From Syntrophorhabdaceae bacterium (GTDB taxonomy: Bacteria; Desulfobacterota; Syntrophorhabdia; Syntrophorhabdales; Syntrophorhabdaceae): DNA of 64,000 bases. The notes beneath the pieces are model-generated. The model did no database searches, had not been told where the DNA came from, and saw only the letters and a program-made list of their open reading frames with translations. Made by a program: the position numbers and the translations under genes. Where the stretch lies: the NCBI GenBank assembly GCA_963665295.1, contig OY762209.1, positions 1,952,001-2,016,000 of the forward strand. The letters run 5' to 3'. Below, in pieces: positions 1-64,000 of the stretch; the first letter of the stretch is position 1; every line of letters begins with the position of its first letter.

Positions 1-243
1 CGAGAGCCACCAGAGTCTGGTCTCCACGATATTACGCTCGATGGGGCAATCCCGCTTCGCGAAATCGGGGATGATCTTTGCGAGGTCATGTCCGTAGAGG
101 ACGCCACCGGAAATATTCTTTGCCCCCGCATATTCCCCCCGCTCAAAGACGATGGTCTTTATGCCCCTTTCCGCGAGAATATACGCTGCGGAGATACCCG
201 CGGGACCGGCGCCGACGATTGCCACATCGAATACTTCATCCAT
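1..243 (-). CDS. fixC: FAD-dependent oxidoreductase, FixC/ETF-quinone oxidoreductase family (runs off the window)
   Basis: Hand translation from ATG 243: MDEVFDVAIVGAGPAGISAAYILAERGIKTIVFERGEYAGAKNISGGVLY. GxGxxG plus the GAKNxSGG motif of FixC; directly downstream of etfA. Confidence 0.8.
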   Translation of the reverse strand, partial: MDEVFDVAIVGAGPAGISAAYILAERGIKTIVFERGEYAGAKNISGGVLYGHDLAKIIPDFAKRDCPIERNIVETRLWWLS

Positions 244-254
244 AAGTAACCCTT

Positions 255-1511
255 TCAGTCCCTTTTTGCCCTTTTTTTAAGCTCCTCTATAAGGAGGGGC
301 GTCACCACCTTGTAATCCCCCACTATGCCTGCCGTGGCCACATTGAAGATGGGGGCGTGGGGATCGGAGTTGATGGCGATGATCTTCTCAGAGCCTTGCA
401 TCCCCACGAGATGCTGGACCGCCCCGGACACCCCTATGGCGAAATAGAGCTTGGGCGCCACAGTCTTCCCTGTCTGGCCCACCTGCCGCTCATAGGGCAT
501 GAGACCCGCTTCCACCACGGGCCTGGAGCAGGCGACCACGCCGCCCACGAGATCCGCGAGGCTCTGGAGCATGGCCATCGATTCCGGGTCGCACGCCCCT
601 TTCCCTGCAACCACTAATGCGGGGTAGCGCGTAATGTCGAGGGCCCCTTTGGCCGCCTCATCCCTTATAAACTCTATGATTTCCGGCAACCCGCCTTCGG
701 GCGGTTCGAAGGGGCAGGAATAGGTTTCCCCTTTTTTCGTATCATCCTTCGGAGGGAGTTTGAAGACCTTGGGCCTTACCGTGCTCATCTGGGGCCTGTG
801 CCTCTCGCAGAAGATGGTGGCCATGATGTTGCCCCCGAAGGTGGGCCTTGTCATGAGGAGGAGCCTCTTTTCTTCGTCGATATCGAGGCCCGTGCAATCG
901 GCGGTGAGACCCGTTTCGATCTCCGTGGCCACGATGCCCGCGAGGTCCCGGCCCTGGGGGGTTGCGCCTATGAGGAATATCTCGGGTTTTACCCGACGGC
1001 AAAGGTCGGAAAGTGCCTTGCCATAGGTCTTCGAAAGGTAGACCCCGAGCCCGGGGTCGTCGATCACATGGACCTCGTCACACCCATAGGCAATCGCCTC
1101 CGTAGCCACGCCGCCCACATGGTGGCCCGGAAGAAGGCCCGTTACCTTCGTATGGAGTTTTTCGGCCAGTTCCCGGGCTTTGCCCGCAAGCTCCCAGGAT
1201 ACGGTTGCGCCTTTGCCGTCCGCTACCTCGATATAGATGGCAACGCCTTGGTAGTCGGCATAAACGCCCTCCGGCGCAGCAGGTTTCGGGACCTTTTTCC
1301 CCTTCCCCCGCTTCCTTTCGAACTTTACCGACTCGACAGGACAGACATCGAAACACTTTCCGCACCCGACGCAGGCCTCGGGATCGATGAGGGCCGCCGA
1401 TCCCGACATGACGATTGCCCCTACGGGACATTCCGCCACGCAGATCTGGCACCCGATGCACTTGTCCGTGATGATCTCGGCGACTTCTATTCCCTTAAGG
1501 TTCTTGGCCAT
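255..1511 (-). CDS. etfA: ETF alpha subunit with N-terminal 2x[4Fe-4S] ferredoxin domain
   Basis: CIGCQICVAECP and CVGCGKCFDVCP, then TGLTADCT, RPTFGGNIMATI, QVGQTGKTV, GVSGAVQHLVGM. Start moved to ATG 1511 (MAKNLKG) to avoid overlap with etfB. Confidence 0.93.
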   Translation of the reverse strand: MAKNLKGIEVAEIITDKCIGCQICVAECPVGAIVMSGSAALIDPEACVGCGKCFDVCPVESVKFERKRGKGKKVPKPAAPEGVYADYQGVAIYIEVADGKGATVSWELAGKARELAEKLHTKVTGLLPGHHVGGVATEAIAYGCDEVHVIDDPGLGVYLSKTYGKALSDLCRRVKPEIFLIGATPQGRDLAGIVATEIETGLTADCTGLDIDEEKRLLLMTRPTFGGNIMATIFCERHRPQMSTVRPKVFKLPPKDDTKKGETYSCPFEPPEGGLPEIIEFIRDEAAKGALDITRYPALVVAGKGACDPESMAMLQSLADLVGGVVACSRPVVEAGLMPYERQVGQTGKTVAPKLYFAIGVSGAVQHLVGMQGSEKIIAINSDPHAPIFNVATAGIVGDYKVVTPLLIEELKKRAKRD

Positions 1512-1516
1512 AGGGC

Positions 1517-2350
1517 TCAACCCCCGTGTATGACAAGGTTGGAGGCAAAAGTTTCGTCGGCGAAAAGGGCGTCCACGCATCTGGAAACCGCCTCCGCGGC
1601 CCCTGTCGCCGCATCGAATACCGGACCTCCTTCCTTTACGGGGGGAGAAAATATCTTCCTTACCCAGGTGGGCGAACCCTTGAGGCCGAGCAATTGAATC
1701 TCGCCGTGAATCGAATCCGCCCCCCAGAGGGTGATCCCGGTCCGTTGGGAATGGATAAGCTGGGGCAAAGCCGCCCGCCTTGGCTTCGCGAGTTCCAGTT
1801 CCACGGTAAGGACTGCGGGGAGCGGACCGCGGATGATCTCGAAACCGCCCTCCACTCTCCGTTTCACCGTGATCCGGCGGTGTTCCTCATCGACTTCCCT
1901 GATCTCCGTGACATAGGTAAACTGGGTATATCCGAGGCGCGTGGCAATGCCCGGACCGACCTGGGCCGTGTCCCCGTCAATTGCCTGTTTTCCGCAGAAT
2001 ACCATATCCACCGGTGTTGCCGATGCCGCCTGGCGGATGGCCTGAGCGAGGGTATAGCTGGTGGCGAGGGTATCCGCCCCTGCAAAAGCCCGGTCGGTAA
2101 GGAGGATGCCCTCATCGGCCCCGAGGCCTATGGCCTCCCTCAAAGCATCCTCAGCCTGGGGAGGTCCCATGCTTATGACGGTGACTTTGCCGCCGTAGCG
2201 GTCCTTGAGGGCAAGGGCCGCCTCCAGGGCCACCATGTCGTAGGGGTTGGCGATGGACTCTACCCCTGAACGGATGAGGGTGTTCGTCTCCGGATCGATC
2301 TTGACTTCAGCCGTGTTGGGTACCTGCTTTATGCAGCAAATGAGGTTCAT
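1517..2350 (-). CDS. etfB: ETF beta subunit (FixA/EtfB)
   Basis: CIKQVP, NPYD, RAFAGADTLAT, GKQAIDGDTAQVGP motifs. Confidence 0.95.
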   Translation of the reverse strand: MNLICCIKQVPNTAEVKIDPETNTLIRSGVESIANPYDMVALEAALALKDRYGGKVTVISMGPPQAEDALREAIGLGADEGILLTDRAFAGADTLATSYTLAQAIRQAASATPVDMVFCGKQAIDGDTAQVGPGIATRLGYTQFTYVTEIREVDEEHRRITVKRRVEGGFEIIRGPLPAVLTVELELAKPRRAALPQLIHSQRTGITLWGADSIHGEIQLLGLKGSPTWVRKIFSPPVKEGGPVFDAATGAAEAVSRCVDALFADETFASNLVIHGG

Positions 2351-2478
2351 GGGCTCTCCCCGGTTCTATGGACCCGTCGTTTCTCCGGGGTTCCGCGACG
2401 GTCCCGGAAGGGAACGCGCCATGCCCCGTTATCATAAAGATAATGACGGAATAGCCCGATGACAACGAGGGAAGGGCG

Positions 2479-3255
2479 TCAGGAGGCGATATTCTTCCTC
2501 AGGGTTTTGAAGAAAGCGTGGGCTTCCTCGTAATCCTTCGCCTTTATCACATGCTTGAGGAATTCGAGGCGTGACGTGATCCGGTCGAGTTCCCTCAGGG
2601 AATGGGGGTTGAAGAGTATCTCGGAAAGGAGGTGGTCGTCCTCCGAGAGGAGGCCCTCGGCGATGGCCATGTGTTTCTTGAATGTGGTCCCCGGCACGGC
2701 CTTTGCGTCAAGGCAGGCGGCGAAGGTCAGGGAGGATACGAAGGGAATGGTGAGAGAATAAGCCATCATGCGGTCGTGTTCCTCAAAAGAGTACTCCACG
2801 AGGTTGAGACCGAACCCCGAGAAGAATGCCCTGAAGAAGTCCGCACCCCATTTGTCCGACTCCTTTATCACGACTGCGTGTTCTTCCTTTAACGCCGACA
2901 TGTCCGCGAAGGTGGGACCGAACATGGGGTGGATGGAGACGAACCTGAAAGGGCATGTCTCGTAGTAAGCCCGGACCTCCTGTTTCACCGATGTCATGTC
3001 GCAGAGTACGCAGTCCTTCGAAAGATATCCTTCCACATCCCGGAAGGTGCGCACCGTCTCCTCCAGGCTCACCGCGTTGATAAGCATCTCCGGCGCGAAT
3101 GCGCCCACTTCAGGCAGTCGGGTGAGGATTTCAACACCCTCGAGGCCTTCCGTTTTCTTCCTGTCTTCGTCGTACACCGCGACCCGGTTTCCCGCTGAAA
3201 GCCGCCCGGCAAACCATGCGCCCATGCGTCCCGTTCCCAATATGGCTATCTTCAT
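2479..3255 (-). CDS. tyrA: Prephenate dehydrogenase
   Basis: MKIAILGTGRMG Rossmann motif, DMTSVK, HPMFGP, EEHDRMMA; ATGA overlap with the pheA stop. Confidence 0.9.
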   Translation of the reverse strand: MKIAILGTGRMGAWFAGRLSAGNRVAVYDEDRKKTEGLEGVEILTRLPEVGAFAPEMLINAVSLEETVRTFRDVEGYLSKDCVLCDMTSVKQEVRAYYETCPFRFVSIHPMFGPTFADMSALKEEHAVVIKESDKWGADFFRAFFSGFGLNLVEYSFEEHDRMMAYSLTIPFVSSLTFAACLDAKAVPGTTFKKHMAIAEGLLSEDDHLLSEILFNPHSLRELDRITSRLEFLKHVIKAKDYEEAHAFFKTLRKNIAS

Positions 3256-4310
3256 GCCCGTATCCCCCTGTAGCACCCCAGAAATCTGTAGGTCTTCGTT
3301 TTACGCCGGACGCTCTTCAGGGCGTCGATCACCACCTGGTCCTTGTGGGAGCCTTCGAAATCGAGGAAGAACCTGTAGTAGCCGAGTACGCTCCGAAGGG
3401 GTCTCGACTCTATGCGGGTGAGGTTTATCCCCGCGTCGGAGAATACCTTCATCACCGAGGAGAGGGAACCCGTTTCGTGGGCGATGGAGAATACTATGGA
3501 ACACTTGTCGCCCTCCTCCGCCGCTTCATGGGACGAGAGGATGATGAATCGCGTGGAATTCGATTCGTGGTCCCCGATATCTTCCTTGACGATGTTCAGA
3601 TGGTAAAGTTTGGCGCAGAGGGCGCTTGCGATCACTGCCGCCGATTGGGACCCCTCATGGGAGAGCATCTTCGCGGCGCCCGCAGTGTCGTAGAAGGGCC
3701 GGGCCTCGATCTTGTGGCGCGAAAGAAAACCGCGACACTGGGCAAGGGCCTGGGGATGGGAATAGATCACCTTCAGGTCCCTGTGGTTCGTTTCAGGCAG
3801 GGCGAGGAGGCAGTGATGGATGGGGAGCGTGATTTCCCCCACGATCTTCAGCTCCGTTTTTGCGAGGAGGTCGTTCACCTGGGTGACCGCCCCTTCGAGG
3901 GAATTCTCCACGGGCACGATGCCGAAGTCGAGCTGTCCCGCCGCGACCTCCGCGAATACCTCGGGAAACTCCCTGCACGGGATGGGCACTGCGGACGGGT
4001 CATAGGCAAGGGCGGCCGCTTCGCTGTATGCGCCGTGCTCGCCCTGGAAGCCGACCAGTTTGAGCCCCTCTTTCTGAAGACGGGTACTCTCGTGTATGAT
4101 CCTGCGGTACAGGTCTTCGCAAAAGTCCGCGCCCGCTATGCCCGAGGCTGAGGCGCGCACGTTTTCTATCACCTTTTTCTCTCTTTCCGGCTCATAGACA
4201 TTATCCTTCAGCCTCCCGACCCGGAGACAGAGCTCCATCCGTTGCTTCAGAAGGGCCACAAGGTCATAATCGATGCCGTCGATCTTTTTCCGTGCTTTAT
4301 CGAGGTCCAT
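3252..4310 (-). CDS. pheA: Chorismate mutase / prephenate dehydratase
   Basis: N-terminal AroQ-like domain (RKKIDGID), FQGEHGAYSE, PVENSLEG, SHPQALAQC, TRF, ACT domain with IESRP. Confidence 0.95.
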   Translation of the reverse strand: MDLDKARKKIDGIDYDLVALLKQRMELCLRVGRLKDNVYEPEREKKVIENVRASASGIAGADFCEDLYRRIIHESTRLQKEGLKLVGFQGEHGAYSEAAALAYDPSAVPIPCREFPEVFAEVAAGQLDFGIVPVENSLEGAVTQVNDLLAKTELKIVGEITLPIHHCLLALPETNHRDLKVIYSHPQALAQCRGFLSRHKIEARPFYDTAGAAKMLSHEGSQSAAVIASALCAKLYHLNIVKEDIGDHESNSTRFIILSSHEAAEEGDKCSIVFSIAHETGSLSSVMKVFSDAGINLTRIESRPLRSVLGYYRFFLDFEGSHKDQVVIDALKSVRRKTKTYRFLGCYRGIRA

Positions 4311-5306
4311 TTATTCCGTCACCACCTTAGGTATTTTTTGGTCCATAAAGAGTAAGTCAGCGAGGACAAGGGCAGTAGCCGCTTCGAGGATGACCGGCAC
4401 CCTGAGGGCGATGCACGTGTCGTGGCGGCCCTCCACTGAGAGGCCGACGATCTCCCCGGTTTCGAGGTGCACGGTGCGCTGGGGGAGGGATATGCTCGAC
4501 GTGGGTTTGACCGCGACCCGAAAGACCAGTTCGTTTCCGTTCGATATCCCGCCGTGTATACCCCCCGCGTTGTTTGTCCGCGTCTCTCCGGAGAGGTTAA
4601 TAATTTCATCGTTGTATGCGCTCCCCTCCATGCGGGCGCAGGCGAACCCCGCGCCGAATTCCAGGCCCTTGATGCCGGGGATGGAAAAGACAAAGTGGCT
4701 TATGAGGGACTCAAGGGAATCGAAGAATGGCTCGCCCAATCCTGCGGGCAACCCCTTGGCCCGGCACTCCACGATGCCCCCGATGGAATCGCGGGCTTTG
4801 AGGGCCTTGCTCACCGCCCCTTCGATGTCGGTGCTTCCGCCTGCCTCGATGAGGGTGGCCTCGATGCGGACGGGGCTTAGCAGTTTTTTCGCCACCACCC
4901 CGGCTGCAACCACGGCAGCAGTCAGTCTTCCGGAGAAATGGCCGCCACCCCGGTAATCGTTGAACCCGCCGAATTTCATGAAGGCCGTCATGTCCGCGTG
5001 ACCAGGCCTCGGCGTCTGTCTTATCTTCTCGTATGCCCGGGAATCGACGTCCTTGTTCTCGAAGAGGATGAGAATGGGCGCGCCCGTTGTCTTTCCTTTC
5101 ATGAAACCGCTCATGATGCGGGGCACGTCGTCTTCGTTCCGCGCCGTGGTGCCCGCTCTCCCACCCTTTCTCCGCGCGAGGTCCGCGACAAAATCCTCGG
5201 GGGAGAGGGCCAGTCCCGCGGGACAGCCGTCGATAAGGGCGCCCACCCATTCGCCATGGGACTCCCCCAATATGCTAAGCCTCAACAACCTGCCGAAGGT
5301 ATTCAT
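4311..5306 (-). CDS. aroC: Chorismate synthase
   Basis: MNTFG..GESHG, RPGHAD, GGGHFSGRLT, GGISNG, KPTSSI, GRHD. Start set at ATG 5306 (ATGA overlap with aroA stop). Confidence 0.95.
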   Translation of the reverse strand: MNTFGRLLRLSILGESHGEWVGALIDGCPAGLALSPEDFVADLARRKGGRAGTTARNEDDVPRIMSGFMKGKTTGAPILILFENKDVDSRAYEKIRQTPRPGHADMTAFMKFGGFNDYRGGGHFSGRLTAAVVAAGVVAKKLLSPVRIEATLIEAGGSTDIEGAVSKALKARDSIGGIVECRAKGLPAGLGEPFFDSLESLISHFVFSIPGIKGLEFGAGFACARMEGSAYNDEIINLSGETRTNNAGGIHGGISNGNELVFRVAVKPTSSISLPQRTVHLETGEIVGLSVEGRHDTCIALRVPVILEAATALVLADLLFMDQKIPKVVTE

Positions 5307-6550
5307 GGAATCTCCTGTAATTTGCCGAGATCGTGAAAGAAATCGGGGTATGATTTCGAAACGGCGGCCCAGTTCCCGATATGCACGGGTCCTGTCCCCG
5401 CGAGGGCCGCAACGGCGCACGCCATGGCGATCCTGTGGTCGTTATGGGAGTCCACTTGGGCCTCTTTCGTGGAGCCGCCCCGCACCTCCATGGTATCTCC
5501 GGAGATGGTGACGGCAATGCCCATCTTCCCGAACTCGCTCGCCAGGGCCCGGGCCCGGTCGCTTTCCTTGTGTTTCAGCCGACCCGCCCCGTGAATCACG
5601 CTTGTCCCCTCACACGCGCTCGCAAGGGCGACAAGGGGAGGAAAGAGGTCCGGGCAATCGGTAGCGTCGAAGGTGAAGCCGTGCAAGACCTTCCTTTGCG
5701 CCTGAAGCCAGTCCTTTCCCATGACGATACCCGCCCCTGCCTCCGCAAGGGCGCCGACCACGGCTTTATCCGCCTGGAAAGAGAAAGGATCGAGTCCCCG
5801 GACCAGCACGTTTCCCGCGATCGCTCCCGCCACCAGGAGGAACGCGGCGGCCGACCAGTCTCCTTCGACCTTGTAGGCAGTGCCCCGGTACGCCTGCCGG
5901 CCGGGGATCGAGAATACGGCACAGTCTTCATCGTGCTCTATCATGATCCCGAAGTGTTCGAGAAGGGAGACGGTCATTCTGACATAGGGCGCGCTTTTGA
6001 GGTGAGAAGCGAAAATTGTGGAAGGCTCACCGCACACGGGAAGGGCCATGAGGAGCCCGGTCAGGAACTGGGAGGTTACGGCCGCATCGATGTGTATGGA
6101 GCCTCCCTTCAAGGGGCCCTTTATCATGATAGGGGCGCAACCGTTATCCGTGGCGCAGTATGCGTGGAGAGTGCGGAGTTTTTCGACCATCTCCATGGGC
6201 CGGGCCCTCAACGATCCGGAAGCAACAAGGATGGTCTCTTCAGCGGTGAGGGCCGCGATGGGGGCGAACATGCGCATGCAAAGCCCGGATTCTCCGCAAT
6301 CGAGGACCCTTTTACCCGAACTTTTGGTGAGACCGGACCTTATGATCAGGGTATCGCCCTTTCCCGTGATCTTTGACCCCATGGCCTCTATGACCCGCGA
6401 TGCGCTCAGGGCGTCGTCGCAATGGGAGGTGCGGTGTATGGTTACTTCGCCCGTGACGAGGGAAGCGGCGGCTATGGCGCGCACCGCCATGCTCTTCGAC
6501 GGGGGCGCAATTACTTTTCCTCTGACCTCAGAGGGGTTTATGGATTTCAT
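5303..6550 (-). CDS. aroA: EPSP synthase
   Basis: PPSKS, DCGESG..MR, SQFLTGLL, KESDR, HNDHRIAM, KSYPDFF. Start set at ATG 6550. Confidence 0.95.
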   Translation of the reverse strand: MKSINPSEVRGKVIAPPSKSMAVRAIAAASLVTGEVTIHRTSHCDDALSASRVIEAMGSKITGKGDTLIIRSGLTKSSGKRVLDCGESGLCMRMFAPIAALTAEETILVASGSLRARPMEMVEKLRTLHAYCATDNGCAPIMIKGPLKGGSIHIDAAVTSQFLTGLLMALPVCGEPSTIFASHLKSAPYVRMTVSLLEHFGIMIEHDEDCAVFSIPGRQAYRGTAYKVEGDWSAAAFLLVAGAIAGNVLVRGLDPFSFQADKAVVGALAEAGAGIVMGKDWLQAQRKVLHGFTFDATDCPDLFPPLVALASACEGTSVIHGAGRLKHKESDRARALASEFGKMGIAVTISGDTMEVRGGSTKEAQVDSHNDHRIAMACAVAALAGTGPVHIGNWAAVSKSYPDFFHDLGKLQEIP

Positions 6551-7829
6551 GACATATCCTTTCTGTGATTTCCCGGGGTCCCAAATTGTCCGTATCGATG
6601 ATGAGATCGGAGGCTCTCGCATAGAGGGGCAGCCGCTCGCGGAGCAAGGCGTCCACCCGGGCCGGTTTGTCGGCTCCGGAAAGGAGCGGCCTCGCGCCGT
6701 CGCTGCCGATCCTTTCCATGATTGTCTCCGGGCTTGCCCAGAGCCACACGGAAACGCAGCGGTCCTTGATTGCTTTCACGTTCCCTTCCCGGGTCACTAC
6801 CCCGCCGCCGAAGGAGATCACCGCATTGGAGAGGCCGGCGGCCCGCATTACCTCTATCTCTTCCAGTTCCCTGAAGGCGTCCTCCTTGTGGCGCTTGAAG
6901 AACTCGGCTATGGGGAGGCCCGTCTGCTCCTCGATGGATTCGTCCGTGTCAACGGCAATCATGTTCAATCGCGCGGCAATGCTTTCCGCCGCCCGTGACT
7001 TTCCCACTCCCATGAAGCCTATGAGCCCCACATTCTCCTTCCGCGCCCCCTGTGTGCGATAAAGGGCGGACCTCATGACATCCAGAGGCGCTTTGGCGCC
7101 CGTAAAGATGCTGAAGGCGGGAAGGGCCTGGAAAAGGAGCCATTCCCGTGCGTCTATGATCCTCGAACCCATGGCCCGCGCGTCTGCCGTGAGGGCGGTT
7201 TCAAGGGAATAATTCGCATCGAGGACTGTCAGGCTTTTGCTCAGGGCCGAAGGGGAGACAAACCTCCCTGCGGAGGGGATACAGGAGACAAGGATGTCGG
7301 CGTTACGCACCGATTCATCTATGTCGTCCATGGAGACCGCGGCGCACCCCATGAGCCCGGCGGTCACCCGTGCCCGGTCAAAAGAGCGGTTTATGAGAGT
7401 CACCTTCGCTCCCGAGGCGTTGAGGGCGTATACGGCCGCCTTTCCCGCTCCGCTCGCGCCGAGGACCACCGCCCGCTGCCCCCTCAAGGGGACGCCGTTA
7501 CGGGCCAGGGCGTCGCAAACCCCGGTATGGTCCGTGTTGTAACCCTTGAATCGACCGTTTTCGTGAACCACCGTGTTTACGGAGGCGAGCCTTCTCGCGT
7601 CGTCATCCACTTCATCAAGATAGGGGATGATCCCGATCTTGAAGGGCGAGGTGACATTGAAGCCGGCGAGTCCCACTTTCCTTGCGGTCTCCATGACTTC
7701 CGCGGCGGTCTCGGCGGCGATCCGGGTATAGGTTGCGTCAATCGACAGGGCCCGGAAGGCGGCGTTGAAGATTTCGGGGCTCCTGCTGTGAAGGACGGGG
7801 TTTCCCGCCACGGCGAATATGGCTCCCAT
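6528..7829 (-). CDS. aroE: Shikimate dehydrogenase-shikimate kinase fusion (AroE-AroK)
   Basis: N-terminal half has HSRSP, NVTSPFK, NTD, GASGAG. C-terminal half has Walker A GFMGVGKS, FRELE, GGG, RPLL, R.PLY. Confidence 0.9.
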   Translation of the reverse strand: MGAIFAVAGNPVLHSRSPEIFNAAFRALSIDATYTRIAAETAAEVMETARKVGLAGFNVTSPFKIGIIPYLDEVDDDARRLASVNTVVHENGRFKGYNTDHTGVCDALARNGVPLRGQRAVVLGASGAGKAAVYALNASGAKVTLINRSFDRARVTAGLMGCAAVSMDDIDESVRNADILVSCIPSAGRFVSPSALSKSLTVLDANYSLETALTADARAMGSRIIDAREWLLFQALPAFSIFTGAKAPLDVMRSALYRTQGARKENVGLIGFMGVGKSRAAESIAARLNMIAVDTDESIEEQTGLPIAEFFKRHKEDAFRELEEIEVMRAAGLSNAVISFGGGVVTREGNVKAIKDRCVSVWLWASPETIMERIGSDGARPLLSGADKPARVDALLRERLPLYARASDLIIDTDNLGPREITERICHEIHKPL

Positions 7830-7830
7830 C

Positions 7831-8511
7831 CTACCCCTCACGCTCCGATTCTCTCGCGGGACGGGCCTTTATGCCGTTCAGGGCGAGGTGCTCGATACAT
7901 TTTTTGACGGTGTGCCGGTCGAGCTGACCTTCCACCACTTCCTTTCCCGGGGCATAGGCTGCGTAGGTAAAGGGGCTCCCCAGGAGGGGCGCGAGGACCC
8001 TTGTGACGCTCCCCTCCTTTCCCATGCCTATGACGACCGTGGGCTTTGGGGAATCGAGAAGTCCCAGGAGTCGCGCACTGTCCCTTGCCGATTTCGCCAT
8101 GCACGATATTTTGGCGATATCCGCACCTGCATCGAAGCACCGGGAAGCGATGTGGAGCAGTTCTTCCCTTTCAGGCGTTTCTTCATAATTGTGGTACGAG
8201 ACGATCACCTTGCATCCTTTTGAGCGGGCCTTTTCTATGATTTCGTCCCTCAATGACAGGGCCGATTCCATCTCCACGTCCACGAAGGACGCCCCTGCCT
8301 CCACAGCGGCGAGGAGGAGTCCTCTCCGTTCGTCGTCGTTCCCGACGCCGGGCCGGCATGTGGCGATGAGGTTATCATGGCCCGAGAACAGGGCGCGTAC
8401 ATCATCGGCGCTCACCTTCATGGCGTCCAGCCTGATTTCCGCAAAGGAAAGGTCCTTGAGAAGGGAGCGGCAGGACTCTACCGTCGTTTCAGCGAGAGTC
8501 ACACAGATCAT
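7831..8511 (-). CDS. aroD: Type I 3-dehydroquinate dehydratase
   Basis: EIRLD, IATCR, VDVE, IVSYHNY..TP, ADIAKI, MG..G..TR, GQL. Confidence 0.92.
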   Translation of the reverse strand: MICVTLAETTVESCRSLLKDLSFAEIRLDAMKVSADDVRALFSGHDNLIATCRPGVGNDDERRGLLLAAVEAGASFVDVEMESALSLRDEIIEKARSKGCKVIVSYHNYEETPEREELLHIASRCFDAGADIAKISCMAKSARDSARLLGLLDSPKPTVVIGMGKEGSVTRVLAPLLGSPFTYAAYAPGKEVVEGQLDRHTVKKCIEHLALNGIKARPARESEREG

Positions 8512-9529
8512 TCAGCACCTTTTCCAGATGTTCGAGCCTTATGGGCAGGACCTGTGCGCGCCCTATGGCTTCGAGGAGGACGAAGTTCATCTTCTCTCCC
8601 GCCCTCTTTTTGTCCTTCCTCACCGCGTCGATCATCATCTCCTTGTCCATCTTTGCTTCAAGGGGAAGTCCGAAATGGCTGATCACCGTTTCGATCCTTT
8701 TCACGTCACCCAGGGTGAGCATGCCCATCTTTTCGGACAGTCTGGCTGCGAGTACCATTCCTATGCCTATGGCCTCACCGTGCCTGAGGCCGGCGGTTTT
8801 CTCCAGGGCATGGCCGAAGGTGTGGCCGAAATTGAGTTTCCTCCTCTCGCCCTGTTCGGTCTCATCGAGAGAGACGATACCTTTTTTGACTATGAGGGAA
8901 TCATGGACAACACTCTCGATCACCCCCTTGTCAAAAACGAGCGCCTTTTCCCATTCGTTTTCAAGGTGAGAGAAGAGGGATGCGTCGCCTATGAGGGCGT
9001 GTTTGATCACCTCGGCGTAGCCGTTCTTGACCTCGCTGTCCGGCAGGGACTTGAGAAGGTCGAGATCGCACACGACAAAGCTGGGCTGATTGAAAGCGCC
9101 TATAAGGTTTTTGTATCCCCGGTAGTTGATGCCGTTCTTCCCGCCCACGCTCGCGTCCACCTGGGCAAGGAGGGTGGTGGGCACAAATCCGAACCGGAGC
9201 CCCCTGAGATAAGTCGATGCGGCAAAACCTGCGATATCGCACGTGAGGCCGCCGCCGATGCCGATAACCCACGAGGTGCGGTCAAGGCCGTGTTCCAGGA
9301 AACCTTCGTAAATAGCCTCCACCGTATTCAAAGTCTTGCTTCTCTCGCCCGCGCCTATCTCTACCACTGCGAAATTGGGAAAACGGCTGCCGTACAGACG
9401 GTGCACGGTGGCGTCCGTGATTATGACTCCGTTTCCCGAATTACCGCAGTATTTTCCGAGGTGCCCGATGGACTCTCCAATGGCGATGGTACACTTGCCC
9501 GACTTTCCGTCGATTGACATGCGCCTCAT
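8489..9529 (-). CDS. aroB: 3-dehydroquinate synthase
   Basis: [47 protein letters not shown]. Confidence 0.96.
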
Positions 9530-10338
9530 AGGGACACACTCATGAACTGTTCCAGGGGTCGGACCTTACCCATCATCGCCGCGAACTGGGCGGGGTTCAA
9601 GGCCTGGTCTTTGTCGCAAAGGGCCTGCTCAGGCCGTATGTGCACCTCCACGATGATACCGTCCGCGCCGGCGGCCACCGAGGCGAGACACATGGACGGA
9701 ATGATGCTCACCTTGCCCACCGCATGAGACGGGTCCACAATTACCGGCAGATGGGTCAGTTCCTTGATCACGGGGACTGCGCTCAAATCGAGGGTATTCC
9801 GGGTGTAATTCTCAAAGGTCCGTATTCCACGCTCGCAAAGGATTACATCGGGGTTGCCTTCGCTTAGTATGTATTCGGCACAGTTGAGCCACTCTTCTAT
9901 GGTGGAGTTCATGCCTCTCTTGAGAAGGACGGGCTTCCGCACCCTCCCCACCTCCTTGAGAAGGGAAAAATTCTGCATGTTCCTTGCGCCTATCTGGAGG
10001 ACGTCCGCATATTCGCATACCCATGAGACGTCGCGAGGGTCTATGACCTCGGTCACCACGGGGAGGCCCGTCACTTCCCTGGCCTGTCTCAGGATTTTGA
10101 GACCCATCAGTCCGAGTCCCTGGAACGCGTAGGGGGAGCTTCTCGGTTTGAAGGCGCCTCCGCGGAGGGCATCCGCGCCCGCCTCTTTCACCGCCCGCGC
10201 AGTCTCCACCGTCTGTTCGAGGCTCTCCACGCTGCACGGGCCCGCGATTACGGTAAATCCTTCGCCGATGTTCAGGCTGCCTACCCTCACTATCGTTTTT
10301 TCCCTTCCCTCCAACGCTGTTAACCTTCCGGTCTTCAT
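9526..10338 (-). CDS. aroF: DAHP synthase type I-beta, catalytic barrel only
   Basis: [47 protein letters not shown]; no N-terminal ACT or CM domain. Confidence 0.93.
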
Positions 10339-10376
10339 AATCCCTCCCTGTTCACGACCCTTGTGTCATAGTGGGC

Positions 10377-10410
10377 AAATAAAAAGGGCCATGATATTTT
10401 CATGACCCTC
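10377..10410 (-). terminator. Intrinsic terminator 2 of the aro leader
   Basis: Minus strand GAGGGTCATGA-AAATA-TCATGGCCCTT followed by TTTATTT. Confidence 0.8.
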
Positions 10411-10451
10411 AAAATAAAAAGAGCCATGGGTTATGCACCCACGGCCTCTTT
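10411..10451 (-). terminator. Intrinsic terminator 1 (attenuator) of the aro leader
   Basis: Minus strand AAAGAGGCCGTGGG-TGCATAA-CCCATGGCTCTTT followed by TTATTTT. Confidence 0.85.
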
Positions 10452-10461
10452 GCCTGCCTTG

Positions 10462-10557
10462 CTAAGCCTTAAAGCCCCAAGGGTGCACACCTTTCCCGTA
10501 CCAGTACCAAAAATAATAGTACTCACAACCGGAAACGGCGCCCATCCTAGTGCTCAT
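10462..10557 (-). CDS. Aromatic amino acid attenuator leader peptide, 31 aa
   Basis: MSTRMGAVSGCEYYYFWYWYGKGVHPWGFKA*: eight consecutive Tyr/Phe/Trp codons, upstream of the aro operon and followed by terminators. Confidence 0.9.
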   Translation of the reverse strand: MSTRMGAVSGCEYYYFWYWYGKGVHPWGFKA

Positions 10558-10563
10558 AAACAA

Positions 10564-10593
10564 TATATAACACTATTCCGGAGGGGTTGTCAA
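10564..10593 (-). promoter_or_regulatory. Sigma70-type promoter of the aro leader/operon
   Basis: TTGACA-N18-TATATA with TGn extension; the leader ATG starts after a 6-nt gap. Confidence 0.7.
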
Positions 10594-10907
10594 GGAAAAA
10601 TGGTCTGAAAAGCGGGACGAATGTCCGGGGGCCTCCGTGAAGTCCTTTCGGGCCCCTGTCTCCCGGGTCGGGCAGCGGGTTGACTCTCAGAGGGGTGGAG
10701 CATCAGGGATGCTTGCGCTGTTTCCGCAGATGGGCGGTGTTGCGGCACGCGCCGTGCAAAGCCACCCGTTCCCTGACGTTAACCCCCCCGCGGATGGCGT
10801 CCCGTTCCTCCGGTCTGCCCTGAAGCCGCGGGTCCGCAAGGGGACGAAGCGTGTCTCCGTGGTTCCCCCTCTGCGAGGTCGTGAAGCGATACTTCTAAAA
10901 CGAGGCC

Positions 10908-11492
10908 TTATGCCTTTTCCGAGAACTGTACCATGGCACGGGCCGCCCTTTTCAAAGAATCGGTTATGTCGATATAGAGATAGGATGCCTTCGGCACGCA
11001 GACCCCCATTATCAACCGGTTCTGGTGGACCAGTTCGTACTCCTCGGCCAGTCTCTTGATCTCCTCCATGTTCTTGCGGATGTTCTCTTTCAGGTGAGGA
11101 TTCCCGGTGACCAGGTAATCCCTTGCATCCGTCAACTGGGTGTATACGATGATGAGGAGCGAACCTATCTCCTTCAGTGCCTTGTCCGTGAAGGGAATCT
11201 GCGCCTCTGCCTTGATGGCCATCTTCTCCATTACGTTGGTGATGGCCTGGGCCGCGGACTGAAGAGGGATAACCGTGCTCACGTACTTGATTTCCGCCTC
11301 GTTCTTGTCCGTTTTCTTGATGATCGACTCGGAAAATGCGACGCGGGACTTGAGCAGTTCCCTGAATTTGGCGATGCTGTCTTTTAACAGGGCCACGTTG
11401 TCAGTGATAAAGCCCTTTCTCGCATTCTGTAGAATAGGCAGTGCTTCACCAAAAACGTCGGAAAGCATTTTGGTAAGTCGTTCGTCTTCCAT
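10908..11492 (-). CDS. PhoU-like helical domain protein resembling the Na/Pi cotransporter C-terminus
   Basis: H.NRL..G.C...AS..Y.DI...L.R pattern; helical character; GGAGG RBS. Confidence 0.65.
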   Translation of the reverse strand: MEDERLTKMLSDVFGEALPILQNARKGFITDNVALLKDSIAKFRELLKSRVAFSESIIKKTDKNEAEIKYVSTVIPLQSAAQAITNVMEKMAIKAEAQIPFTDKALKEIGSLLIIVYTQLTDARDYLVTGNPHLKENIRKNMEEIKRLAEEYELVHQNRLIMGVCVPKASYLYIDITDSLKRAARAMVQFSEKA

Positions 11493-11527
11493 CTCTCCTC
11501 CTTTAGATCTTGATTGCCCCGCGGGTC

Positions 11528-11597
11528 CATACCCCGAAGCTCGCTTCGAAATAGCCTTAAGGGTTTTGATACCCCACGGCTTGCCGCGGGGTAGTTC
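11528..11597. repeat. Pair of related palindromes (REP-like or IS200/IS605 end-like)
   Basis: ATACCCCGAAGCTCGCTTCG and ATACCCCACGGC-TT-GCCGCGGGGTAGTTC share the ATACCCC start; the second is an 11-bp stem hairpin with one mismatch. Confidence 0.4.
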
Positions 11598-11732
11598 TTT
11601 TCACTCTCTATATTTTATATAGCACAGGAATAAGGGGAAAATCAGCATTCCTTTCTCTAATTCGCCGCAACCTTCCGCAAAATTTCTTTACTTTTTCTTT
11701 CTCCATGTTCACCCGGCCCTGGAGAGGGAATG

Positions 11733-11761
11733 TTGACAACGGTGCGGCCCTTTGTTACCAT
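11733..11761 (+). promoter_or_regulatory. Sigma70-type promoter upstream of the YjgN-family gene
   Basis: TTGACA-N17-TACCAT with TGn. Confidence 0.55.
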
Positions 11762-11810
11762 GAGTCGTGGCCTCAAGAACTCTGTGCGGGACCCCCGGGG
11801 GGAGAGATAA

Positions 11811-12893
11811 ATGACGGATGTTCCGGATGAAAACGCCGGTATCGCCATGGAGCAAAGCGGCATGGAGGGAGCCCCGCGGGCCGTCACCCGCTACGCTTTC
11901 CGTTTCGAGGGCACCGGGAAGGAATATTTTCGCATCTGGATCGTGAATACCTTTCTCACCATCGTGACCCTCGGGATTTACGCGGCCTGGGCAAAGGTGA
12001 GGACCAGACGGTACTTTTATTCGAATACCTTGCTCGCCGGCCACTCCTTTGAGTTTCTCGGCGACCCCCGGGCAATCCTCAAGGGAAATCTGATCATGGC
12101 TGCAGGGGCGGTCCTCTATTATGTCCTCAAGGACCTCCTCCCCGTCTACACTGTGTTCGTGGTAATGGCCTTCTATGCCGGACTGCCCTTCCTCATCTAC
12201 AAATCATTCAGGTTCAATGCGAGAAACACGGCGTACAGGAATATCCGCTTCCACTTCCTCGGTTCCCTGAAAGAAAGCTACAAGGTCTATCTTCTATGGC
12301 CCCTCCTTATCCCGCCCACTTTGGGGCTGATATTCCCTTACTGGTCCTTTCGGAAGAAGAAGTACTTCTTCTGCAACCTCTCCTACGGTACGACGCAGGA
12401 CTCGTTTACCGGGCGGCCGGGGCCTTTTTACCGTGCCTACATGTCGATCTTTGCCCTCGGCGTGGGGGTCATGGTGTTTCTCTCTTTCTTCGTGACCACC
12501 TTCATTCCGGTAGCGGAGGCGAAGATCCTCAGGTTTGCGGCCATTCTCTTTCCTGCGGTCTGGGTGCTCCTTTACCTCTTCCTCCGGCAACACCTTTATG
12601 TGAGACTGAACAATTATTGTCTTGCCTGTTCCGCCTTCGGCGCGGTGACATTTGAAAGCACCCTGTGGAGCGGTGGCCTTATCTGGGTCTACTTTACCAA
12701 CATACTGGCCATAATCTTCTCGGCGGGTCTGCTCGTTCCCTGGGCGAAGGTGAGGCGTACGCGCTACATACTGGAAAACATCACCGTCCTTACCACGGAA
12801 GGGTTGGACGATTTTACCGCGGCCTCCGAAGGCGACGTGGGCGCCCTGGGTGACGCGGCTACGGACTTCTTCGATATCGCCATCGGCCTATGA
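11811..12893 (+). CDS. YjgN/DUF898 family membrane protein
   Basis: FRFEGTGKEYFRIWIVNTFLTIVTLGIYAAWAKVRTRRYFY signature; multiple TM segments. Confidence 0.9.
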   Translation: MTDVPDENAGIAMEQSGMEGAPRAVTRYAFRFEGTGKEYFRIWIVNTFLTIVTLGIYAAWAKVRTRRYFYSNTLLAGHSFEFLGDPRAILKGNLIMAAGAVLYYVLKDLLPVYTVFVVMAFYAGLPFLIYKSFRFNARNTAYRNIRFHFLGSLKESYKVYLLWPLLIPPTLGLIFPYWSFRKKKYFFCNLSYGTTQDSFTGRPGPFYRAYMSIFALGVGVMVFLSFFVTTFIPVAEAKILRFAAILFPAVWVLLYLFLRQHLYVRLNNYCLACSAFGAVTFESTLWSGGLIWVYFTNILAIIFSAGLLVPWAKVRRTRYILENITVLTTEGLDDFTAASEGDVGALGDAATDFFDIAIGL

Positions 12894-13918
12894 TCGAATT
12901 CCGGGCCCTTTATTTCGACGGGAAGAGATCGAAACCTCAACCGGTAACGGTTTCGTGCGACGGAGCGGCCATCGTCATAGGAGACGACGAAGGGTCGGTC
13001 CGCCTCGACATCCCTCTTGCGTCATGCAATGTGGCTCCCCCCCTCGGCAAGACCCGTCGTTCCATCAGGCTGCCTGAAGGAGGCCTTCTGGAAACGGATG
13101 ACATGGAGGCCGTAGACGCCCTGGAACGGCTTACGGGGAGCAACAGGGGCATGAAGGCGGTCCATCGCCTCGAATCACACTGGAAAGCGGTGGCGGTCTG
13201 CGTGGCCGCCCTCGCCCTTTTCCTGTGGGCCTTTACCAGTTACGGAATCCCCCTTATCGCGGAAAGGGTCGCCTTTGCGGTCCCTACGGCATCCATGGAA
13301 CGGGTGAGCCGGGATACCTTCGCTTTCATGGACAAAAGGTTCTTTCTGCCCTCGGAACTTCCGTTGCGGAGGGCGGCCGGGGTCGAAGAGATTTTTCGTG
13401 AAGTCCGGAAGGATATGGGGCCGGAAGACAATTACCGCCTTGTGCTGAGGAAGGGCCGGGGGATAGGAGCAAACGCCTTTGCCCTGCCGTCGGGACTTAT
13501 CGTGGCAAGCGACGAACTGGTCAAGGCCGGGGTGGACGATCGGGGGCTCGCGGCGGTATTCGCCCACGAGATGACCCACGTGAAGGAAAGACACGCGATA
13601 CGGCAGCTTCTGCAGAGCACGGGGGTCTTCTTCCTCATATCTGTAATGACGGGTGATATTGCTTCGGTCTCATCGACGGCCGCATCTCTTCCCACCCTCC
13701 TCGTTCAGACGGGCTACTCACGGGAGTTCGAAAAACGGGCCGACCGGGGAGCGGCGTTCTACTGCGTCCGTAAAGGCTGGGGCGTGGAGCCTTACCGTCT
13801 AATGCTCAAAAGCCTCCATAAAGGCGGGGCCGAGCCGGTTCGGCTACCCTTCCTCTCCACTCACCCGTCCCTGGAGGAGAGGCTGAAGAACCTGGACGAA
13901 TTCGAAAAGAAGCATTGA
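12890..13918 (+). CDS. M48 family metallopeptidase
   Basis: NAFALPSG, HEMTH, YSREFE..AD, STHP; ATGA-coupled to DUF898, its usual partner. Confidence 0.9.
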   Translation: MIEFRALYFDGKRSKPQPVTVSCDGAAIVIGDDEGSVRLDIPLASCNVAPPLGKTRRSIRLPEGGLLETDDMEAVDALERLTGSNRGMKAVHRLESHWKAVAVCVAALALFLWAFTSYGIPLIAERVAFAVPTASMERVSRDTFAFMDKRFFLPSELPLRRAAGVEEIFREVRKDMGPEDNYRLVLRKGRGIGANAFALPSGLIVASDELVKAGVDDRGLAAVFAHEMTHVKERHAIRQLLQSTGVFFLISVMTGDIASVSSTAASLPTLLVQTGYSREFEKRADRGAAFYCVRKGWGVEPYRLMLKSLHKGGAEPVRLPFLSTHPSLEERLKNLDEFEKKH

Positions 13919-13937
13919 CACCGGTCTGTACGGTCTC

Positions 13938-14816
13938 TCAAACCTTTTCGGTCACCCTTGCCTCGAGGGGCAGGTATACCCTGACCGCGGTCCCCCCATC
14001 CTTCCTGTGATCAATCTCCATGAGTCCTTTATGGTCAGCGATAATTACCTGGGTTATGTAAAGGCCGATACCGGCGCCTTCCTCCCGCTCCCTCGCGCTG
14101 AAAGAGGGCTCAGGGCTGTTATGCTTATGCCCCTCTCCTTCATCGATCCCGCGACCCGTATCTCCTATCTCGATTACGGCAAATCCCCGTCCCCCCGGTT
14201 GTTTCTCTCTCTTCGTGGTTACCTGCAGCGTCCCCTTTTCGCCCATGGCCTCTCTTGCGGTGACGCAAAGGTGCAGGAAGACCTGATTGAGTTCCGCCTC
14301 ATTCCCCCTTATGGAGGGCATGTGGACATCAAAGTCCCTTTGCACGGCGATATCCTGAAGGTTCTTTCCGAGAAGAAAGAGGATATCGTTAAGGAGACTG
14401 TTCACGTTCACTTTACCGTGAGGTTTCCTCCTCTCCCGGGGGAGGCTGAGGAGGCGTTTGCCCAGGAGGGCGGCTTCCTTTGCGGAACTCTCAACTATCT
14501 CCGCATACCGGGCAAGCTCGTCCCCCTCCGTGAGGCGTTTCCGCATGAGAGAGGCATATCCGGCGATTTTCGTGAGCAGGCTATTGAAGTCATGTGCCGT
14601 TGCCCCTGCAAATGTGCCGATGCCTTCCCGCTTATCTCCCAAGGTCTCTTTCCTGCCGGGGGTTATACCGGCGGTGATGTCCGCATGAAACGCCGTAAAA
14701 CTCCGTTCTTTGTGTGCCACGCTTCTCCTTTTATTGGCGTAGGTTATGCGACCGTTGCGGTCAATGAGAAATTCGCGGTGAGGGAAATGACTCATCATGA
14801 ATTTGTGAATCTTCAC
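13938..14816 (-). CDS. Degenerate histidine kinase (HisKA + HATPase), possible pseudokinase or pseudogene
   Basis: AHDFNSLL H-box and DTGRGI/GAGIGL present, but the N-box reads HLCVTA and the F-box is disrupted. GTG 14816 has a GGAGG RBS; alternative start 14909. Confidence 0.7.
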   Translation of the reverse strand: MKIHKFMMSHFPHREFLIDRNGRITYANKRRSVAHKERSFTAFHADITAGITPGRKETLGDKREGIGTFAGATAHDFNSLLTKIAGYASLMRKRLTEGDELARYAEIVESSAKEAALLGKRLLSLPRERRKPHGKVNVNSLLNDILFLLGKNLQDIAVQRDFDVHMPSIRGNEAELNQVFLHLCVTAREAMGEKGTLQVTTKREKQPGGRGFAVIEIGDTGRGIDEGEGHKHNSPEPSFSAREREEGAGIGLYITQVIIADHKGLMEIDHRKDGGTAVRVYLPLEARVTEKV

Positions 14817-14905
14817 CGATGCCTCCCTGCTTCTGAGTCGGATCGCCGGGCGCTCACGATTGTTCTGAAGAGGTTGAGTGAGGCGTGGCGTATCTCCGGG
14901 GGATG

Positions 14906-15073
14906 TCACGTTTGCTCTTTGCCGCGCGGACCGGTGGGAGGATTCTTTCGTTGCGTGAGTGAGGGGAGCGGCACGTCATAAATGATTTCATGGCAGCAGA
15001 CCGCGATACGACTGAAACCGAAGACTATGATCTTCACAACTTTGCCGCAGTGAGGACAGTTGACCGTCTCCAT
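14906..15073 (-). CDS. Small Cys-rich, zinc-ribbon-like protein (55 aa)
   Basis: METVNCPHCGKVVKIIVFGFSRIAVCCHEIIYDVPLPSLTQRKNPPTGPRGKEQT*; AGGTGA RBS; below the ORF-track length cutoff. Confidence 0.6.
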   Translation of the reverse strand: METVNCPHCGKVVKIIVFGFSRIAVCCHEIIYDVPLPSLTQRKNPPTGPRGKEQT

Positions 15074-15185
15074 GTATCACCTATTTCCGGAGCGTATATG
15101 CAATTACGTTACATAACTATAGCATGATCCGCATGAGAGTATTGTTCCCGCTTAATGCGCAAATAATACGTAGGTGAAATACAAA

Positions 15186-17261
15186 CTAACCGATAGACAG
15201 GAGATAGGAATAGAGGTTTACCTTTTCGTTGGTGAGTTTCAGTTTCTTCCTGATGTTGTAACGGTGCCGTTCCACAGAGCGGGGGGACACGTGAAGAAGA
15301 TTCGCAATTTCCTTAATCGATTTTCCGTTCCGGATGAGGTTGGCAATCTCTGCCTCCGTGGGGGTGAAGCTCAAGGAAGCAACGGTCTTCATGAACGGGG
15401 AAATGATGTCATTGAGATTTGCTTCGAGGATATCGATGAGGTCGACGTTGGGTTCTCCAGACGTGTTCTTCAGGCGGTCCAGGTAGGGTAATATGAGCTC
15501 CCTCACGTTTAACACCACCTTTTCTCCAAAGGTTTTATTGTCTTGCTCCCTCATGCTGAGAAGCGCCCTCAAGGCGGCATTCGCGTCTTCCAGGTGACGG
15601 GATTTCTCTTCGAGCTCGAAGGTGCGTTGAAAAACCAGTGCTTCCAGATGGTTCTTGTGTTTCTCCAGTTCAACCTGCGCCTGCTTGCGCACCGTGATAT
15701 CGCGGCTTACCCCCAGCATCCCGGTAACCTGCCCTTCCGCATCAGTCAAAAGGGTCGTTACCACCTCGACGGGAACCACTGACCCATCCCGTTTCACCTG
15801 ATCCACCTCGCTCGTGTCTATCCTCGCCGATTCATCGCCCGCGGCAAAAGCGGCCAGCCGTGGGGGCAGGCTTTCGGCGACCAGTCGGTATGATTCGGGG
15901 GTAAGGGTTTCCTCCATTGTTTGACCCATGACCTGCTCCGGTGTGAACCCGCGGAGTTTCTCCACTGAAGGGCTGATATAGTCCAGCCTGCCCGATTCGA
16001 GATCCAGCATCCATATTACGTCCCCCATGTTCTCCGCGAGGAGGCGGTATTTTCTCTCGCTCTCCTTCAGGGCGTCCTCAATCTGTTTACGTTCGGTGAT
16101 ATCATTTACGGTGACCGAGAGGTAGGGGACGTCCTGAATGAAAAGAGACTCCGCGAAAAGTAACCCGTGACAAATCTCTCCGCACCTTGTCCTGAAACTC
16201 ACCTCATAATTTGCGACCCTCCCCTTCCTTCTCACCTCTTCGAGCATCCGGGTGCGTTGTGAAGGGTCGGGAAGGAGCTGCAGTTCCACCGACGTCCTTC
16301 CGATCAATTCCTCTCTTCTGTAGCCGAGAGTCGCGAGAAGCGTTTCATTCACGTCAACGATCCGGCCTTCATCGAAGGTGGAAATGGCCATCAGGGCCGC
16401 GCTCGCGTGGAAGGTTTTGAAGAACTTCTCCTCCGAGAGCTTAAGCTTGGAGATATCCTTACTCACCCCGAAAATTACGTCCTGGCCGTTCCATTTTCCT
16501 TTCACCGCTCTCGTTTCAACGGGGATGTGCCTTCCGTCTTTTGTAACCAACGCAAGGGGACACTGAGTCGCGCGTCCCTCCAGGATGGTCTTGAAGACCT
16601 CTCTCGCCTCCATGCGTCTCTCAACGGGATGGAGCATCAAAAGGCTGTTTCCTGCCAGCTCTTCTCTCGTATAGCCAAGCCGCTCCGCGGCCGTATCGTT
16701 TGTGGTGATGATATTTCCGCCCATATCCACGACAAAAAGGAGATCGGTGATGGTATTGAAGAAGGCGGACAAATTGGTCTCACTCTGCCGGAGGGCCTCT
16801 TCAGCCAGCTTATGCCCGGTGATGTCCCGGACGATGATGGTCGTTTTCGTGAGGCCGTCCCTATCCGTAAAGAATGCGGTAGACACCTCCCCGGGAAAGA
16901 CGGTCCCATCCTTCCGTCTTAAATTGAGCTCGCCCTTGAATTTGCCGGTACGCTCCCTTTCGGCGATCGCAAGGGGGAGCCTCGGGTCGGATGCGTCCAT
17001 GACCCCATCCCTTCCCATGTGAACCAGTTCCTCCCGGGTGATGCCAAAGATCCTGCAGGCTTCGTCGTTGGCCGCGTAAACGCCGCCGTCGGGCGATCCG
17101 AGGATAATCGCCTCGGTGCTGTTCTCGAATATTGCCCGGTAGCGCTCTTCGCTTTCTCTCAGGGCGTTTTCCATATTCTTGCGCCCCGTGAGACCGCGGG
17201 CATAGGCTGAGTGCGGTTTGTCTTGACGATCTGATCCGGATTTGTGTCTGGGCACAGGCAC
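15186..17261 (-). CDS. Multi-PAS sensor with LuxR-type HTH (one-component regulator)
   Basis: Four PAS/PAC-like repeats (ending RDIT, KDIS, NDIT, RDIT) and C-terminal FTPTEAEIANLIRNGKSIKEIANLLHVSPRSVERHRYNIRKKL. Start uncertain. Confidence 0.9.
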   Translation of the reverse strand: MPVPRHKSGSDRQDKPHSAYARGLTGRKNMENALRESEERYRAIFENSTEAIILGSPDGGVYAANDEACRIFGITREELVHMGRDGVMDASDPRLPLAIAERERTGKFKGELNLRRKDGTVFPGEVSTAFFTDRDGLTKTTIIVRDITGHKLAEEALRQSETNLSAFFNTITDLLFVVDMGGNIITTNDTAAERLGYTREELAGNSLLMLHPVERRMEAREVFKTILEGRATQCPLALVTKDGRHIPVETRAVKGKWNGQDVIFGVSKDISKLKLSEEKFFKTFHASAALMAISTFDEGRIVDVNETLLATLGYRREELIGRTSVELQLLPDPSQRTRMLEEVRRKGRVANYEVSFRTRCGEICHGLLFAESLFIQDVPYLSVTVNDITERKQIEDALKESERKYRLLAENMGDVIWMLDLESGRLDYISPSVEKLRGFTPEQVMGQTMEETLTPESYRLVAESLPPRLAAFAAGDESARIDTSEVDQVKRDGSVVPVEVVTTLLTDAEGQVTGMLGVSRDITVRKQAQVELEKHKNHLEALVFQRTFELEEKSRHLEDANAALRALLSMREQDNKTFGEKVVLNVRELILPYLDRLKNTSGEPNVDLIDILEANLNDIISPFMKTVASLSFTPTEAEIANLIRNGKSIKEIANLLHVSPRSVERHRYNIRKKLKLTNEKVNLYSYLLSIG

Positions 17262-17504
17262 CTCCTGCCGGGCACCGGGATGAGTATTTTGAATATCAAC
17301 AATCTAGCATAGATATCCTGCTCTTATCAACGGCGGGGAAGGGAAGGGCGCTCCCGGAGCGTGCCTCAGCCTGCCCGGACCCCCTCCATGCGCCCCATCG
17401 GTGGGGGGGGCTGCTTTTCGGACCGGCAGATTTCATCGCTCCGGCTATCTGTCCGGGACGGTCTCAGGAACCGAGGGGGAACCGTCACTTCCCGGAACCT
17501 GCTA

Positions 17505-18639
17505 GTGTACTGGCTCACTAATAGCTTTACAATTACCCTTGGCTATGCTATCATAGTGCATGTGGAATCCAGCCAGTACGCTAGACATGACGGAAGAGCA
17601 GAGAAAGACATTGGAAACATGGGTCAAAGCAAAGAAGACTCCCCAAAGGGTGGTTCTACGCTCCCGCATCTGCCTGCTCGCGGCAGAAGGGATGTCCCAT
17701 AACGCCATAGCGAAGAGGCTCAATACCTCCCGCCCTACGGTGATATTGTGGGTAGGCCGCTTCAGAGAACAGGGCCCCTCCGGTTTGTCGGAGGACGCAC
17801 CCCATGGGCCGAGTTCAAGGCGCCTTAACCCGGAGATAGTGCGCACCATCGTGGAAGCCACGCTCCATACAACTCCCAAAGATGCTACTCAGTGGTCCAC
17901 CCGCACCATGGCAAAGGAGAAGGGCGTGAGCCATGCCACCGTGCAGCGCATCTGGGATGCCCATGGACTACAGCCCCATCGGGTAGAAACTTTCAAGCTG
18001 TCCAGAGACAAGAAGTTCGTGGAGAAACTGACCGATGTGGTGGGCGTCTATCTCAATCCTCCCGACAAAGCGGTGGTACTCTGTGTGGATGAGAAAAGCC
18101 AGGTGCAGGCCCTGGACCGGACCCAGCCGGGATTACCGATGAAGAAGGGGCGCTGCGGCACGATGACCCACGACTACAAAAGGAACGGCACTACCTGTCT
18201 TTTTGCCGCCCTCAATGTTCTGGAAGGAAAAGTCATAGGCTCCTGCTATCCCCGCCACAGAAATACCGAATTTCTTAAGTTCCTGCGTACCATAGACCGT
18301 CAGGTGCCAAAGGGCCTCGATGTCCATATGATTCTCGACAACTACGGAACTCATACCCACCCCAATGTGAAAGCATGGCTCGAAAAACACCCCCGTTTCG
18401 TTCCCCACTTTACACCCACAAGCTCGTCGTGGCTTAACCTGGTGGAGCGCTGGTTCGGGGAGATCACACGAAAGAGAATTCGTCGCGGCATCTTCAAAAG
18501 CGTTCAGGAACTGGTGACCGCCATCGAAGAATATATTCGCTGCAACAACGAAGACCCCAAACCCTTCGTATGGACCAGGAAGGCCGAGGAGATACTTGAA
18601 AAAGTGAATCGCTGTAAAGGCGTTACTGAGACACTACAC
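17505..18639 (+). mobile_element. IS630 family insertion sequence (intact)
   Basis: Terminal IRs GTGTACTGGCTCACTAATAGCTTTACA / GTGTAGTGTCTCAGTAACGCCTTTACA (21/27); TA duplicated within CTAG at both ends. Confidence 0.92.
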
Positions 18640-18642
18640 TAG
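17560..18642 (+). CDS. IS630 family transposase
   Basis: HTH region, WSTRTMA, and DDE motifs [11 protein letters not shown] / ILDNYGTH / [11 protein letters not shown]. Confidence 0.95.
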
Positions 18643-20273
18643 ATCTTGAATACCTGAACCACGCCCGTGAGGTCCATGGCGAGTTCGGAGAGTCCGGAGG
18701 CAGCATGGGATATCTCTTCTGAAGACGCGAAGGTCTGTTTTGTTACCTCCGAGATGTCGTTTATGTCCCTCGTGATCGCGTCCGTGGTGGCGCTCATCTC
18801 TTCGATAGCCGCGGCAGTCTGCTGAATTCCGGAGTAGAGGCCGTCGATGCTCGCGATAATATCCTGCAAGGCCGTGTGCGCCTGGGAGGAGAATTCAACT
18901 CCTGCCGCCACATTGCGCTTTGCGCTGTCCATGGAGTCAACGGTTCTGCCCACGCCCTCCCTCATGGTGTCGATCATCCTGCCTATCTCCGTGGTTGACG
19001 CGGATGTCCTCTCAGCGAGTTTCTTCACTCCGTCGGCAACGACGGCGAAGCCCTTTCCGTGTTCACCGGCACGGGCCGCTTCGATGGCCGCATTCAGGGC
19101 AAGAAGGTTGGTCTGATCCGCAATGTCGTCTATAGTGGTGACGATCTCTCCTATCTGTCCGGACTGGTGCCCCAGGACCTTCACGAACTCGGATGCGGTT
19201 TCCACCGTCAGGGCAATCAGCTTTACCTCCTCGATGGCCTTGTCCACAATCTCCTGTCCCCCTTTGGCGATCTTCACCGTTTCCCCCGCCGATTCGGATA
19301 TCCTGTTTGAGTTCCTTGCCATGTCTTCTGTGGTCTGGTTCATCTCGGTGGAAGCTGATGCGATCTGGGCTGCCCGCTCCACCTGATTCGCCGCGCCCTC
19401 CGACAGCCTTTGCGAGGAGGCAGTCAGCTGTGTGCTTGCCGACGCCATATCGGTCGCCGAGGAAGCCACATCGGAAAGCGCCTTTTTGAGGCTCGAATTC
19501 ATGGTATCCATGGACCTGGCGAAAACGCCCATCTCATCTCCTCTCTTCACTGCATGCCCGGATACGGCTACGGAGAAATCGCCTCTTGCCATCCCGTCGA
19601 TATGGGCGGCGGAACGGGCCATGGGCACGGTAATACTGCGGGTAATAAATACGGACAGCAGGACCGCTATGCCGAGGGCCAGCATCCCGAGGAGAACAAA
19701 GACAAGACGGGCCGTGAATGCGCTCCTTTGGGCCTCTTCGAACCTGAATTGGGTCCGCTTCTCGTTATATTGCACTATGGCTTCGGCGGCTGCCATGTAA
19801 GCCTTGACCCCCTTCATGAGGCTTCCATACTGCTCCAGGGCCTCTTCGCGGTTTCCCGACATACCGAGTTCGATCACGCGGTCATTCGCTTCCTTGCCGG
19901 CCGCAACTTCTTTCTTGAGCCGGGCAATGAGGTCCTTGCCCTCCTGGTTGATTTCGAGGGCCTCAAGCCGGTCCACGGACAGTTTGTACCCAGCCCTCAG
20001 TCCGTCGATCTTCTTCCTGGTTTCCTGCTTGGCGCTCGCGTCCCGGGCCGCAACGATCTCGCCCATGAGATAGGCGATGTCCGCGAAAGAGGCCCTCATC
20101 TCATTGGCGCACTTTACCTTGGCGTTGTTCACCGTCACAATACGTTGAAGCCTGCTGCTCATGCTCCCGAGGAAAAGAATTCCCGTAACCACCATAATCA
20201 CGACCAAGGCCGCGGTGATGCCGAACCCTATGCCAAGCCTTTTGCCGATTTTCACGTCTGTAAAAAGTGTCAT
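18639..20273 (-). CDS. Methyl-accepting chemotaxis protein (four-helix sensor, HAMP, signalling domain)
   Basis: [10 protein letters not shown] start, two TM segments, [41 protein letters not shown] 20273 follows GGAGG. Confidence 0.95.
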
Positions 20274-20941
20274 ATCTATTGCCTCCAATAGAATATTTGT
20301 GTCCCTGTCAGGGCGTGACCTCCGCGGGGGTATTCAACTGCCATTTCCGCAAATCACCCTGTCTTGTGCAATCAATCCCTCGAGGGGACGGGAAATTCAG
20401 GGCGTACGCCGATTCTTGAAGTGTCATAGATGGGTTTTCGAACCATCGCCCGAAACTATTAATGGATATTGATACAAGATTTGTGCGCATATACTACGTA
20501 GTTATTTTGCGTAGTATGGGACCGGAAAGGGTGTGCAGCGCCTGTGGCGATACGCCGGGTTGGCCCCGACAGGCCCGGCGGTCAAGGATGTACGCGCCGG
20601 CAAGCCGGTGCTTCAGCCGGCGTATCTCCCGGCGGCGTCCATTCTGTGGTTAATCTGATGGACCGGTGAGAAGGCGCAGGGGAAGCGATTCGGGAAATGA
20701 TTTCCGGTTGAGGAAATGATTTCCATGGGGTAAAGTGTTGAAGAGAACTCCGGATCAGTCCCCTTTTGCCACGGCGGGACCGTTCCCGGTGATTGATCAG
20801 GAAGAGGAGGTATGGCCAATGAAGGAAAGAACCCTCAAGCCATTGACGGCGGGAGCCGCCCCGGCGCCGTGCACCGCTCCGGAAGACCCATCCATGTTTT
20901 TGAACTTTACACTATCCGACGCAAAATAAGGGAGGCGTGAC

Positions 20942-21619
20942 ATGGTCAATGACGCGGGAAAGACCGGCAGGGTAACGAGGATAGGATTGTGCGTGGCTGT
21001 CGTGGTTTTCTTCGGAATTTGCCCTGCATGGGGCGCGGATGAGCCTGTCAGGCCGAAAACAGCCTCGAAAACCATGGAAACCGGCGTCCGGACGCCCGTC
21101 CTTGCGGGCATGGACACCCTCACGGCCATCTTTACCCGGCACAGTATCCGTAAGTACACGGACCAACCGGTTTCGGAGGAGACCGTGAAAACACTCCTTC
21201 GGGCCGCAATGGCCGCTCCGTCGGCAAGAAACGAACAGTCCTGGGAGTTTATCGTGATAAGGGATAAGAACATCCTCAAGCAGTTCCCCGACTTCAGTCC
21301 CTTCGCGGCCCACGTCCCCGGCGCTCAGGCGGCCATCGTGGTACTGGGCAACAAGAAGCTGGAGGCAGTGCCGGGCCTTTGGGTCCCGGACTGTTCAAAC
21401 GCAACGATGAATATCCTCCTGGCGGCCCACTCCATGGGTCTCGGGGCGGTGTGGACGACCCTTTATCCCTATGAAGAACGGATGGCGGGGGCGCGGAAGC
21501 TCCTCAATCTCCCCGACCACATCGTGCCCCTCACAGTCGTGCCCATCGGCTACCCGGCCGAGAAGAAGCCGGAAACGGACAGGTTCAATCCGGCAAAGAT
21601 CCACATGGAACGATGGTAG
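20942..21619 (+). CDS. Nitroreductase family flavoprotein with signal-peptide-like N-terminal extension
   Basis: RHSIRKY, AMAAPSARNEQSWEF, NILLAAHSMGLGAVW, IGYP; GGAGG RBS before ATG 20942. Confidence 0.88.
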   Translation: MVNDAGKTGRVTRIGLCVAVVVFFGICPAWGADEPVRPKTASKTMETGVRTPVLAGMDTLTAIFTRHSIRKYTDQPVSEETVKTLLRAAMAAPSARNEQSWEFIVIRDKNILKQFPDFSPFAAHVPGAQAAIVVLGNKKLEAVPGLWVPDCSNATMNILLAAHSMGLGAVWTTLYPYEERMAGARKLLNLPDHIVPLTVVPIGYPAEKKPETDRFNPAKIHMERW

Positions 21620-21697
21620 GCAAGGGAGGCCTGCTCCATGGCGGTCGTAACCGTCGGCGGCCACAGGACGGAAACATGTCGTTGAGGGAGGACTGAA

Positions 21698-22603
21698 ATG
21701 CGTATTTTCAACAGGTTGCAAAGACCGGGGGATAAACCGGGAGGCCCCGTGCACGGCGTCGCGCTTTGTCTCGTCCCGTTGATGCTGGCCGCTGTTCTGA
21801 CCCTTGCCGGTTGCGCCGGTCCGAAGGGTCCCGCCTCGCGGGTCGTGACCCCGGAAACAAGTCCCGGGATAGCCGCGGGCTTTGTGCCGCCTTCCACGTT
21901 GCCCGACAGTCTCGCCCTGCTTCCTCCCCCACCCCCGCCCGGTTCAGCCGCCTTTGCGGCGGACGAAGAAACGTACCGGCTAACGCGGGCCTTCAGAAAC
22001 ACGCCGCGCTGGGCCCTCGCGGCAAAGGACGGGGACCTTTCTTTTCCGGAAGTCATGGAGACCTTCTCCTGTGCCCTTGACACGCGGGTTACGGAGCAGT
22101 CGGCGCCCCATCTTTACCGCCTCATGCGCCGGACCCGGACCGACGCGGCCATCAGCAGGCAAAAGGCAAAGGGGCATTACCGTCGTGTCCGTCCCTTCGT
22201 GGTCTATAAGGAGGCGAGTTGCACGCCCCGGGACGAAGCCCGGCTCAGGCAGAGCGGTTCGTACCCTTCAGGCCATAGCACGATCGGCTGGACCTGGACC
22301 CTGATCCTCGCGGAGATTGCCCCTGACCGCACGGATGCCATCCTCACGAGAGGTTACGCTTTCGGCCAAAGCCGCGTTATCTGCGGTGTTCACTGGCAAA
22401 GCGATGTGGAGGCGGGTCGCACCCTCGCCTCCGGTGTGGTGGCGCGACTGCACGGCGATGCAACGTTTCGCGCAGAACTCCTTGCCGCGGCGGACGAGGT
22501 AGCCGCTGCCCGCGCAGAGGGCATCAAGCCCGCGCGGGACTGCAAGGCGGAAGAAGCGGTGCTCGCCGGCCCGCTTCCCCCCGGCACAGGGACAAGCCCC
22601 TGA
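21698..22603 (+). CDS. Class A non-specific acid phosphatase (PAP2, PhoN/PhoC-like) lipoprotein
   Basis: Lipobox LAGC; K-x6-RP, SYPSGH and SRVICGVHWQSDV motifs. Confidence 0.92.
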   Translation: MRIFNRLQRPGDKPGGPVHGVALCLVPLMLAAVLTLAGCAGPKGPASRVVTPETSPGIAAGFVPPSTLPDSLALLPPPPPPGSAAFAADEETYRLTRAFRNTPRWALAAKDGDLSFPEVMETFSCALDTRVTEQSAPHLYRLMRRTRTDAAISRQKAKGHYRRVRPFVVYKEASCTPRDEARLRQSGSYPSGHSTIGWTWTLILAEIAPDRTDAILTRGYAFGQSRVICGVHWQSDVEAGRTLASGVVARLHGDATFRAELLAAADEVAAARAEGIKPARDCKAEEAVLAGPLPPGTGTSP

Positions 22604-22813
22604 TGGGTGAGGGTTGAGAAGGCGCTCCTTATGTCCTGCGTGACCCGGAATAATCCGACGGGAGGGAAGGGCCCTACCGGACCGCCTTTTCCCCGCCCTG
22701 ATTCGGTTGGCATCTTTTTCTAATAGGTGGTATGCTTATTTTGTCAGGCAAAGAGGAAGTTCCTGTTGCCCCATCGCGGGGCATGGGACGGGCGAAAAGC
22801 TGAGGTGAAAGAA

Positions 22814-24493
22814 ATGCTGATCGGCATCGATGTTGGCGGCACATATACGGATGGGGTGCTCTTTTCAGACGGATCGGTGGTATACAGCGTCAAGCGCCCC
22901 ACAGACGAAAGCGATCTGGAGGCGACCATCCTCGGGGTCCTTGATGGCCTTCTCGTCCATGGGAAAGCGGAAGATATCAAGAGGGTCGTTTTGAGCACCA
23001 CCCTGGTGACCAATCTTCTGGCCACGGGGCGGGGAGAGCGGACAGCGCTCCTGCTCCTGCCCGGAAGCGGGCTCCCCCTTTCCTCCTACCACATCGCTCC
23101 CGACACTTATTTCCTGAAAGGCAGCATCGATTTCCGCGGCAGGGAGCTTGAAGCACCGGACAGGAAAGAGATCAAAAGGGCCCTTGAAAAGATCGAAAAG
23201 GCAGGCATAGAACGGGTGGCCGTAGCGGGGAAGTTCTCCAACCGCAACGACCGCCACGAGACGCTCATCAAGGAAATGGTCCGGGCACGCTACCCCCGCA
23301 TGGACGTATGCACGAGTAACGAGATTTCCGGGCGTCTCAATTTTCCGCGCCGCGCCGTGACCTGTTATTACACGGCCATGACCATGAGGGAATGGGACCG
23401 GTTTGCGGATGAGATCGAGGCTGCCGTACATGCCCGGATACCGGGTTGCCCCCTTTATATCATGAAGGCCGACGGCGGCGCCACCACCCTGGAGGCGAGC
23501 CGGAGAAGACCCTGTGAGACGGTCTTTTCGGGTCCTGCGGCAAGCACCATGGGCGCCGTGGCGCTGACCCGGGAGACTGTGAACTCCGTGGTGGTCGATA
23601 TGGGCGGCACGACCTCGGACATCTGTCTTCTCGTTGACGGGCAACCCCTGTATGCGTCGCGGGGGGCGGTAATCGGGGGGCATCTGACCCACATCAATTC
23701 CTTCGCCGTCAAATCCATAGCCCTGGGCGGCGACAGTGCCGTGAGCGGCGATTCAGGGGAACTCCGGATAGGACCGGAACGCTTCGGCGCCGCAGCCTGT
23801 TTCGGAGGCGGGACCCCCAGCGTAACGGACGCATTCAATGTTCTCCTGGCCCTCAATATCGGAGATGCAGCGGCTTCCCGGGTAAAACTGGAAGCCGTGG
23901 CGGAGCAACTCGGCATGTCCCTCGAAGACCTTTGCCGGAAGGTTGCGGACCGGGTGATCAGTGAATTGAAGGAGAGTGTTGTTGCCATGTTCGGCCAGTG
24001 GGAGAATGAACCTGCGTACAAGGTCTGGGAAGTGGTGAACCGGAAGAAGTTTGTTCTCCACAGGGTGATCGGCATCGGGGCCGCGGCCCCTGCGGTGATC
24101 CCCATGCTCGCCGAAGAGTTGAAGGTCCCCCATTTCCTCCACCGGTATTCGCCCGTTGCCAATGCCCTGGGCGCGGCCCTTGCCCGGCCCACCCTCGCGG
24201 TGGAGGTCCACGTGGATACCCAGAACCGGGCTTATACGGTGTCGCCGGGCGGATTCAGCGGCACGGTCGATGAGCCCAACTACCAGTTGAAGGACGCCCA
24301 GCAACTGGCCATGCGTTTTCTCAAGGAGATAAGCCGCGAGAGGGGCCTTCTCGATTATGCCGACGAAGCCCACTACTACCTGCAGGAGCAGTTCAATGTG
24401 ATCCGGGGTTTTGAGAGAGTCGGAAAGCTCTTCGATGTGGGGATACAGATTGTGCCCGGATTTATCCATGAATTCAAGGGGGTGACGGAGTGA
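22814..24493 (+). CDS. Hydantoinase/oxoprolinase family protein
   Basis: IGIDVGGTYTD, STTLVTN, SGPAAS, DMGGTTSD, GGDS, ANALGAA; start set at ATG 22814. Confidence 0.9.
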   Translation: MLIGIDVGGTYTDGVLFSDGSVVYSVKRPTDESDLEATILGVLDGLLVHGKAEDIKRVVLSTTLVTNLLATGRGERTALLLLPGSGLPLSSYHIAPDTYFLKGSIDFRGRELEAPDRKEIKRALEKIEKAGIERVAVAGKFSNRNDRHETLIKEMVRARYPRMDVCTSNEISGRLNFPRRAVTCYYTAMTMREWDRFADEIEAAVHARIPGCPLYIMKADGGATTLEASRRRPCETVFSGPAASTMGAVALTRETVNSVVVDMGGTTSDICLLVDGQPLYASRGAVIGGHLTHINSFAVKSIALGGDSAVSGDSGELRIGPERFGAAACFGGGTPSVTDAFNVLLALNIGDAAASRVKLEAVAEQLGMSLEDLCRKVADRVISELKESVVAMFGQWENEPAYKVWEVVNRKKFVLHRVIGIGAAAPAVIPMLAEELKVPHFLHRYSPVANALGAALARPTLAVEVHVDTQNRAYTVSPGGFSGTVDEPNYQLKDAQQLAMRFLKEISRERGLLDYADEAHYYLQEQFNVIRGFERVGKLFDVGIQIVPGFIHEFKGVTE

Positions 24494-25836
24494 AACCGAC
24501 GGGTGTTCTTTTCTTTCCGGCCTTTGACTGGGCTATCAGCCCCACCCATCCCGAGAGGGAGGAGAGACTTCTCTATACCCGGGACCAGTTGTTCGAAGAG
24601 GGGATCATGGACATGCCCCAGATAAGGGAATACCATCCCCGCCTTGCCACGGCCAAAGAGATATCGAGGGTGCACTTCGCGGTGCCCAATGTGAAAGAGC
24701 GCGTCACCGAGGCCCACCTGGTTTCCGCGGGTTCGGCCCTTGTGATGGCCGACGCTTTCATGCGGAAAGAGGTGCGGAACGCCTTTGCCATTATAAGACC
24801 TCCGGGCCATCATGCCATGACCGTGACCCATGGCAACCGGGGTTTTTGCGACATCAACAACGAGGCCGTCATGGTGGAATACCTGCGCCGGGTTTACGGC
24901 GTCAAGCGTCTGGCCATCGTGGACACAGACGTGCACCACGGCGACGGCACCCAGGAGATATTCTGGCATGACCCCGATGTGCTCTTTATTTCGTTCCACC
25001 AGGACGGGCGCACCCTCTATCCCGGGTCCGGCTTCATCAACGAGCTTGGCGGCCCCCTCGCCTACGGCGCCACCATTAACGTGCCCCTGGCCCCGCAGAC
25101 GACGGACGTGGGCATCCACTACATAATCGATAACCTCGTGCTGCCTGTGCTCGAGGAATTCAAGCCCGAGATGGTAATCAACTCGGCGGGACAGGACAAC
25201 CATTACAGCGACCCCCTTGCCGACATGAGTTTCACGGCCCAGGGATATGCCATCCTCAACCGGAAACTGCGGCCTGATATCGCGGTACTGGAAGGAGGGT
25301 ATTCCGTGGAAACCGCCCTGCCTTATATTAACATGGGCATCATCATGGCCATGGCGGGAATCGATTTTTCCAACCTTCGTGAACCTGATTATGATCCTGC
25401 CCGGTTCGTCGAATCTCCCGACAACATGAACTATATCAGGGGACTCGTGGAAAAACAACTCGCCAACTTCCGCGGAAGGGAGGCGGTGGTGGAGGAGAAC
25501 CGCAGGAAAGGCGGCGACTTTATGTCCACGAAGCAGAGCATCTTCTATGATACCGACTACCTCCGGGAGGAGCAGCGCGTGGATGTGAGGATATGCAAGG
25601 ATTGTTGCGGTTACCGGCGCATCGCGTCATCAGCCGGCCAGCGGTCCGGCCGCCATTACTCGGTGTTCTGCATTTCCCTGCCTCAGGCATGCTGTCCGGA
25701 TTGTACTGCCCGGGCCCGGACCGACTATGAGGATATGAAGATCGGGGGGAAATACGACTACGTCTACCTGCAGGACCGGGTGGAAGACGAGTTTCGCACC
25801 TTCGACAACAAGACCGGAGAGGAGACCGTTCTGTAA
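24490..25836 (+). CDS. Histone deacetylase family amidohydrolase with Cys-rich C-terminal domain
   Basis: HPE, RPPGHHA, GFC, DTDVHHGDGT, SAGQD, LEGGY; GTGA overlap with the upstream gene. Confidence 0.92.
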   Translation: MKPTGVLFFPAFDWAISPTHPEREERLLYTRDQLFEEGIMDMPQIREYHPRLATAKEISRVHFAVPNVKERVTEAHLVSAGSALVMADAFMRKEVRNAFAIIRPPGHHAMTVTHGNRGFCDINNEAVMVEYLRRVYGVKRLAIVDTDVHHGDGTQEIFWHDPDVLFISFHQDGRTLYPGSGFINELGGPLAYGATINVPLAPQTTDVGIHYIIDNLVLPVLEEFKPEMVINSAGQDNHYSDPLADMSFTAQGYAILNRKLRPDIAVLEGGYSVETALPYINMGIIMAMAGIDFSNLREPDYDPARFVESPDNMNYIRGLVEKQLANFRGREAVVEENRRKGGDFMSTKQSIFYDTDYLREEQRVDVRICKDCCGYRRIASSAGQRSGRHYSVFCISLPQACCPDCTARARTDYEDMKIGGKYDYVYLQDRVEDEFRTFDNKTGEETVL

Positions 25837-25861
25837 TAAGGGAATGGACCGACCCCGCGTC

Positions 25862-27262
25862 TCAAGGACCGGTAGGTTTCCTGCCGGGTCCGGACGTCTC
25901 AGGGGGCGGCTGAATATCCTTCACGAGTATCTCCTCCACGCAATACCCCGTGGACCGGGAAATGTCCCCCAAACCGGCGGAAACCCCGTCCTTCTCCCTG
26001 AAACGCCTGGGAAGGGTGAGCATCTTGTCCTTCTCGTCGAAGGCGTCAAAAAAATCCCTTAACCCGAGGTGCTCCACGGACCTTGCCGGTTGAAAGGCGA
26101 TACCCCCGGACTTGCTTCCACCCCACGTCACTTCGGCCACGAGTCCTGCCCCGATCAGGCGTCTCAAGAGGCTTTCCACGAGGTCGATGGGCGCTTCGAT
26201 GGCCCGCGCGATGGCCTCCGCCGAGGGCGCCTCTTCCCCAAGGGAGAAATTCCGGACCAGAAATTGAAAGATCCTGAGGGCTATGAGTCTAAGGGAAGCT
26301 TCGCCCAGACGGGTGTAATCGGGATGAAAACCGAAGCTCTCGAAACATCGGTCCGCCCGGGCGAGTTCGGCCCCGAAGAGGACGATCATCCAGCTCATCT
26401 GCAGCCATCCCAGGAAGAGGGGCAGGGCGGCAAAACTTCCATAGATTGCGCCGTAGCTCGCCACCCCTATCTGAAACTTGATATAGACCCATTGGACAAG
26501 CTGGAACAGGGTGCCCGCCGCCATCCCGCCCACCACGGCGGACCGGACCGGGACCCTCGTGTTGGGCATGACGAGGTAGAGCATGATGAGGAGGGCCCAC
26601 ATGGAAACATAGGGCAGGAGCCCGATGAAGCCGAAGACGATGAAGTCGATCTGTCCCAGGCCCGCATGGGACCCCACGATGACTTTGAGCTTGCTCGCGA
26701 TTACCACGGTGATACTCCCTGATACGGCCAGAAGGAGAGGGGCCAGGACGACCATGGTAATGTAATCGCTGAACTTCCTTGTAAGCTTCCGGGCCTCCGG
26801 CACTTCCCAGATGAAGTTGAAGGATTCCTCGATCCTTCCCAGGATGGAGACGACGGTATAGAGGAGCAATATGACCGCGAGGCCCGCGATCAGCCCGCCT
26901 TTTGCCTCCTCCAGGAGGGAATGGGAAAAACCGATGATCCGGTTTACGATGTCGCCCTGCCACCCGGCTTCCCGGGCCATGTCGAGGATACGCTGCTCCA
27001 CCATCTTTTCAAGGCCGAAACCCTTGGCAATGGCGAAGGCGACGGCGGCAAGGGGCACGATATTGAGTACCGAATAATAGGTAAGGACCGCCGCGGACTT
27101 CTGACAGCCGTCCTTCACGAACCCCCGGGCTGCAAGGACAAGGATACGGAGACACTTGAGCGGGACGGCCCTGGTCCGGGGCAGGCCTTTAAACCCTGCT
27201 TCCCATATGTCCGTCTCCACAAAGCGAAGAATCCGGGAACCCAGCCCTTTGCCCTTCACCAT
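25862..27262 (-). CDS. YihY/BrkB family membrane protein with C-terminal HTH-like extension
   Basis: AAVLTYYSVL..VP, IEESFNFIW, MPNTRV, YGAIYGSFAALP.FL.W..MSW.IVLFGAE. Confidence 0.88.
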   Translation of the reverse strand: MVKGKGLGSRILRFVETDIWEAGFKGLPRTRAVPLKCLRILVLAARGFVKDGCQKSAAVLTYYSVLNIVPLAAVAFAIAKGFGLEKMVEQRILDMAREAGWQGDIVNRIIGFSHSLLEEAKGGLIAGLAVILLLYTVVSILGRIEESFNFIWEVPEARKLTRKFSDYITMVVLAPLLLAVSGSITVVIASKLKVIVGSHAGLGQIDFIVFGFIGLLPYVSMWALLIMLYLVMPNTRVPVRSAVVGGMAAGTLFQLVQWVYIKFQIGVASYGAIYGSFAALPLFLGWLQMSWMIVLFGAELARADRCFESFGFHPDYTRLGEASLRLIALRIFQFLVRNFSLGEEAPSAEAIARAIEAPIDLVESLLRRLIGAGLVAEVTWGGSKSGGIAFQPARSVEHLGLRDFFDAFDEKDKMLTLPRRFREKDGVSAGLGDISRSTGYCVEEILVKDIQPPPETSGPGRKPTGP

Positions 27263-27277
27263 TCCTGTCGGCCCGCC

Positions 27278-30200
27278 TTATTTCAGCCTGAAATCGACCC
27301 GGCTGTCGCTCAATTTGTCTTTCTTCTCAGGAGTGAGACTCTTTGGCTCTACCACAAAGACCCTGTCCCCCGTAACCTTTTGTCCGGCCAGGATTGCGTC
27401 CTTAATATGGGCGGCCCGGTTCATGGCCAGGGTCCGCAAGTCCTCGTCGGTGACCGTTATGTGGGTCAACATCAGTTTTTCCATCTCCGGTACGGGGAGG
27501 CCCTTCTGAAGACCGAGCACATTCTTCGGCTTCTCGAACTTCTCCGCCTTGTACGCGAGGGTCAGGTACTTTTCGTATTCCAGGGGCTCGATCTTCACCT
27601 CATCAACGGACGTGGCGGGCATGCCCTTCTTTACCATGTCGTTCAGCTTACGGGCCCTTATCTTCTTGTTGAAGAGGTACGTTCTGAGGGCGTCTTTGTC
27701 TCTGTCCACATTTACGTGCCCCTCGATGTCGAGTTTCAGGGCGGGCCTTTCATAGAGGGCCTTCACAAGAGTGTCGATCTTCTTCGTAGCCGCCTGGTTC
27801 AACCGGTCGCTGCCGTAATCGAACTCCACGTAACTCAGTTCCTCACCGCCTCCGAAGAGGGAGCCGAGGAGGGCAAAGGGGGCCATGGCGGCCTTGGTGA
27901 TGAGGTTTACAATGACCTTGATGACGATCCTGAAAACACTGAACTGGGGGTCGTCGAGGCTCCCGGAAACAGGGACGTCGAGATTGATCTGCCCCTTCCG
28001 GTCCTTGAGGAGTGCAATGGCGAGTTTCAAGGGCAGTTTTATCGCATCGGGACTGTCAACCTTGTCGCCGAGAGTCAACTGGTCGATGAGGATGCCGTTC
28101 TGGGACTCAAGTTTTCTCTTCTCGATCAGGTACTTCAAATCCATGGAGAGGCTTCCCTTTTCGATCTTGTACCCTATGTATTTTCCCGAATAAGGGGTGA
28201 GGGGACTTAGATCGAAATCCTTGAACCTCATTTCGAGGTCGGTAAAGAGGTTGTTCCTTGCCGGGTTGATCTTTCCCACGATCACGAGGGGCACATGGTG
28301 GTCTATGTTGCCGCGAAGCTCGACATCGGCCCGTTTGTCCAGGTTAAGGGAGAAACCACCTATGCGGCCCGCAATCTCCGTGAGGTTCACCGAGTAGGCG
28401 GGCTTTATGAACCTGTCCTTGAAATCGATGGTCCCACCCTGGAGGGTGATGCTTCCGATGGTTATGTCCCGGGCAGGATCGATACCTGTCTTCGAGGGGG
28501 CGCTATCCGCAGTTTTCCCTTTTTCGACCGCAGCCTCTTTGCCGCCTGCCGCCGGTCCCTTCTCCCCGGGCTCTTCGGGCTCTTCCTTGACCACCCTTTG
28601 GAGGCTGAGCGTGCCGTCGGGGTTTACCGCGACCCTCGCATAGAAATCCGCGATAGAGACTCCGCCCACATTTGCGTAGAGGGGGTTGTGCCCCGCATCG
28701 ACCGTGCTCAGGGAAAGGGCCTTCCATTTGAGGAAGTCATCGCCATCCTCCTTGTCAACGGACGCGAAATCGGCAACGAGAATATTGCCCGTGAATTTTG
28801 TGGTGAGTCCGCCTTTGTCCGTCATGGCGAGTTTCATGGCACCCTTCGTGTTTACGTTCCCGCTCGTGGTATTGATCCGCACCTTGTCGGTGAAGTAAGG
28901 TTGGAACTCCCTGATGCCTATGGTCTTGAGGTCCACGGCGAGGTCGGCGGAGACGGGGTCTATGCTTACGGGGCCCTTGAGAGAAACGGTCCCGGTCTTA
29001 TTGAGGCGTAGGGAAAGGGAGAGGTCGCTCTTGTTGCCTTTGGCTGTTGACAGGTTCGTAATCCCCAGGTTGAGGTCGGTAACCTGCAATGCTACGGGCT
29101 GGGACGCGGCCTGATCCGAAAAGGCAACCTTCGCCCCTTCGATGGCGAGTTCATCGATTATGGCGTTAAAGGGCGTATCCGAGGTCGTCGCCTCCCTCTT
29201 CCCGGCCTTTCCGGCGCGGGGCTTCTCCTCCTTCACGGTTTTTCCGGCGCGAGGTTCCTCTTTCTTGCCTCCGGACATGAGGGACGCCAGGTCGATATTG
29301 CCGTCCTTGTCGCGTTTCATCCTGATATCCGGTTCTTTGAGGGTAACCTTCGACAGGCGTACCGACTTGAGGAGCGGTTCGAGGGAAGCGATGACAACGC
29401 CCATGGAAGGCAGACGGATCAGGGGCTTCCCGTCTTTGCTGTCGAGGACGATGTCGGAGAGGGCCACTTCTCCGGTTACAGCGAGGGAGGGCGGCTTATC
29501 CACAGGCCGTACAAAAGATATCCTCGATTTGAGGTCCATCATCCCCGAACGGAGGATGAAATTTGCTTCCGCGGGGAGGTAGGCGGTATACCGGGTAAAA
29601 TCCATGCCTTTAATGTTGACGTCGAGGTATGACTCCAGGGGCTCGGCAAAGGGTTTGGTCTTCCCCCGCAATTCGTAGGGATTGCCGTTTATGTCCGCCG
29701 AAAACGAGGGTTCCACGTATATCTTTGTCAGGTAAGGAATATTGGAAATGAAGGGCACCCCGATATTCATTTCCTTTATCCTGTGCTGGACCTTCTTCGG
29801 CCCGTCCCAGAAATCTATGCTTCCTCCGGAAATCACGATATTGTTGAGGCAAAAAAGCAGGGGTTTTTGGTCCTTCGGGGCTTTGGGTTTCTCTTTCTCC
29901 TGCTTTGCCGGGATGTCCGAAAAGTTAAATGACCCGTCCCCGTTGCGGATAACCCGGACGTAAGGCCTGGTGAGTCGCAGGTCCGTAATGATTATGGCCC
30001 TCTTGAAAACGGAGTCCATACTTGCCCGTACGTACAACCCCTCCAAAGACACAAACATTTCCTTGTTTCCCACATCCCGGATGGCGAGGCCCTTCATGGC
30101 AATGGAGAGGGCGTAAGGATTCACTTTTATCTGTTGTATCGAGACCTGGCGGTTGAGGTTCTGTGAGAGCTTCTTGACGAGGACCGCTTTGATCACGGGA

Positions 30201-30292
30201 GGGGCCACAAAAAAACCGACTATCGTAAAAACAACGATCACGGCTCCTATCCACGCGAGAGTTTTCAGTGTCTTACGCATCCACCCCTTCAA
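27278..30292 (-). CDS. DUF748 domain protein (AsmA-like, OmpA-like C-terminus)
   Basis: N-terminal TM anchor, repeated beta-rich segments, [33 protein letters not shown], ends SRVDF. Confidence 0.85.
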   Translation of the reverse strand: [1004 protein letters not shown]

Positions 30293-30550
30293 AATGCACG
30301 CCTCCTTCGTTTCCAGTAGCGTCTATTCTTGAATTATAAGACTTCGCAGGATGAATGTCTATCAGCTTTCCGCCGCAACAGGGAATATGGTGAGGCTCCG
30401 GCGCAGGAATCGCGGGGTCCCGGGTGTGCAGTCCAAGGGCGCCTCCGGTTCCGGGACCATGAGGAAAGGCGCTGCTTCCGGCGGGAACATGGTGGGAGGG
30501 TAGCGGCAGATGCGTGCTGCACGCGCAAAGGGCGTCCTTATCCCCCGGTC

Positions 30551-32254
30551 TCAAGGAAAATCGGATGCCGCCACCAGCCTCCATCCACCGTCGCCCTTAA
30601 GTTCGAGCACGTGGCTGTGGTGGGCTACAAGGGTAGGCCTGTGGCCGACGCTCAGGTACGTGGCGCCTGAACTCCGCAGTTCGCCGTAAAGGTGGGTTTC
30701 GTTGGTCACGTCGAGGGCGCTTGTGGCCTCATCCAGCACCGCGTAGCGGGGGTTTGCAAGGAGCAGGCGCGCAAAGGCGAGACGCTGCTGCTCTCCCAGG
30801 GAAAGGAGGTGGCCCCAGTCCATCTCCACGTCGAAGCCGCCCACCCTGTCCGGCAGATCGTCGAGTTTGACCCTCTCCAACATGCGCCTCAACTCCCCAA
30901 TGTCGATCTCACGGTCCAGGCGGGGATAAAGGAGCTGTTCCCTCAGTGATCCCAGTATCATGTAGGGACTTTGAGGCAGGAACATCATCTCTTCGAGGGG
31001 AGGGCGGATAACCCGCCCGCGGCCGGAGTTCCAGAGTCCCGCAATGGCGCGCAGAAGAGAGCTTTTGCCCGTGCCGCTCGGCCCTACGATCAGCAGACCT
31101 TCACCTGAGGGGACGGTAAGAGAGAGGTCGCTGAAAAGGGTATGCCGGTAGTCGGGCGTCTGGAGGGTGAGGTGCTCCAGGGCCAGACGGGGCTCCCTCA
31201 CGGACTCGACCACGGGCAGTTCCGGGGTTATCTCCCTTTTCAGGGGGTCGCCGAGGGCGGAGGCGAAGGACTCGATACGGGTGATGCCCGCGGCAAAGGC
31301 GCTCAGCTGCTCGAACTGGGCGACGATAATCGACACAGCCCCAAGGACCTGCGCAAAGGCGCTTGAAGCCTGGGTTACCACGCCGAATTTGATCTGGCCG
31401 CCGAAGTAAAGGGGGGCCATCACGACAAAGGGGAGCACCAGGATAATATATTCATAGCCTTTGGTGAAGAACCCCACGTTCCGTTGCCACCCGATGAGAA
31501 ATCTCAGGTTTGTTATGGCCTCACCCAGGCGGCGCCGGACCTGCCCCGCTTCCCGTTCTTCTCCCTGATAAAAGGCGATCGATTCGGCGTTATCCCTTAC
31601 ATGCACCAGACCGTACCTGAGGTCGGCCTCCCGCCGGAGTTGGAGAAAATTGAGGTTGATCATCTTCTTGCCGAAGAGCATGGTGACCCCGGTGCCCACG
31701 GCGGCATAGAGGAGGAGCACCACGACGAGGGGAATGGAAATGGACCAGAGGATACCCACGAAGGATACGAGTTGAACAGCGGAAAAGAAAAGGGTGGAGA
31801 GAAAATCGAGGCTGTTCACCGTGAAAGAGGAAATATCCTGGGCGATTCGTTGATCAGGGTTATCGATTTGTCCTTCCTGGTCTATATGGTAATACGCGCG
31901 GTCCTGGAAATACCGTCCTATGAAGTGATCGGTAAGCCAGAGGCGCCAGCTCACCCCCAGCCTCCTGCTCGCGTACAGGAAATAGACGCTTACCGGTGTG
32001 GCAATGATGAATATGCCGAGGTAGATGAACATGCTGCGGTAGAAGTCACTCTCTTTCTTCTCCGAGAGGGCGGTCATAAAATCCCTTCCCACGTAGCTTA
32101 ATGTTATGTTCATGAGAGAAAAGGAGAAAAGAAGGGCCAGAACAAGGGCGAGAAGCCCCCGGGCCTTCCATTTGTCCTCCGAAAACCAGTAGAGCCGCGC
32201 TATCTTCCAGAACCCGGACCACAGCTTTCGGTCAAAGATATTTATGTTCACCAT
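30551..32254 (-). CDS. Fused ABC transporter permease/ATPase (YddA/ABCD-like)
   Basis: DNPDQRI, EAD.RY.LVHVRDNAESIAFY, GPSGTGKSS, LSLGEQQR, LDEATSALD, SVGH; start set at ATG 32254. Confidence 0.92.
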   Translation of the reverse strand: MVNINIFDRKLWSGFWKIARLYWFSEDKWKARGLLALVLALLFSFSLMNITLSYVGRDFMTALSEKKESDFYRSMFIYLGIFIIATPVSVYFLYASRRLGVSWRLWLTDHFIGRYFQDRAYYHIDQEGQIDNPDQRIAQDISSFTVNSLDFLSTLFFSAVQLVSFVGILWSISIPLVVVLLLYAAVGTGVTMLFGKKMINLNFLQLRREADLRYGLVHVRDNAESIAFYQGEEREAGQVRRRLGEAITNLRFLIGWQRNVGFFTKGYEYIILVLPFVVMAPLYFGGQIKFGVVTQASSAFAQVLGAVSIIVAQFEQLSAFAAGITRIESFASALGDPLKREITPELPVVESVREPRLALEHLTLQTPDYRHTLFSDLSLTVPSGEGLLIVGPSGTGKSSLLRAIAGLWNSGRGRVIRPPLEEMMFLPQSPYMILGSLREQLLYPRLDREIDIGELRRMLERVKLDDLPDRVGGFDVEMDWGHLLSLGEQQRLAFARLLLANPRYAVLDEATSALDVTNETHLYGELRSSGATYLSVGHRPTLVAHHSHVLELKGDGGWRLVAASDFP

Positions 32255-32262
32255 GGGCGGCT

Positions 32263-32967
32263 TCAGCGCATGAAGTTCTGTCCCAACTGCTTTATCATCC
32301 AGAGATAGAAGGTAATGGGGGAGCCCTCTATCTTGCTTTTCGCGCCCGTGCCCCACGCCACCAGGTGTATGGTTGTCTTTTCCGTGTCCGCATTTACGAT
32401 GCCGAGGGGCGGCACTTCATCGCTCACGATGGCGTTAATTTTCCTGTCCTTCTTGTCCGACGCCTCCACTTCCCAGGCGTTAATCGGCTTCCCGTTGACG
32501 GTGACCGTCTTTTTTCCCAACCTCTTCGCTACATAGGAACTCTGGAATTCTCCGATCTCCTTCCCTTTTCCTTCGTAAAACCTTGTGGGGACGATGAACG
32601 ACGGATACCCCTCAATCTGGATTATGACGTCGAGGATCTCCCCCGGGCCGCCCTTTGTTTCCTCCACGAGGAAGCGGCTCACCACAGGAGGGGCGCCCGC
32701 CGGTGTCACCTCCACCTCCATCCACGAATAAGGCTTGTCGTGAGACTGGGTCTTTTCGAGGGTGGCGATGTACATCCGGTAATGCTCCTGTTTGACGCGG
32801 TCGTGGATTGAGTAGGTAGCCCAGGAACCGGGAACGAATCTAAATACGTCCCCGATTACCACCATGGGTTTCTGTCCTTCCATCTCCGCTCCGAATGCCC
32901 CGCCCGCTGAGAGGCACAGGATCGCACAAAGGAGACAAGCCTGTATGAGTCGTGACCGTGCTGACAT
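32263..32967 (-). CDS. Exported hypothetical protein
   Basis: Signal peptide (..GGAFGA), GGAGG RBS, beta-rich mature part. Confidence 0.7.
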   Translation of the reverse strand: MSARSRLIQACLLCAILCLSAGGAFGAEMEGQKPMVVIGDVFRFVPGSWATYSIHDRVKQEHYRMYIATLEKTQSHDKPYSWMEVEVTPAGAPPVVSRFLVEETKGGPGEILDVIIQIEGYPSFIVPTRFYEGKGKEIGEFQSSYVAKRLGKKTVTVNGKPINAWEVEASDKKDRKINAIVSDEVPPLGIVNADTEKTTIHLVAWGTGAKSKIEGSPITFYLWMIKQLGQNFMR

Positions 32968-33004
32968 AATCGTTTCCTCCTTAGCGCGTATAATCGCCGT
33001 TCCG

Positions 33005-33967
33005 TCAATCCGAAGGCTGAGAGGCGTTTGAGATGATCTTCTTCGGGGTGCCGCACACGGGCCCGAGCTTCATGTACCAGAGGTCCGACTTTCCTCCCGG
33101 GTTCCCGTGGTTGCTCCCCTGCTCGAAGACGATAGCCTTCCCGCCATCGACGAAGGTGGGGTTGATGCCCTCAACGATCTTCCTTTTCTTGCCTTTTTTC
33201 ATATCGACAAGGTAGACTGTGTCTGTTGTCGCCTCCGAAATGGAGGGGGAATAACAGAGGATGTGCATCCCGTCCGATGAGAAACGAGGCCTCCAGTACG
33301 GAGTGCCGTCGGAAAAATCCTTCGGGTAGTGAAAGAGCGGCTTGCCCTTGAGGTCTACTACCTCGAAGCCGCCGGACACGTCGCCGGCGCTGTGCTGGAA
33401 TGCGACGAGGGTCTGGTCCGGAGAATAGGAAGGCGCGTCATAGATGTACCCCGTTTCAAGAAGGGCATTGGGGTAAGTCATGATAGTCCTGAGTTTCAGG
33501 TTGAGGAGGTCTACCGAGGAGATGGAGACGGTAGCGTGGACTCTTGACATGTCTCCGAGTCCCTGGGCTTTGACGTTGGAGAGACCCACGAAGATGAAGC
33601 TGTTTCCGTCAAAGGAAAAGGAGGGGTCCTGGGCGGCATGGACGCCCTTGATGTCGAACCTTTTTGCGGCGCCCCCGTCGGTGGACATGAGGTAGAGGTG
33701 CCCGAACCCCGTGAGCCTGTCTTTACCGGAGTTGTAGACTACCCATTTCCCGTCCGGCGAGAGGGAAGGGGAGCCATCCTGGCCTGAGAAAGTCAACTGG
33801 CGTTCCTGAGAACCGTTGGTGTGGGCGATCCAGATATTGCCACCCCGGACGAAGGCGATCCTGTCGCTCCCTGTTGCCGAGACTTCTCCAAGGAGGAAGA
33901 CCGACAGCATGACGAAGAAGACCGCGAAGGTCACGATTCTACACTTGCCCACTTTCATATAGATCAA
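33005..33967 (-). CDS. TolB-like PD40 beta-propeller protein
   Basis: Signal peptide; repeated PS.SPDG / PSFSFDG / PSYSPD / PRFSSDG. Confidence 0.8.
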   Translation of the reverse strand: MIYMKVGKCRIVTFAVFFVMLSVFLLGEVSATGSDRIAFVRGGNIWIAHTNGSQERQLTFSGQDGSPSLSPDGKWVVYNSGKDRLTGFGHLYLMSTDGGAAKRFDIKGVHAAQDPSFSFDGNSFIFVGLSNVKAQGLGDMSRVHATVSISSVDLLNLKLRTIMTYPNALLETGYIYDAPSYSPDQTLVAFQHSAGDVSGGFEVVDLKGKPLFHYPKDFSDGTPYWRPRFSSDGMHILCYSPSISEATTDTVYLVDMKKGKKRKIVEGINPTFVDGGKAIVFEQGSNHGNPGGKSDLWYMKLGPVCGTPKKIISNASQPSD

Positions 33968-34198
33968 TCTATAACATCAGGTCCAACCATTCAACAGTTT
34001 TCTCCGGCCCCTTACCGCCAAATTCGCCGAAGTTAAGGCAACACTTCAGAATGATACAGCTTATGGCTGCAGTGAGGCAGGGGAGAGGCAGGAGCAAAGG
34101 CTTGGGAGCCTGGGTTGGCGTCATCTTCGCCCGGGAACCCGTCGGGGGAAGCGGAGGCCCTCCCGGCCTTTGTCGGTGGAGGGGGCGGTGCTGTCTCT

Positions 34199-35521
34199 TT
34201 AACTGCCGAAAAAGATGAAGGTTATGAGCAGGAAGAGGGGGATCAGGATGCTTACGGACCAGGCCATGTAGCCGAAGAAGGAGGGCATGTCGATGTCGTT
34301 TTCCTCGCAGATCGCCTTGACCATGAAGTTGGGACCGTTTCCTATGTAAGAGTTTGCACCCATGAAGACGCAGCCCACGGAAATGGCGGTGAGGAAGTGC
34401 CCGGGCACTCCCACTATAAGGCCCTCGGCAATGCCTTTGGCCGCGGCCACGCTCTGGGCCGTGCTCATGAAGACAAGGTAAGTGGGCGCGTTATCGAGAA
34501 AACTGGAGAGAGATCCGGAAGCCCAGAAGAATTGCCAGGGTTCGGTGACCCCGAGTTTGCTGCCCTCTGCCTGGAGCATGCTGAGCACGGGCACCATGGT
34601 CACGAATATGCCTGCGAAGAGTATGGCTACTTCAATAATCGGATGATAGGTGAAGGAGTTCTCCTCCCTCATGGTCACGGGCGTAAAGTAGATGGAGAGA
34701 AAAGCCGCGAGAAGCATCACGATCTCCCGGAAAATAGGAGGAATAAAGAAAGAGACGATCACCATGAGAAGAAAGAGAAGGTTTATCTTTCCCTTTACCT
34801 CGAGTTTTTTCGCGGGCAGTTCGTCGAGGGCCTTGAGCGCATCCTCTTCGTCTTCTCTCTTCACGAAGAACCTGTCAATGAAGAAGAAGACAAGAAGAAG
34901 GATTGCGATGGCGAAAGCCCAGACCGGGAGCAGCCTCAGGGTCCAGAAGAAGGGGACGCCCCGCAGAAATCCGAGAAAGAGAGGCGGGTCTCCGAGGGGA
35001 GTCAGCAAGCCCCCGATATTCGACACCATGAAGATAAAGAAGATGAATATATGAAGGACCCGTTTTCTCCACTTGTTGGCCCTTATCATGGGCCGTATGA
35101 GGACCATGCTTGCCCCTGTGGTGCCTATAACGCTCGCAAATATGGCGCCCACGAGCAGGAAGATGCAGTTGAGCCTGGGAGCCCCCTTGGCCCCGACACG
35201 GATCACGATGCCCCCCGCGATGATAAAGAGGGAGCCCAGGAGAATAATGAAGGAAACATACTCGATGATAACGTGGACCAGGAGTATCCACTCCTTTGAG
35301 ACCACGAGGGCGGCCGCGGGGATTGCGAGCCCGAGAGAAACGTACCCGTACTTCTTGCCCCACCACTCCCCGTTGATCAAGGGGATTAGGGCGATGGACA
35401 GAAGAAGGCCGATGAAAAAAACCGCGCTCCACATGGGGAACCCGGCAGCGCCCCCGGAGGCCGACGCAGGGGAGGGCATGAAGAAAAGCAGGTAAGCAAG
35501 ACTCGGCAAAATTCGTTTCAT
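34199..35521 (-). CDS. Putative Na+/H+ antiporter (IT superfamily)
   Basis: GTTGASM.LIRP, SNIGGLLTPLGDPPLFLGFL.GV, SSFLDNAPTY, YIGNGPNFMV. Confidence 0.85.
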   Translation of the reverse strand: MKRILPSLAYLLFFMPSPASASGGAAGFPMWSAVFFIGLLLSIALIPLINGEWWGKKYGYVSLGLAIPAAALVVSKEWILLVHVIIEYVSFIILLGSLFIIAGGIVIRVGAKGAPRLNCIFLLVGAIFASVIGTTGASMVLIRPMIRANKWRKRVLHIFIFFIFMVSNIGGLLTPLGDPPLFLGFLRGVPFFWTLRLLPVWAFAIAILLLVFFFIDRFFVKREDEEDALKALDELPAKKLEVKGKINLLFLLMVIVSFFIPPIFREIVMLLAAFLSIYFTPVTMREENSFTYHPIIEVAILFAGIFVTMVPVLSMLQAEGSKLGVTEPWQFFWASGSLSSFLDNAPTYLVFMSTAQSVAAAKGIAEGLIVGVPGHFLTAISVGCVFMGANSYIGNGPNFMVKAICEENDIDMPSFFGYMAWSVSILIPLFLLITFIFFGS

Positions 35522-35540
35522 TTTCTCCAGCCCTATGGGA

Positions 35541-36377
35541 TCAATAGATTATATGGGAAAGAATGCTCACCTTCACATGGTCTTCTATTCTTGTAACCTC
35601 CTTCAGTCCTTCAAGGGCGGCGAACAGTTTCTTCTTCCCATCCTCGCCGCCCACGACCCCCTTGACCAGAAGGGAACCGTCGTCCCGGGCCTCAAAGGCG
35701 ACCTTCCCGTAATCGTGGATCATATCGAGCTTAAAGAGGATGATCTCCGCTCGCTTTTCCAGGAGCAGACGGACCAACATCTTCCGGGCCTCGGCAGCCT
35801 GCTCCCGGGTAATGTATCCCTTCACGTAGCGTTCGGCCGCGTCCACGGCATAGTCGACAGGGACGGAACTGGAGTTGAACATGATATGGTACAGGGTAGG
35901 CTCGTCCGTATCACGGTCGAAGTAATGGGACACGAACGCCTTCTTGCCGTGGTCCATCTTCTCGATGAGGCTTTGGGCGTCTTCGTAGGATACGTTCTTG
36001 ATGCCCGCAATGGCGCGAACCCTGTCGGAGAGACGCCGCACCACCCTGGCGTGGAGGACGTTCGGCACGTGTTCGAGGATTATCTGCGAGCCCATGCCTA
36101 TGAAAACCGCGTTATCCTTAAGGGCAAGGTCGTACACGCAGGCCAAGAGCATGGTCTTGTAAAAATTCCTGTTCGCCATCAGTTCCTCGAATCTGTCAAG
36201 GAAGGAAGGGGCCTCCGGCTCCTCTACGCACAGGGAACAGAAGTGATCGAGAGCGAGTTTGTTCGCCTCTTTAAGATGTTCACTCCCATAACAGTTGTAC
36301 CCTAAACGCTCGCCTACCTGCCGGGCGTATTGAGAACCTCCGGATCCGTGCGTCCTCGATACCGTGACTATGGCCAT
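35541..36377 (-). CDS. Cytidylate kinase-like protein with C-terminal BON-like domain
   Basis: IVTVSRTHGSGG, YH..FN, C-terminal LLVKG.V..LEGLKEVTRIEDHVKV. Confidence 0.8.
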   Translation of the reverse strand: MAIVTVSRTHGSGGSQYARQVGERLGYNCYGSEHLKEANKLALDHFCSLCVEEPEAPSFLDRFEELMANRNFYKTMLLACVYDLALKDNAVFIGMGSQIILEHVPNVLHARVVRRLSDRVRAIAGIKNVSYEDAQSLIEKMDHGKKAFVSHYFDRDTDEPTLYHIMFNSSSVPVDYAVDAAERYVKGYITREQAAEARKMLVRLLLEKRAEIILFKLDMIHDYGKVAFEARDDGSLLVKGVVGGEDGKKKLFAALEGLKEVTRIEDHVKVSILSHIIY

Positions 36378-36615
36378 ATCTCCCCTCTGCTCGTTTTCTT
36401 AACGGAAAGAGTGCGTGAAAAAATCATACCTGAAGGGAATCCGCTTTGCAACGGATATTACGCCGGACTCCTTCTATTCTTCTCAAATTAGCCCCGCGGG
36501 CCTCCTTTGCGGTCCATCCATGTAAATAGAAGGCCACACAAATATCATGATCGCAACGACAGACAAGAGGAGGCATTATTACGGATAATATTCTTCAGGA
36601 GGTTTATGTCGTTCG

Positions 36616-37743
36616 GTGAGGGAAAGGCAGGGACAGATGTGTGTGGCGGGTGAAGCCTCCATTGTGCGTGCTTCGGACCTGGGAGGCGGAGGGTTTGAGG
36701 TCGGGCAGTATTCCGGGCCGAAAAAGGAAGGGTCCTTCGGAGAAGCCCAAAGGTACGAGGTCCGCGCCATGAAGCCCGGAGAATCCCCACGGGTATCGGA
36801 ACTTTTCCGTCTTGCCTATGGCTACTCGTACGGTAATCCCGCCGTTTACCGGCCCGACCGGTTTGAGAGACTCGTAAAGGGCGGGAGGATCGTCTCGATG
36901 GTGACCGTGGCGAGGGGACACGGGATCGTGGGACACAACGCGCTCGTGAGGAGCAATATTTGCGAAAGGACCGCCGAGGCGGCCATGGCCGTGGTCCATC
37001 CGGACTTCCGCCGACGGGGATTGCAGGCCCTGATGATCCAAAGGCTCGCGGAGGAGGCGAGGAAGATGGGTCTGCGGGGCATCGGCAGCAAGAGTGTAAC
37101 CAGTCACGTCTTTGCGCAGAGGGCGGGGATCAAAGCGGGCTTCAAAAGGTGCGCCCTGGTGGTGGGTCTTGTCCCGACCCACCGGAGGTACAGGGGCATC
37201 CATTCGGGACTTTCCCAACGGGAGTCGGTATTCTGCGGATTCCTTCCCTTCCCGGACCCCCGGGGCGTCGTGGTGTACCCCCCTGTCCGCCACCGGGAGT
37301 TCATAGAGAAGGTTTACGCCGGCATAGGCCTCTCCCGCACCTTCCGGTACGGAGAAGGCGCCGCCATAAGCGAGGGATGGTCCTCGGTAAGAACGACCAT
37401 CGCGCCCTCCTCCGGCAGGGCGGTGATTGATGTGCGCCGCTATGGGAAGGACATTATTCGCAGGGTGACAAGGACCTTGAAGGGTCTGCTGTCGCGCAAC
37501 GTGGAACAGGTTACGCTCCGCCTGAACCTCGAAGACCCCCTTACCGCCGCGGTGTTTTCGAAGGTTTTTGAAGATATGGGCTTCTTCATTGGAGGCGTCC
37601 TCCCCTGCGGAAAAATGGGGGATACCCTCATCCTTCAGTACCTGAACAATGTGTCCATAGATTATGACCGCATTCAGACATTCTCGGAGCCCGCACTGGA
37701 GATTCTTTCATATGTGAGGGACCACGACCCGCACAACAGTTAA
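36616..37743 (+). CDS. GNAT family acetyltransferase
   Basis: VVHPDFRRRGL acetyl-CoA motif, AYGYSY, FEDMGFFIGGVLP; start uncertain. Confidence 0.8.
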   Translation: MRERQGQMCVAGEASIVRASDLGGGGFEVGQYSGPKKEGSFGEAQRYEVRAMKPGESPRVSELFRLAYGYSYGNPAVYRPDRFERLVKGGRIVSMVTVARGHGIVGHNALVRSNICERTAEAAMAVVHPDFRRRGLQALMIQRLAEEARKMGLRGIGSKSVTSHVFAQRAGIKAGFKRCALVVGLVPTHRRYRGIHSGLSQRESVFCGFLPFPDPRGVVVYPPVRHREFIEKVYAGIGLSRTFRYGEGAAISEGWSSVRTTIAPSSGRAVIDVRRYGKDIIRRVTRTLKGLLSRNVEQVTLRLNLEDPLTAAVFSKVFEDMGFFIGGVLPCGKMGDTLILQYLNNVSIDYDRIQTFSEPALEILSYVRDHDPHNS

Positions 37744-37994
37744 AGGGGTTCACGTCGCACAGTTAGAGGGGCTCACGTCGCACAGTTAAAGGGACTCACG
37801 TCGCCCCCTCCACCGGCAAAGCCGGTAGAGCCTCCCCCTCTCGCACGCCTTGCGTGCTGTATGACCCTTGGACCTATGGGCTCACGTCGCCCCCTCCACC
37901 GGCAAAGCCCCACCCCCGCAGGCGGGTACCCGGCCTCCCCCTCTCGCACGCCTTGCGTGCTGGGTGACACTTGGAATTAAGGGTTCGCGTCGCA
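37736..37994 (+). repeat. Structured repeat family, locus 1 (3x 23-bp end repeat plus two ~85-bp-type units)
   Basis: ACAGTTARAGGGRYTCACGTCGC x3, then units CCCCTCCACCGGCAAAGCCGGTAGAGCCTCCCCCTCTCGCACGCCTTGCGTGCTG...; same family at 48.1 and 56.2 kb. Confidence 0.9.
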
Positions 37995-38204
37995 CGTCCA
38001 CGGACCGGAACCGGATCACAGAAACTTGGTGAACGAGTTTCTTTTATGCCATTAGCGGGTATAGCGGGCTGTCGTGCACGTTAAAATGTGGGAAACCCGA
38101 AGGGTTTTGCAAAGAATCGCCGAAGAATTTTTATGGTTTTCAACGATTCTGTCATTCTAATGTGCGAATTGGCCGGGATGATGTGCGCGGTTACACTTGT
38201 GAAG

Positions 38205-40157
38205 TCAGTTATCTGACAGGATGCGGGTGATGGCGCGGATTACGTCATTACCTTTGTACGGTTTGTCGAGGAAACCGTCTACGCGGTGTTCTCTCAGCCT
38301 TTCTCTCTGGTCTTCGCTCATGAAGCCGCTGGAGATTATGATCTTGATATCGCCCCGGATCTCTCTCAAGGTTTTTAAAACCTCGTCCCCCTTGATGCCG
38401 GGCATGATCATGTCCAGGATGACAAGGTCTATATGGCGCTGGTGTTCCTTGAAAACCTCGATAGCCTCATAACCGTCGACTGCCTTCAGGACCTCTATGC
38501 CCTCTTCCGACAGAACGCCCTTGATCAGCTCTCTCACTATGTTCTCATCGTCCACAATGAGCACCTTCCGTTTCTTCAGGCTGCTCCTGGGGCTGGACTC
38601 GCGCGCTTCCACCTGTTTCCCGATAATCTCGAGGGGTAACGGGATGTAGAGCGTGAATTTGGTGCCTTTTCCCGGCGCGCTTTCGCACTCGATGAAGCCG
38701 CCGTGTTCTTTGATTACCTTATCGACGAGATAGAGACCCATGCCGAGGTTGGAACCTGTGTCCTTCGTGGTGAAGTATGGCTGAAAAATCTTCTCCCTGA
38801 TCTCATCGTCCATGCCTTGTCCCGTATCCTCGATCTCGACGGTGGCGAACTCCTTGGAGCCCACGTGTTTTCTCCTCTTGGTCTTCACCTTGAGGAGGCC
38901 GTTGCCTTTCATCGCGTCTTTCGCGTTCATGCAGAGGTTGAGAAAAACGTTCTGAAGGTCCGCCTCGTCGCCCCGGATAGGGGGCAGAAGGTCATCGAAG
39001 GTCTTTTCCACCTCCACGTCCCTGAAGCTTTCCCTGAGGAGAAACAGGATATCATCGAGGAGTACGTTGAGGTCAACGATCCCCGTCGACTTTCTCTGCC
39101 GTCTCGAAAAATTGAGAAGGTGCTGCGTAAGTTTCGCCGCTCTCTGGGCGGAATGCTCAATTGCTTCCGCATAACGGTACAGCTTTTCCTCGCTGGTGAG
39201 AAAATTCTTTATGAGCGAGGCGTAACCGAGGACCCCGGTAAGGAGGTTGTTGAAGTCGTGGGCAATGCCGCCTGCGAGCATCCCCATGTTCTCCATCTTG
39301 TCCTTGAGGAGGTTTTCCTCTTCTTTGACCTTTATTTCAAGGACATCCCTGAAGATGAGGCCCTTCCAGGACTCTTCCCTCTTGCTCCCCTTCACGGGGT
39401 ACGCCTCCATCTGGAAGATCTTGTAACGCTCGCTTGATTTATAGTTTACCTCGCCTTGGGCGGGACCATCTTTCTTGTAAAAATTTTCGTCGATACCCGA
39501 GACGACGTTCCCGATCTTCTCTCCTATGAGAAGGCCCTTCTTCCCTTCGAACTGGTCTTTCGCCTTCCTGTTCGCAAAACTTACATAACCGTTCCTGTCT
39601 ATAAGGAGCAGGGCGTCGGGGAATTCATCGAGCATGTTTTCGTAAAGGCTCTTCGAAAAAGGCTCGCTCCTCTGCCTGTAAAGGTTTACATGAAGGAGCA
39701 GGGACTTGTTGTAGATGCTGCACACGATTTCCAGTTCCCGGAGAAAACGTTGGTCCAGGTCGATGTCGAATTTCTTGCCCAACAGGAGAAAGCCGATAAT
39801 GTCGATGTCTTTTCTCAGGGGGTAGAGGTAGAGCGTATGGTACCCGAAAGCATCGTGCAGGAGCGACGGCGAACCGGCGCCCCCGTTAAGGGCTCTCACT
39901 GCCTCCAGGTTGATGTCGTTGAGCGATTCCTCTATGCTGAAAAAGCCTTCCCGCACCGTTCCCCGGTCTTCTTTGAAGACCTTGCACATGTCAAAGAGCG
40001 ACTCCTCGACAAAGGCCCTGGGTATCTTGCTGATGAGGCTGTCCTCTTCCTCAAAACAACCGAGCATCCTCATGATAATGGAGTAGTTGTTAATGGCCCT
40101 TTCGTAAAAGTCCCACTGGAAGCTGATTGACTCGGATCTTATATCGTCATGGCGCAT
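38205..40157 (-). CDS. Hybrid sensor histidine kinase (PAS, HisKA, HATPase, receiver)
   Basis: GGIAHDFNNLL, NLCMNAKDAM, DTGQGM, FQPYFTTK, GMGL; receiver IVDDE..LDMIMP..KP. Confidence 0.95.
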   Translation of the reverse strand: MRHDDIRSESISFQWDFYERAINNYSIIMRMLGCFEEEDSLISKIPRAFVEESLFDMCKVFKEDRGTVREGFFSIEESLNDINLEAVRALNGGAGSPSLLHDAFGYHTLYLYPLRKDIDIIGFLLLGKKFDIDLDQRFLRELEIVCSIYNKSLLLHVNLYRQRSEPFSKSLYENMLDEFPDALLLIDRNGYVSFANRKAKDQFEGKKGLLIGEKIGNVVSGIDENFYKKDGPAQGEVNYKSSERYKIFQMEAYPVKGSKREESWKGLIFRDVLEIKVKEEENLLKDKMENMGMLAGGIAHDFNNLLTGVLGYASLIKNFLTSEEKLYRYAEAIEHSAQRAAKLTQHLLNFSRRQRKSTGIVDLNVLLDDILFLLRESFRDVEVEKTFDDLLPPIRGDEADLQNVFLNLCMNAKDAMKGNGLLKVKTKRRKHVGSKEFATVEIEDTGQGMDDEIREKIFQPYFTTKDTGSNLGMGLYLVDKVIKEHGGFIECESAPGKGTKFTLYIPLPLEIIGKQVEARESSPRSSLKKRKVLIVDDENIVRELIKGVLSEEGIEVLKAVDGYEAIEVFKEHQRHIDLVILDMIMPGIKGDEVLKTLREIRGDIKIIISSGFMSEDQRERLREHRVDGFLDKPYKGNDVIRAITRILSDN

Positions 40158-40158
40158 A

Positions 40159-40971
40159 TTATCTTATGTGTAAAAAATCCACGATAGTTTGCATCTCCTC
40201 GGTAATCGCTTTCTTCTCATTGAACAGTATGTAGCCTTCGGGTCCGAGGTCTCTCGATGAACCCGCGGCAAAGTGATCCGCCACCCTCACCATCTTGACT
40301 ATATTGTCGAACCTGTCCCTCGTGCGGCCGTCATGGTGATACCGTATGGCGTAGAGAAATTCCTCGGGGAATCTCCATTTCACCCCTATGGCATACCCGA
40401 TCTCCTGGTGGTCGATGCCGAACCTCTCCCTTTCCATCACGTCGAGGGCCTTATCTTTCTCCGTGGCATCCTTGAGCATGGCATGGTAGTTTTCAACGCT
40501 CATGTACAGGACGGTCTTTCCGATATCATGGAGGAGGGAGATGGTGAACACCTTCTGGGGGTCCTCGATAAGCATCCTTTTCGACAGCGTCCTTGCCGCG
40601 CATGCGACGCATGCCGAATGTTTCCACAGGTCAATGAGGTCCGTTCCCTTGAGATTGAGCTTCTTCAGGATATCGTTCATGAAGACCAGACACATGATGA
40701 TCTTTTTCACTTCTTCAAAACCGATGGTAATCATCGCCCTTTGGAGGCTGAACACCTCAATCCCCCTGCTGTAATACGCCGAGTTGGCGATGCTGATGAT
40801 CTTGGACGAGATCGCGTGGTCGTATTTGATCACTTCGGTGAGATCGCTAAAGGATGAATCGTCGTCCGAGACGAGACTCAGGACCCTTTCCACCACGCTG
40901 CTCACTGTGGGAATAACCTTTAACGTCGTTGCTCTGCCTAAGAGATCCTCTTTCAATTGGTTGGTGAGCAT
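40159..40971 (-). CDS. HDOD domain protein
   Basis: IPT, D..ISSKII.IANSAYY, W.HS..VA, LLHDIGK, DH..IG....KW.FP, YHH. Confidence 0.92.
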   Translation of the reverse strand: MLTNQLKEDLLGRATTLKVIPTVSSVVERVLSLVSDDDSSFSDLTEVIKYDHAISSKIISIANSAYYSRGIEVFSLQRAMITIGFEEVKKIIMCLVFMNDILKKLNLKGTDLIDLWKHSACVACAARTLSKRMLIEDPQKVFTISLLHDIGKTVLYMSVENYHAMLKDATEKDKALDVMERERFGIDHQEIGYAIGVKWRFPEEFLYAIRYHHDGRTRDRFDNIVKMVRVADHFAAGSSRDLGPEGYILFNEKKAITEEMQTIVDFLHIR

Positions 40972-41381
40972 ATTGTGTTCCTATATAATTTTCGTCAATA
41001 TGAAGAATAAGTAAAGCGTTTTTTTACCTAAAGTTGAGAATTAATCAATTTCCTAATCATTACGGTGTAATAAAATGAGGGTCAAATCCCCCCGGAGGCA
41101 CGGAAACTGTACCTAATTCGGAACCCGGCACCCCGTGGCCCCGCAATCGATCCATTCTGAATTGTCCACGCGCCCGGTCACAACCCCCATAGGCCCACCC
41201 ATAGTCTGTCCCGGGGCACGGCACGGCGGGCGCGATGGACCCCCTTCTGCGGGCGTGCCGCCGGCGAGGGCGACACAAGCCCCGTCAACTTCGCGACCAG
41301 GCCCGCATAATTGACCACCCGCCCCCAACTGATTTAATTTGCTTATATTTTGACAATCTGTTATAAAATTAACCTGTTTTT

Positions 41382-43909
<2,528 letters not shown>

Positions 43910-43911
43910 AA

Positions 43912-44265
43912 GTGGCAAGGTATGAAAATATCATAGTTATCAATCCTGACGTTTCAAAAGAGGAGGAGGAAGAACTCCTCAAGAGAATTGCGAGCAACAT
44001 AGAGAGAGCAGGCGCTGTCATCGCGAAACTGGATGATTGGGGTGTAAGGAAACTTGCCTATCCCATCAAAAAGAAGGACCGGGGCCACTATTTCTTTTAC
44101 CTTCTCGACATGCCTGAGGAAAAGGTCGCGGGCCTGGGCAAATTCTACAGGACTGTGGACAACATCCTGCGCCACATGTTTGTAGTGGTGGATATGACGA
44201 AGAAGGTTACGGAGAAGGTGCCCGACCAGGTAATCTTTGACGAGCTGGAAGGCGAATTTTCGTGA
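43912..44265 (+). CDS. rpsF: 30S ribosomal protein S6
   Basis: RYE..I.NP, WG.RKLAYPIKK, G.Y, ILRH. Confidence 0.93.
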   Translation: MARYENIIVINPDVSKEEEEELLKRIASNIERAGAVIAKLDDWGVRKLAYPIKKKDRGHYFFYLLDMPEEKVAGLGKFYRTVDNILRHMFVVVDMTKKVTEKVPDQVIFDELEGEFS

Positions 44266-44528
44266 ACAGGGTTTTCCTCACGGGGAGACTCAAGACTACA
44301 CCGGATGTAATGTACACGCCGAAAGGCGAAAAGATCCTGCGGTTTCCCTTGTGGGTGGAAGACGAATCGTTCAGCATTGATGTGATCTATCTCGACCGGC
44401 AGGGTATCAGGAACCCGGACGGGATGGTGGGGAACACGATCATGGTGTCCGGGATGTTGTCAAAATCGGCGGACAGGCATGATTCGCTTAGATTGAAAGC
44501 GCAAAAAATTTTATGGATGGAGGAATAG
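44262..44528 (+). CDS. Short SSB/PriB-like OB-fold protein
   Basis: MNRVFLTGRL..TP...YTPKG, V.G.L; only 88 aa, no acidic tail; lies between rpsF and rpsR. Confidence 0.75.
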   Translation: MNRVFLTGRLKTTPDVMYTPKGEKILRFPLWVEDESFSIDVIYLDRQGIRNPDGMVGNTIMVSGMLSKSADRHDSLRLKAQKILWMEE

Positions 44529-44798
44529 ATGCCAAGACCAACCACAAGACCAAGGGGACATGATTCAGGAAAGAAGAGAGTATATGTGCGGAAGAGGGTA
44601 TGCAGGTTCTGTCAGGACCAGACCATCGAGATCGACTATAAGGACCCGAAGCTTCTCAAGCACTTTATCACGGAACGGGGAAAGATCATGCCGCGGCGCA
44701 TGACCGGGACTTGCGCGAACCATCAGAGAAAGCTGAAAGAGGCAATCATGATGGCGAGGCACATTGCCTTCCTGCCCTTTACCACACTGTCGAAATAA
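44529..44798 (+). CDS. rpsR: 30S ribosomal protein S18 (Zn-motif form)
   Basis: [31 protein letters not shown]. Confidence 0.96.
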
Positions 44799-44810
44799 GG
44801 GGGCATTTCT

Positions 44811-45260
44811 ATGAAGGTTATTCTTATCGAGGACCTTAAGGGGACCGGGAAAAAAGGCGAGGTCGTGGAAGTGAAGGAGGGATATGGAAGAAATTTTCTT
44901 ATCCCCAAGGGACTTGCACTGGCCGCAATCGAAGGAAACGTGGCGAGACTCGAGCACATGGTGAAGAGCCTTGCGAACAAGAAGATGAAGGAACTGAAGA
45001 CCGCCGAAGACATCAAGGCGCGATTGGAAGAGATCACCCTCCACATCAAGAAGAAAGTCGGCCTTGACGGCAAGCTTTTCGGCTCGGTCACTCACAAGGA
45101 GATCGCGGAAGAGATTCAGCGTACCGTAAAAACACCGATAGACAGGAAACACGTGGAGATAGCCGAACCGATCAAGATGACCGGCGCATATACGGTGGAG
45201 ATCCATCTCGGGCAGGGGGTCACTGCTGCGATTAAGGTAGAAGTGGAAGCTCAAGACTAA
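44811..45260 (+). CDS. rplI: 50S ribosomal protein L9
   Basis: MKVIL, GKKGEVVEVKEGYGRNFLIP, GKLFGSVT. Confidence 0.96.
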   Translation: MKVILIEDLKGTGKKGEVVEVKEGYGRNFLIPKGLALAAIEGNVARLEHMVKSLANKKMKELKTAEDIKARLEEITLHIKKKVGLDGKLFGSVTHKEIAEEIQRTVKTPIDRKHVEIAEPIKMTGAYTVEIHLGQGVTAAIKVEVEAQD

Positions 45261-45263
45261 TAG

Positions 45264-46628
45264 ATGACCAAAACATCGAAGAGCACCAAGGAGACGAGTT
45301 TCAGGGTTCCGCCTCAGAACCTGGAGGCCGAACAATCTCTCCTCGGCGGTCTTCTGGTCGATGCGGATTCGATAAACAAGGTCGCCGACATTGTAGGCTC
45401 GGACGATTTCTACAGGGAGGCCCATTCCCGGATATACGAGGTTATGCTCGACCTCTACGACAGGAATGAGCCTATAGACCTCATCACCGTAAGCGGAACG
45501 GCCAAGGATAAAGGCATCATCGAGAAGATAGGCGGGGTCACATACCTCAGCACTCTCGTTGACCTCATGCCCAGTTCGGCGAATATTGCCCAGTATGCGA
45601 AGATGGTGAGGGAGAAGGCCCTTCTGAGGAAACTCATGAATGTGGCCACCGAGATCATCGAGAAAGGACACGACGCTGATGTGAGTGTGGACACCTACAT
45701 CGACGAGGCCGAGAAGATGATCTTCCAGGTGTCGGAGAACAAGCTGAAGCCCTCATTTTATTCCGTGAGGGATATAGTAAAAGAAAACGTAAAGACCATT
45801 GAGAGACTCTCTCAGAACAAACAGTCGGTCATCGGGGTTCCTACGGGTTTCGTGGACCTCGATAGGATCACGAGCGGCCTGCAGCCTTCGGACCTCGTGG
45901 TGGTGGCGGGAAGGCCCAGTATGGGCAAAACGGCCTTCTGCATGAATATCGCCCAGTACGTAGGATATCTGGACGGGGGTTCCTCGCCGGTCGGCATATT
46001 TTCCCTCGAAATGTCAAAGGAGCAGCTTGTCACGAGGCTTCTCAGTTCTGAGTCCGAGGTGGGACAGTCCAAGCTGCGCACCGGGGCGCTCGCAGGATCG
46101 GACTGGCAACGGCTGGCCCAGGCCGCGGGGAAACTATGCGACGCGTCGATCTATATCGACGATTCTCCCGGAATGAGCATACTGGAGCTCCGCGCCAGGG
46201 CAAGAAGGTTGAAGAAAGAGCACGGCCTGAGCCTGCTCATCATCGACTATCTTCAGCTCATGAGGGGTAGGAGCAGCGCTGAGCGAAGGGAGCAGGAGAT
46301 ATCGGAAATATCGCGGTCCCTGAAAGGCCTCGCGAAGGAACTCAACATACCCGTCATTGCCATATCGCAGTTAAACCGGATGGTGGAGCAACGGGACGAC
46401 AAGAGGCCGAGGCTCTCCGATCTCAGGGAATCGGGCGCGATCGAGCAGGACGCCGACGTTATCATGTTCATTTACCGGGATGAAGTGTATAATAAGAATG
46501 CGGACGAGAGTAACAAAGGGATTGCAGAGGTTATAGTGGGGAAACAGCGAAACGGGCCTACAGATACGGCAAGACTGGCATTTCTCAGCGAATGCGCCGC
46601 TTTCAGGAACCTGTACATAGAAAAATGA
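45264..46628 (+). CDS. dnaB: Replicative DNA helicase
   Basis: PPQNLEAEQ, GRPSMGKT, FSLEM, IDYLQL, SQLNR, LRESGAIEQDAD, KQRNGP. Confidence 0.97.
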   Translation: MTKTSKSTKETSFRVPPQNLEAEQSLLGGLLVDADSINKVADIVGSDDFYREAHSRIYEVMLDLYDRNEPIDLITVSGTAKDKGIIEKIGGVTYLSTLVDLMPSSANIAQYAKMVREKALLRKLMNVATEIIEKGHDADVSVDTYIDEAEKMIFQVSENKLKPSFYSVRDIVKENVKTIERLSQNKQSVIGVPTGFVDLDRITSGLQPSDLVVVAGRPSMGKTAFCMNIAQYVGYLDGGSSPVGIFSLEMSKEQLVTRLLSSESEVGQSKLRTGALAGSDWQRLAQAAGKLCDASIYIDDSPGMSILELRARARRLKKEHGLSLLIIDYLQLMRGRSSAERREQEISEISRSLKGLAKELNIPVIAISQLNRMVEQRDDKRPRLSDLRESGAIEQDADVIMFIYRDEVYNKNADESNKGIAEVIVGKQRNGPTDTARLAFLSECAAFRNLYIEK

Positions 46629-47152
46629 ATATTCCTAACCTTCTATCCATCTTCCGTTTCTTCTTTACCTTCTTCTTTGTGTTCGCCGTGATGCAGGGGA
46701 AACTGCGCCTTGCCCTGTATCTCTTTATCCTTCAGGGTCTTTCGGACCTGCTTGACGGGTTCTTTGCCCGCATAATGAACAAGAAGACGTCTCTCGGCGC
46801 GTTTCTCGACCCCGTTGCGGACAAGGTAATGCTCATGTCTTCCTACGTGGTCCTTAGTTGCTACGACTTCATACCCTGGTGGCTTACCATGGTGATGCTC
46901 CTGAGGGAAGTGGTCGTCACCTCCGGGTTTCTGGCCCTCTACAAAATGTTCGGCAAGGTAAGGCTGATACCGAGCATATACGGGAAGACCGCCACCGCGT
47001 GTCAGATCCTCACCGTCGTGTACGTCCTCTGGTCTCCGGACGGGGCTTACGGGCCGTTCTTTTTTTATCCCACCGCATTAGTGACCTTGGCAGCGGGCAT
47101 TCATTATGTTTCTCGAGGGTTTGCTATTCTGCACAAACGCGAGCCTGCCTAG
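46625..47152 (+). CDS. CDP-alcohol phosphatidyltransferase (PgsA-like)
   Basis: NIPNLLS..R, D.LDG..AR.....LGAFLDPVADK; start ATG 46625. Confidence 0.9.
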   Translation: MNIPNLLSIFRFFFTFFFVFAVMQGKLRLALYLFILQGLSDLLDGFFARIMNKKTSLGAFLDPVADKVMLMSSYVVLSCYDFIPWWLTMVMLLREVVVTSGFLALYKMFGKVRLIPSIYGKTATACQILTVVYVLWSPDGAYGPFFFYPTALVTLAAGIHYVSRGFAILHKREPA

Positions 47153-47301
47153 CGGCGCCGGGCTGTCTTTTTCCGTATCTCGTCGTTGCCTGCGGCGGGA
47201 GGTGTCCTCAGCGTACTATTAGTACGCTTCCGGGACCTCCCGTCTTGTCGCCTAGATATACGAAAAAATACAGCCCGGCGCATTGGTATGGGCACGACGG
47301 A

Positions 47302-47430
47302 CAACGTCAGAACGGCAGGCGGAAAGATGAAGATCGCCTGGGGACAACCCTACAACGGCAGGCTGACAGATGAGGATCGCCTGCGGGCAATCCCACAACG
47401 GCAGGCGGACGGACGAGGATCGCCTGCGGG
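47302..47430. repeat. Three tandem 43-bp imperfect repeats, each with a GCAGGCG..CGCCTGC hairpin
   Basis: Units start at 47302, 47345 and 47388; e.g. unit 3 CAATCCCACAACGGCAGGCGGACGGACGAGGATCGCCTGCGGG. Confidence 0.85.
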
Positions 47431-47522
47431 GGATACGCTGGTTTTATTATGGAATTGTGAGGGGGATCATTGCGGGGGGTGATCTGGCTTGTGATATAAT
47501 CGACGGGAGTACTGCGGAGGGC

Positions 47523-48065
47523 GTGTTGGGGGGTAATGTTGCGGTGGTCGCTTATCTTGTGGGCGTGGGGCTGTTTTGGGTTCACGCGCTGGCGCGGGGC
47601 GGATTTCTTTTGCTCGATTATGTGAATCTGCCCTTTCACGAATTCGGGCATCTGTTTTTCGGATTTCTCGGGCCGACCCTGGGGTTGTGGGGCGGGACTA
47701 TCGCTCAACTCACAATTCCTCTCGTGATTCTTGTCGCCTTTGCGCGGCAGGGGCAGTCCGGGGTCTCATCCTCTTGCGCGGCGGCTGCGCGGAGTTCCCT
47801 TATAGGCATTGCTTTCGGGGCTTTCTGGTTCGGGGAGAGCCTGCTCAATGTTTCCTGGTACATTGCCGATGCGCAAGTAATGGAGCTACCCCTTGTGGGG
47901 GGAGGGGAGCACGACTGGAATATTATTCTTTCCGGACTTCACCTGGTCGATCACTGCCGGGCCATAGCGTGGCTGGTGAAGGCCCTCGGATGGACCGTAA
48001 TGATCGCTTCAACGGCGTGGCTTATACTTGTTACGTTGGTGCCCACCTCGTCCACGGAAAAGTAG
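47523..48065 (+). CDS. Membrane protein with HExxH motif (M50-like peptidase?)
   Basis: PFHEFGH, GG...Q..P, YIADA....LPL.GGGEHDWN. Start GTG 47523/TTG 47526 after GGAGG and TGaTATAAT. Confidence 0.7.
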   Translation: MLGGNVAVVAYLVGVGLFWVHALARGGFLLLDYVNLPFHEFGHLFFGFLGPTLGLWGGTIAQLTIPLVILVAFARQGQSGVSSSCAAAARSSLIGIAFGAFWFGESLLNVSWYIADAQVMELPLVGGGEHDWNIILSGLHLVDHCRAIAWLVKALGWTVMIASTAWLILVTLVPTSSTEK

Positions 48066-48083
48066 AATTCCGCAGGCATGCGT
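48004..48083 (+). repeat. 80-bp direct repeat, copy 1 (3' end of membrane protein gene)
   Basis: 76/80 identical to 48462-48541. Confidence 0.9.
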
Positions 48084-48108
48084 CCGGTGTGCCGGAAGGA
48101 GCAGGCGA

Positions 48109-48460
48109 ATCATGCAGCACGCAAGGCGTGCGGCAGGAGAGGCCGGATACCCGCCTGCGGGTGGGGTTTTACCGGTGGAGGGGGCGACGTGAGCCATAGG
48201 TCCAAGGATCATGCAGCACGCACGGCGTGCGAGAGGGGGAGGCTCTACCGGTTTTACCGGTGGAGGGGGCGACGTGAGCCATAGGTCCAAGGATCATGCA
48301 GCACGCACGGCGTGCGAGAGGGGGAGGCTCTACCGGTTTTACCGGTGGAGGGGGCGACGTGAGCCATAGGTCCAAGGATCATGCAGCACGCACGGCGTGC
48401 GAGAGGGGGAGGCTCTACCGGTTTTACCGGTGGAGGGGGCGACGTGAGCCCCTTTAACTG
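48109..48460 (-). repeat. Structured repeat family, locus 2 (three identical 85-bp tandem units plus one variant unit)
   Basis: Identical units at 48191-48275, 48276-48360, 48361-48445; the minus strand begins CAGTTAAAGGGGCTCACGTCGC. Confidence 0.95.
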
Positions 48461-48461
48461 C

Positions 48462-48541
48462 TCGCTTCAACGGCGTGGCTTATACTTGTTACGTTTGTGC
48501 CCACCTCGTCTCCGGAAGAGTAGAATTCCGCAGGCATGCGT
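48462..48541 (+). repeat. 80-bp direct repeat, copy 2
   Basis: 76/80 identical to 48004-48083. Confidence 0.9.
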
Positions 48542-48569
48542 TTTTCTTGTGCTGAGTTAACTATAAGAA

Positions 48570-48599
48570 TTGACAAGGGAAAGATAAAAATGGTAATAA
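48570..48599 (+). promoter_or_regulatory. Putative sigma70 promoter of thrS
   Basis: TTGACA-N18-TAATAA with TGn, in AT-rich context. Confidence 0.5.
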
Positions 48600-48667
48600 T
48601 ATCTCTTGATTAACCCAAGAGCCCGGGGTGTGCAGCGGTTGGGAAATCCCGGGAGAAAGAGCGGAAT

Positions 48668-50386
48668 ATGAAAGAAGACCTTGTAATATTGCGGCACAGC
48701 ACCTCGCATCTCATGGCTCAGGCGGTGAAAGAGCTGTTTCCTGAAGTAAAAGTAGCGATCGGCCCGGCAATCGATACGGGTTTCTATTACGATTTTGACT
48801 ACGATCCCGGTTTTACCGAGGAAGACCTCGTAAAGATCGAAGAGCGCATGCGGGAGATCGCAAAGAGAGACCTCCCTATCGTAAGACGCATGGTAAAGAA
48901 GGAAGAAGCCCTGGAGATGTTCCGTCAGGCGGGCGAAAGGTTCAAAGTTGAGCTTCTGGAAGCGATAGACGATGACGAAGTCAGCCTCTACACCCAGGAG
49001 GGCTTTACCGACCTTTGCAGGGGGCCTCACGTGGCCTCGACGGGCCAGTTGAAGACCTTCAAACTTTTGAGTCTCGCCGGCGCGTACTGGAGAGGCGACG
49101 AGAAGAACAAGATGCTCACGAGGATTTACGGCACGGCCTTTCCGGACGAGGAATCCCTGAAAGAGTACCTTCAGTTCATCGAAGAGGTGAAGAAGAGGGA
49201 TCACAGGCGGCTCGGTAAAGAACTGGAGCTTTTCAGCATATCCGATGAGGTGGGTGCGGGACTCGTCATATACCACCCGAACGGCGCGGTGCTCCGGTAT
49301 ATCCTGGAGGATTTCGAGAGAAAGGAACACCTGAAGAGGGGTTATCAGTTCGTGGTAGGTCCCCAGATCCTTAAAGTGGATATGTGGAAGAAATCGGGCC
49401 ACTACGAAAACTATAGAGAGAATATGTATTTCACCAAGGTGGATGACGTGGACTACGGTATCAAGCCGATGAACTGCGTTTCCCACATCATGGTGTATAA
49501 GTCGAAGATCAGGAGCTACCGTGACCTGCCCCTCAGGTATTTCGAGCTCGGCACGGTGTGCAGGCACGAAAAGTCGGGCGTTTTGCACGGACTTCTCAGG
49601 GTAAGGGAATTTACCCAGGACGATGCCCATATATTTTTGAGGCAGGACCAGCTCCACGAGGAGATCGTCAAGATCATCGAGTTCGTTCAGGATGTGATGA
49701 AGATATTCAACTTCGAATTCGAGATGGAGATCAGCACGAGGCCTGAAGAGAAATTCATCGGCTCCATCGAGGACTGGGACAAGGCGGAAAAGGTACTCAA
49801 GGACGTCCTCGACGACCAGGGCCTTCCCTACGACATCAATGAAGGCGACGGGGCGTTCTACGGCCCGAAGATAGACATAAAGCTCAAGGACGCCATAGGC
49901 AGGAAATGGCAGTGCGCCACCATACAGTGCGATTTCGCCCTTCCGGAGAGATTCGACCTCCATTATGTGGACAGCGACGGCAAACGGAAGAGACCCGTCA
50001 TGTTGCACAGGGTCATCCTCGGCGCCCTGGAGAGGTTCATAGGCGTACTGATAGAGCATTACGGCGGCCGTTTCCCTGTATGGCTCGCCCCTATCCAGGC
50101 CATTCTCATGAATATTACAGATGGGCAGGAGGAGTACCTGAAGGCCATATATGCCCGGATGATCGACGAAGGGATCAGAGTCGAGCTCGATACACGGAAC
50201 GAGAAGCTCGGTCTGAAAATAAGAGAGAGTATGGTAAGGAAGATACCGTACATGGTAATTGCCGGCAAGAAGGAAATGGAAGCCAATGTGATCTCCGTCC
50301 GCATGCGCGACGGAGAGGAACTAAAGAATATTGATGTAAAGGATTTCATAAAGAGAATTCAGGAAGAAAATCTAGCCAGGAGGTGA
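48668..50386 (+). CDS. thrS: Threonyl-tRNA synthetase lacking the N-terminal TGS domain
   Basis: [50 protein letters not shown]. Confidence 0.97.
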
Positions 50387-50391
50387 GCTCC

Positions 50392-50907
50392 ATAGCAAAG
50401 GACAGTAAGGACGTTAACATTAACGAAAAGATCAGGGTGCGGGAAGTAAGGTTGATCGCCGCGGACGGGGCCCAGTTGGGCGTAGTCCCCACGATCGATG
50501 CGATGAGAATGGCGAGAGAACAGGAATTGGATCTTGTGGAGGTCTCTCCTAACGCGGCGCCCCCCGTATGCAAGATAATGGACTACGGGAAATTCAAGTA
50601 TCAGGTTGCGAAAAAGGCCGCGGAAGCGAAGAAGAAACAGACCACGATTCAGCTCAAGGAAATGAAGCTCGGCTTGAAGATCGAGGAACACGATCTCATG
50701 TTCAAGGTAAAACACATACGTGATTTTCTTGAGGCGGGAGACAAGGTCAAGATCATAATAATGTTCAAAGGCAGGGAAGTCCTCCATGTGGATATGGGGG
50801 AGAAGATGGCCAAAGATATAATAGAGGGTTTGAAAGATGTAGGCGACCTGGAACAAAAGCCACGATTTGACGGAAGAAACATCGTCATGGTTTTTGCTCC
50901 ACTATAG
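50392..50907 (+). CDS. infC: Translation initiation factor IF-3 (probable ATA start)
   Basis: INEKIR..EVRLI, LDLVEVSP.A.PPVCKIMDYGKFKY, GDKVK; AGGAGG is 8 nt upstream of ATA 50392. Confidence 0.95.
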   Translation: MAKDSKDVNINEKIRVREVRLIAADGAQLGVVPTIDAMRMAREQELDLVEVSPNAAPPVCKIMDYGKFKYQVAKKAAEAKKKQTTIQLKEMKLGLKIEEHDLMFKVKHIRDFLEAGDKVKIIIMFKGREVLHVDMGEKMAKDIIEGLKDVGDLEQKPRFDGRNIVMVFAPL

Positions 50908-50918
50908 AGGAGGATTAA

Positions 50919-51116
50919 ATGCCAAAAGTAAAGACACACAGAGGATTAGCGAAGCGGGTGAAAGTGACCGCAAAGGGCAAGATCAAGAGATCGAAGGCTT
51001 ACCATAGCCATCTCCTGTCTTCCAAATCACCGAAAGAGAAACGGAGACTGTCGAGAGCCGACACGGTTCATCCCACTGATGCAAAGAGAATCAGATCGCT
51101 GATACCTTACCTATAA
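50919..51116 (+). CDS. rpmI: 50S ribosomal protein L35
   Basis: [20 protein letters not shown], ends IPYL. Confidence 0.96.
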
Positions 51117-51135
51117 TAATTTTGAGGAGCAGAAC

Positions 51136-51504
51136 ATGCCAAGGGCGAAAAGAGGAGTTAAAGCTAGAAGAAGAAGGAATAAGATATTAAAGCTGGCGAG
51201 GGGTATGTATGAGAGCAGGAGAACTACATACAGCGTAGCCAAGCGCGCCGTCTTCAAGGCGCTGAAGTATGCATACGCCGGAAGAAAGCAGAAGAAGAGG
51301 GAATACAGAGCCCTTTGGATCGTGAGGATCAATGCGGCGTGCAGACCGTTGGGCATAACCTACAGCAGATTCATAAATGGATTGAAGGCCGCCAACATCG
51401 GGCTTAACCGCAAGTCGCTTGCCGATATGGCGGTGAACGATCCTTCAGGATTCGAGTATGTGGTAAACAAGGTTAAAGAGACGGTTGCCGGCGTATCGGC
51501 TTAA
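51136..51504 (+). CDS. rplT: 50S ribosomal protein L20
   Basis: [39 protein letters not shown]. Confidence 0.97.
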
Positions 51505-51506
51505 TT

Positions 51507-51560
51507 AAGGTCCGGAAGGGAGGCTGAGGAAAGCGTACTCAATTGACTTCCGGACTTTTT
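51507..51560 (+). terminator. Hairpin plus U-tract between rplT and pheS
   Basis: AAGGTCCGGAAG ... CTTCCGGACTTTTT with a long loop. Confidence 0.55.
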
Positions 51561-51605
51561 AGTTGGGAGACAAGGCTTACCGGTTCGATTCAATAAAGGT
51601 GGATC

Positions 51606-52616
51606 TTGAATATAGAAGAGCTGAGAGAGAAGGTCGAAAGCGGAATTCTGTCCGTAAAGACCATTGATGACCTGAAGAATCTGAAGCTGTCCCTTCTGGG
51701 GAGAAAGGGGCTTTTTGCCGAGTATCTTGAAGGCTTGAAGTCCCTCGACAAAGAGGAGAGAAAAGCCTTCGGCAAGGAGATAAACACCCTCAAATCCACT
51801 GCGGAAGGAAGGCTTAAAGGGCTTGAGGAGCGGTTCGTCGAGGAAGAGAAGAAGAAGGAGCAGGAAAGGTCATGGATTGATATCACCATGCCCGGCAAAG
51901 TTCCCGTGGTAGGGCGGAAACACCCGATAACCCGGACTTTTGACGAGATAATCCGTATTTTTTCCTCCCTCGGGTTCTCCGTGGCCGAAGGGCCGAACAT
52001 AGAGACGGAGCACTACAATTTCGAGGCGTTGAACATACCGAAGGACCATCCCGCGAGGGATATGCAGGACACATTTTATGTGAAACCGGGTGTGGTGCTC
52101 CGCACCCATACATCCCCCATGCAGGTAAGGGTGATGGAGTCACAGCTTCCTCCAGTGAGGATCATTTCCCCGGGGTCCGTGTACAGGTGCGATCAGGACG
52201 TCTCCCATACGCCCATGTTCCACCAGGTGGAGGGACTGATGGTGGACAAAGGGGTGAGATTTTCCGACCTCAAGGGCATTCTTACTGTCTTCATCCATGA
52301 GATGTTCGGCGAGAATACACCCGTCAGGTTCAGGCCGAGTTACTTCCCCTTTACCGAACCTTCCGCGGAGATCGACATAGGATGCGTCATATGCACGGGC
52401 GCGGGATGCAGGCTCTGCAAAGAGACGGGCTGGCTTGAAATCCTCGGTTCCGGCGTAGTCCACCCCCAGGTGCTGAGGGGCGTGGGGTATGATCCGGAAG
52501 AGGTGAGCGGCTTCGCCTTCGGCATGGGAGTCGAGCGGATCGCCATGCTCAGGTACGGAGTGGACGACATACGGCAATTCTACTATAATGACACAAGATT
52601 TCTTTCCCAGTTCTGA
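51606..52616 (+). CDS. pheS: Phenylalanyl-tRNA synthetase alpha subunit
   Basis: HPARDMQDTF, LRTHTSP, HTPMFHQVEG, FPFTEPS, GFAFGMGVER. Confidence 0.97.
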   Translation: MNIEELREKVESGILSVKTIDDLKNLKLSLLGRKGLFAEYLEGLKSLDKEERKAFGKEINTLKSTAEGRLKGLEERFVEEEKKKEQERSWIDITMPGKVPVVGRKHPITRTFDEIIRIFSSLGFSVAEGPNIETEHYNFEALNIPKDHPARDMQDTFYVKPGVVLRTHTSPMQVRVMESQLPPVRIISPGSVYRCDQDVSHTPMFHQVEGLMVDKGVRFSDLKGILTVFIHEMFGENTPVRFRPSYFPFTEPSAEIDIGCVICTGAGCRLCKETGWLEILGSGVVHPQVLRGVGYDPEEVSGFAFGMGVERIAMLRYGVDDIRQFYYNDTRFLSQF

Positions 52617-52625
52617 GGTAATATC

Positions 52626-55010
52626 GTGAGAATCCCGTTTGAGTGGCTGAAAGAGTTTGTAGTGATCGAGATGGACCCCCATGAATTAGCGTCGAAGCTC
52701 ACCATGAGGGGCCTTGAAGTAGAGGCGGTGGAAGACGTGACGCCGTCTTTCGAGGGCGTGGTCATAGGGCAAATCCTTACCATGGAGAAACATCCGCAGG
52801 CAGACAAGCTTTCCCTGTGCAAAGTCGACACGGGAAAGGAACCCCTTTCCATAGTCTGCGGGGCCGATAATATCTCGGTGGGAGACAGGGTGCCGGTGGC
52901 GGTAGTGGGCGCCCGTCTGGGCGGCGATTTTCTGATCGAGAGAAGACCGATCAGAGGAGTGGAATCCGAGGGGATGCTTTGTTCCGAAAAGGAACTGGGG
53001 ATCTCGGATGACCATAGCGGTATCTTTTTGCTCCCTGATGATTTCGAGGTAGGGACTATGCTCGCCGACGCTCCGGGTATCCGTGACGTGATCCTCGACG
53101 TAAGCGTGCCTCCCAACCGGGGCGACTGCCTGTCCGTATACGGCATCGCGCGGGAAGTGGGGAGCATCCTGAAACAAAAGGCGAAACTCCCCGATTTCAA
53201 GCTTGACAAAGGGGAAGGAAGCATCAGGGACGCCATATCCCTCCAAATAGATGACACCGGTGCATGCCCGAGGTACGTGCTGAGGATGCTTAACGGCATC
53301 TCCATTGTGCGTTCGCCCTTCTGGATGAGGAACAGGATCGCAAAAGCGGGCATGAGGCCCATCAACTCCATTGTCGATGTGACCAACTACATCATGCTCG
53401 AACTCGGCCAGCCCCTTCATTCCTTCGATTACGAAAAGATCCGGGGGAGGAAGATCGAGGTGAGAGTCGCTGACAAGGCTATGAAGTTCCGCACCCTTGA
53501 CGGTCAGGACCGCGACCTTGCGGCAGGAGACATTCTCATCTCGGACGGGGAAGGTCCCGTTGCCGTTGCAGGCATCATGGGCGGAGAGAATTCCGAAATC
53601 GGGCCGGATACGAAGAACGTGGCCCTGGAAAGCGCCTTTTTCAACCCCATGTACATCAGGAAGACGGCGAGAAGACTCGGCATACGGTCGGAAGCCTCGC
53701 TCAGATTCGAGAAAGGTATCGATATCGACAATACTGATTTCGCCGCGGAACGGGCCATCTACCTCATGAAAGCCATTTCAGGAGGTACGGTCGTAAAAGG
53801 GAAGCAGGAGATATACGAGAGGGCCGAGAGAAAGACGATCGAGATAAGCTTCGCGAGGATCAATGAGGTGGTGGGCACCCCCATAGAGCAACAGGAAGTG
53901 ATCAATGCCCTCAAGTCCATCGATATCTTCGTTCTCGAAGAAGGGGACGGGAAGATCAAGCTCTCCATACCACCCTTCCGGCATGATATCCTGGAGTACA
54001 TGGACCTTGTCGAAGAAGTGGCGCGCATATACGGGTACGAGCATATTCCCGTGACCATGCCGGTAATGACGGTCCAGCCTCCAAAGAGAACCGTGAGGGA
54101 GACGTACGGGGAGTTGGTGAAGGACTATCTCATATCCGCCGGTTTCCTTGAATTGATAAACTTCAGCTTTTACAGTGTCAGCGATGTGGAAAATTTCCTC
54201 ATCCCCGCCACGGACGAAAGGGCGTCATATGTGACGATCATGAACCCTCTCGCGAAGGACTACGCGATTATGCGGACCGTCATCACCCCGGGGATATTGA
54301 AGAGCGTCGCCTACAACATCAATAGGGGCTCGAAAAACCTGAGATTTTTCGAAACGGGCAAGGTGTTCATCGCCGATAAGGAGCGTGAGCTTCCCCGAGA
54401 ATATCCCTCGATTTCATTCGTAATGACGGGTAAGGACAGGGATTACTTCTGGAGGGAGACCGTTCCCGAATACGACTTCTTTGATGCGAAAGGCGTGCTC
54501 GAAGGTCTGATGGAGCGGTTCGGCATTGCCTTTACCCTCGAAAGGAGCAATGAGCCTTTTCTCAACACGAGTCGCGCCGGGGACATAATCCTGGATAACG
54601 GCACAAAGGCCGGCTGGATCGGAGAACTGAAGGACGAAGTGCTCCAGGCCTATGAAATTGAACAAAAAGTCTATTGCGTGGAGTTGAGATTTGATATACT
54701 TCTTGAGAGAGGTCCGCTCAAGGTACAGTATAAACCGATACCCAGATACCCGCAAACGTCGAGGGATTTTTCGTTTTATGCGGACGATGTAGTGCCTGTC
54801 TCGAACCTTATAGAGATCATAAAGAAGGTTTCGCCGTTGATACGCCACGTGGGGGTATTCGACATGTTCAAGAAGGAGGCGAGAAGCATCGCCCTCAGAG
54901 TGGTATTCCAGTCCTTCGAAGATACACTGAAGGACGAGACGGTGAACGAACTGCAGGATACGATTATAAAAGAACTTAGCAATATAAAAGGCGTGACGTT
55001 GAGAACGTAA
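52626..55010 (+). CDS. pheT: Phenylalanyl-tRNA synthetase beta subunit
   Basis: HPQADKL, GVESEGMLCS, PNRGDCLS, VDVTNY.MLELGQPLH.FD, DL.EEVARIYGY. Confidence 0.97.
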   Translation: MRIPFEWLKEFVVIEMDPHELASKLTMRGLEVEAVEDVTPSFEGVVIGQILTMEKHPQADKLSLCKVDTGKEPLSIVCGADNISVGDRVPVAVVGARLGGDFLIERRPIRGVESEGMLCSEKELGISDDHSGIFLLPDDFEVGTMLADAPGIRDVILDVSVPPNRGDCLSVYGIAREVGSILKQKAKLPDFKLDKGEGSIRDAISLQIDDTGACPRYVLRMLNGISIVRSPFWMRNRIAKAGMRPINSIVDVTNYIMLELGQPLHSFDYEKIRGRKIEVRVADKAMKFRTLDGQDRDLAAGDILISDGEGPVAVAGIMGGENSEIGPDTKNVALESAFFNPMYIRKTARRLGIRSEASLRFEKGIDIDNTDFAAERAIYLMKAISGGTVVKGKQEIYERAERKTIEISFARINEVVGTPIEQQEVINALKSIDIFVLEEGDGKIKLSIPPFRHDILEYMDLVEEVARIYGYEHIPVTMPVMTVQPPKRTVRETYGELVKDYLISAGFLELINFSFYSVSDVENFLIPATDERASYVTIMNPLAKDYAIMRTVITPGILKSVAYNINRGSKNLRFFETGKVFIADKERELPREYPSISFVMTGKDRDYFWRETVPEYDFFDAKGVLEGLMERFGIAFTLERSNEPFLNTSRAGDIILDNGTKAGWIGELKDEVLQAYEIEQKVYCVELRFDILLERGPLKVQYKPIPRYPQTSRDFSFYADDVVPVSNLIEIIKKVSPLIRHVGVFDMFKKEARSIALRVVFQSFEDTLKDETVNELQDTIIKELSNIKGVTLRT

Positions 55011-55019
55011 GGAGGATCC

Positions 55020-55307
55020 ATGACAAAACTGGAGATAGTCACAAATCTATATGAAAAACTAGGCTTTTCACGACGGGAGTGCGCAAATATAGTAGACGCG
55101 TTTTTCGACGCCATAAAAAAGACCCTTGCAGAAGGGGAGAATGTAAAAATATCCGGTTTCGGCAATTTTATCGTAAAACAGAAGAAGGCCCGGAGGGGGA
55201 GAAACCCGCAAACCGGAGACGAGATAGAGATTTCGGAGCGGAAAGTGCTCAATTTCAGACTGAGCCAGGTCTTGAAGGATGAAATAAACAGCAGAAGCAG
55301 AAAATGA
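55020..55307 (+). CDS. ihfA: Integration host factor alpha
   Basis: VKISGFGNF, R.GRNPQTG; conserved position after pheT. Confidence 0.93.
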   Translation: MTKLEIVTNLYEKLGFSRRECANIVDAFFDAIKKTLAEGENVKISGFGNFIVKQKKARRGRNPQTGDEIEISERKVLNFRLSQVLKDEINSRSRK

Positions 55308-55621
55308 CAGAGAATATCCCGGACAGGATGTTTTATCGGATCAAAGAGGTTTGCACCATAACCGGACTGAAACCTCACGTACTCCGGTACTGGGAGCAGG
55401 AATTCAAGGACATCAAACCGGTCAAGAGCGCCAAAGGACAGCGGCTTTATAAGAGAAAGGATCTTGACACCATCTTAACCATAAAAAATCTTTTGTACGA
55501 AAAACGGTTTACCATCGACGGGGCGAAGAAGTACCTGACGGGTCAGCGGCCCATCCTGGATGAAATCAGGGAGGAGCTGACCCAGATAGTGGAAATACTG
55601 AAAAAGGGAGACAAAATGTGA
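55304..55621 (+). CDS. MerR family regulator (ihfA-linked)
   Basis: YRIKEV..ITGLKPHVLRYWEQEF, LLYE..FTIDGA. Confidence 0.92.
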   Translation: MTENIPDRMFYRIKEVCTITGLKPHVLRYWEQEFKDIKPVKSAKGQRLYKRKDLDTILTIKNLLYEKRFTIDGAKKYLTGQRPILDEIREELTQIVEILKKGDKM

Positions 55622-56235
55622 AAAAGCTTATAGTTGTCCTCTTAGCGCTCTTTGTCTGGTCCTGCGGCGCGGGACCCGTGCATGTGGCCAAGACGGAAAA
55701 GGAAAGCATCAAGGACTCCTACAGCGAAGCCCAGTTGAGAATCCTTTACGATAAGAATAAACCGTTACTCCGTGACATTTACACGAGGCTCAAATCTTCG
55801 AAGGTGGACATCTACAAGGAAGGGATCGGTTTCACCACGTTGAAAGACGAGGAAGATGTGAGGCATTACTACCTTATGGTCAAAGTCAGACCGTCGGAAG
55901 TGGTCTTCGACGAAGGTGCGACCAAACCCGAGCAGAGATTCTCGAAGGTCATGGGCACGTATTTCGAAAAGTATTTCAACCTTGTGAACAGGACCGACAT
56001 TGAAAGGAGCGGGGCCGAGGGCCTCTGCCTGGGGATATACTGGCCCGTCCGTGATTATTCCCAATGCAAGGATAACGGCGGATTCATAGAATACATTATC
56101 GTGTACCTTTCCAGGGAAGACCTCACCGCCGTCTACGAAGGATACAAAAGCTTCGACGAAGTAGCCTCCGACGCCGAAATAATAGCCAGCCTCGGCATGA
56201 AGGCGCCGCAGCATATGCGACCCGTGTATCAGTAA
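55618..56235 (+). CDS. Hypothetical lipoprotein
   Basis: MKKLIVVLLALFVWSC signal with lipobox-like Cys; GTGA-coupled to merR. Confidence 0.75.
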   Translation: MKKLIVVLLALFVWSCGAGPVHVAKTEKESIKDSYSEAQLRILYDKNKPLLRDIYTRLKSSKVDIYKEGIGFTTLKDEEDVRHYYLMVKVRPSEVVFDEGATKPEQRFSKVMGTYFEKYFNLVNRTDIERSGAEGLCLGIYWPVRDYSQCKDNGGFIEYIIVYLSREDLTAVYEGYKSFDEVASDAEIIASLGMKAPQHMRPVYQ

Positions 56236-56337
56236 AAGGGGCTCACGTCGCCCCCTCGCCCGGCAAAGCCGGACGAGCCTCCCCCTCTCGCACGCCGTGC
56301 GTGCTGGGTGACACTTGGACTATGGGCTCACGTCGCA
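56230..56337 (+). repeat. Structured repeat family, locus 3 (single unit with both ends)
   Basis: CAGTAAAAGGGGCTCACGTCGCCCCCTCGCCCGGCAAAGCCGGACGAGCCTCCCCCTCTCGCACGCCGTGCGTGCTGGGTGACACTTGGA... Confidence 0.9.
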
Positions 56338-56444
56338 GTTCCGTCTTTCAGGCGCTCCATCTTCAGGTATTGGCTCATCCCCCACTTAGTTCCCGCAATG
56401 TGACGAAGCCGGGCCGCGACCAGCGTGAGCGCCGAATTGCCGTG
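56328..56444 (-). pseudogene. C-terminal remnant of an IS256-family transposase
   Basis: Hand translation HGNSALTLVAARLRHIAGTKWGMSQYLKMERLKD resembles the IS256-type C-terminus (FPDGNSAL.LV.ARLRH...W....Y..M..L), recalled from memory. Confidence 0.65.
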
Positions 56445-56830
56445 TTACCATAGGGCACGTAGTTGACTATCTTGACGAACAAGCCTTTCAGTGGTCATCA
56501 TTTCATCATCATGTAAGACACGGTCGTATTTCTCCGGCTCGGACACCTGCTTTACCTCGGCATAGTGGTCTTGGGTGATGTATTGCCATTTGAGGGCCGT
56601 CTTGAATGCGTCATTGAGGTGCCGGATATATGCGTTCAGGGATGTCGGCCTGCACCCCATCATGAGCACGTTATCGTGAAAGGCGTCTATGTCCCTCGGA
56701 GTGATCATGTTCATGATCTTGGTGCCCACGTGGTCTTTCAACTTGTTAAGGGCGGCTGCATTGAGGCGTACAGTCGCTTCTTCGCGGTTAGCTCGCCGGT
56801 GTTCAAGGTATTCCTTTATGAAGTCGGCTA
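56445..56830 (-). pseudogene. Tyrosine recombinase core-binding fragment, truncated at both ends
   Basis: LADFIKEYL..ATV..ITPRDIDAF..PTSLNAYIRHL..AF..A.KW.YI..RVL; no catalytic domain; 5' end cut by IS630. Confidence 0.7.
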
Positions 56831-56838
56831 GTGTCACG

Positions 56839-57539
56839 TCACTCATCTAATGTCGGATAAAGTCGCCTAAGTTTCACCCGCGCATCCTTAGTAGTAAATT
56901 GCCAGTTCACCTTTGCGTTGAGATTGTCGCGATGGGCCTGCCAGGCAGACACGGCGGAGTGGACCTCGGCGAGAGTGTCGATCCGGCGACTCAGGCATTG
57001 ATGAATGAGCACGTTAAGCTCAATCTCCGCCATATTGAGCCAGCTTCCATGTTTGGGAGTATAGACGAATTCAAAACGGTCCCAGATGCGTTTTGCCTCT
57101 TCGGGAGAAAAGGCTTCATAAAGAGAGCCTGGTTTATGGGTGTTCAGGTTATCCATGACAAGGGTGATCCTTTTGGCCTTTCCATACCGTCCTGAAAGTT
57201 CCCGGATGAACTCCGCCCAGTCGCGCTTCGTTCTCCTTTCCGATACCTTGGTCAGGCGCGTGCCCGCCAATGGTTCGTTGGCCATAAATACGGTACAGAC
57301 GCCACATCGCTCGTATTCGTAGTCGTGACGCTCGAGCCGTCCCGGAGCGCGGGGAATCGGGGTACGCGTTTCTTTGATCAGTTGTCTTGGGGTTTCATCC
57401 ATACAGACCACCGGGAATCTTTTATCATACGGGCGTTTATATACATCGAGTACGTTCTCCATGGCGGCGACGAAATCAGCATTGCCCTCCGGTGGAATGA
57501 CCCATCCTTGCTGCTTCCAGGGTTTTGTTTCGTTTTTTT
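56839..57539 (-). CDS. IS630 transposase OrfB (DDE domain), reached by frameshift
   Basis: VCMDE, VMDNLNTH, YTPKHGSWLNMAEIE; frame open from the A7 run as NETKPWKQQGWVIPP..FVAAMENVLDVY. Confidence 0.9.
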
Positions 57540-57970
57540 AAAACCCGACGCACGGTTTCATAGGAGATATTCTCGATATAATTGAGCGCTACGGCCCGGT
57601 TCGCGAGCATACGCAAGGTCCACCTCGCAAAACCTTCTGGTGGTTCGCTACAGCTCAAGGCAATGAGGTGGGCCTCGAAATCGCCATCCGCCTTCTTCTC
57701 GTAGACTCGCTCTGCTTTGTGTCCGGTAAGGGCAGTCTCAAGTCCTTCTTCCACGAATCGCTTTTTTACTCTATCTATCTTACGCATGCTGATTCGCAAC
57801 ACTGCCGATATATCCTCGTTCTTCATCGGGTGGTCCTGGAACCGGCCCTGATCGCAATTGAGAAGAACCAGCGCATTGAGCACCTTTTGGGCTTTATGAT
57901 TTCCTTTTTGCACCACGCCTTCAAGTTCCTTTCGCTCTTCTTTTTCGAGCACCACCCTATATTTTATCAT
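57476..57970 (-). CDS. IS630 transposase OrfA (HTH)
   Basis: KYRV.L..EER.EL, RF.EEGLE.AL, CS.PPEG.ARWTLR.LA, S.ETVRRVLKK. Confidence 0.9.
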   Translation of the reverse strand: MIKYRVVLEKEERKELEGVVQKGNHKAQKVLNALVLLNCDQGRFQDHPMKNEDISAVLRISMRKIDRVKKRFVEEGLETALTGHKAERVYEKKADGDFEAHLIALSCSEPPEGFARWTLRMLANRAVALNYIENISYETVRRVLKKRNKTLEAARMGHSTGGQC

Positions 57971-58043
57971 TCGGACCTCCCCATGGTGAAATTTAACCCT
58001 TGAGGAGATTCTATATCATACTATACGACATTACAAGTGTGAT

Positions 58044-58379
58044 GTGACACTAGGTTTCATTTTAGTTTCAGCCACATTTCTATCTTCTTGCGCCACGATG
58101 GAGACGGCCTACCATGGATATGTGATGAGAGGGAGCATCGTCGACGTGGTCGATTCCGAAGCCTACCTGTGCATAGGGTCAGCGGATGGCGCCAGGGTCG
58201 GGCAGGAGTTGAACGTGCACAGGATCAGACAGTCCTCGACGAATCCTAAGATGCCCTCGTTCCAAAGGATTGATGTGGGTAAAGTCAAGATTACGGCGAT
58301 TGTGGATGAACATTTTGCGAAGGCACTCGTCGTTTCCGGAAATGTGGAGAAGAATGATATCGTGGAGCTGAAGCAATAG
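58044..58379 (+). CDS. Small lipoprotein (FlgT C-terminal-like beta domain), 5' end cut by IS630
   Basis: LSSC lipobox, YLCIGS.DGA.VGQ.L.V, GKVKI..I..EHFA.A; the GTG start lies inside the IS IR. Confidence 0.6.
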   Translation: MTLGFILVSATFLSSCATMETAYHGYVMRGSIVDVVDSEAYLCIGSADGARVGQELNVHRIRQSSTNPKMPSFQRIDVGKVKITAIVDEHFAKALVVSGNVEKNDIVELKQ

Positions 58380-58408
58380 AAACTGCCGAAGAAGAGAAGA
58401 GGTAAACA

Positions 58409-58446
58409 GAGGCAAGGGGAAGCCTGGCGGGCTTCCCCTTGCCCTC
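58409..58446. terminator. Long hairpin between convergent genes
   Basis: GGCAAGGGGAAGCC-TGGCG-GGCTTCCCCTTGCC, 14-bp perfect stem; no clear U-tract. Confidence 0.6.
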
Positions 58447-58454
58447 ATGAGAGT

Positions 58455-58670
58455 TTACTGGCCTCTGTTGACTTTCTGCCAGTCGCCTGAACCACCTGTC
58501 ACTCCGGTGAAATAGTTTCCGGAAGTCGTGGGGCTGCACGAGTTTTCGCCGGGGCCCGAGCACGATCCGCACGACTGCTGCGCCGTACTGGCGGCAATGG
58601 TTACTCCTATCATTCCCACAAACATCATAACTGCAACTGCCATGGCTATTGCGAAACGTCTGATTTTCAT
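58455..58670 (-). CDS. Small secreted Cys/Gly/Ser-rich protein (71 aa)
   Basis: GGAGG RBS, clear signal peptide, CGSC..C in the mature part. Confidence 0.65.
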   Translation of the reverse strand: MKIRRFAIAMAVAVMMFVGMIGVTIAASTAQQSCGSCSGPGENSCSPTTSGNYFTGVTGGSGDWQKVNRGQ

Positions 58671-58744
58671 TCTTTCCTCCCGGTATAGTCCGCCTTGAGG
58701 CGGCTTTTGCTATGGTGCTGAGATGGTGAATTCGGAGGATCTCA

Positions 58745-59119
58745 TCAACAGAGCAGACGTTGAGTCACAAGAAAGACCGGTCTTGAATTGCCGTGTTGCG
58801 TAACCGTGTTGGCCGTGCCGTCAACCGAAAGCTGCGAAAAACGGCTTCCGGCGGTACCGCCGCTGTCCGTGCATCCGGGCATCGAAGAGGGTACGGAAAT
58901 GTATATTGCCTCCGCTGGCACGGCCCCGGCCGGCGTCTTGCACAGAATCATGGTGCCGCACGGCGCGTCGCACCCGTGCTGGTGATGAGGCATGCCGTAC
59001 GAAACGGCGCACCCATACCCGGAGCTGTCGGCGGCGAAGCAGGCCGTCCCCGACATGAGCCAAACCCCTATCAGTAGTGCTGCAAAAAGCGGGAATCCTC
59101 CTGATGGTCCCCGTTTCAT
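58745..59119 (-). CDS. Exported Cys/His-rich accessory protein (124 aa) coupled to cusA
   Basis: ATG 59119 overlaps the cusA stop (ATGA); signal peptide, MPHHQHGCDAPC, ends RPVFLVTQRLLC. Confidence 0.65.
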   Translation of the reverse strand: MKRGPSGGFPLFAALLIGVWLMSGTACFAADSSGYGCAVSYGMPHHQHGCDAPCGTMILCKTPAGAVPAEAIYISVPSSMPGCTDSGGTAGSRFSQLSVDGTANTVTQHGNSRPVFLVTQRLLC

Positions 59120-62100
59120 GGAGCGACTCCCTCCTTCTTCATCTTCCTCCCCCGCCAGATCATGAAGATGGAGGGATAAATGATAAGCTCCAGGATCGTC
59201 GAGGTAATCACCCCGCCCACCATGGGCGCGGCAATCCGCTTCATTATGTCCGATCCCGCGCCGTGGCTGAACATGATGGGCACGAGCCCGGCGAGAATGA
59301 CGCAGACGGTCATGATCTTCGGCCGTATCCTTTTCACCGCACCGTGCATGATGGCGTCTTTGAGGCCCTCCATGCTCGTGAGCTTCCCTTCCCGCTTCCA
59401 CTGGTCGTAAGCCAGGTCGAGGTAGAGGAGCATGACCACCCCGGTCTCGGCATCGAGACCGGCCAGGGCGATAATACCCACCCAGACGGCGATGCTCATG
59501 TTGTATCCCAGAAGCCAGAGGAACCAGAAGGAGCCGACGAGAGAGAAGGGGACGGCAAGAAGCACGATGACGGTCTTGGTCACCGACTTGGTATTGAGAT
59601 ATATGAGGACGAAGATGATAAGAAAGGTGAGAGGAATGACCATCTTCAGCCTCTCGTGGGTCTTGACGAGGTATTCGTACTCGCCGCTCCATTCAAGGCG
59701 GTACCCCTCGGGAATTTTGAGGCCGGCCACTTTCTTCTTGGCCTCCTCAACGTAACCGCCGATGTCCCTGCCGCCGAAATCGATGAAGACGTACGCGGCG
59801 AGAAGGCCCTCCTCGCTCTTGATCTGGGTGGGTCCCTTCACGATCTTGATTTCGGCAAGCTGCTCCAGGGGTACCTGGGCAATGACCGGCGAGACGGACG
59901 GGCTTCCTCTCGTTCCTCCCATGCCTCCCGAAGAAGCGGGGGCTTGTATGCCCACAGGCACGAGAACCCGTTTAAGCATATCTATATTACCCCTCAGTTC
60001 CCGGGCATAGCGGACATTCACGGGATAACGCTCCCTGCCCTCGATGGTGGTGGTAAGGTTCATGCCGCCGATGGCGGACTCGATCACTTCCTGCACGTCC
60101 TCCACCGAGAGGCCGTAGCGGGCCGCTTCCTTGCGATTTACCTCGAAATCGAGAAAATACCCCGTGGTGATGCGCTCGGCGTAGGCGCTCCTCGTGCCGG
60201 GGATATCCTTCACGTGATGTTCTATGGCGAGGCCGATTCTCTCTATTTCTTCAAGCTTCGGCCCCAGAACCTTGATACCCACAGGCGTCCTGATACCGGT
60301 GGCGTTCATGTCAACCCTCGCCTTTATAGGCATGGTAAAAGAGTTGGAGACCCCGGGAATGGAGAGAAGGTCGTTCATCTCGTCCTTCAGCTTCTCCACG
60401 GTCATACCCTTCCTCCACTGGGATTCCGGCTTGAGGTTGACGATGGTTTCGAACATTTCGAGGGGCGCGGGGTCCGTTGGTGTCTCGGCCCGTCCGGCCT
60501 TTCCGAAGACGGTGCCCACCTCAGGTATCTTCTTGAGCAGTCTGTCTTGAAGCTGAAGGAGATCGGAAGCCACGGTGATGGAAGCAGCGGGAGCGGTCAC
60601 CGGCATATAGAAGAGGGTCCCCTCGTAGAGGGGCGGCATGAATTCCGTGCCCAGCTTCATGAAGGGATAGACGGAGATTGCGAGGATGATGAATCCCGCG
60701 ATAAGCACCGTCTTTCTGAACTTCAGGGTAAATGACGCCACGGGCTCGTAGGCCCAGTGGAGGGCCCTGCTCACGGGGTTCTTTTCCTCGGGCCTGATCT
60801 TCCCCCGGATGAAAAGAGTCATGAGCACAGGGGTCAGGGTCACGGCCAGGAAGGAGGAAAAGAGCATGGCGAAAGTCTTGGTATAGGCGAGCGGGATAAA
60901 GAGCCTTCCTGCCTGGGCCTGAAGGGAGAAAACGGGCAGGAAGCCTACCATGATGACGAGGAGGGAGAAGAAGAGCGACGGCCCCACCTCCTTCGCCGCC
61001 TCGATAACGATATCGGTCCTCTTCTCCTTCCTGCCTCCCGCCTCCCATTCCTCGAGCTTCTTGTGGGCGTTTTCCACCATGATGATCGATGCGTCCACCA
61101 TGGCCCCTATGGCGATGGCGATGCCCGAGAGGCTCATGATGTTGGAGGTGACATGGAGGTAGTACATGCAGATAAAGGACATGAGGATGGCAATGGGCAG
61201 GGTGAGGATCACCACGAGGGCGCTCGGCAGATGAAAGAGAAAGATGATGCAGACGGCGCTCACCGCGATCGCGAGCTTGACAATCTCTTCCTTGAGCGTC
61301 CCTATGGCATGGCGGATGAGGTCGGAGCGGTCATAAGTAACCACCACCTTTACTCCCTTCGGGAGGGAGGGCTCTATGTCGTGGGCAATCTTCGCCTTCA
61401 CCCGGTCGATCACGTTAAGCACGTTCTCCCCGAACCGGACGACCACGATACCACCGGTCACTTCACCCTTGCCGTCAAGCTCCGCAAGGCCCCTCCTGAT
61501 CTCGGGTCCAAGCTGGACTTTGGCGATATCCTTTAGGTAGATGGGCGTACCCGCGCCGTTTGTGGCAACCGCTATGTCCGTGAGGTCGGAGAGGGTCTTG
61601 ATGTAGCCCCGCCCCCTCACCATGTATTCGATGCCGGAAAATTCGAGGACCCGGCCTTCCACGTCGAGATTGCTTCTTCTGACCGCCTCCATCACCTTCG
61701 TGATAGGGATGTTGTAGGCGAGGAGCCGGTTCGGGTCCAGGGTGATCTGGTACTGCTTCACGAACCCGCCCACGCTCGCCACCTGGGAGACTCCCGGCAC
61801 GCTCTCTATGGCGAGCTTCAGGTTCCAGTCCTGAAGGGAGCGGAGCTGGGCGAGGTCGTGCCCACCCGTCTCGTCAACGAGGGCATAGGAGAAACCCCAC
61901 CCCAAGCTCGTGGCATCGGGGCCGAGCACAGGGTTTATCCCCTGAGGCAGCTTATTCCTCACCGCCTGAAGGTATTCGAGCACCCTGCTTCTCGCCCAGT
62001 AGATGTCCGTTCCTTCATCGAAAATCACATAGATGAAGGAGCTTCCGAGGAAAGAGAAGCCCCGCACTGCCTGGACCTTCGGCGCGGCGAGGAGCGTCGA

Positions 62101-62310
62101 GGTGATGGGGTAGGTGATCTGGTCCTCCACCAGGTCGGGACTCCTTCCGGTCCAGTCCGTGTAAATGATCACCTGGGTGTCGGAGAGGTCGGGGATCGCA
62201 TCGAGGGGGGTCCTGAGTAGAGACCAGTATCCCCACGCGATGGCGAAGAAGACGAGGAGAAAGACCATGAACTTGTTACGGGCGCTTATTTCGATTATTT
62301 TTGCGATCAT
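59116..62310 (-). CDS. cusA: Heavy-metal RND efflux permease, Cu/Ag type
   Basis: DAIPDLSDTQVI, GPDATSLGW, AIAIGAMVDA, EFMP.L.EG...YM, MPIKARVDM, GAVKRIRPKIMT. Confidence 0.95.
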   Translation of the reverse strand: MIAKIIEISARNKFMVFLLVFFAIAWGYWSLLRTPLDAIPDLSDTQVIIYTDWTGRSPDLVEDQITYPITSTLLAAPKVQAVRGFSFLGSSFIYVIFDEGTDIYWARSRVLEYLQAVRNKLPQGINPVLGPDATSLGWGFSYALVDETGGHDLAQLRSLQDWNLKLAIESVPGVSQVASVGGFVKQYQITLDPNRLLAYNIPITKVMEAVRRSNLDVEGRVLEFSGIEYMVRGRGYIKTLSDLTDIAVATNGAGTPIYLKDIAKVQLGPEIRRGLAELDGKGEVTGGIVVVRFGENVLNVIDRVKAKIAHDIEPSLPKGVKVVVTYDRSDLIRHAIGTLKEEIVKLAIAVSAVCIIFLFHLPSALVVILTLPIAILMSFICMYYLHVTSNIMSLSGIAIAIGAMVDASIIMVENAHKKLEEWEAGGRKEKRTDIVIEAAKEVGPSLFFSLLVIMVGFLPVFSLQAQAGRLFIPLAYTKTFAMLFSSFLAVTLTPVLMTLFIRGKIRPEEKNPVSRALHWAYEPVASFTLKFRKTVLIAGFIILAISVYPFMKLGTEFMPPLYEGTLFYMPVTAPAASITVASDLLQLQDRLLKKIPEVGTVFGKAGRAETPTDPAPLEMFETIVNLKPESQWRKGMTVEKLKDEMNDLLSIPGVSNSFTMPIKARVDMNATGIRTPVGIKVLGPKLEEIERIGLAIEHHVKDIPGTRSAYAERITTGYFLDFEVNRKEAARYGLSVEDVQEVIESAIGGMNLTTTIEGRERYPVNVRYARELRGNIDMLKRVLVPVGIQAPASSGGMGGTRGSPSVSPVIAQVPLEQLAEIKIVKGPTQIKSEEGLLAAYVFIDFGGRDIGGYVEEAKKKVAGLKIPEGYRLEWSGEYEYLVKTHERLKMVIPLTFLIIFVLIYLNTKSVTKTVIVLLAVPFSLVGSFWFLWLLGYNMSIAVWVGIIALAGLDAETGVVMLLYLDLAYDQWKREGKLTSMEGLKDAIMHGAVKRIRPKIMTVCVILAGLVPIMFSHGAGSDIMKRIAAPMVGGVITSTILELIIYPSIFMIWRGRKMKKEGVAP

Positions 62311-62330
62311 CAGATTCCCTCCGGTCTCGC

Positions 62331-63641
62331 CTAGTGCCTGTGGCCGCCTGACGGAGCGGCAGCCGGAGCGGGTGCGCCTTTCTTTCCCCTTTCGGGCGCT
62401 TCCACACCCTTGAGTTTCGCTTCCGAATCGATGAGGAAGTTGGCCGATGAGGCTATCCTGTCTCCTGCCTTCAATCCCGAGCTAACCTCGATCATCTTTT
62501 CGCCCCGGACGCCGGTAGTAACCTGACGGGGCTCGAAGACGCCTTCTCCCTTATCCACGTAAACGATCTGCCTGAGCCCCGTGTCGATCACCGCTTCGTC
62601 AGGTACGGCGAGCCTGTTTCCCAGGTTGATCTTGAGCTGCACGTCGGTGAACATCTGAGGCTTCAACTGGCCCCCGTGATTGGGGATGCTGAACCTCACC
62701 TTTGCGGTCCTCGTCTCGGAGGAGAGGGCAGGAGAGACGAACTCTATGCGGGAGGAGAACTCCTTCGCCGGGAAATAGCTGAGCCTGATCTTCGCGGTCT
62801 CGCCCGTACGGATCGAGGGAAGCTCGTATTCGTAAATATCGGCGATAACCCAGACGTTCGAGAGGTCGGAGACGTCGAAGAGCTTCTCACCCCCCATGAC
62901 CTTCATGCCCTGGACCGCGTATTTCTGGAGCACGTAACCGCTCACGGGACTATAGATGGTAAGGGTGCGGATAGGCTTTTCGCTCTCCTCGATCTTCTTT
63001 ATCTGGTCGTCCGAGATATCCCAGAGCCTGAGCCTCTGCCGCGCCGCATCGAGGGTCAATTCGGCGTCCCTTTTGAGCATTGCGGCGAGATCGGGCTCCG
63101 CGCCGGTGCCCGCGGTCCTGAGGGCCTTTCTGTCCGCACTCTTCGCCCAGCGCACGAGGTTGATGAATTCCTGCTGGGTCGCCCACAACTCGGGGCTGTA
63201 GATGTCGGCGAGGCGCTCGCCCTTCTTCACATAGACCCCGGTGAAATTCACATAGAGCTTCTCGATCCATCCTTCTATCTTGGTGTTGACCGTAGTGAGT
63301 CTTCTCTCATCATACTCGATCTTCCCCACGGTCCTGATGATCTTTTCAAGAGGCTGGACGGAGGCTTTCGCGAGCCTTACCCCGATCAGCTGCTGCTTCT
63401 CCAGGGGGATTTCGATGGTGGGGGTCTCCTCGCCCGGCTGTTCCTTTGAAGAGGTTTCAGCAGCCTGGGGCTTTTCCGCCGCCATGCCGGGCATGTTCGC
63501 CATGCCCTGGGAGGACTGGTTCACCGCCGCGGCCTTGTCTACGGCGGGAGATTTCGCCTTCTGCCAGGGCCTTGCGAAGAGGAGCACGATACCCGCCACT
63601 ATTATGACCATGCCGATAACAATGATATTTTTCCGATTCAT
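62331..63641 (-). CDS. cusB: Heavy-metal RND membrane fusion protein
   Basis: KIEGWIEKL, IYSPEL..TQ.E, SPVSG, LKP.MF, FLIDSE; Met-rich N-terminal segment. Confidence 0.9.
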   Translation of the reverse strand: MNRKNIIVIGMVIIVAGIVLLFARPWQKAKSPAVDKAAAVNQSSQGMANMPGMAAEKPQAAETSSKEQPGEETPTIEIPLEKQQLIGVRLAKASVQPLEKIIRTVGKIEYDERRLTTVNTKIEGWIEKLYVNFTGVYVKKGERLADIYSPELWATQQEFINLVRWAKSADRKALRTAGTGAEPDLAAMLKRDAELTLDAARQRLRLWDISDDQIKKIEESEKPIRTLTIYSPVSGYVLQKYAVQGMKVMGGEKLFDVSDLSNVWVIADIYEYELPSIRTGETAKIRLSYFPAKEFSSRIEFVSPALSSETRTAKVRFSIPNHGGQLKPQMFTDVQLKINLGNRLAVPDEAVIDTGLRQIVYVDKGEGVFEPRQVTTGVRGEKMIEVSSGLKAGDRIASSANFLIDSEAKLKGVEAPERGKKGAPAPAAAPSGGHRH

Positions 63642-64000
63642 CTCGCTCCACCCCCGATCATGTCAGCCGTCGCCGTAAGTGCGTGAAGGCGGGCGATCGC
63701 CTTTTCGTGCTCCGTATGCTGGTTCCAGTAGAGAAGCTCCACATCAAGAAAGGTCTTGAGCCGGGTTACGACAGTAATGGCCTCCGTTTTGCCCGCCACA
63801 TATCCCGACAGTCCGAGCTGCACGTCCTGCTGCGCCTTCGGTATGAGGGCGTCTTTATAGAGGGTCATGAGCCTCCCCGCAGAGGTCTCCATGGAATAGC
63901 TCTCCCTGACCGACGAGGCGAGCATGAGCTCGGTGGCCTGAAGTTCGCTCTTCGCCTCGTTCACAAGGGCGTTGGCTTCGAGCGTCGCCTGGTCCTGCTT
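63638..64000 (-). CDS. TolC-family outer membrane factor (CusC-like), partial
   Basis: LY...LIP.A......Y..GK....V..A.A.L..L helical repeat; precedes cusB; 5' part lies outside the window. Confidence 0.8.
   Translation of the reverse strand, partial: KQDQATLEANALVNEAKSELQATELMLASSVRESYSMETSAGRLMTLYKDALIPKAQQDVQLGLSGYVAGKTEAITVVTRLKTFLDVELLYWNQHTEHEKAIARLHALTATADMIGGGAR

Follow-up and report, generated by a model that had tools for sequence, protein, structure and literature searches.

A candidate leader-peptide attenuator with mixed tyrosine, phenylalanine and tryptophan codons ahead of the aroF operon of a Syntrophorhabdaceae bacterium

Described attenuators and the aroF locus

The common shikimate pathway feeds three amino acids, and, to our knowledge, how cells lacking TyrR- or TrpR-type repressors set its level has been worked out in detail in few lineages. 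In the enterobacterial his attenuator, alternative hairpins form a chain through which one freed strand propagates to the terminator. The enterobacterial trpL, pheL and pheM attenuators, as described in the text of PMC11802643 available to us, have a short ORF with regulatory codons, couple translation to transcription, and set a terminator against an exclusive antiterminator, with the end of the leader ORF providing the 5' strand of the latter. In Corynebacterium glutamicum, the aroR leader peptide, with a Phe-Tyr-Phe motif, precedes aroF (PMC4046766, PMC11802643; available text). It is described as responding to Phe limitation and not to Tyr limitation despite its Tyr codon (PMC11802643), and codon content alone therefore does not prove sensing. 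Corynebacterial leader peptides are often leaderless, and leaderless small ORFs were counted in the accessible part of PMC4046766. In Deinococcus deserti, fourteen predicted attenuator leader peptides start at transcript 5' ends, and the available text of that paper makes no mention of aromatic, aroF or tyrosine for them (PMC4007540). In Acholeplasma, uORFC-13-1 is a candidate upstream ORF before aroF, beside an intrinsic terminator, and was proposed to sense Phe incorporation (Brewer et al. 2021, PMC8632094; available text).

The locus considered here lies in a 64,000-nucleotide stretch of Syntrophorhabdaceae DNA (the window) and shares features with several of these systems. Like aroR, as far as the accessible descriptions go, it has a mixed-aromatic leader before the gene for DAHP synthase, at which stalling is expected to raise read-through. 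However, aroR has three regulatory codons and no Trp, whereas eight consecutive codons here represent all three amino acids, and the locus has two terminators, proposed to be chained, ahead of eight operon genes, pheA and tyrA among them. The host is of the Syntrophorhabdaceae type rather than an actinobacterium, and the likeness to aroR is functional, judged by description. An earlier sequence-only reading of this DNA had taken every known aromatic attenuator to read a single amino acid; given the Phe-Tyr-Phe leader of aroR (PMC11802643, PMC4046766; available text), that premise was too strong. The short ORF, the coupling and the competing hairpins are common to our locus and to trpL, pheL and pheM, but each of the latter addresses one amino acid and one branch by means of a Shine-Dalgarno-led ORF and a single terminator (PMC11802643, available text), and their Rfam models have no match here. 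As in his, alternative hairpins are chained, but the his chain ends in one terminator, whereas the chain here would pass through a first complete terminator into a second. D. deserti, by the available text, establishes that leader ORFs can be leaderless, in another phylum. By its accessible description, uORFC-13-1 is confined to Acholeplasma and environmental sequences and has at least one Phe codon and no long mixed run. A full-text literature search, with subscription papers outside its scope, returned no Tyr/Phe/Trp leader of aroF, no attenuators of this lineage and no tandem terminators in a leader-peptide attenuator. The available text of two comparative papers (PMC2965389, PMC545781) likewise describes no tri-aromatic aroF leader, does not treat the lineage and describes no tandem-terminator attenuator.

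The first gene of the operon, aroF (ATG at 10338; Table 1), matches its NCBIfam model with 435 bits against a cutoff of 335. Among the genes that follow, pheA encodes chorismate mutase/prephenate dehydratase, and the prephenate-dehydrogenase-like gene at 2479-3276 is called tyrA-like here, its 79.7 bits lying below the curated cutoff of 310. NCBIfam finds the full common pathway together with pheA and the tyrA-like gene, in agreement with the whole shikimate-Phe-Tyr operon proposed in the sequence-only reading. Genes resembling etfB and etfA lie further downstream of the operon. We suggest, with a probability of about 0.85, that the element ahead of aroF controls the aroF-aroB-aroD-aroE/K-aroA-aroC-pheA-tyrA operon as a ribosome-mediated (leader-peptide) transcription attenuator.

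Table 1. Features of the aroF leader and operon, in window coordinates, and leaders found elsewhere in the same genome
Feature	Position	Strand	Basis or remark
-35 hexamer TTGACA	10593-10588	minus	read from sequence
-10 region, TTATAT at 10570-10565, 17-nt spacer	10564..10570	minus	read from sequence
Leader ORF, 31 codons + stop	10557-10462	minus	ATG at 10557-10555; probably leaderless
Eight consecutive aromatic codons, Y Y Y F W Y W Y	10521-10498	minus	proposed stalling (sensor) segment
Region 2, 5' strand of antiterminator 1, (G)GUGCACCC, Val-His-Pro codons	10481..10489	minus	folds and pair counts
Inner antiterminator part, nt 82-87 with 110-115 (base of terminator 1 5' arm)	10443..10476	minus	
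GGGUGCAU, 3' strand of antiterminator 1, within terminator 1	10440-10433	minus	
Terminator 1, stem-loop 10446-10422 + U tract to 10411	10411..10446	minus	terminator scan
Proposed antiterminator 2, CAUGGCUCUU (10428-10419) with GAGGGUCAUG (10410-10401)	10401..10428	minus	inferred
Terminator 2, stem-loop 10410-10384 + U tract	10375..10410	minus	terminator scan
aroF, first gene (3-deoxy-7-phosphoheptulonate synthase, Bacillus-type)	9526..10338	minus	NCBIfam NF006421
Rest of operon: aroB, aroD, aroE/aroK fusion, aroA, aroC, pheA, tyrA-like gene	2479..9529	minus	NCBIfam
Tyr leader MKIITSAPVSYYYYYYYTKVRS (YYYYYYY)			before PLP-dependent aminotransferase
Phe/Tyr leader MERKTAVFGFYYYFRNLHPGIFLL (FGFYYYF)			before two aminotransferases
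Trp leader MRNEAISLKTNWWWWRLL (WWWW)			before TrpB-like enzyme, aminotransferase, indolepyruvate-oxidoreductase-like gene
Leu-rich leader MKALKLLLAVRL...			before leuA-like gene
Ile/Val/Leu leader MIVEKVVLLVVVV...			before ilvB

An aromatic leader and its relatives

Read on the minus strand, the leader ORF translates as MSTRMGAVSGCEYYYFWYWYGKGVHPWGFKA, and its codons 13-20 are TAC TAT TAT TTT TGG TAC TGG TAC. The sequence-only reading had placed a 31-residue ORF with these eight codons between a TTGACA promoter and two terminators ahead of aroF, and the ORF, its aromatic run and both flanking elements are all borne out. An upstream ORF enriched in codons for the end products, as expected of an attenuator, is therefore present ahead of the aro-pheA-tyrA operon. 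The run is rare. Across all six frames of the whole 5,508,164-base genome, at least eight consecutive aromatic codons occur twice, in the present leader and in a poly-T stretch that reads FFFFFFFF, against about 0.01 such runs expected from an aromatic-codon frequency of 0.075. Further aromatic runs at 3070007, 4875433, 944843 and 1764504 were rejected as attenuators because they lack a terminator and lie in or opposite longer frames. Given that the aroF leader has a single Phe codon, its response to Phe may be weak.

The leader is conserved in position and in composition. A small ORF with an aromatic run precedes aroF at 20 of the 21 orthologue loci found in 40 relatives. This type of aroF occurs in 47 of 96 genomes of the order, at 51 loci, and 46 of these carry both an aromatic leader and a terminator of the GGCCATGGGTGC...CCCATGGCC type, which answers the earlier question of whether the aromatic run is kept in relatives. 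The five loci without the module are L019, three second copies of aroF (L117, L134 and L136) and L127, where a tandem-repeat array abuts the gene. The 46 leaders vary in length from 19 to 35 aa and have unrelated N-termini, with the aromatic run kept; F, Y and W occur together within ten residues in 38 of them, and W is present in 44. Beyond the order, in a set of 76 distinct regions upstream of aroF, drawn from many labelled phyla, at least six aromatic residues in ten were found in 42 on the sense strand versus 6 on the antisense strand, and at least seven in ten in 30 versus 1.

Leaders of the same kind appear elsewhere in this genome, which we scanned for small ORFs ending just before strong terminators, with inspection of the genes downstream (Table 1). 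The gene after the Leu leader is one that we take, from its N-terminus, to be 2-isopropylmalate synthase (leuA). The Tyr, Phe/Tyr and Trp leaders are each followed by two terminators with cross-complementary arms. Stems of the CC(A/G)(T/C)GG type occur in 12 of the 412 terminator-like hairpins of the genome, of which eight belong to the four aromatic attenuators and one to that for Leu. That single-amino-acid leaders stand on branch genes and a mixed one on the common pathway argues that the mixed composition is functional, and we regard this as the strongest argument of the analysis. The earlier proposal that one leader integrates Tyr, Phe and Trp gains support in the same way, from the Tyr-only, Trp-only and Phe/Tyr leaders before branch-specific genes.

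Two terminators and their alternative pairings

Terminator 1 has a hairpin energy of -19.3 kcal/mol on RNA folding and is directly followed by CTTTTTATTT; it is the intrinsic terminator that an attenuator should have between the leader ORF and the first gene. In a MAFFT alignment of 45 related leaders, 99.4% of its cells are paired, with compensatory change at 7 of 11 pairs, a value reached in 0 of 500 shuffles. The sequence-only reading had predicted that the Val-His-Pro codons pair with terminator 1 to form an antiterminator. Indeed, GTGCACCC (10488-10481) can pair along its length with GGGTGCAT (10440-10433), one of the pairs being G-U; the helix is recovered by RNA folding, and compensatory changes maintain the pairing. 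In its core, GCACCC of the His-Pro codons pairs with GGGTGC. The inner helix encloses a small hairpin over the stop codon, also found in relatives, and the isolated antiterminator has a minimum-energy fold of -28.7 kcal/mol.

Comparison of relatives supports antiterminator 1 as an RNA structure. Its cells are paired in 84.2% of cases, versus 28-61% with a slid partner, both sides change at 4 of 9 pairs, and the observed covariation was reached in 6-8 of 500 shuffles. Where the terminator arm reads AGGCGC (L011), the leader has GCGCTT; GAGTGC (L022) is matched by GCACTC, and GGGTGT (L005, L010, L037 and L061) by ACACCC. His-Pro is replaced by Arg-Leu or His-Ser where the leader reads GCGCTT or GCACTC. 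Given that the leader shifts in step with the terminator arm, the constraint acts on the RNA and not on the peptide, and the conserved 'HP' reflects the RNA. The parts of the element, their conservation and a potential for pairing accompanied by covariation thus emerge from sequence and comparison, and the stem covariation sought in the earlier reading is found in both terminator 1 and antiterminator 1.

The folds depend on where the ribosome is placed, which we simulated by masking nucleotides counted from the A of the leader ATG (nt 1). Without a ribosome, region 2 pairs with the 5' part of the ORF in the minimum-energy fold and both terminators form. With nt 1-53 or 1-62 masked, equivalent to a stall in the first two thirds of the aromatic run, transcripts of 125 and 136 nt have the antiterminator as their minimum-energy structure (nt 69-77 paired with 118-126, and 82-87 with 110-115); at 147 nt, the antiterminator and terminator 1 differ by no more than 0.3 kcal/mol. 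Masking nt 1-74 instead yields terminator 1. In silico, therefore, a stall exposes the mutually exclusive antiterminator that an attenuator calls for, as the proposed comparison of folds with and without the ribosome-covered segment was meant to reveal. A ribosome at the stop codon has a footprint of about nt 79-106, which leaves region 2 (nt 70-77) uncovered, and the off state therefore rests on a ribosome between regions 2 and 3, where we infer that it would preclude the antiterminator. The RNAalifold consensus of the two-terminator set contains both terminators and, in addition, a small hairpin formed locally by region 2 with GGUGU, three bases downstream of it; this hairpin could also hold region 2 in the off state.

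Terminator 2 (-16.3 kcal/mol, followed by TTTATTTGCC) is a second hairpin with a U tract, and two terminators are present in 18 of the 46 related leaders, a single one in 28. Because both stems have the palindromic core GGCCATGGCC, the terminator 1 3' arm can base-pair with the 5' arm of terminator 2. The resulting antiterminator 2 joins CAUGGCUCUU, made up of that 3' arm and the first part of the adjoining U tract, to GAGGGUCAUG, the terminator 2 5' arm (nt 130-139 with 148-157; 10 bp, three G-U). In a transcript of length 160, which ends past the terminator 2 5' arm, a stalled ribosome makes the combination of antiterminators 1 and 2 the lowest-energy structure, with -44.3 kcal/mol versus -34.9 or -33.6 for the terminator 1 state. 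At full length with a stalled ribosome, terminators 1 and 2 are favoured by 2-3 kcal/mol, and read-through would therefore depend on the kinetics of co-transcriptional folding. At the corresponding stage, 14 of 17 two-terminator relatives likewise have the double antiterminator as their minimum-energy fold (13 by script and L004 by eye; L047 was dropped by the hairpin finder), and in the other three (L008, L014 and L139) terminator 1 folds at the intermediate stage instead of the antiterminators.

In the mechanism that we propose, transcription would start at or adjoining the A of the leader ATG, and the 31-codon leader would be translated without a ribosome-binding site. With Tyr-, Phe- and Trp-tRNAs all charged, the ribosome would reach the stop codon, where it would cover region 2 or sit between that region and terminator 1; terminator 1 would form and end transcription, and terminator 2 would catch leakage. 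Should any of the three charged tRNAs be scarce, the ribosome would stall within codons 13-19, leaving region 2 (GUGCACCC) free to pair with GGGUGCAU, and terminator 1 would be blocked. Its freed 3' arm would pair with the 5' arm of terminator 2, which would be blocked in turn, and the polymerase would enter aroF. One ribosome stall could disarm both terminators in this way because the 3' arm of the first can pair with the 5' arm of the second. Leaderless translation, the stall itself and the chained release of terminator 2 are the putative steps of this scheme, and the last of them is its least secure part. The bypass of terminator 2, the leaderless layout and the other leaders of the genome go beyond the sequence-only reading, which had not remarked on them.

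Alternative readings and biological meaning

The case for an attenuator is made in silico, and the GGCCATGG stems show unusual conservation and reappear at several operons in this genome, which could suggest a common binding factor. An RNA switch that is not translated (a riboswitch, a T-box or a target of the TRAP/PyrR kind) or a functional aromatic-rich peptide would make the aromatic codons incidental; we consider either highly improbable. A cmscan of 9800-11200 against Rfam with E up to 10 gave no match at the gathering score, and the four chance-level matches that it did return (Ysr49, DapZ, RMST_2 and GlsR10) have 16-17 bits, far below their gathering scores. In view of this lack of a meaningful match, a T-box, a riboswitch and the catalogued Rfam leader families (Trp_leader, Phe_leader and other amino-acid leaders) were rejected. 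Upstream of region 2, it is the codon class in one frame that is kept rather than the nucleotide or peptide sequence, and the amino-acid class of each leader fits the pathway downstream, which a metabolite- or protein-sensing RNA would not predict. The variation in length (19-35 aa) and in termini likewise speaks against a functional peptide. The attenuator itself could be translated in either of two ways. Its ATG lies 6-7 nt past the -10 region in the window, where the promoter can also be read in another register (TGnTATATA with an 18-nt spacer), and no purine-rich Shine-Dalgarno-like stretch was seen before it there. With the nearest TTGAC upstream of the aromatic run as anchor, an in-frame start codon with no intervening stop (ATG in 45, GTG in one) lies downstream of it in each of the 46 related leaders, at a distance of 29-33 nt in 45 and 38 nt in one. 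Once a 17-18-nt spacer and a 6-nt -10 box are subtracted, a gap of 6-9 nt is left between the -10 box and the start codon, and there is therefore no space for a Shine-Dalgarno sequence and the start codon falls at or adjoining the expected start of transcription. The Tyr, Phe/Tyr, Trp and Leu leaders of the same genome have the same short spacing between promoter and ATG. The aroF leader is probably translated from a leaderless mRNA, and a longer, leadered transcript from a promoter further upstream is improbable, although leaderless initiation is deduced from sequence and some observations point the other way. The consensus scan of the window lists no promoter at the leader (because its rule demands an A at position 2 of the -10 hexamer), the related L004 has its start codon 15 nt past the -10 box, and about 70 nt separate the ATG of the Ile/Val/Leu leader from its best promoter.

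A different question is whether terminator 2 takes part in the switch, or whether the attenuator is real and terminator 2 is a constitutive backstop that lowers the basal level, its complementarity being a by-product of the copying of terminator 1. The cross-pairing of antiterminator 2, counted from anchored ungapped arms (the alignment detached the final G from the terminator 2 5' arm), involves 155 of 162 cells (95.7%) in the 18 two-terminator sequences. The central A/T is changed in all four arms of L002 and L111, from one genus, and of L016, from another family, and the cross-pairs remain Watson-Crick, with a T-A to C-G double change in these 3 of 18 sequences from two families. In the Phe/Tyr leader of the same genome, AGCCATGGCT occurs in both terminators, again with cross-pairing kept. 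Permuting the terminator 2 arms among sequences reached the observed pairing in 0 of 2000 cases, a result that overstates the support because arm variation is small and the sequences are related. However, any palindromic stem present in two copies will show complementarity between the copies, and the shared core could simply reflect duplication; indeed, the 28 of 46 leaders with one terminator have this palindromic GGCCATGG core as well, which therefore does not exist for the sake of terminator 2. At -13.2 kcal/mol, antiterminator 2 falls 3 kcal/mol short of terminator 2 in stability, and the three full-length states are separated by only 2-3 kcal/mol. For these reasons, and because the sequences are related and little varied, we propose chained release tentatively. 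On the other hand, a terminator of 10-11 bp with a U tract that was never bypassed would cap an essential biosynthetic operon, and as the terminator 2 5' arm emerges the double antiterminator exceeds the terminator 1 state in stability by about 9-11 kcal/mol. On balance, we regard a mere backstop as unlikely, though a serious competitor to chained release.

The principle of attenuation is textbook knowledge, and what is new in the arrangement proposed here is the combination of three amino acids per leaderless leader, two serially wired terminators and a small attenuator regulon. The complete picture would comprise a leaderless regulon (aroF, Tyr, Phe/Tyr, Trp and Leu, with Ile/Val/Leu having a longer 5' leader), an aroF leader acting as a three-input OR gate, and two CCATGG-core terminators in series that are both disarmed by one stall. 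We hold this picture as a whole tentatively, at slightly less than even odds.

The family to which the aroF leader belongs is widespread among aroF upstream regions and absent from Rfam. In this bacterium, control of the pathway seems to be vested in a single leader of 31 codons, which reads the charged tRNAs for all three amino acids, and the single-amino-acid leaders on branch genes of the same genome serve as an internal control for the three-input reading. If the model is true, terminators in series would give a tighter shut-off with inducibility retained. Should the chaining of double terminators prove real, it would offer a simple, evolvable route to low leakage and full induction from one sensor, and may be of interest for synthetic attenuators.

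Other candidate leaders in the host genome

Beyond the aroF operon, the host contig carries leaders whose runs are rich in other sets of amino acids, ahead of genes for aminotransferases and branched-chain synthesis (see the table). The Tyr-only leader (L140) has promoter spacing of the leaderless type and is followed by tandem terminators (n=2) and by a gene for a PLP-dependent aminotransferase of 422 aa. Both terminators of the Phe/Tyr leader (L141) have AGCCATGGCT stems, and a neighbouring pair of PRK06836-family aminotransferases lies downstream. At the Trp leader (L142), which also has two terminators, a 10-nt stretch directly 3' of the leader stop codon is complementary to the first of them. 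The genes that follow are a TrpB-like enzyme, an aminotransferase and an indolepyruvate ferredoxin oxidoreductase-like gene.

As for the branched-chain leaders, the gene behind the Leu-rich one is presumably leuA-like, a name we take from its N-terminus alone, and about 70 nt separate the Ile/Val/Leu leader from its best promoter. One further leader-like stretch carries the same motif, GGTGTGCATCC, at its end but is not followed by a terminator, and it may be a chance match or a decayed leader copy.

Features located in the host genome contig (G000:C1, own numbering; positions approximate) and in the window
Feature	Sequence	Location	Strand	Locus	Context
Tyr-only leader	MKIITSAPVSYYYYYYYTKVRS	G000:C1 1660870-1661035	-	L140	
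Phe/Tyr leader	MERKTAVFGFYYYFRNLHPGIFLL	G000:C1 2718347-2718500	-	L141	
Trp leader	MRNEAISLKTNWWWWRLL	G000:C1 4699972-4700120	-	L142	
Leu-rich leader	MKALKLLLAVRL...	G000:C1 1224650-1224840	+		leaderless; upstream of leuA-like gene
Ile/Val/Leu leader	MIVEKVVLLVVVV...	G000:C1 5158560-5158700	+	L143	upstream of ilvB
Leader-like stretch	FFFYWYGYNRGVHPRP	G000:C1 3070007	+		
aroE/aroK fusion		window 6528-7841	-		in aroF operon

The window operon and aroF loci without an aromatic leader

Shikimate dehydrogenase and shikimate kinase are encoded in the window operon as a single fused protein of 437 aa. At a threshold of E <= 1e-90, the window's aroF type was missing from 49 of the 96 genomes of the order. 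One aroF locus (L127, G089:C3) has, in place of the leader, an array of a tandem repeat with a unit of about 64 nt, extending up to the aroF ribosome-binding site. The aromatic leader is also absent at the second aroF paralogues L117, L134 and L136 (genomes G021, G066 and G003), two of which share a different promoter-like region.

A different leader upstream of aroF

In MAGs labelled Candidatus Micrarchaeota, labels that look doubtful, aroF is 72-78% identical to that of the window. The aromatic leader upstream of it (loci L031, L033-L036, L039, L041, L043-L046, L049, L051, L059 and L085) differs from the window type and reads ...FFSFSY.... No canonical U-tract terminator was found at these leaders; the codons past the run, ATCAGGAAAACC, show perfect complementarity to a GGTTTTCCTGAT further downstream. 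Their mechanism may be different from that of the window-type attenuator.
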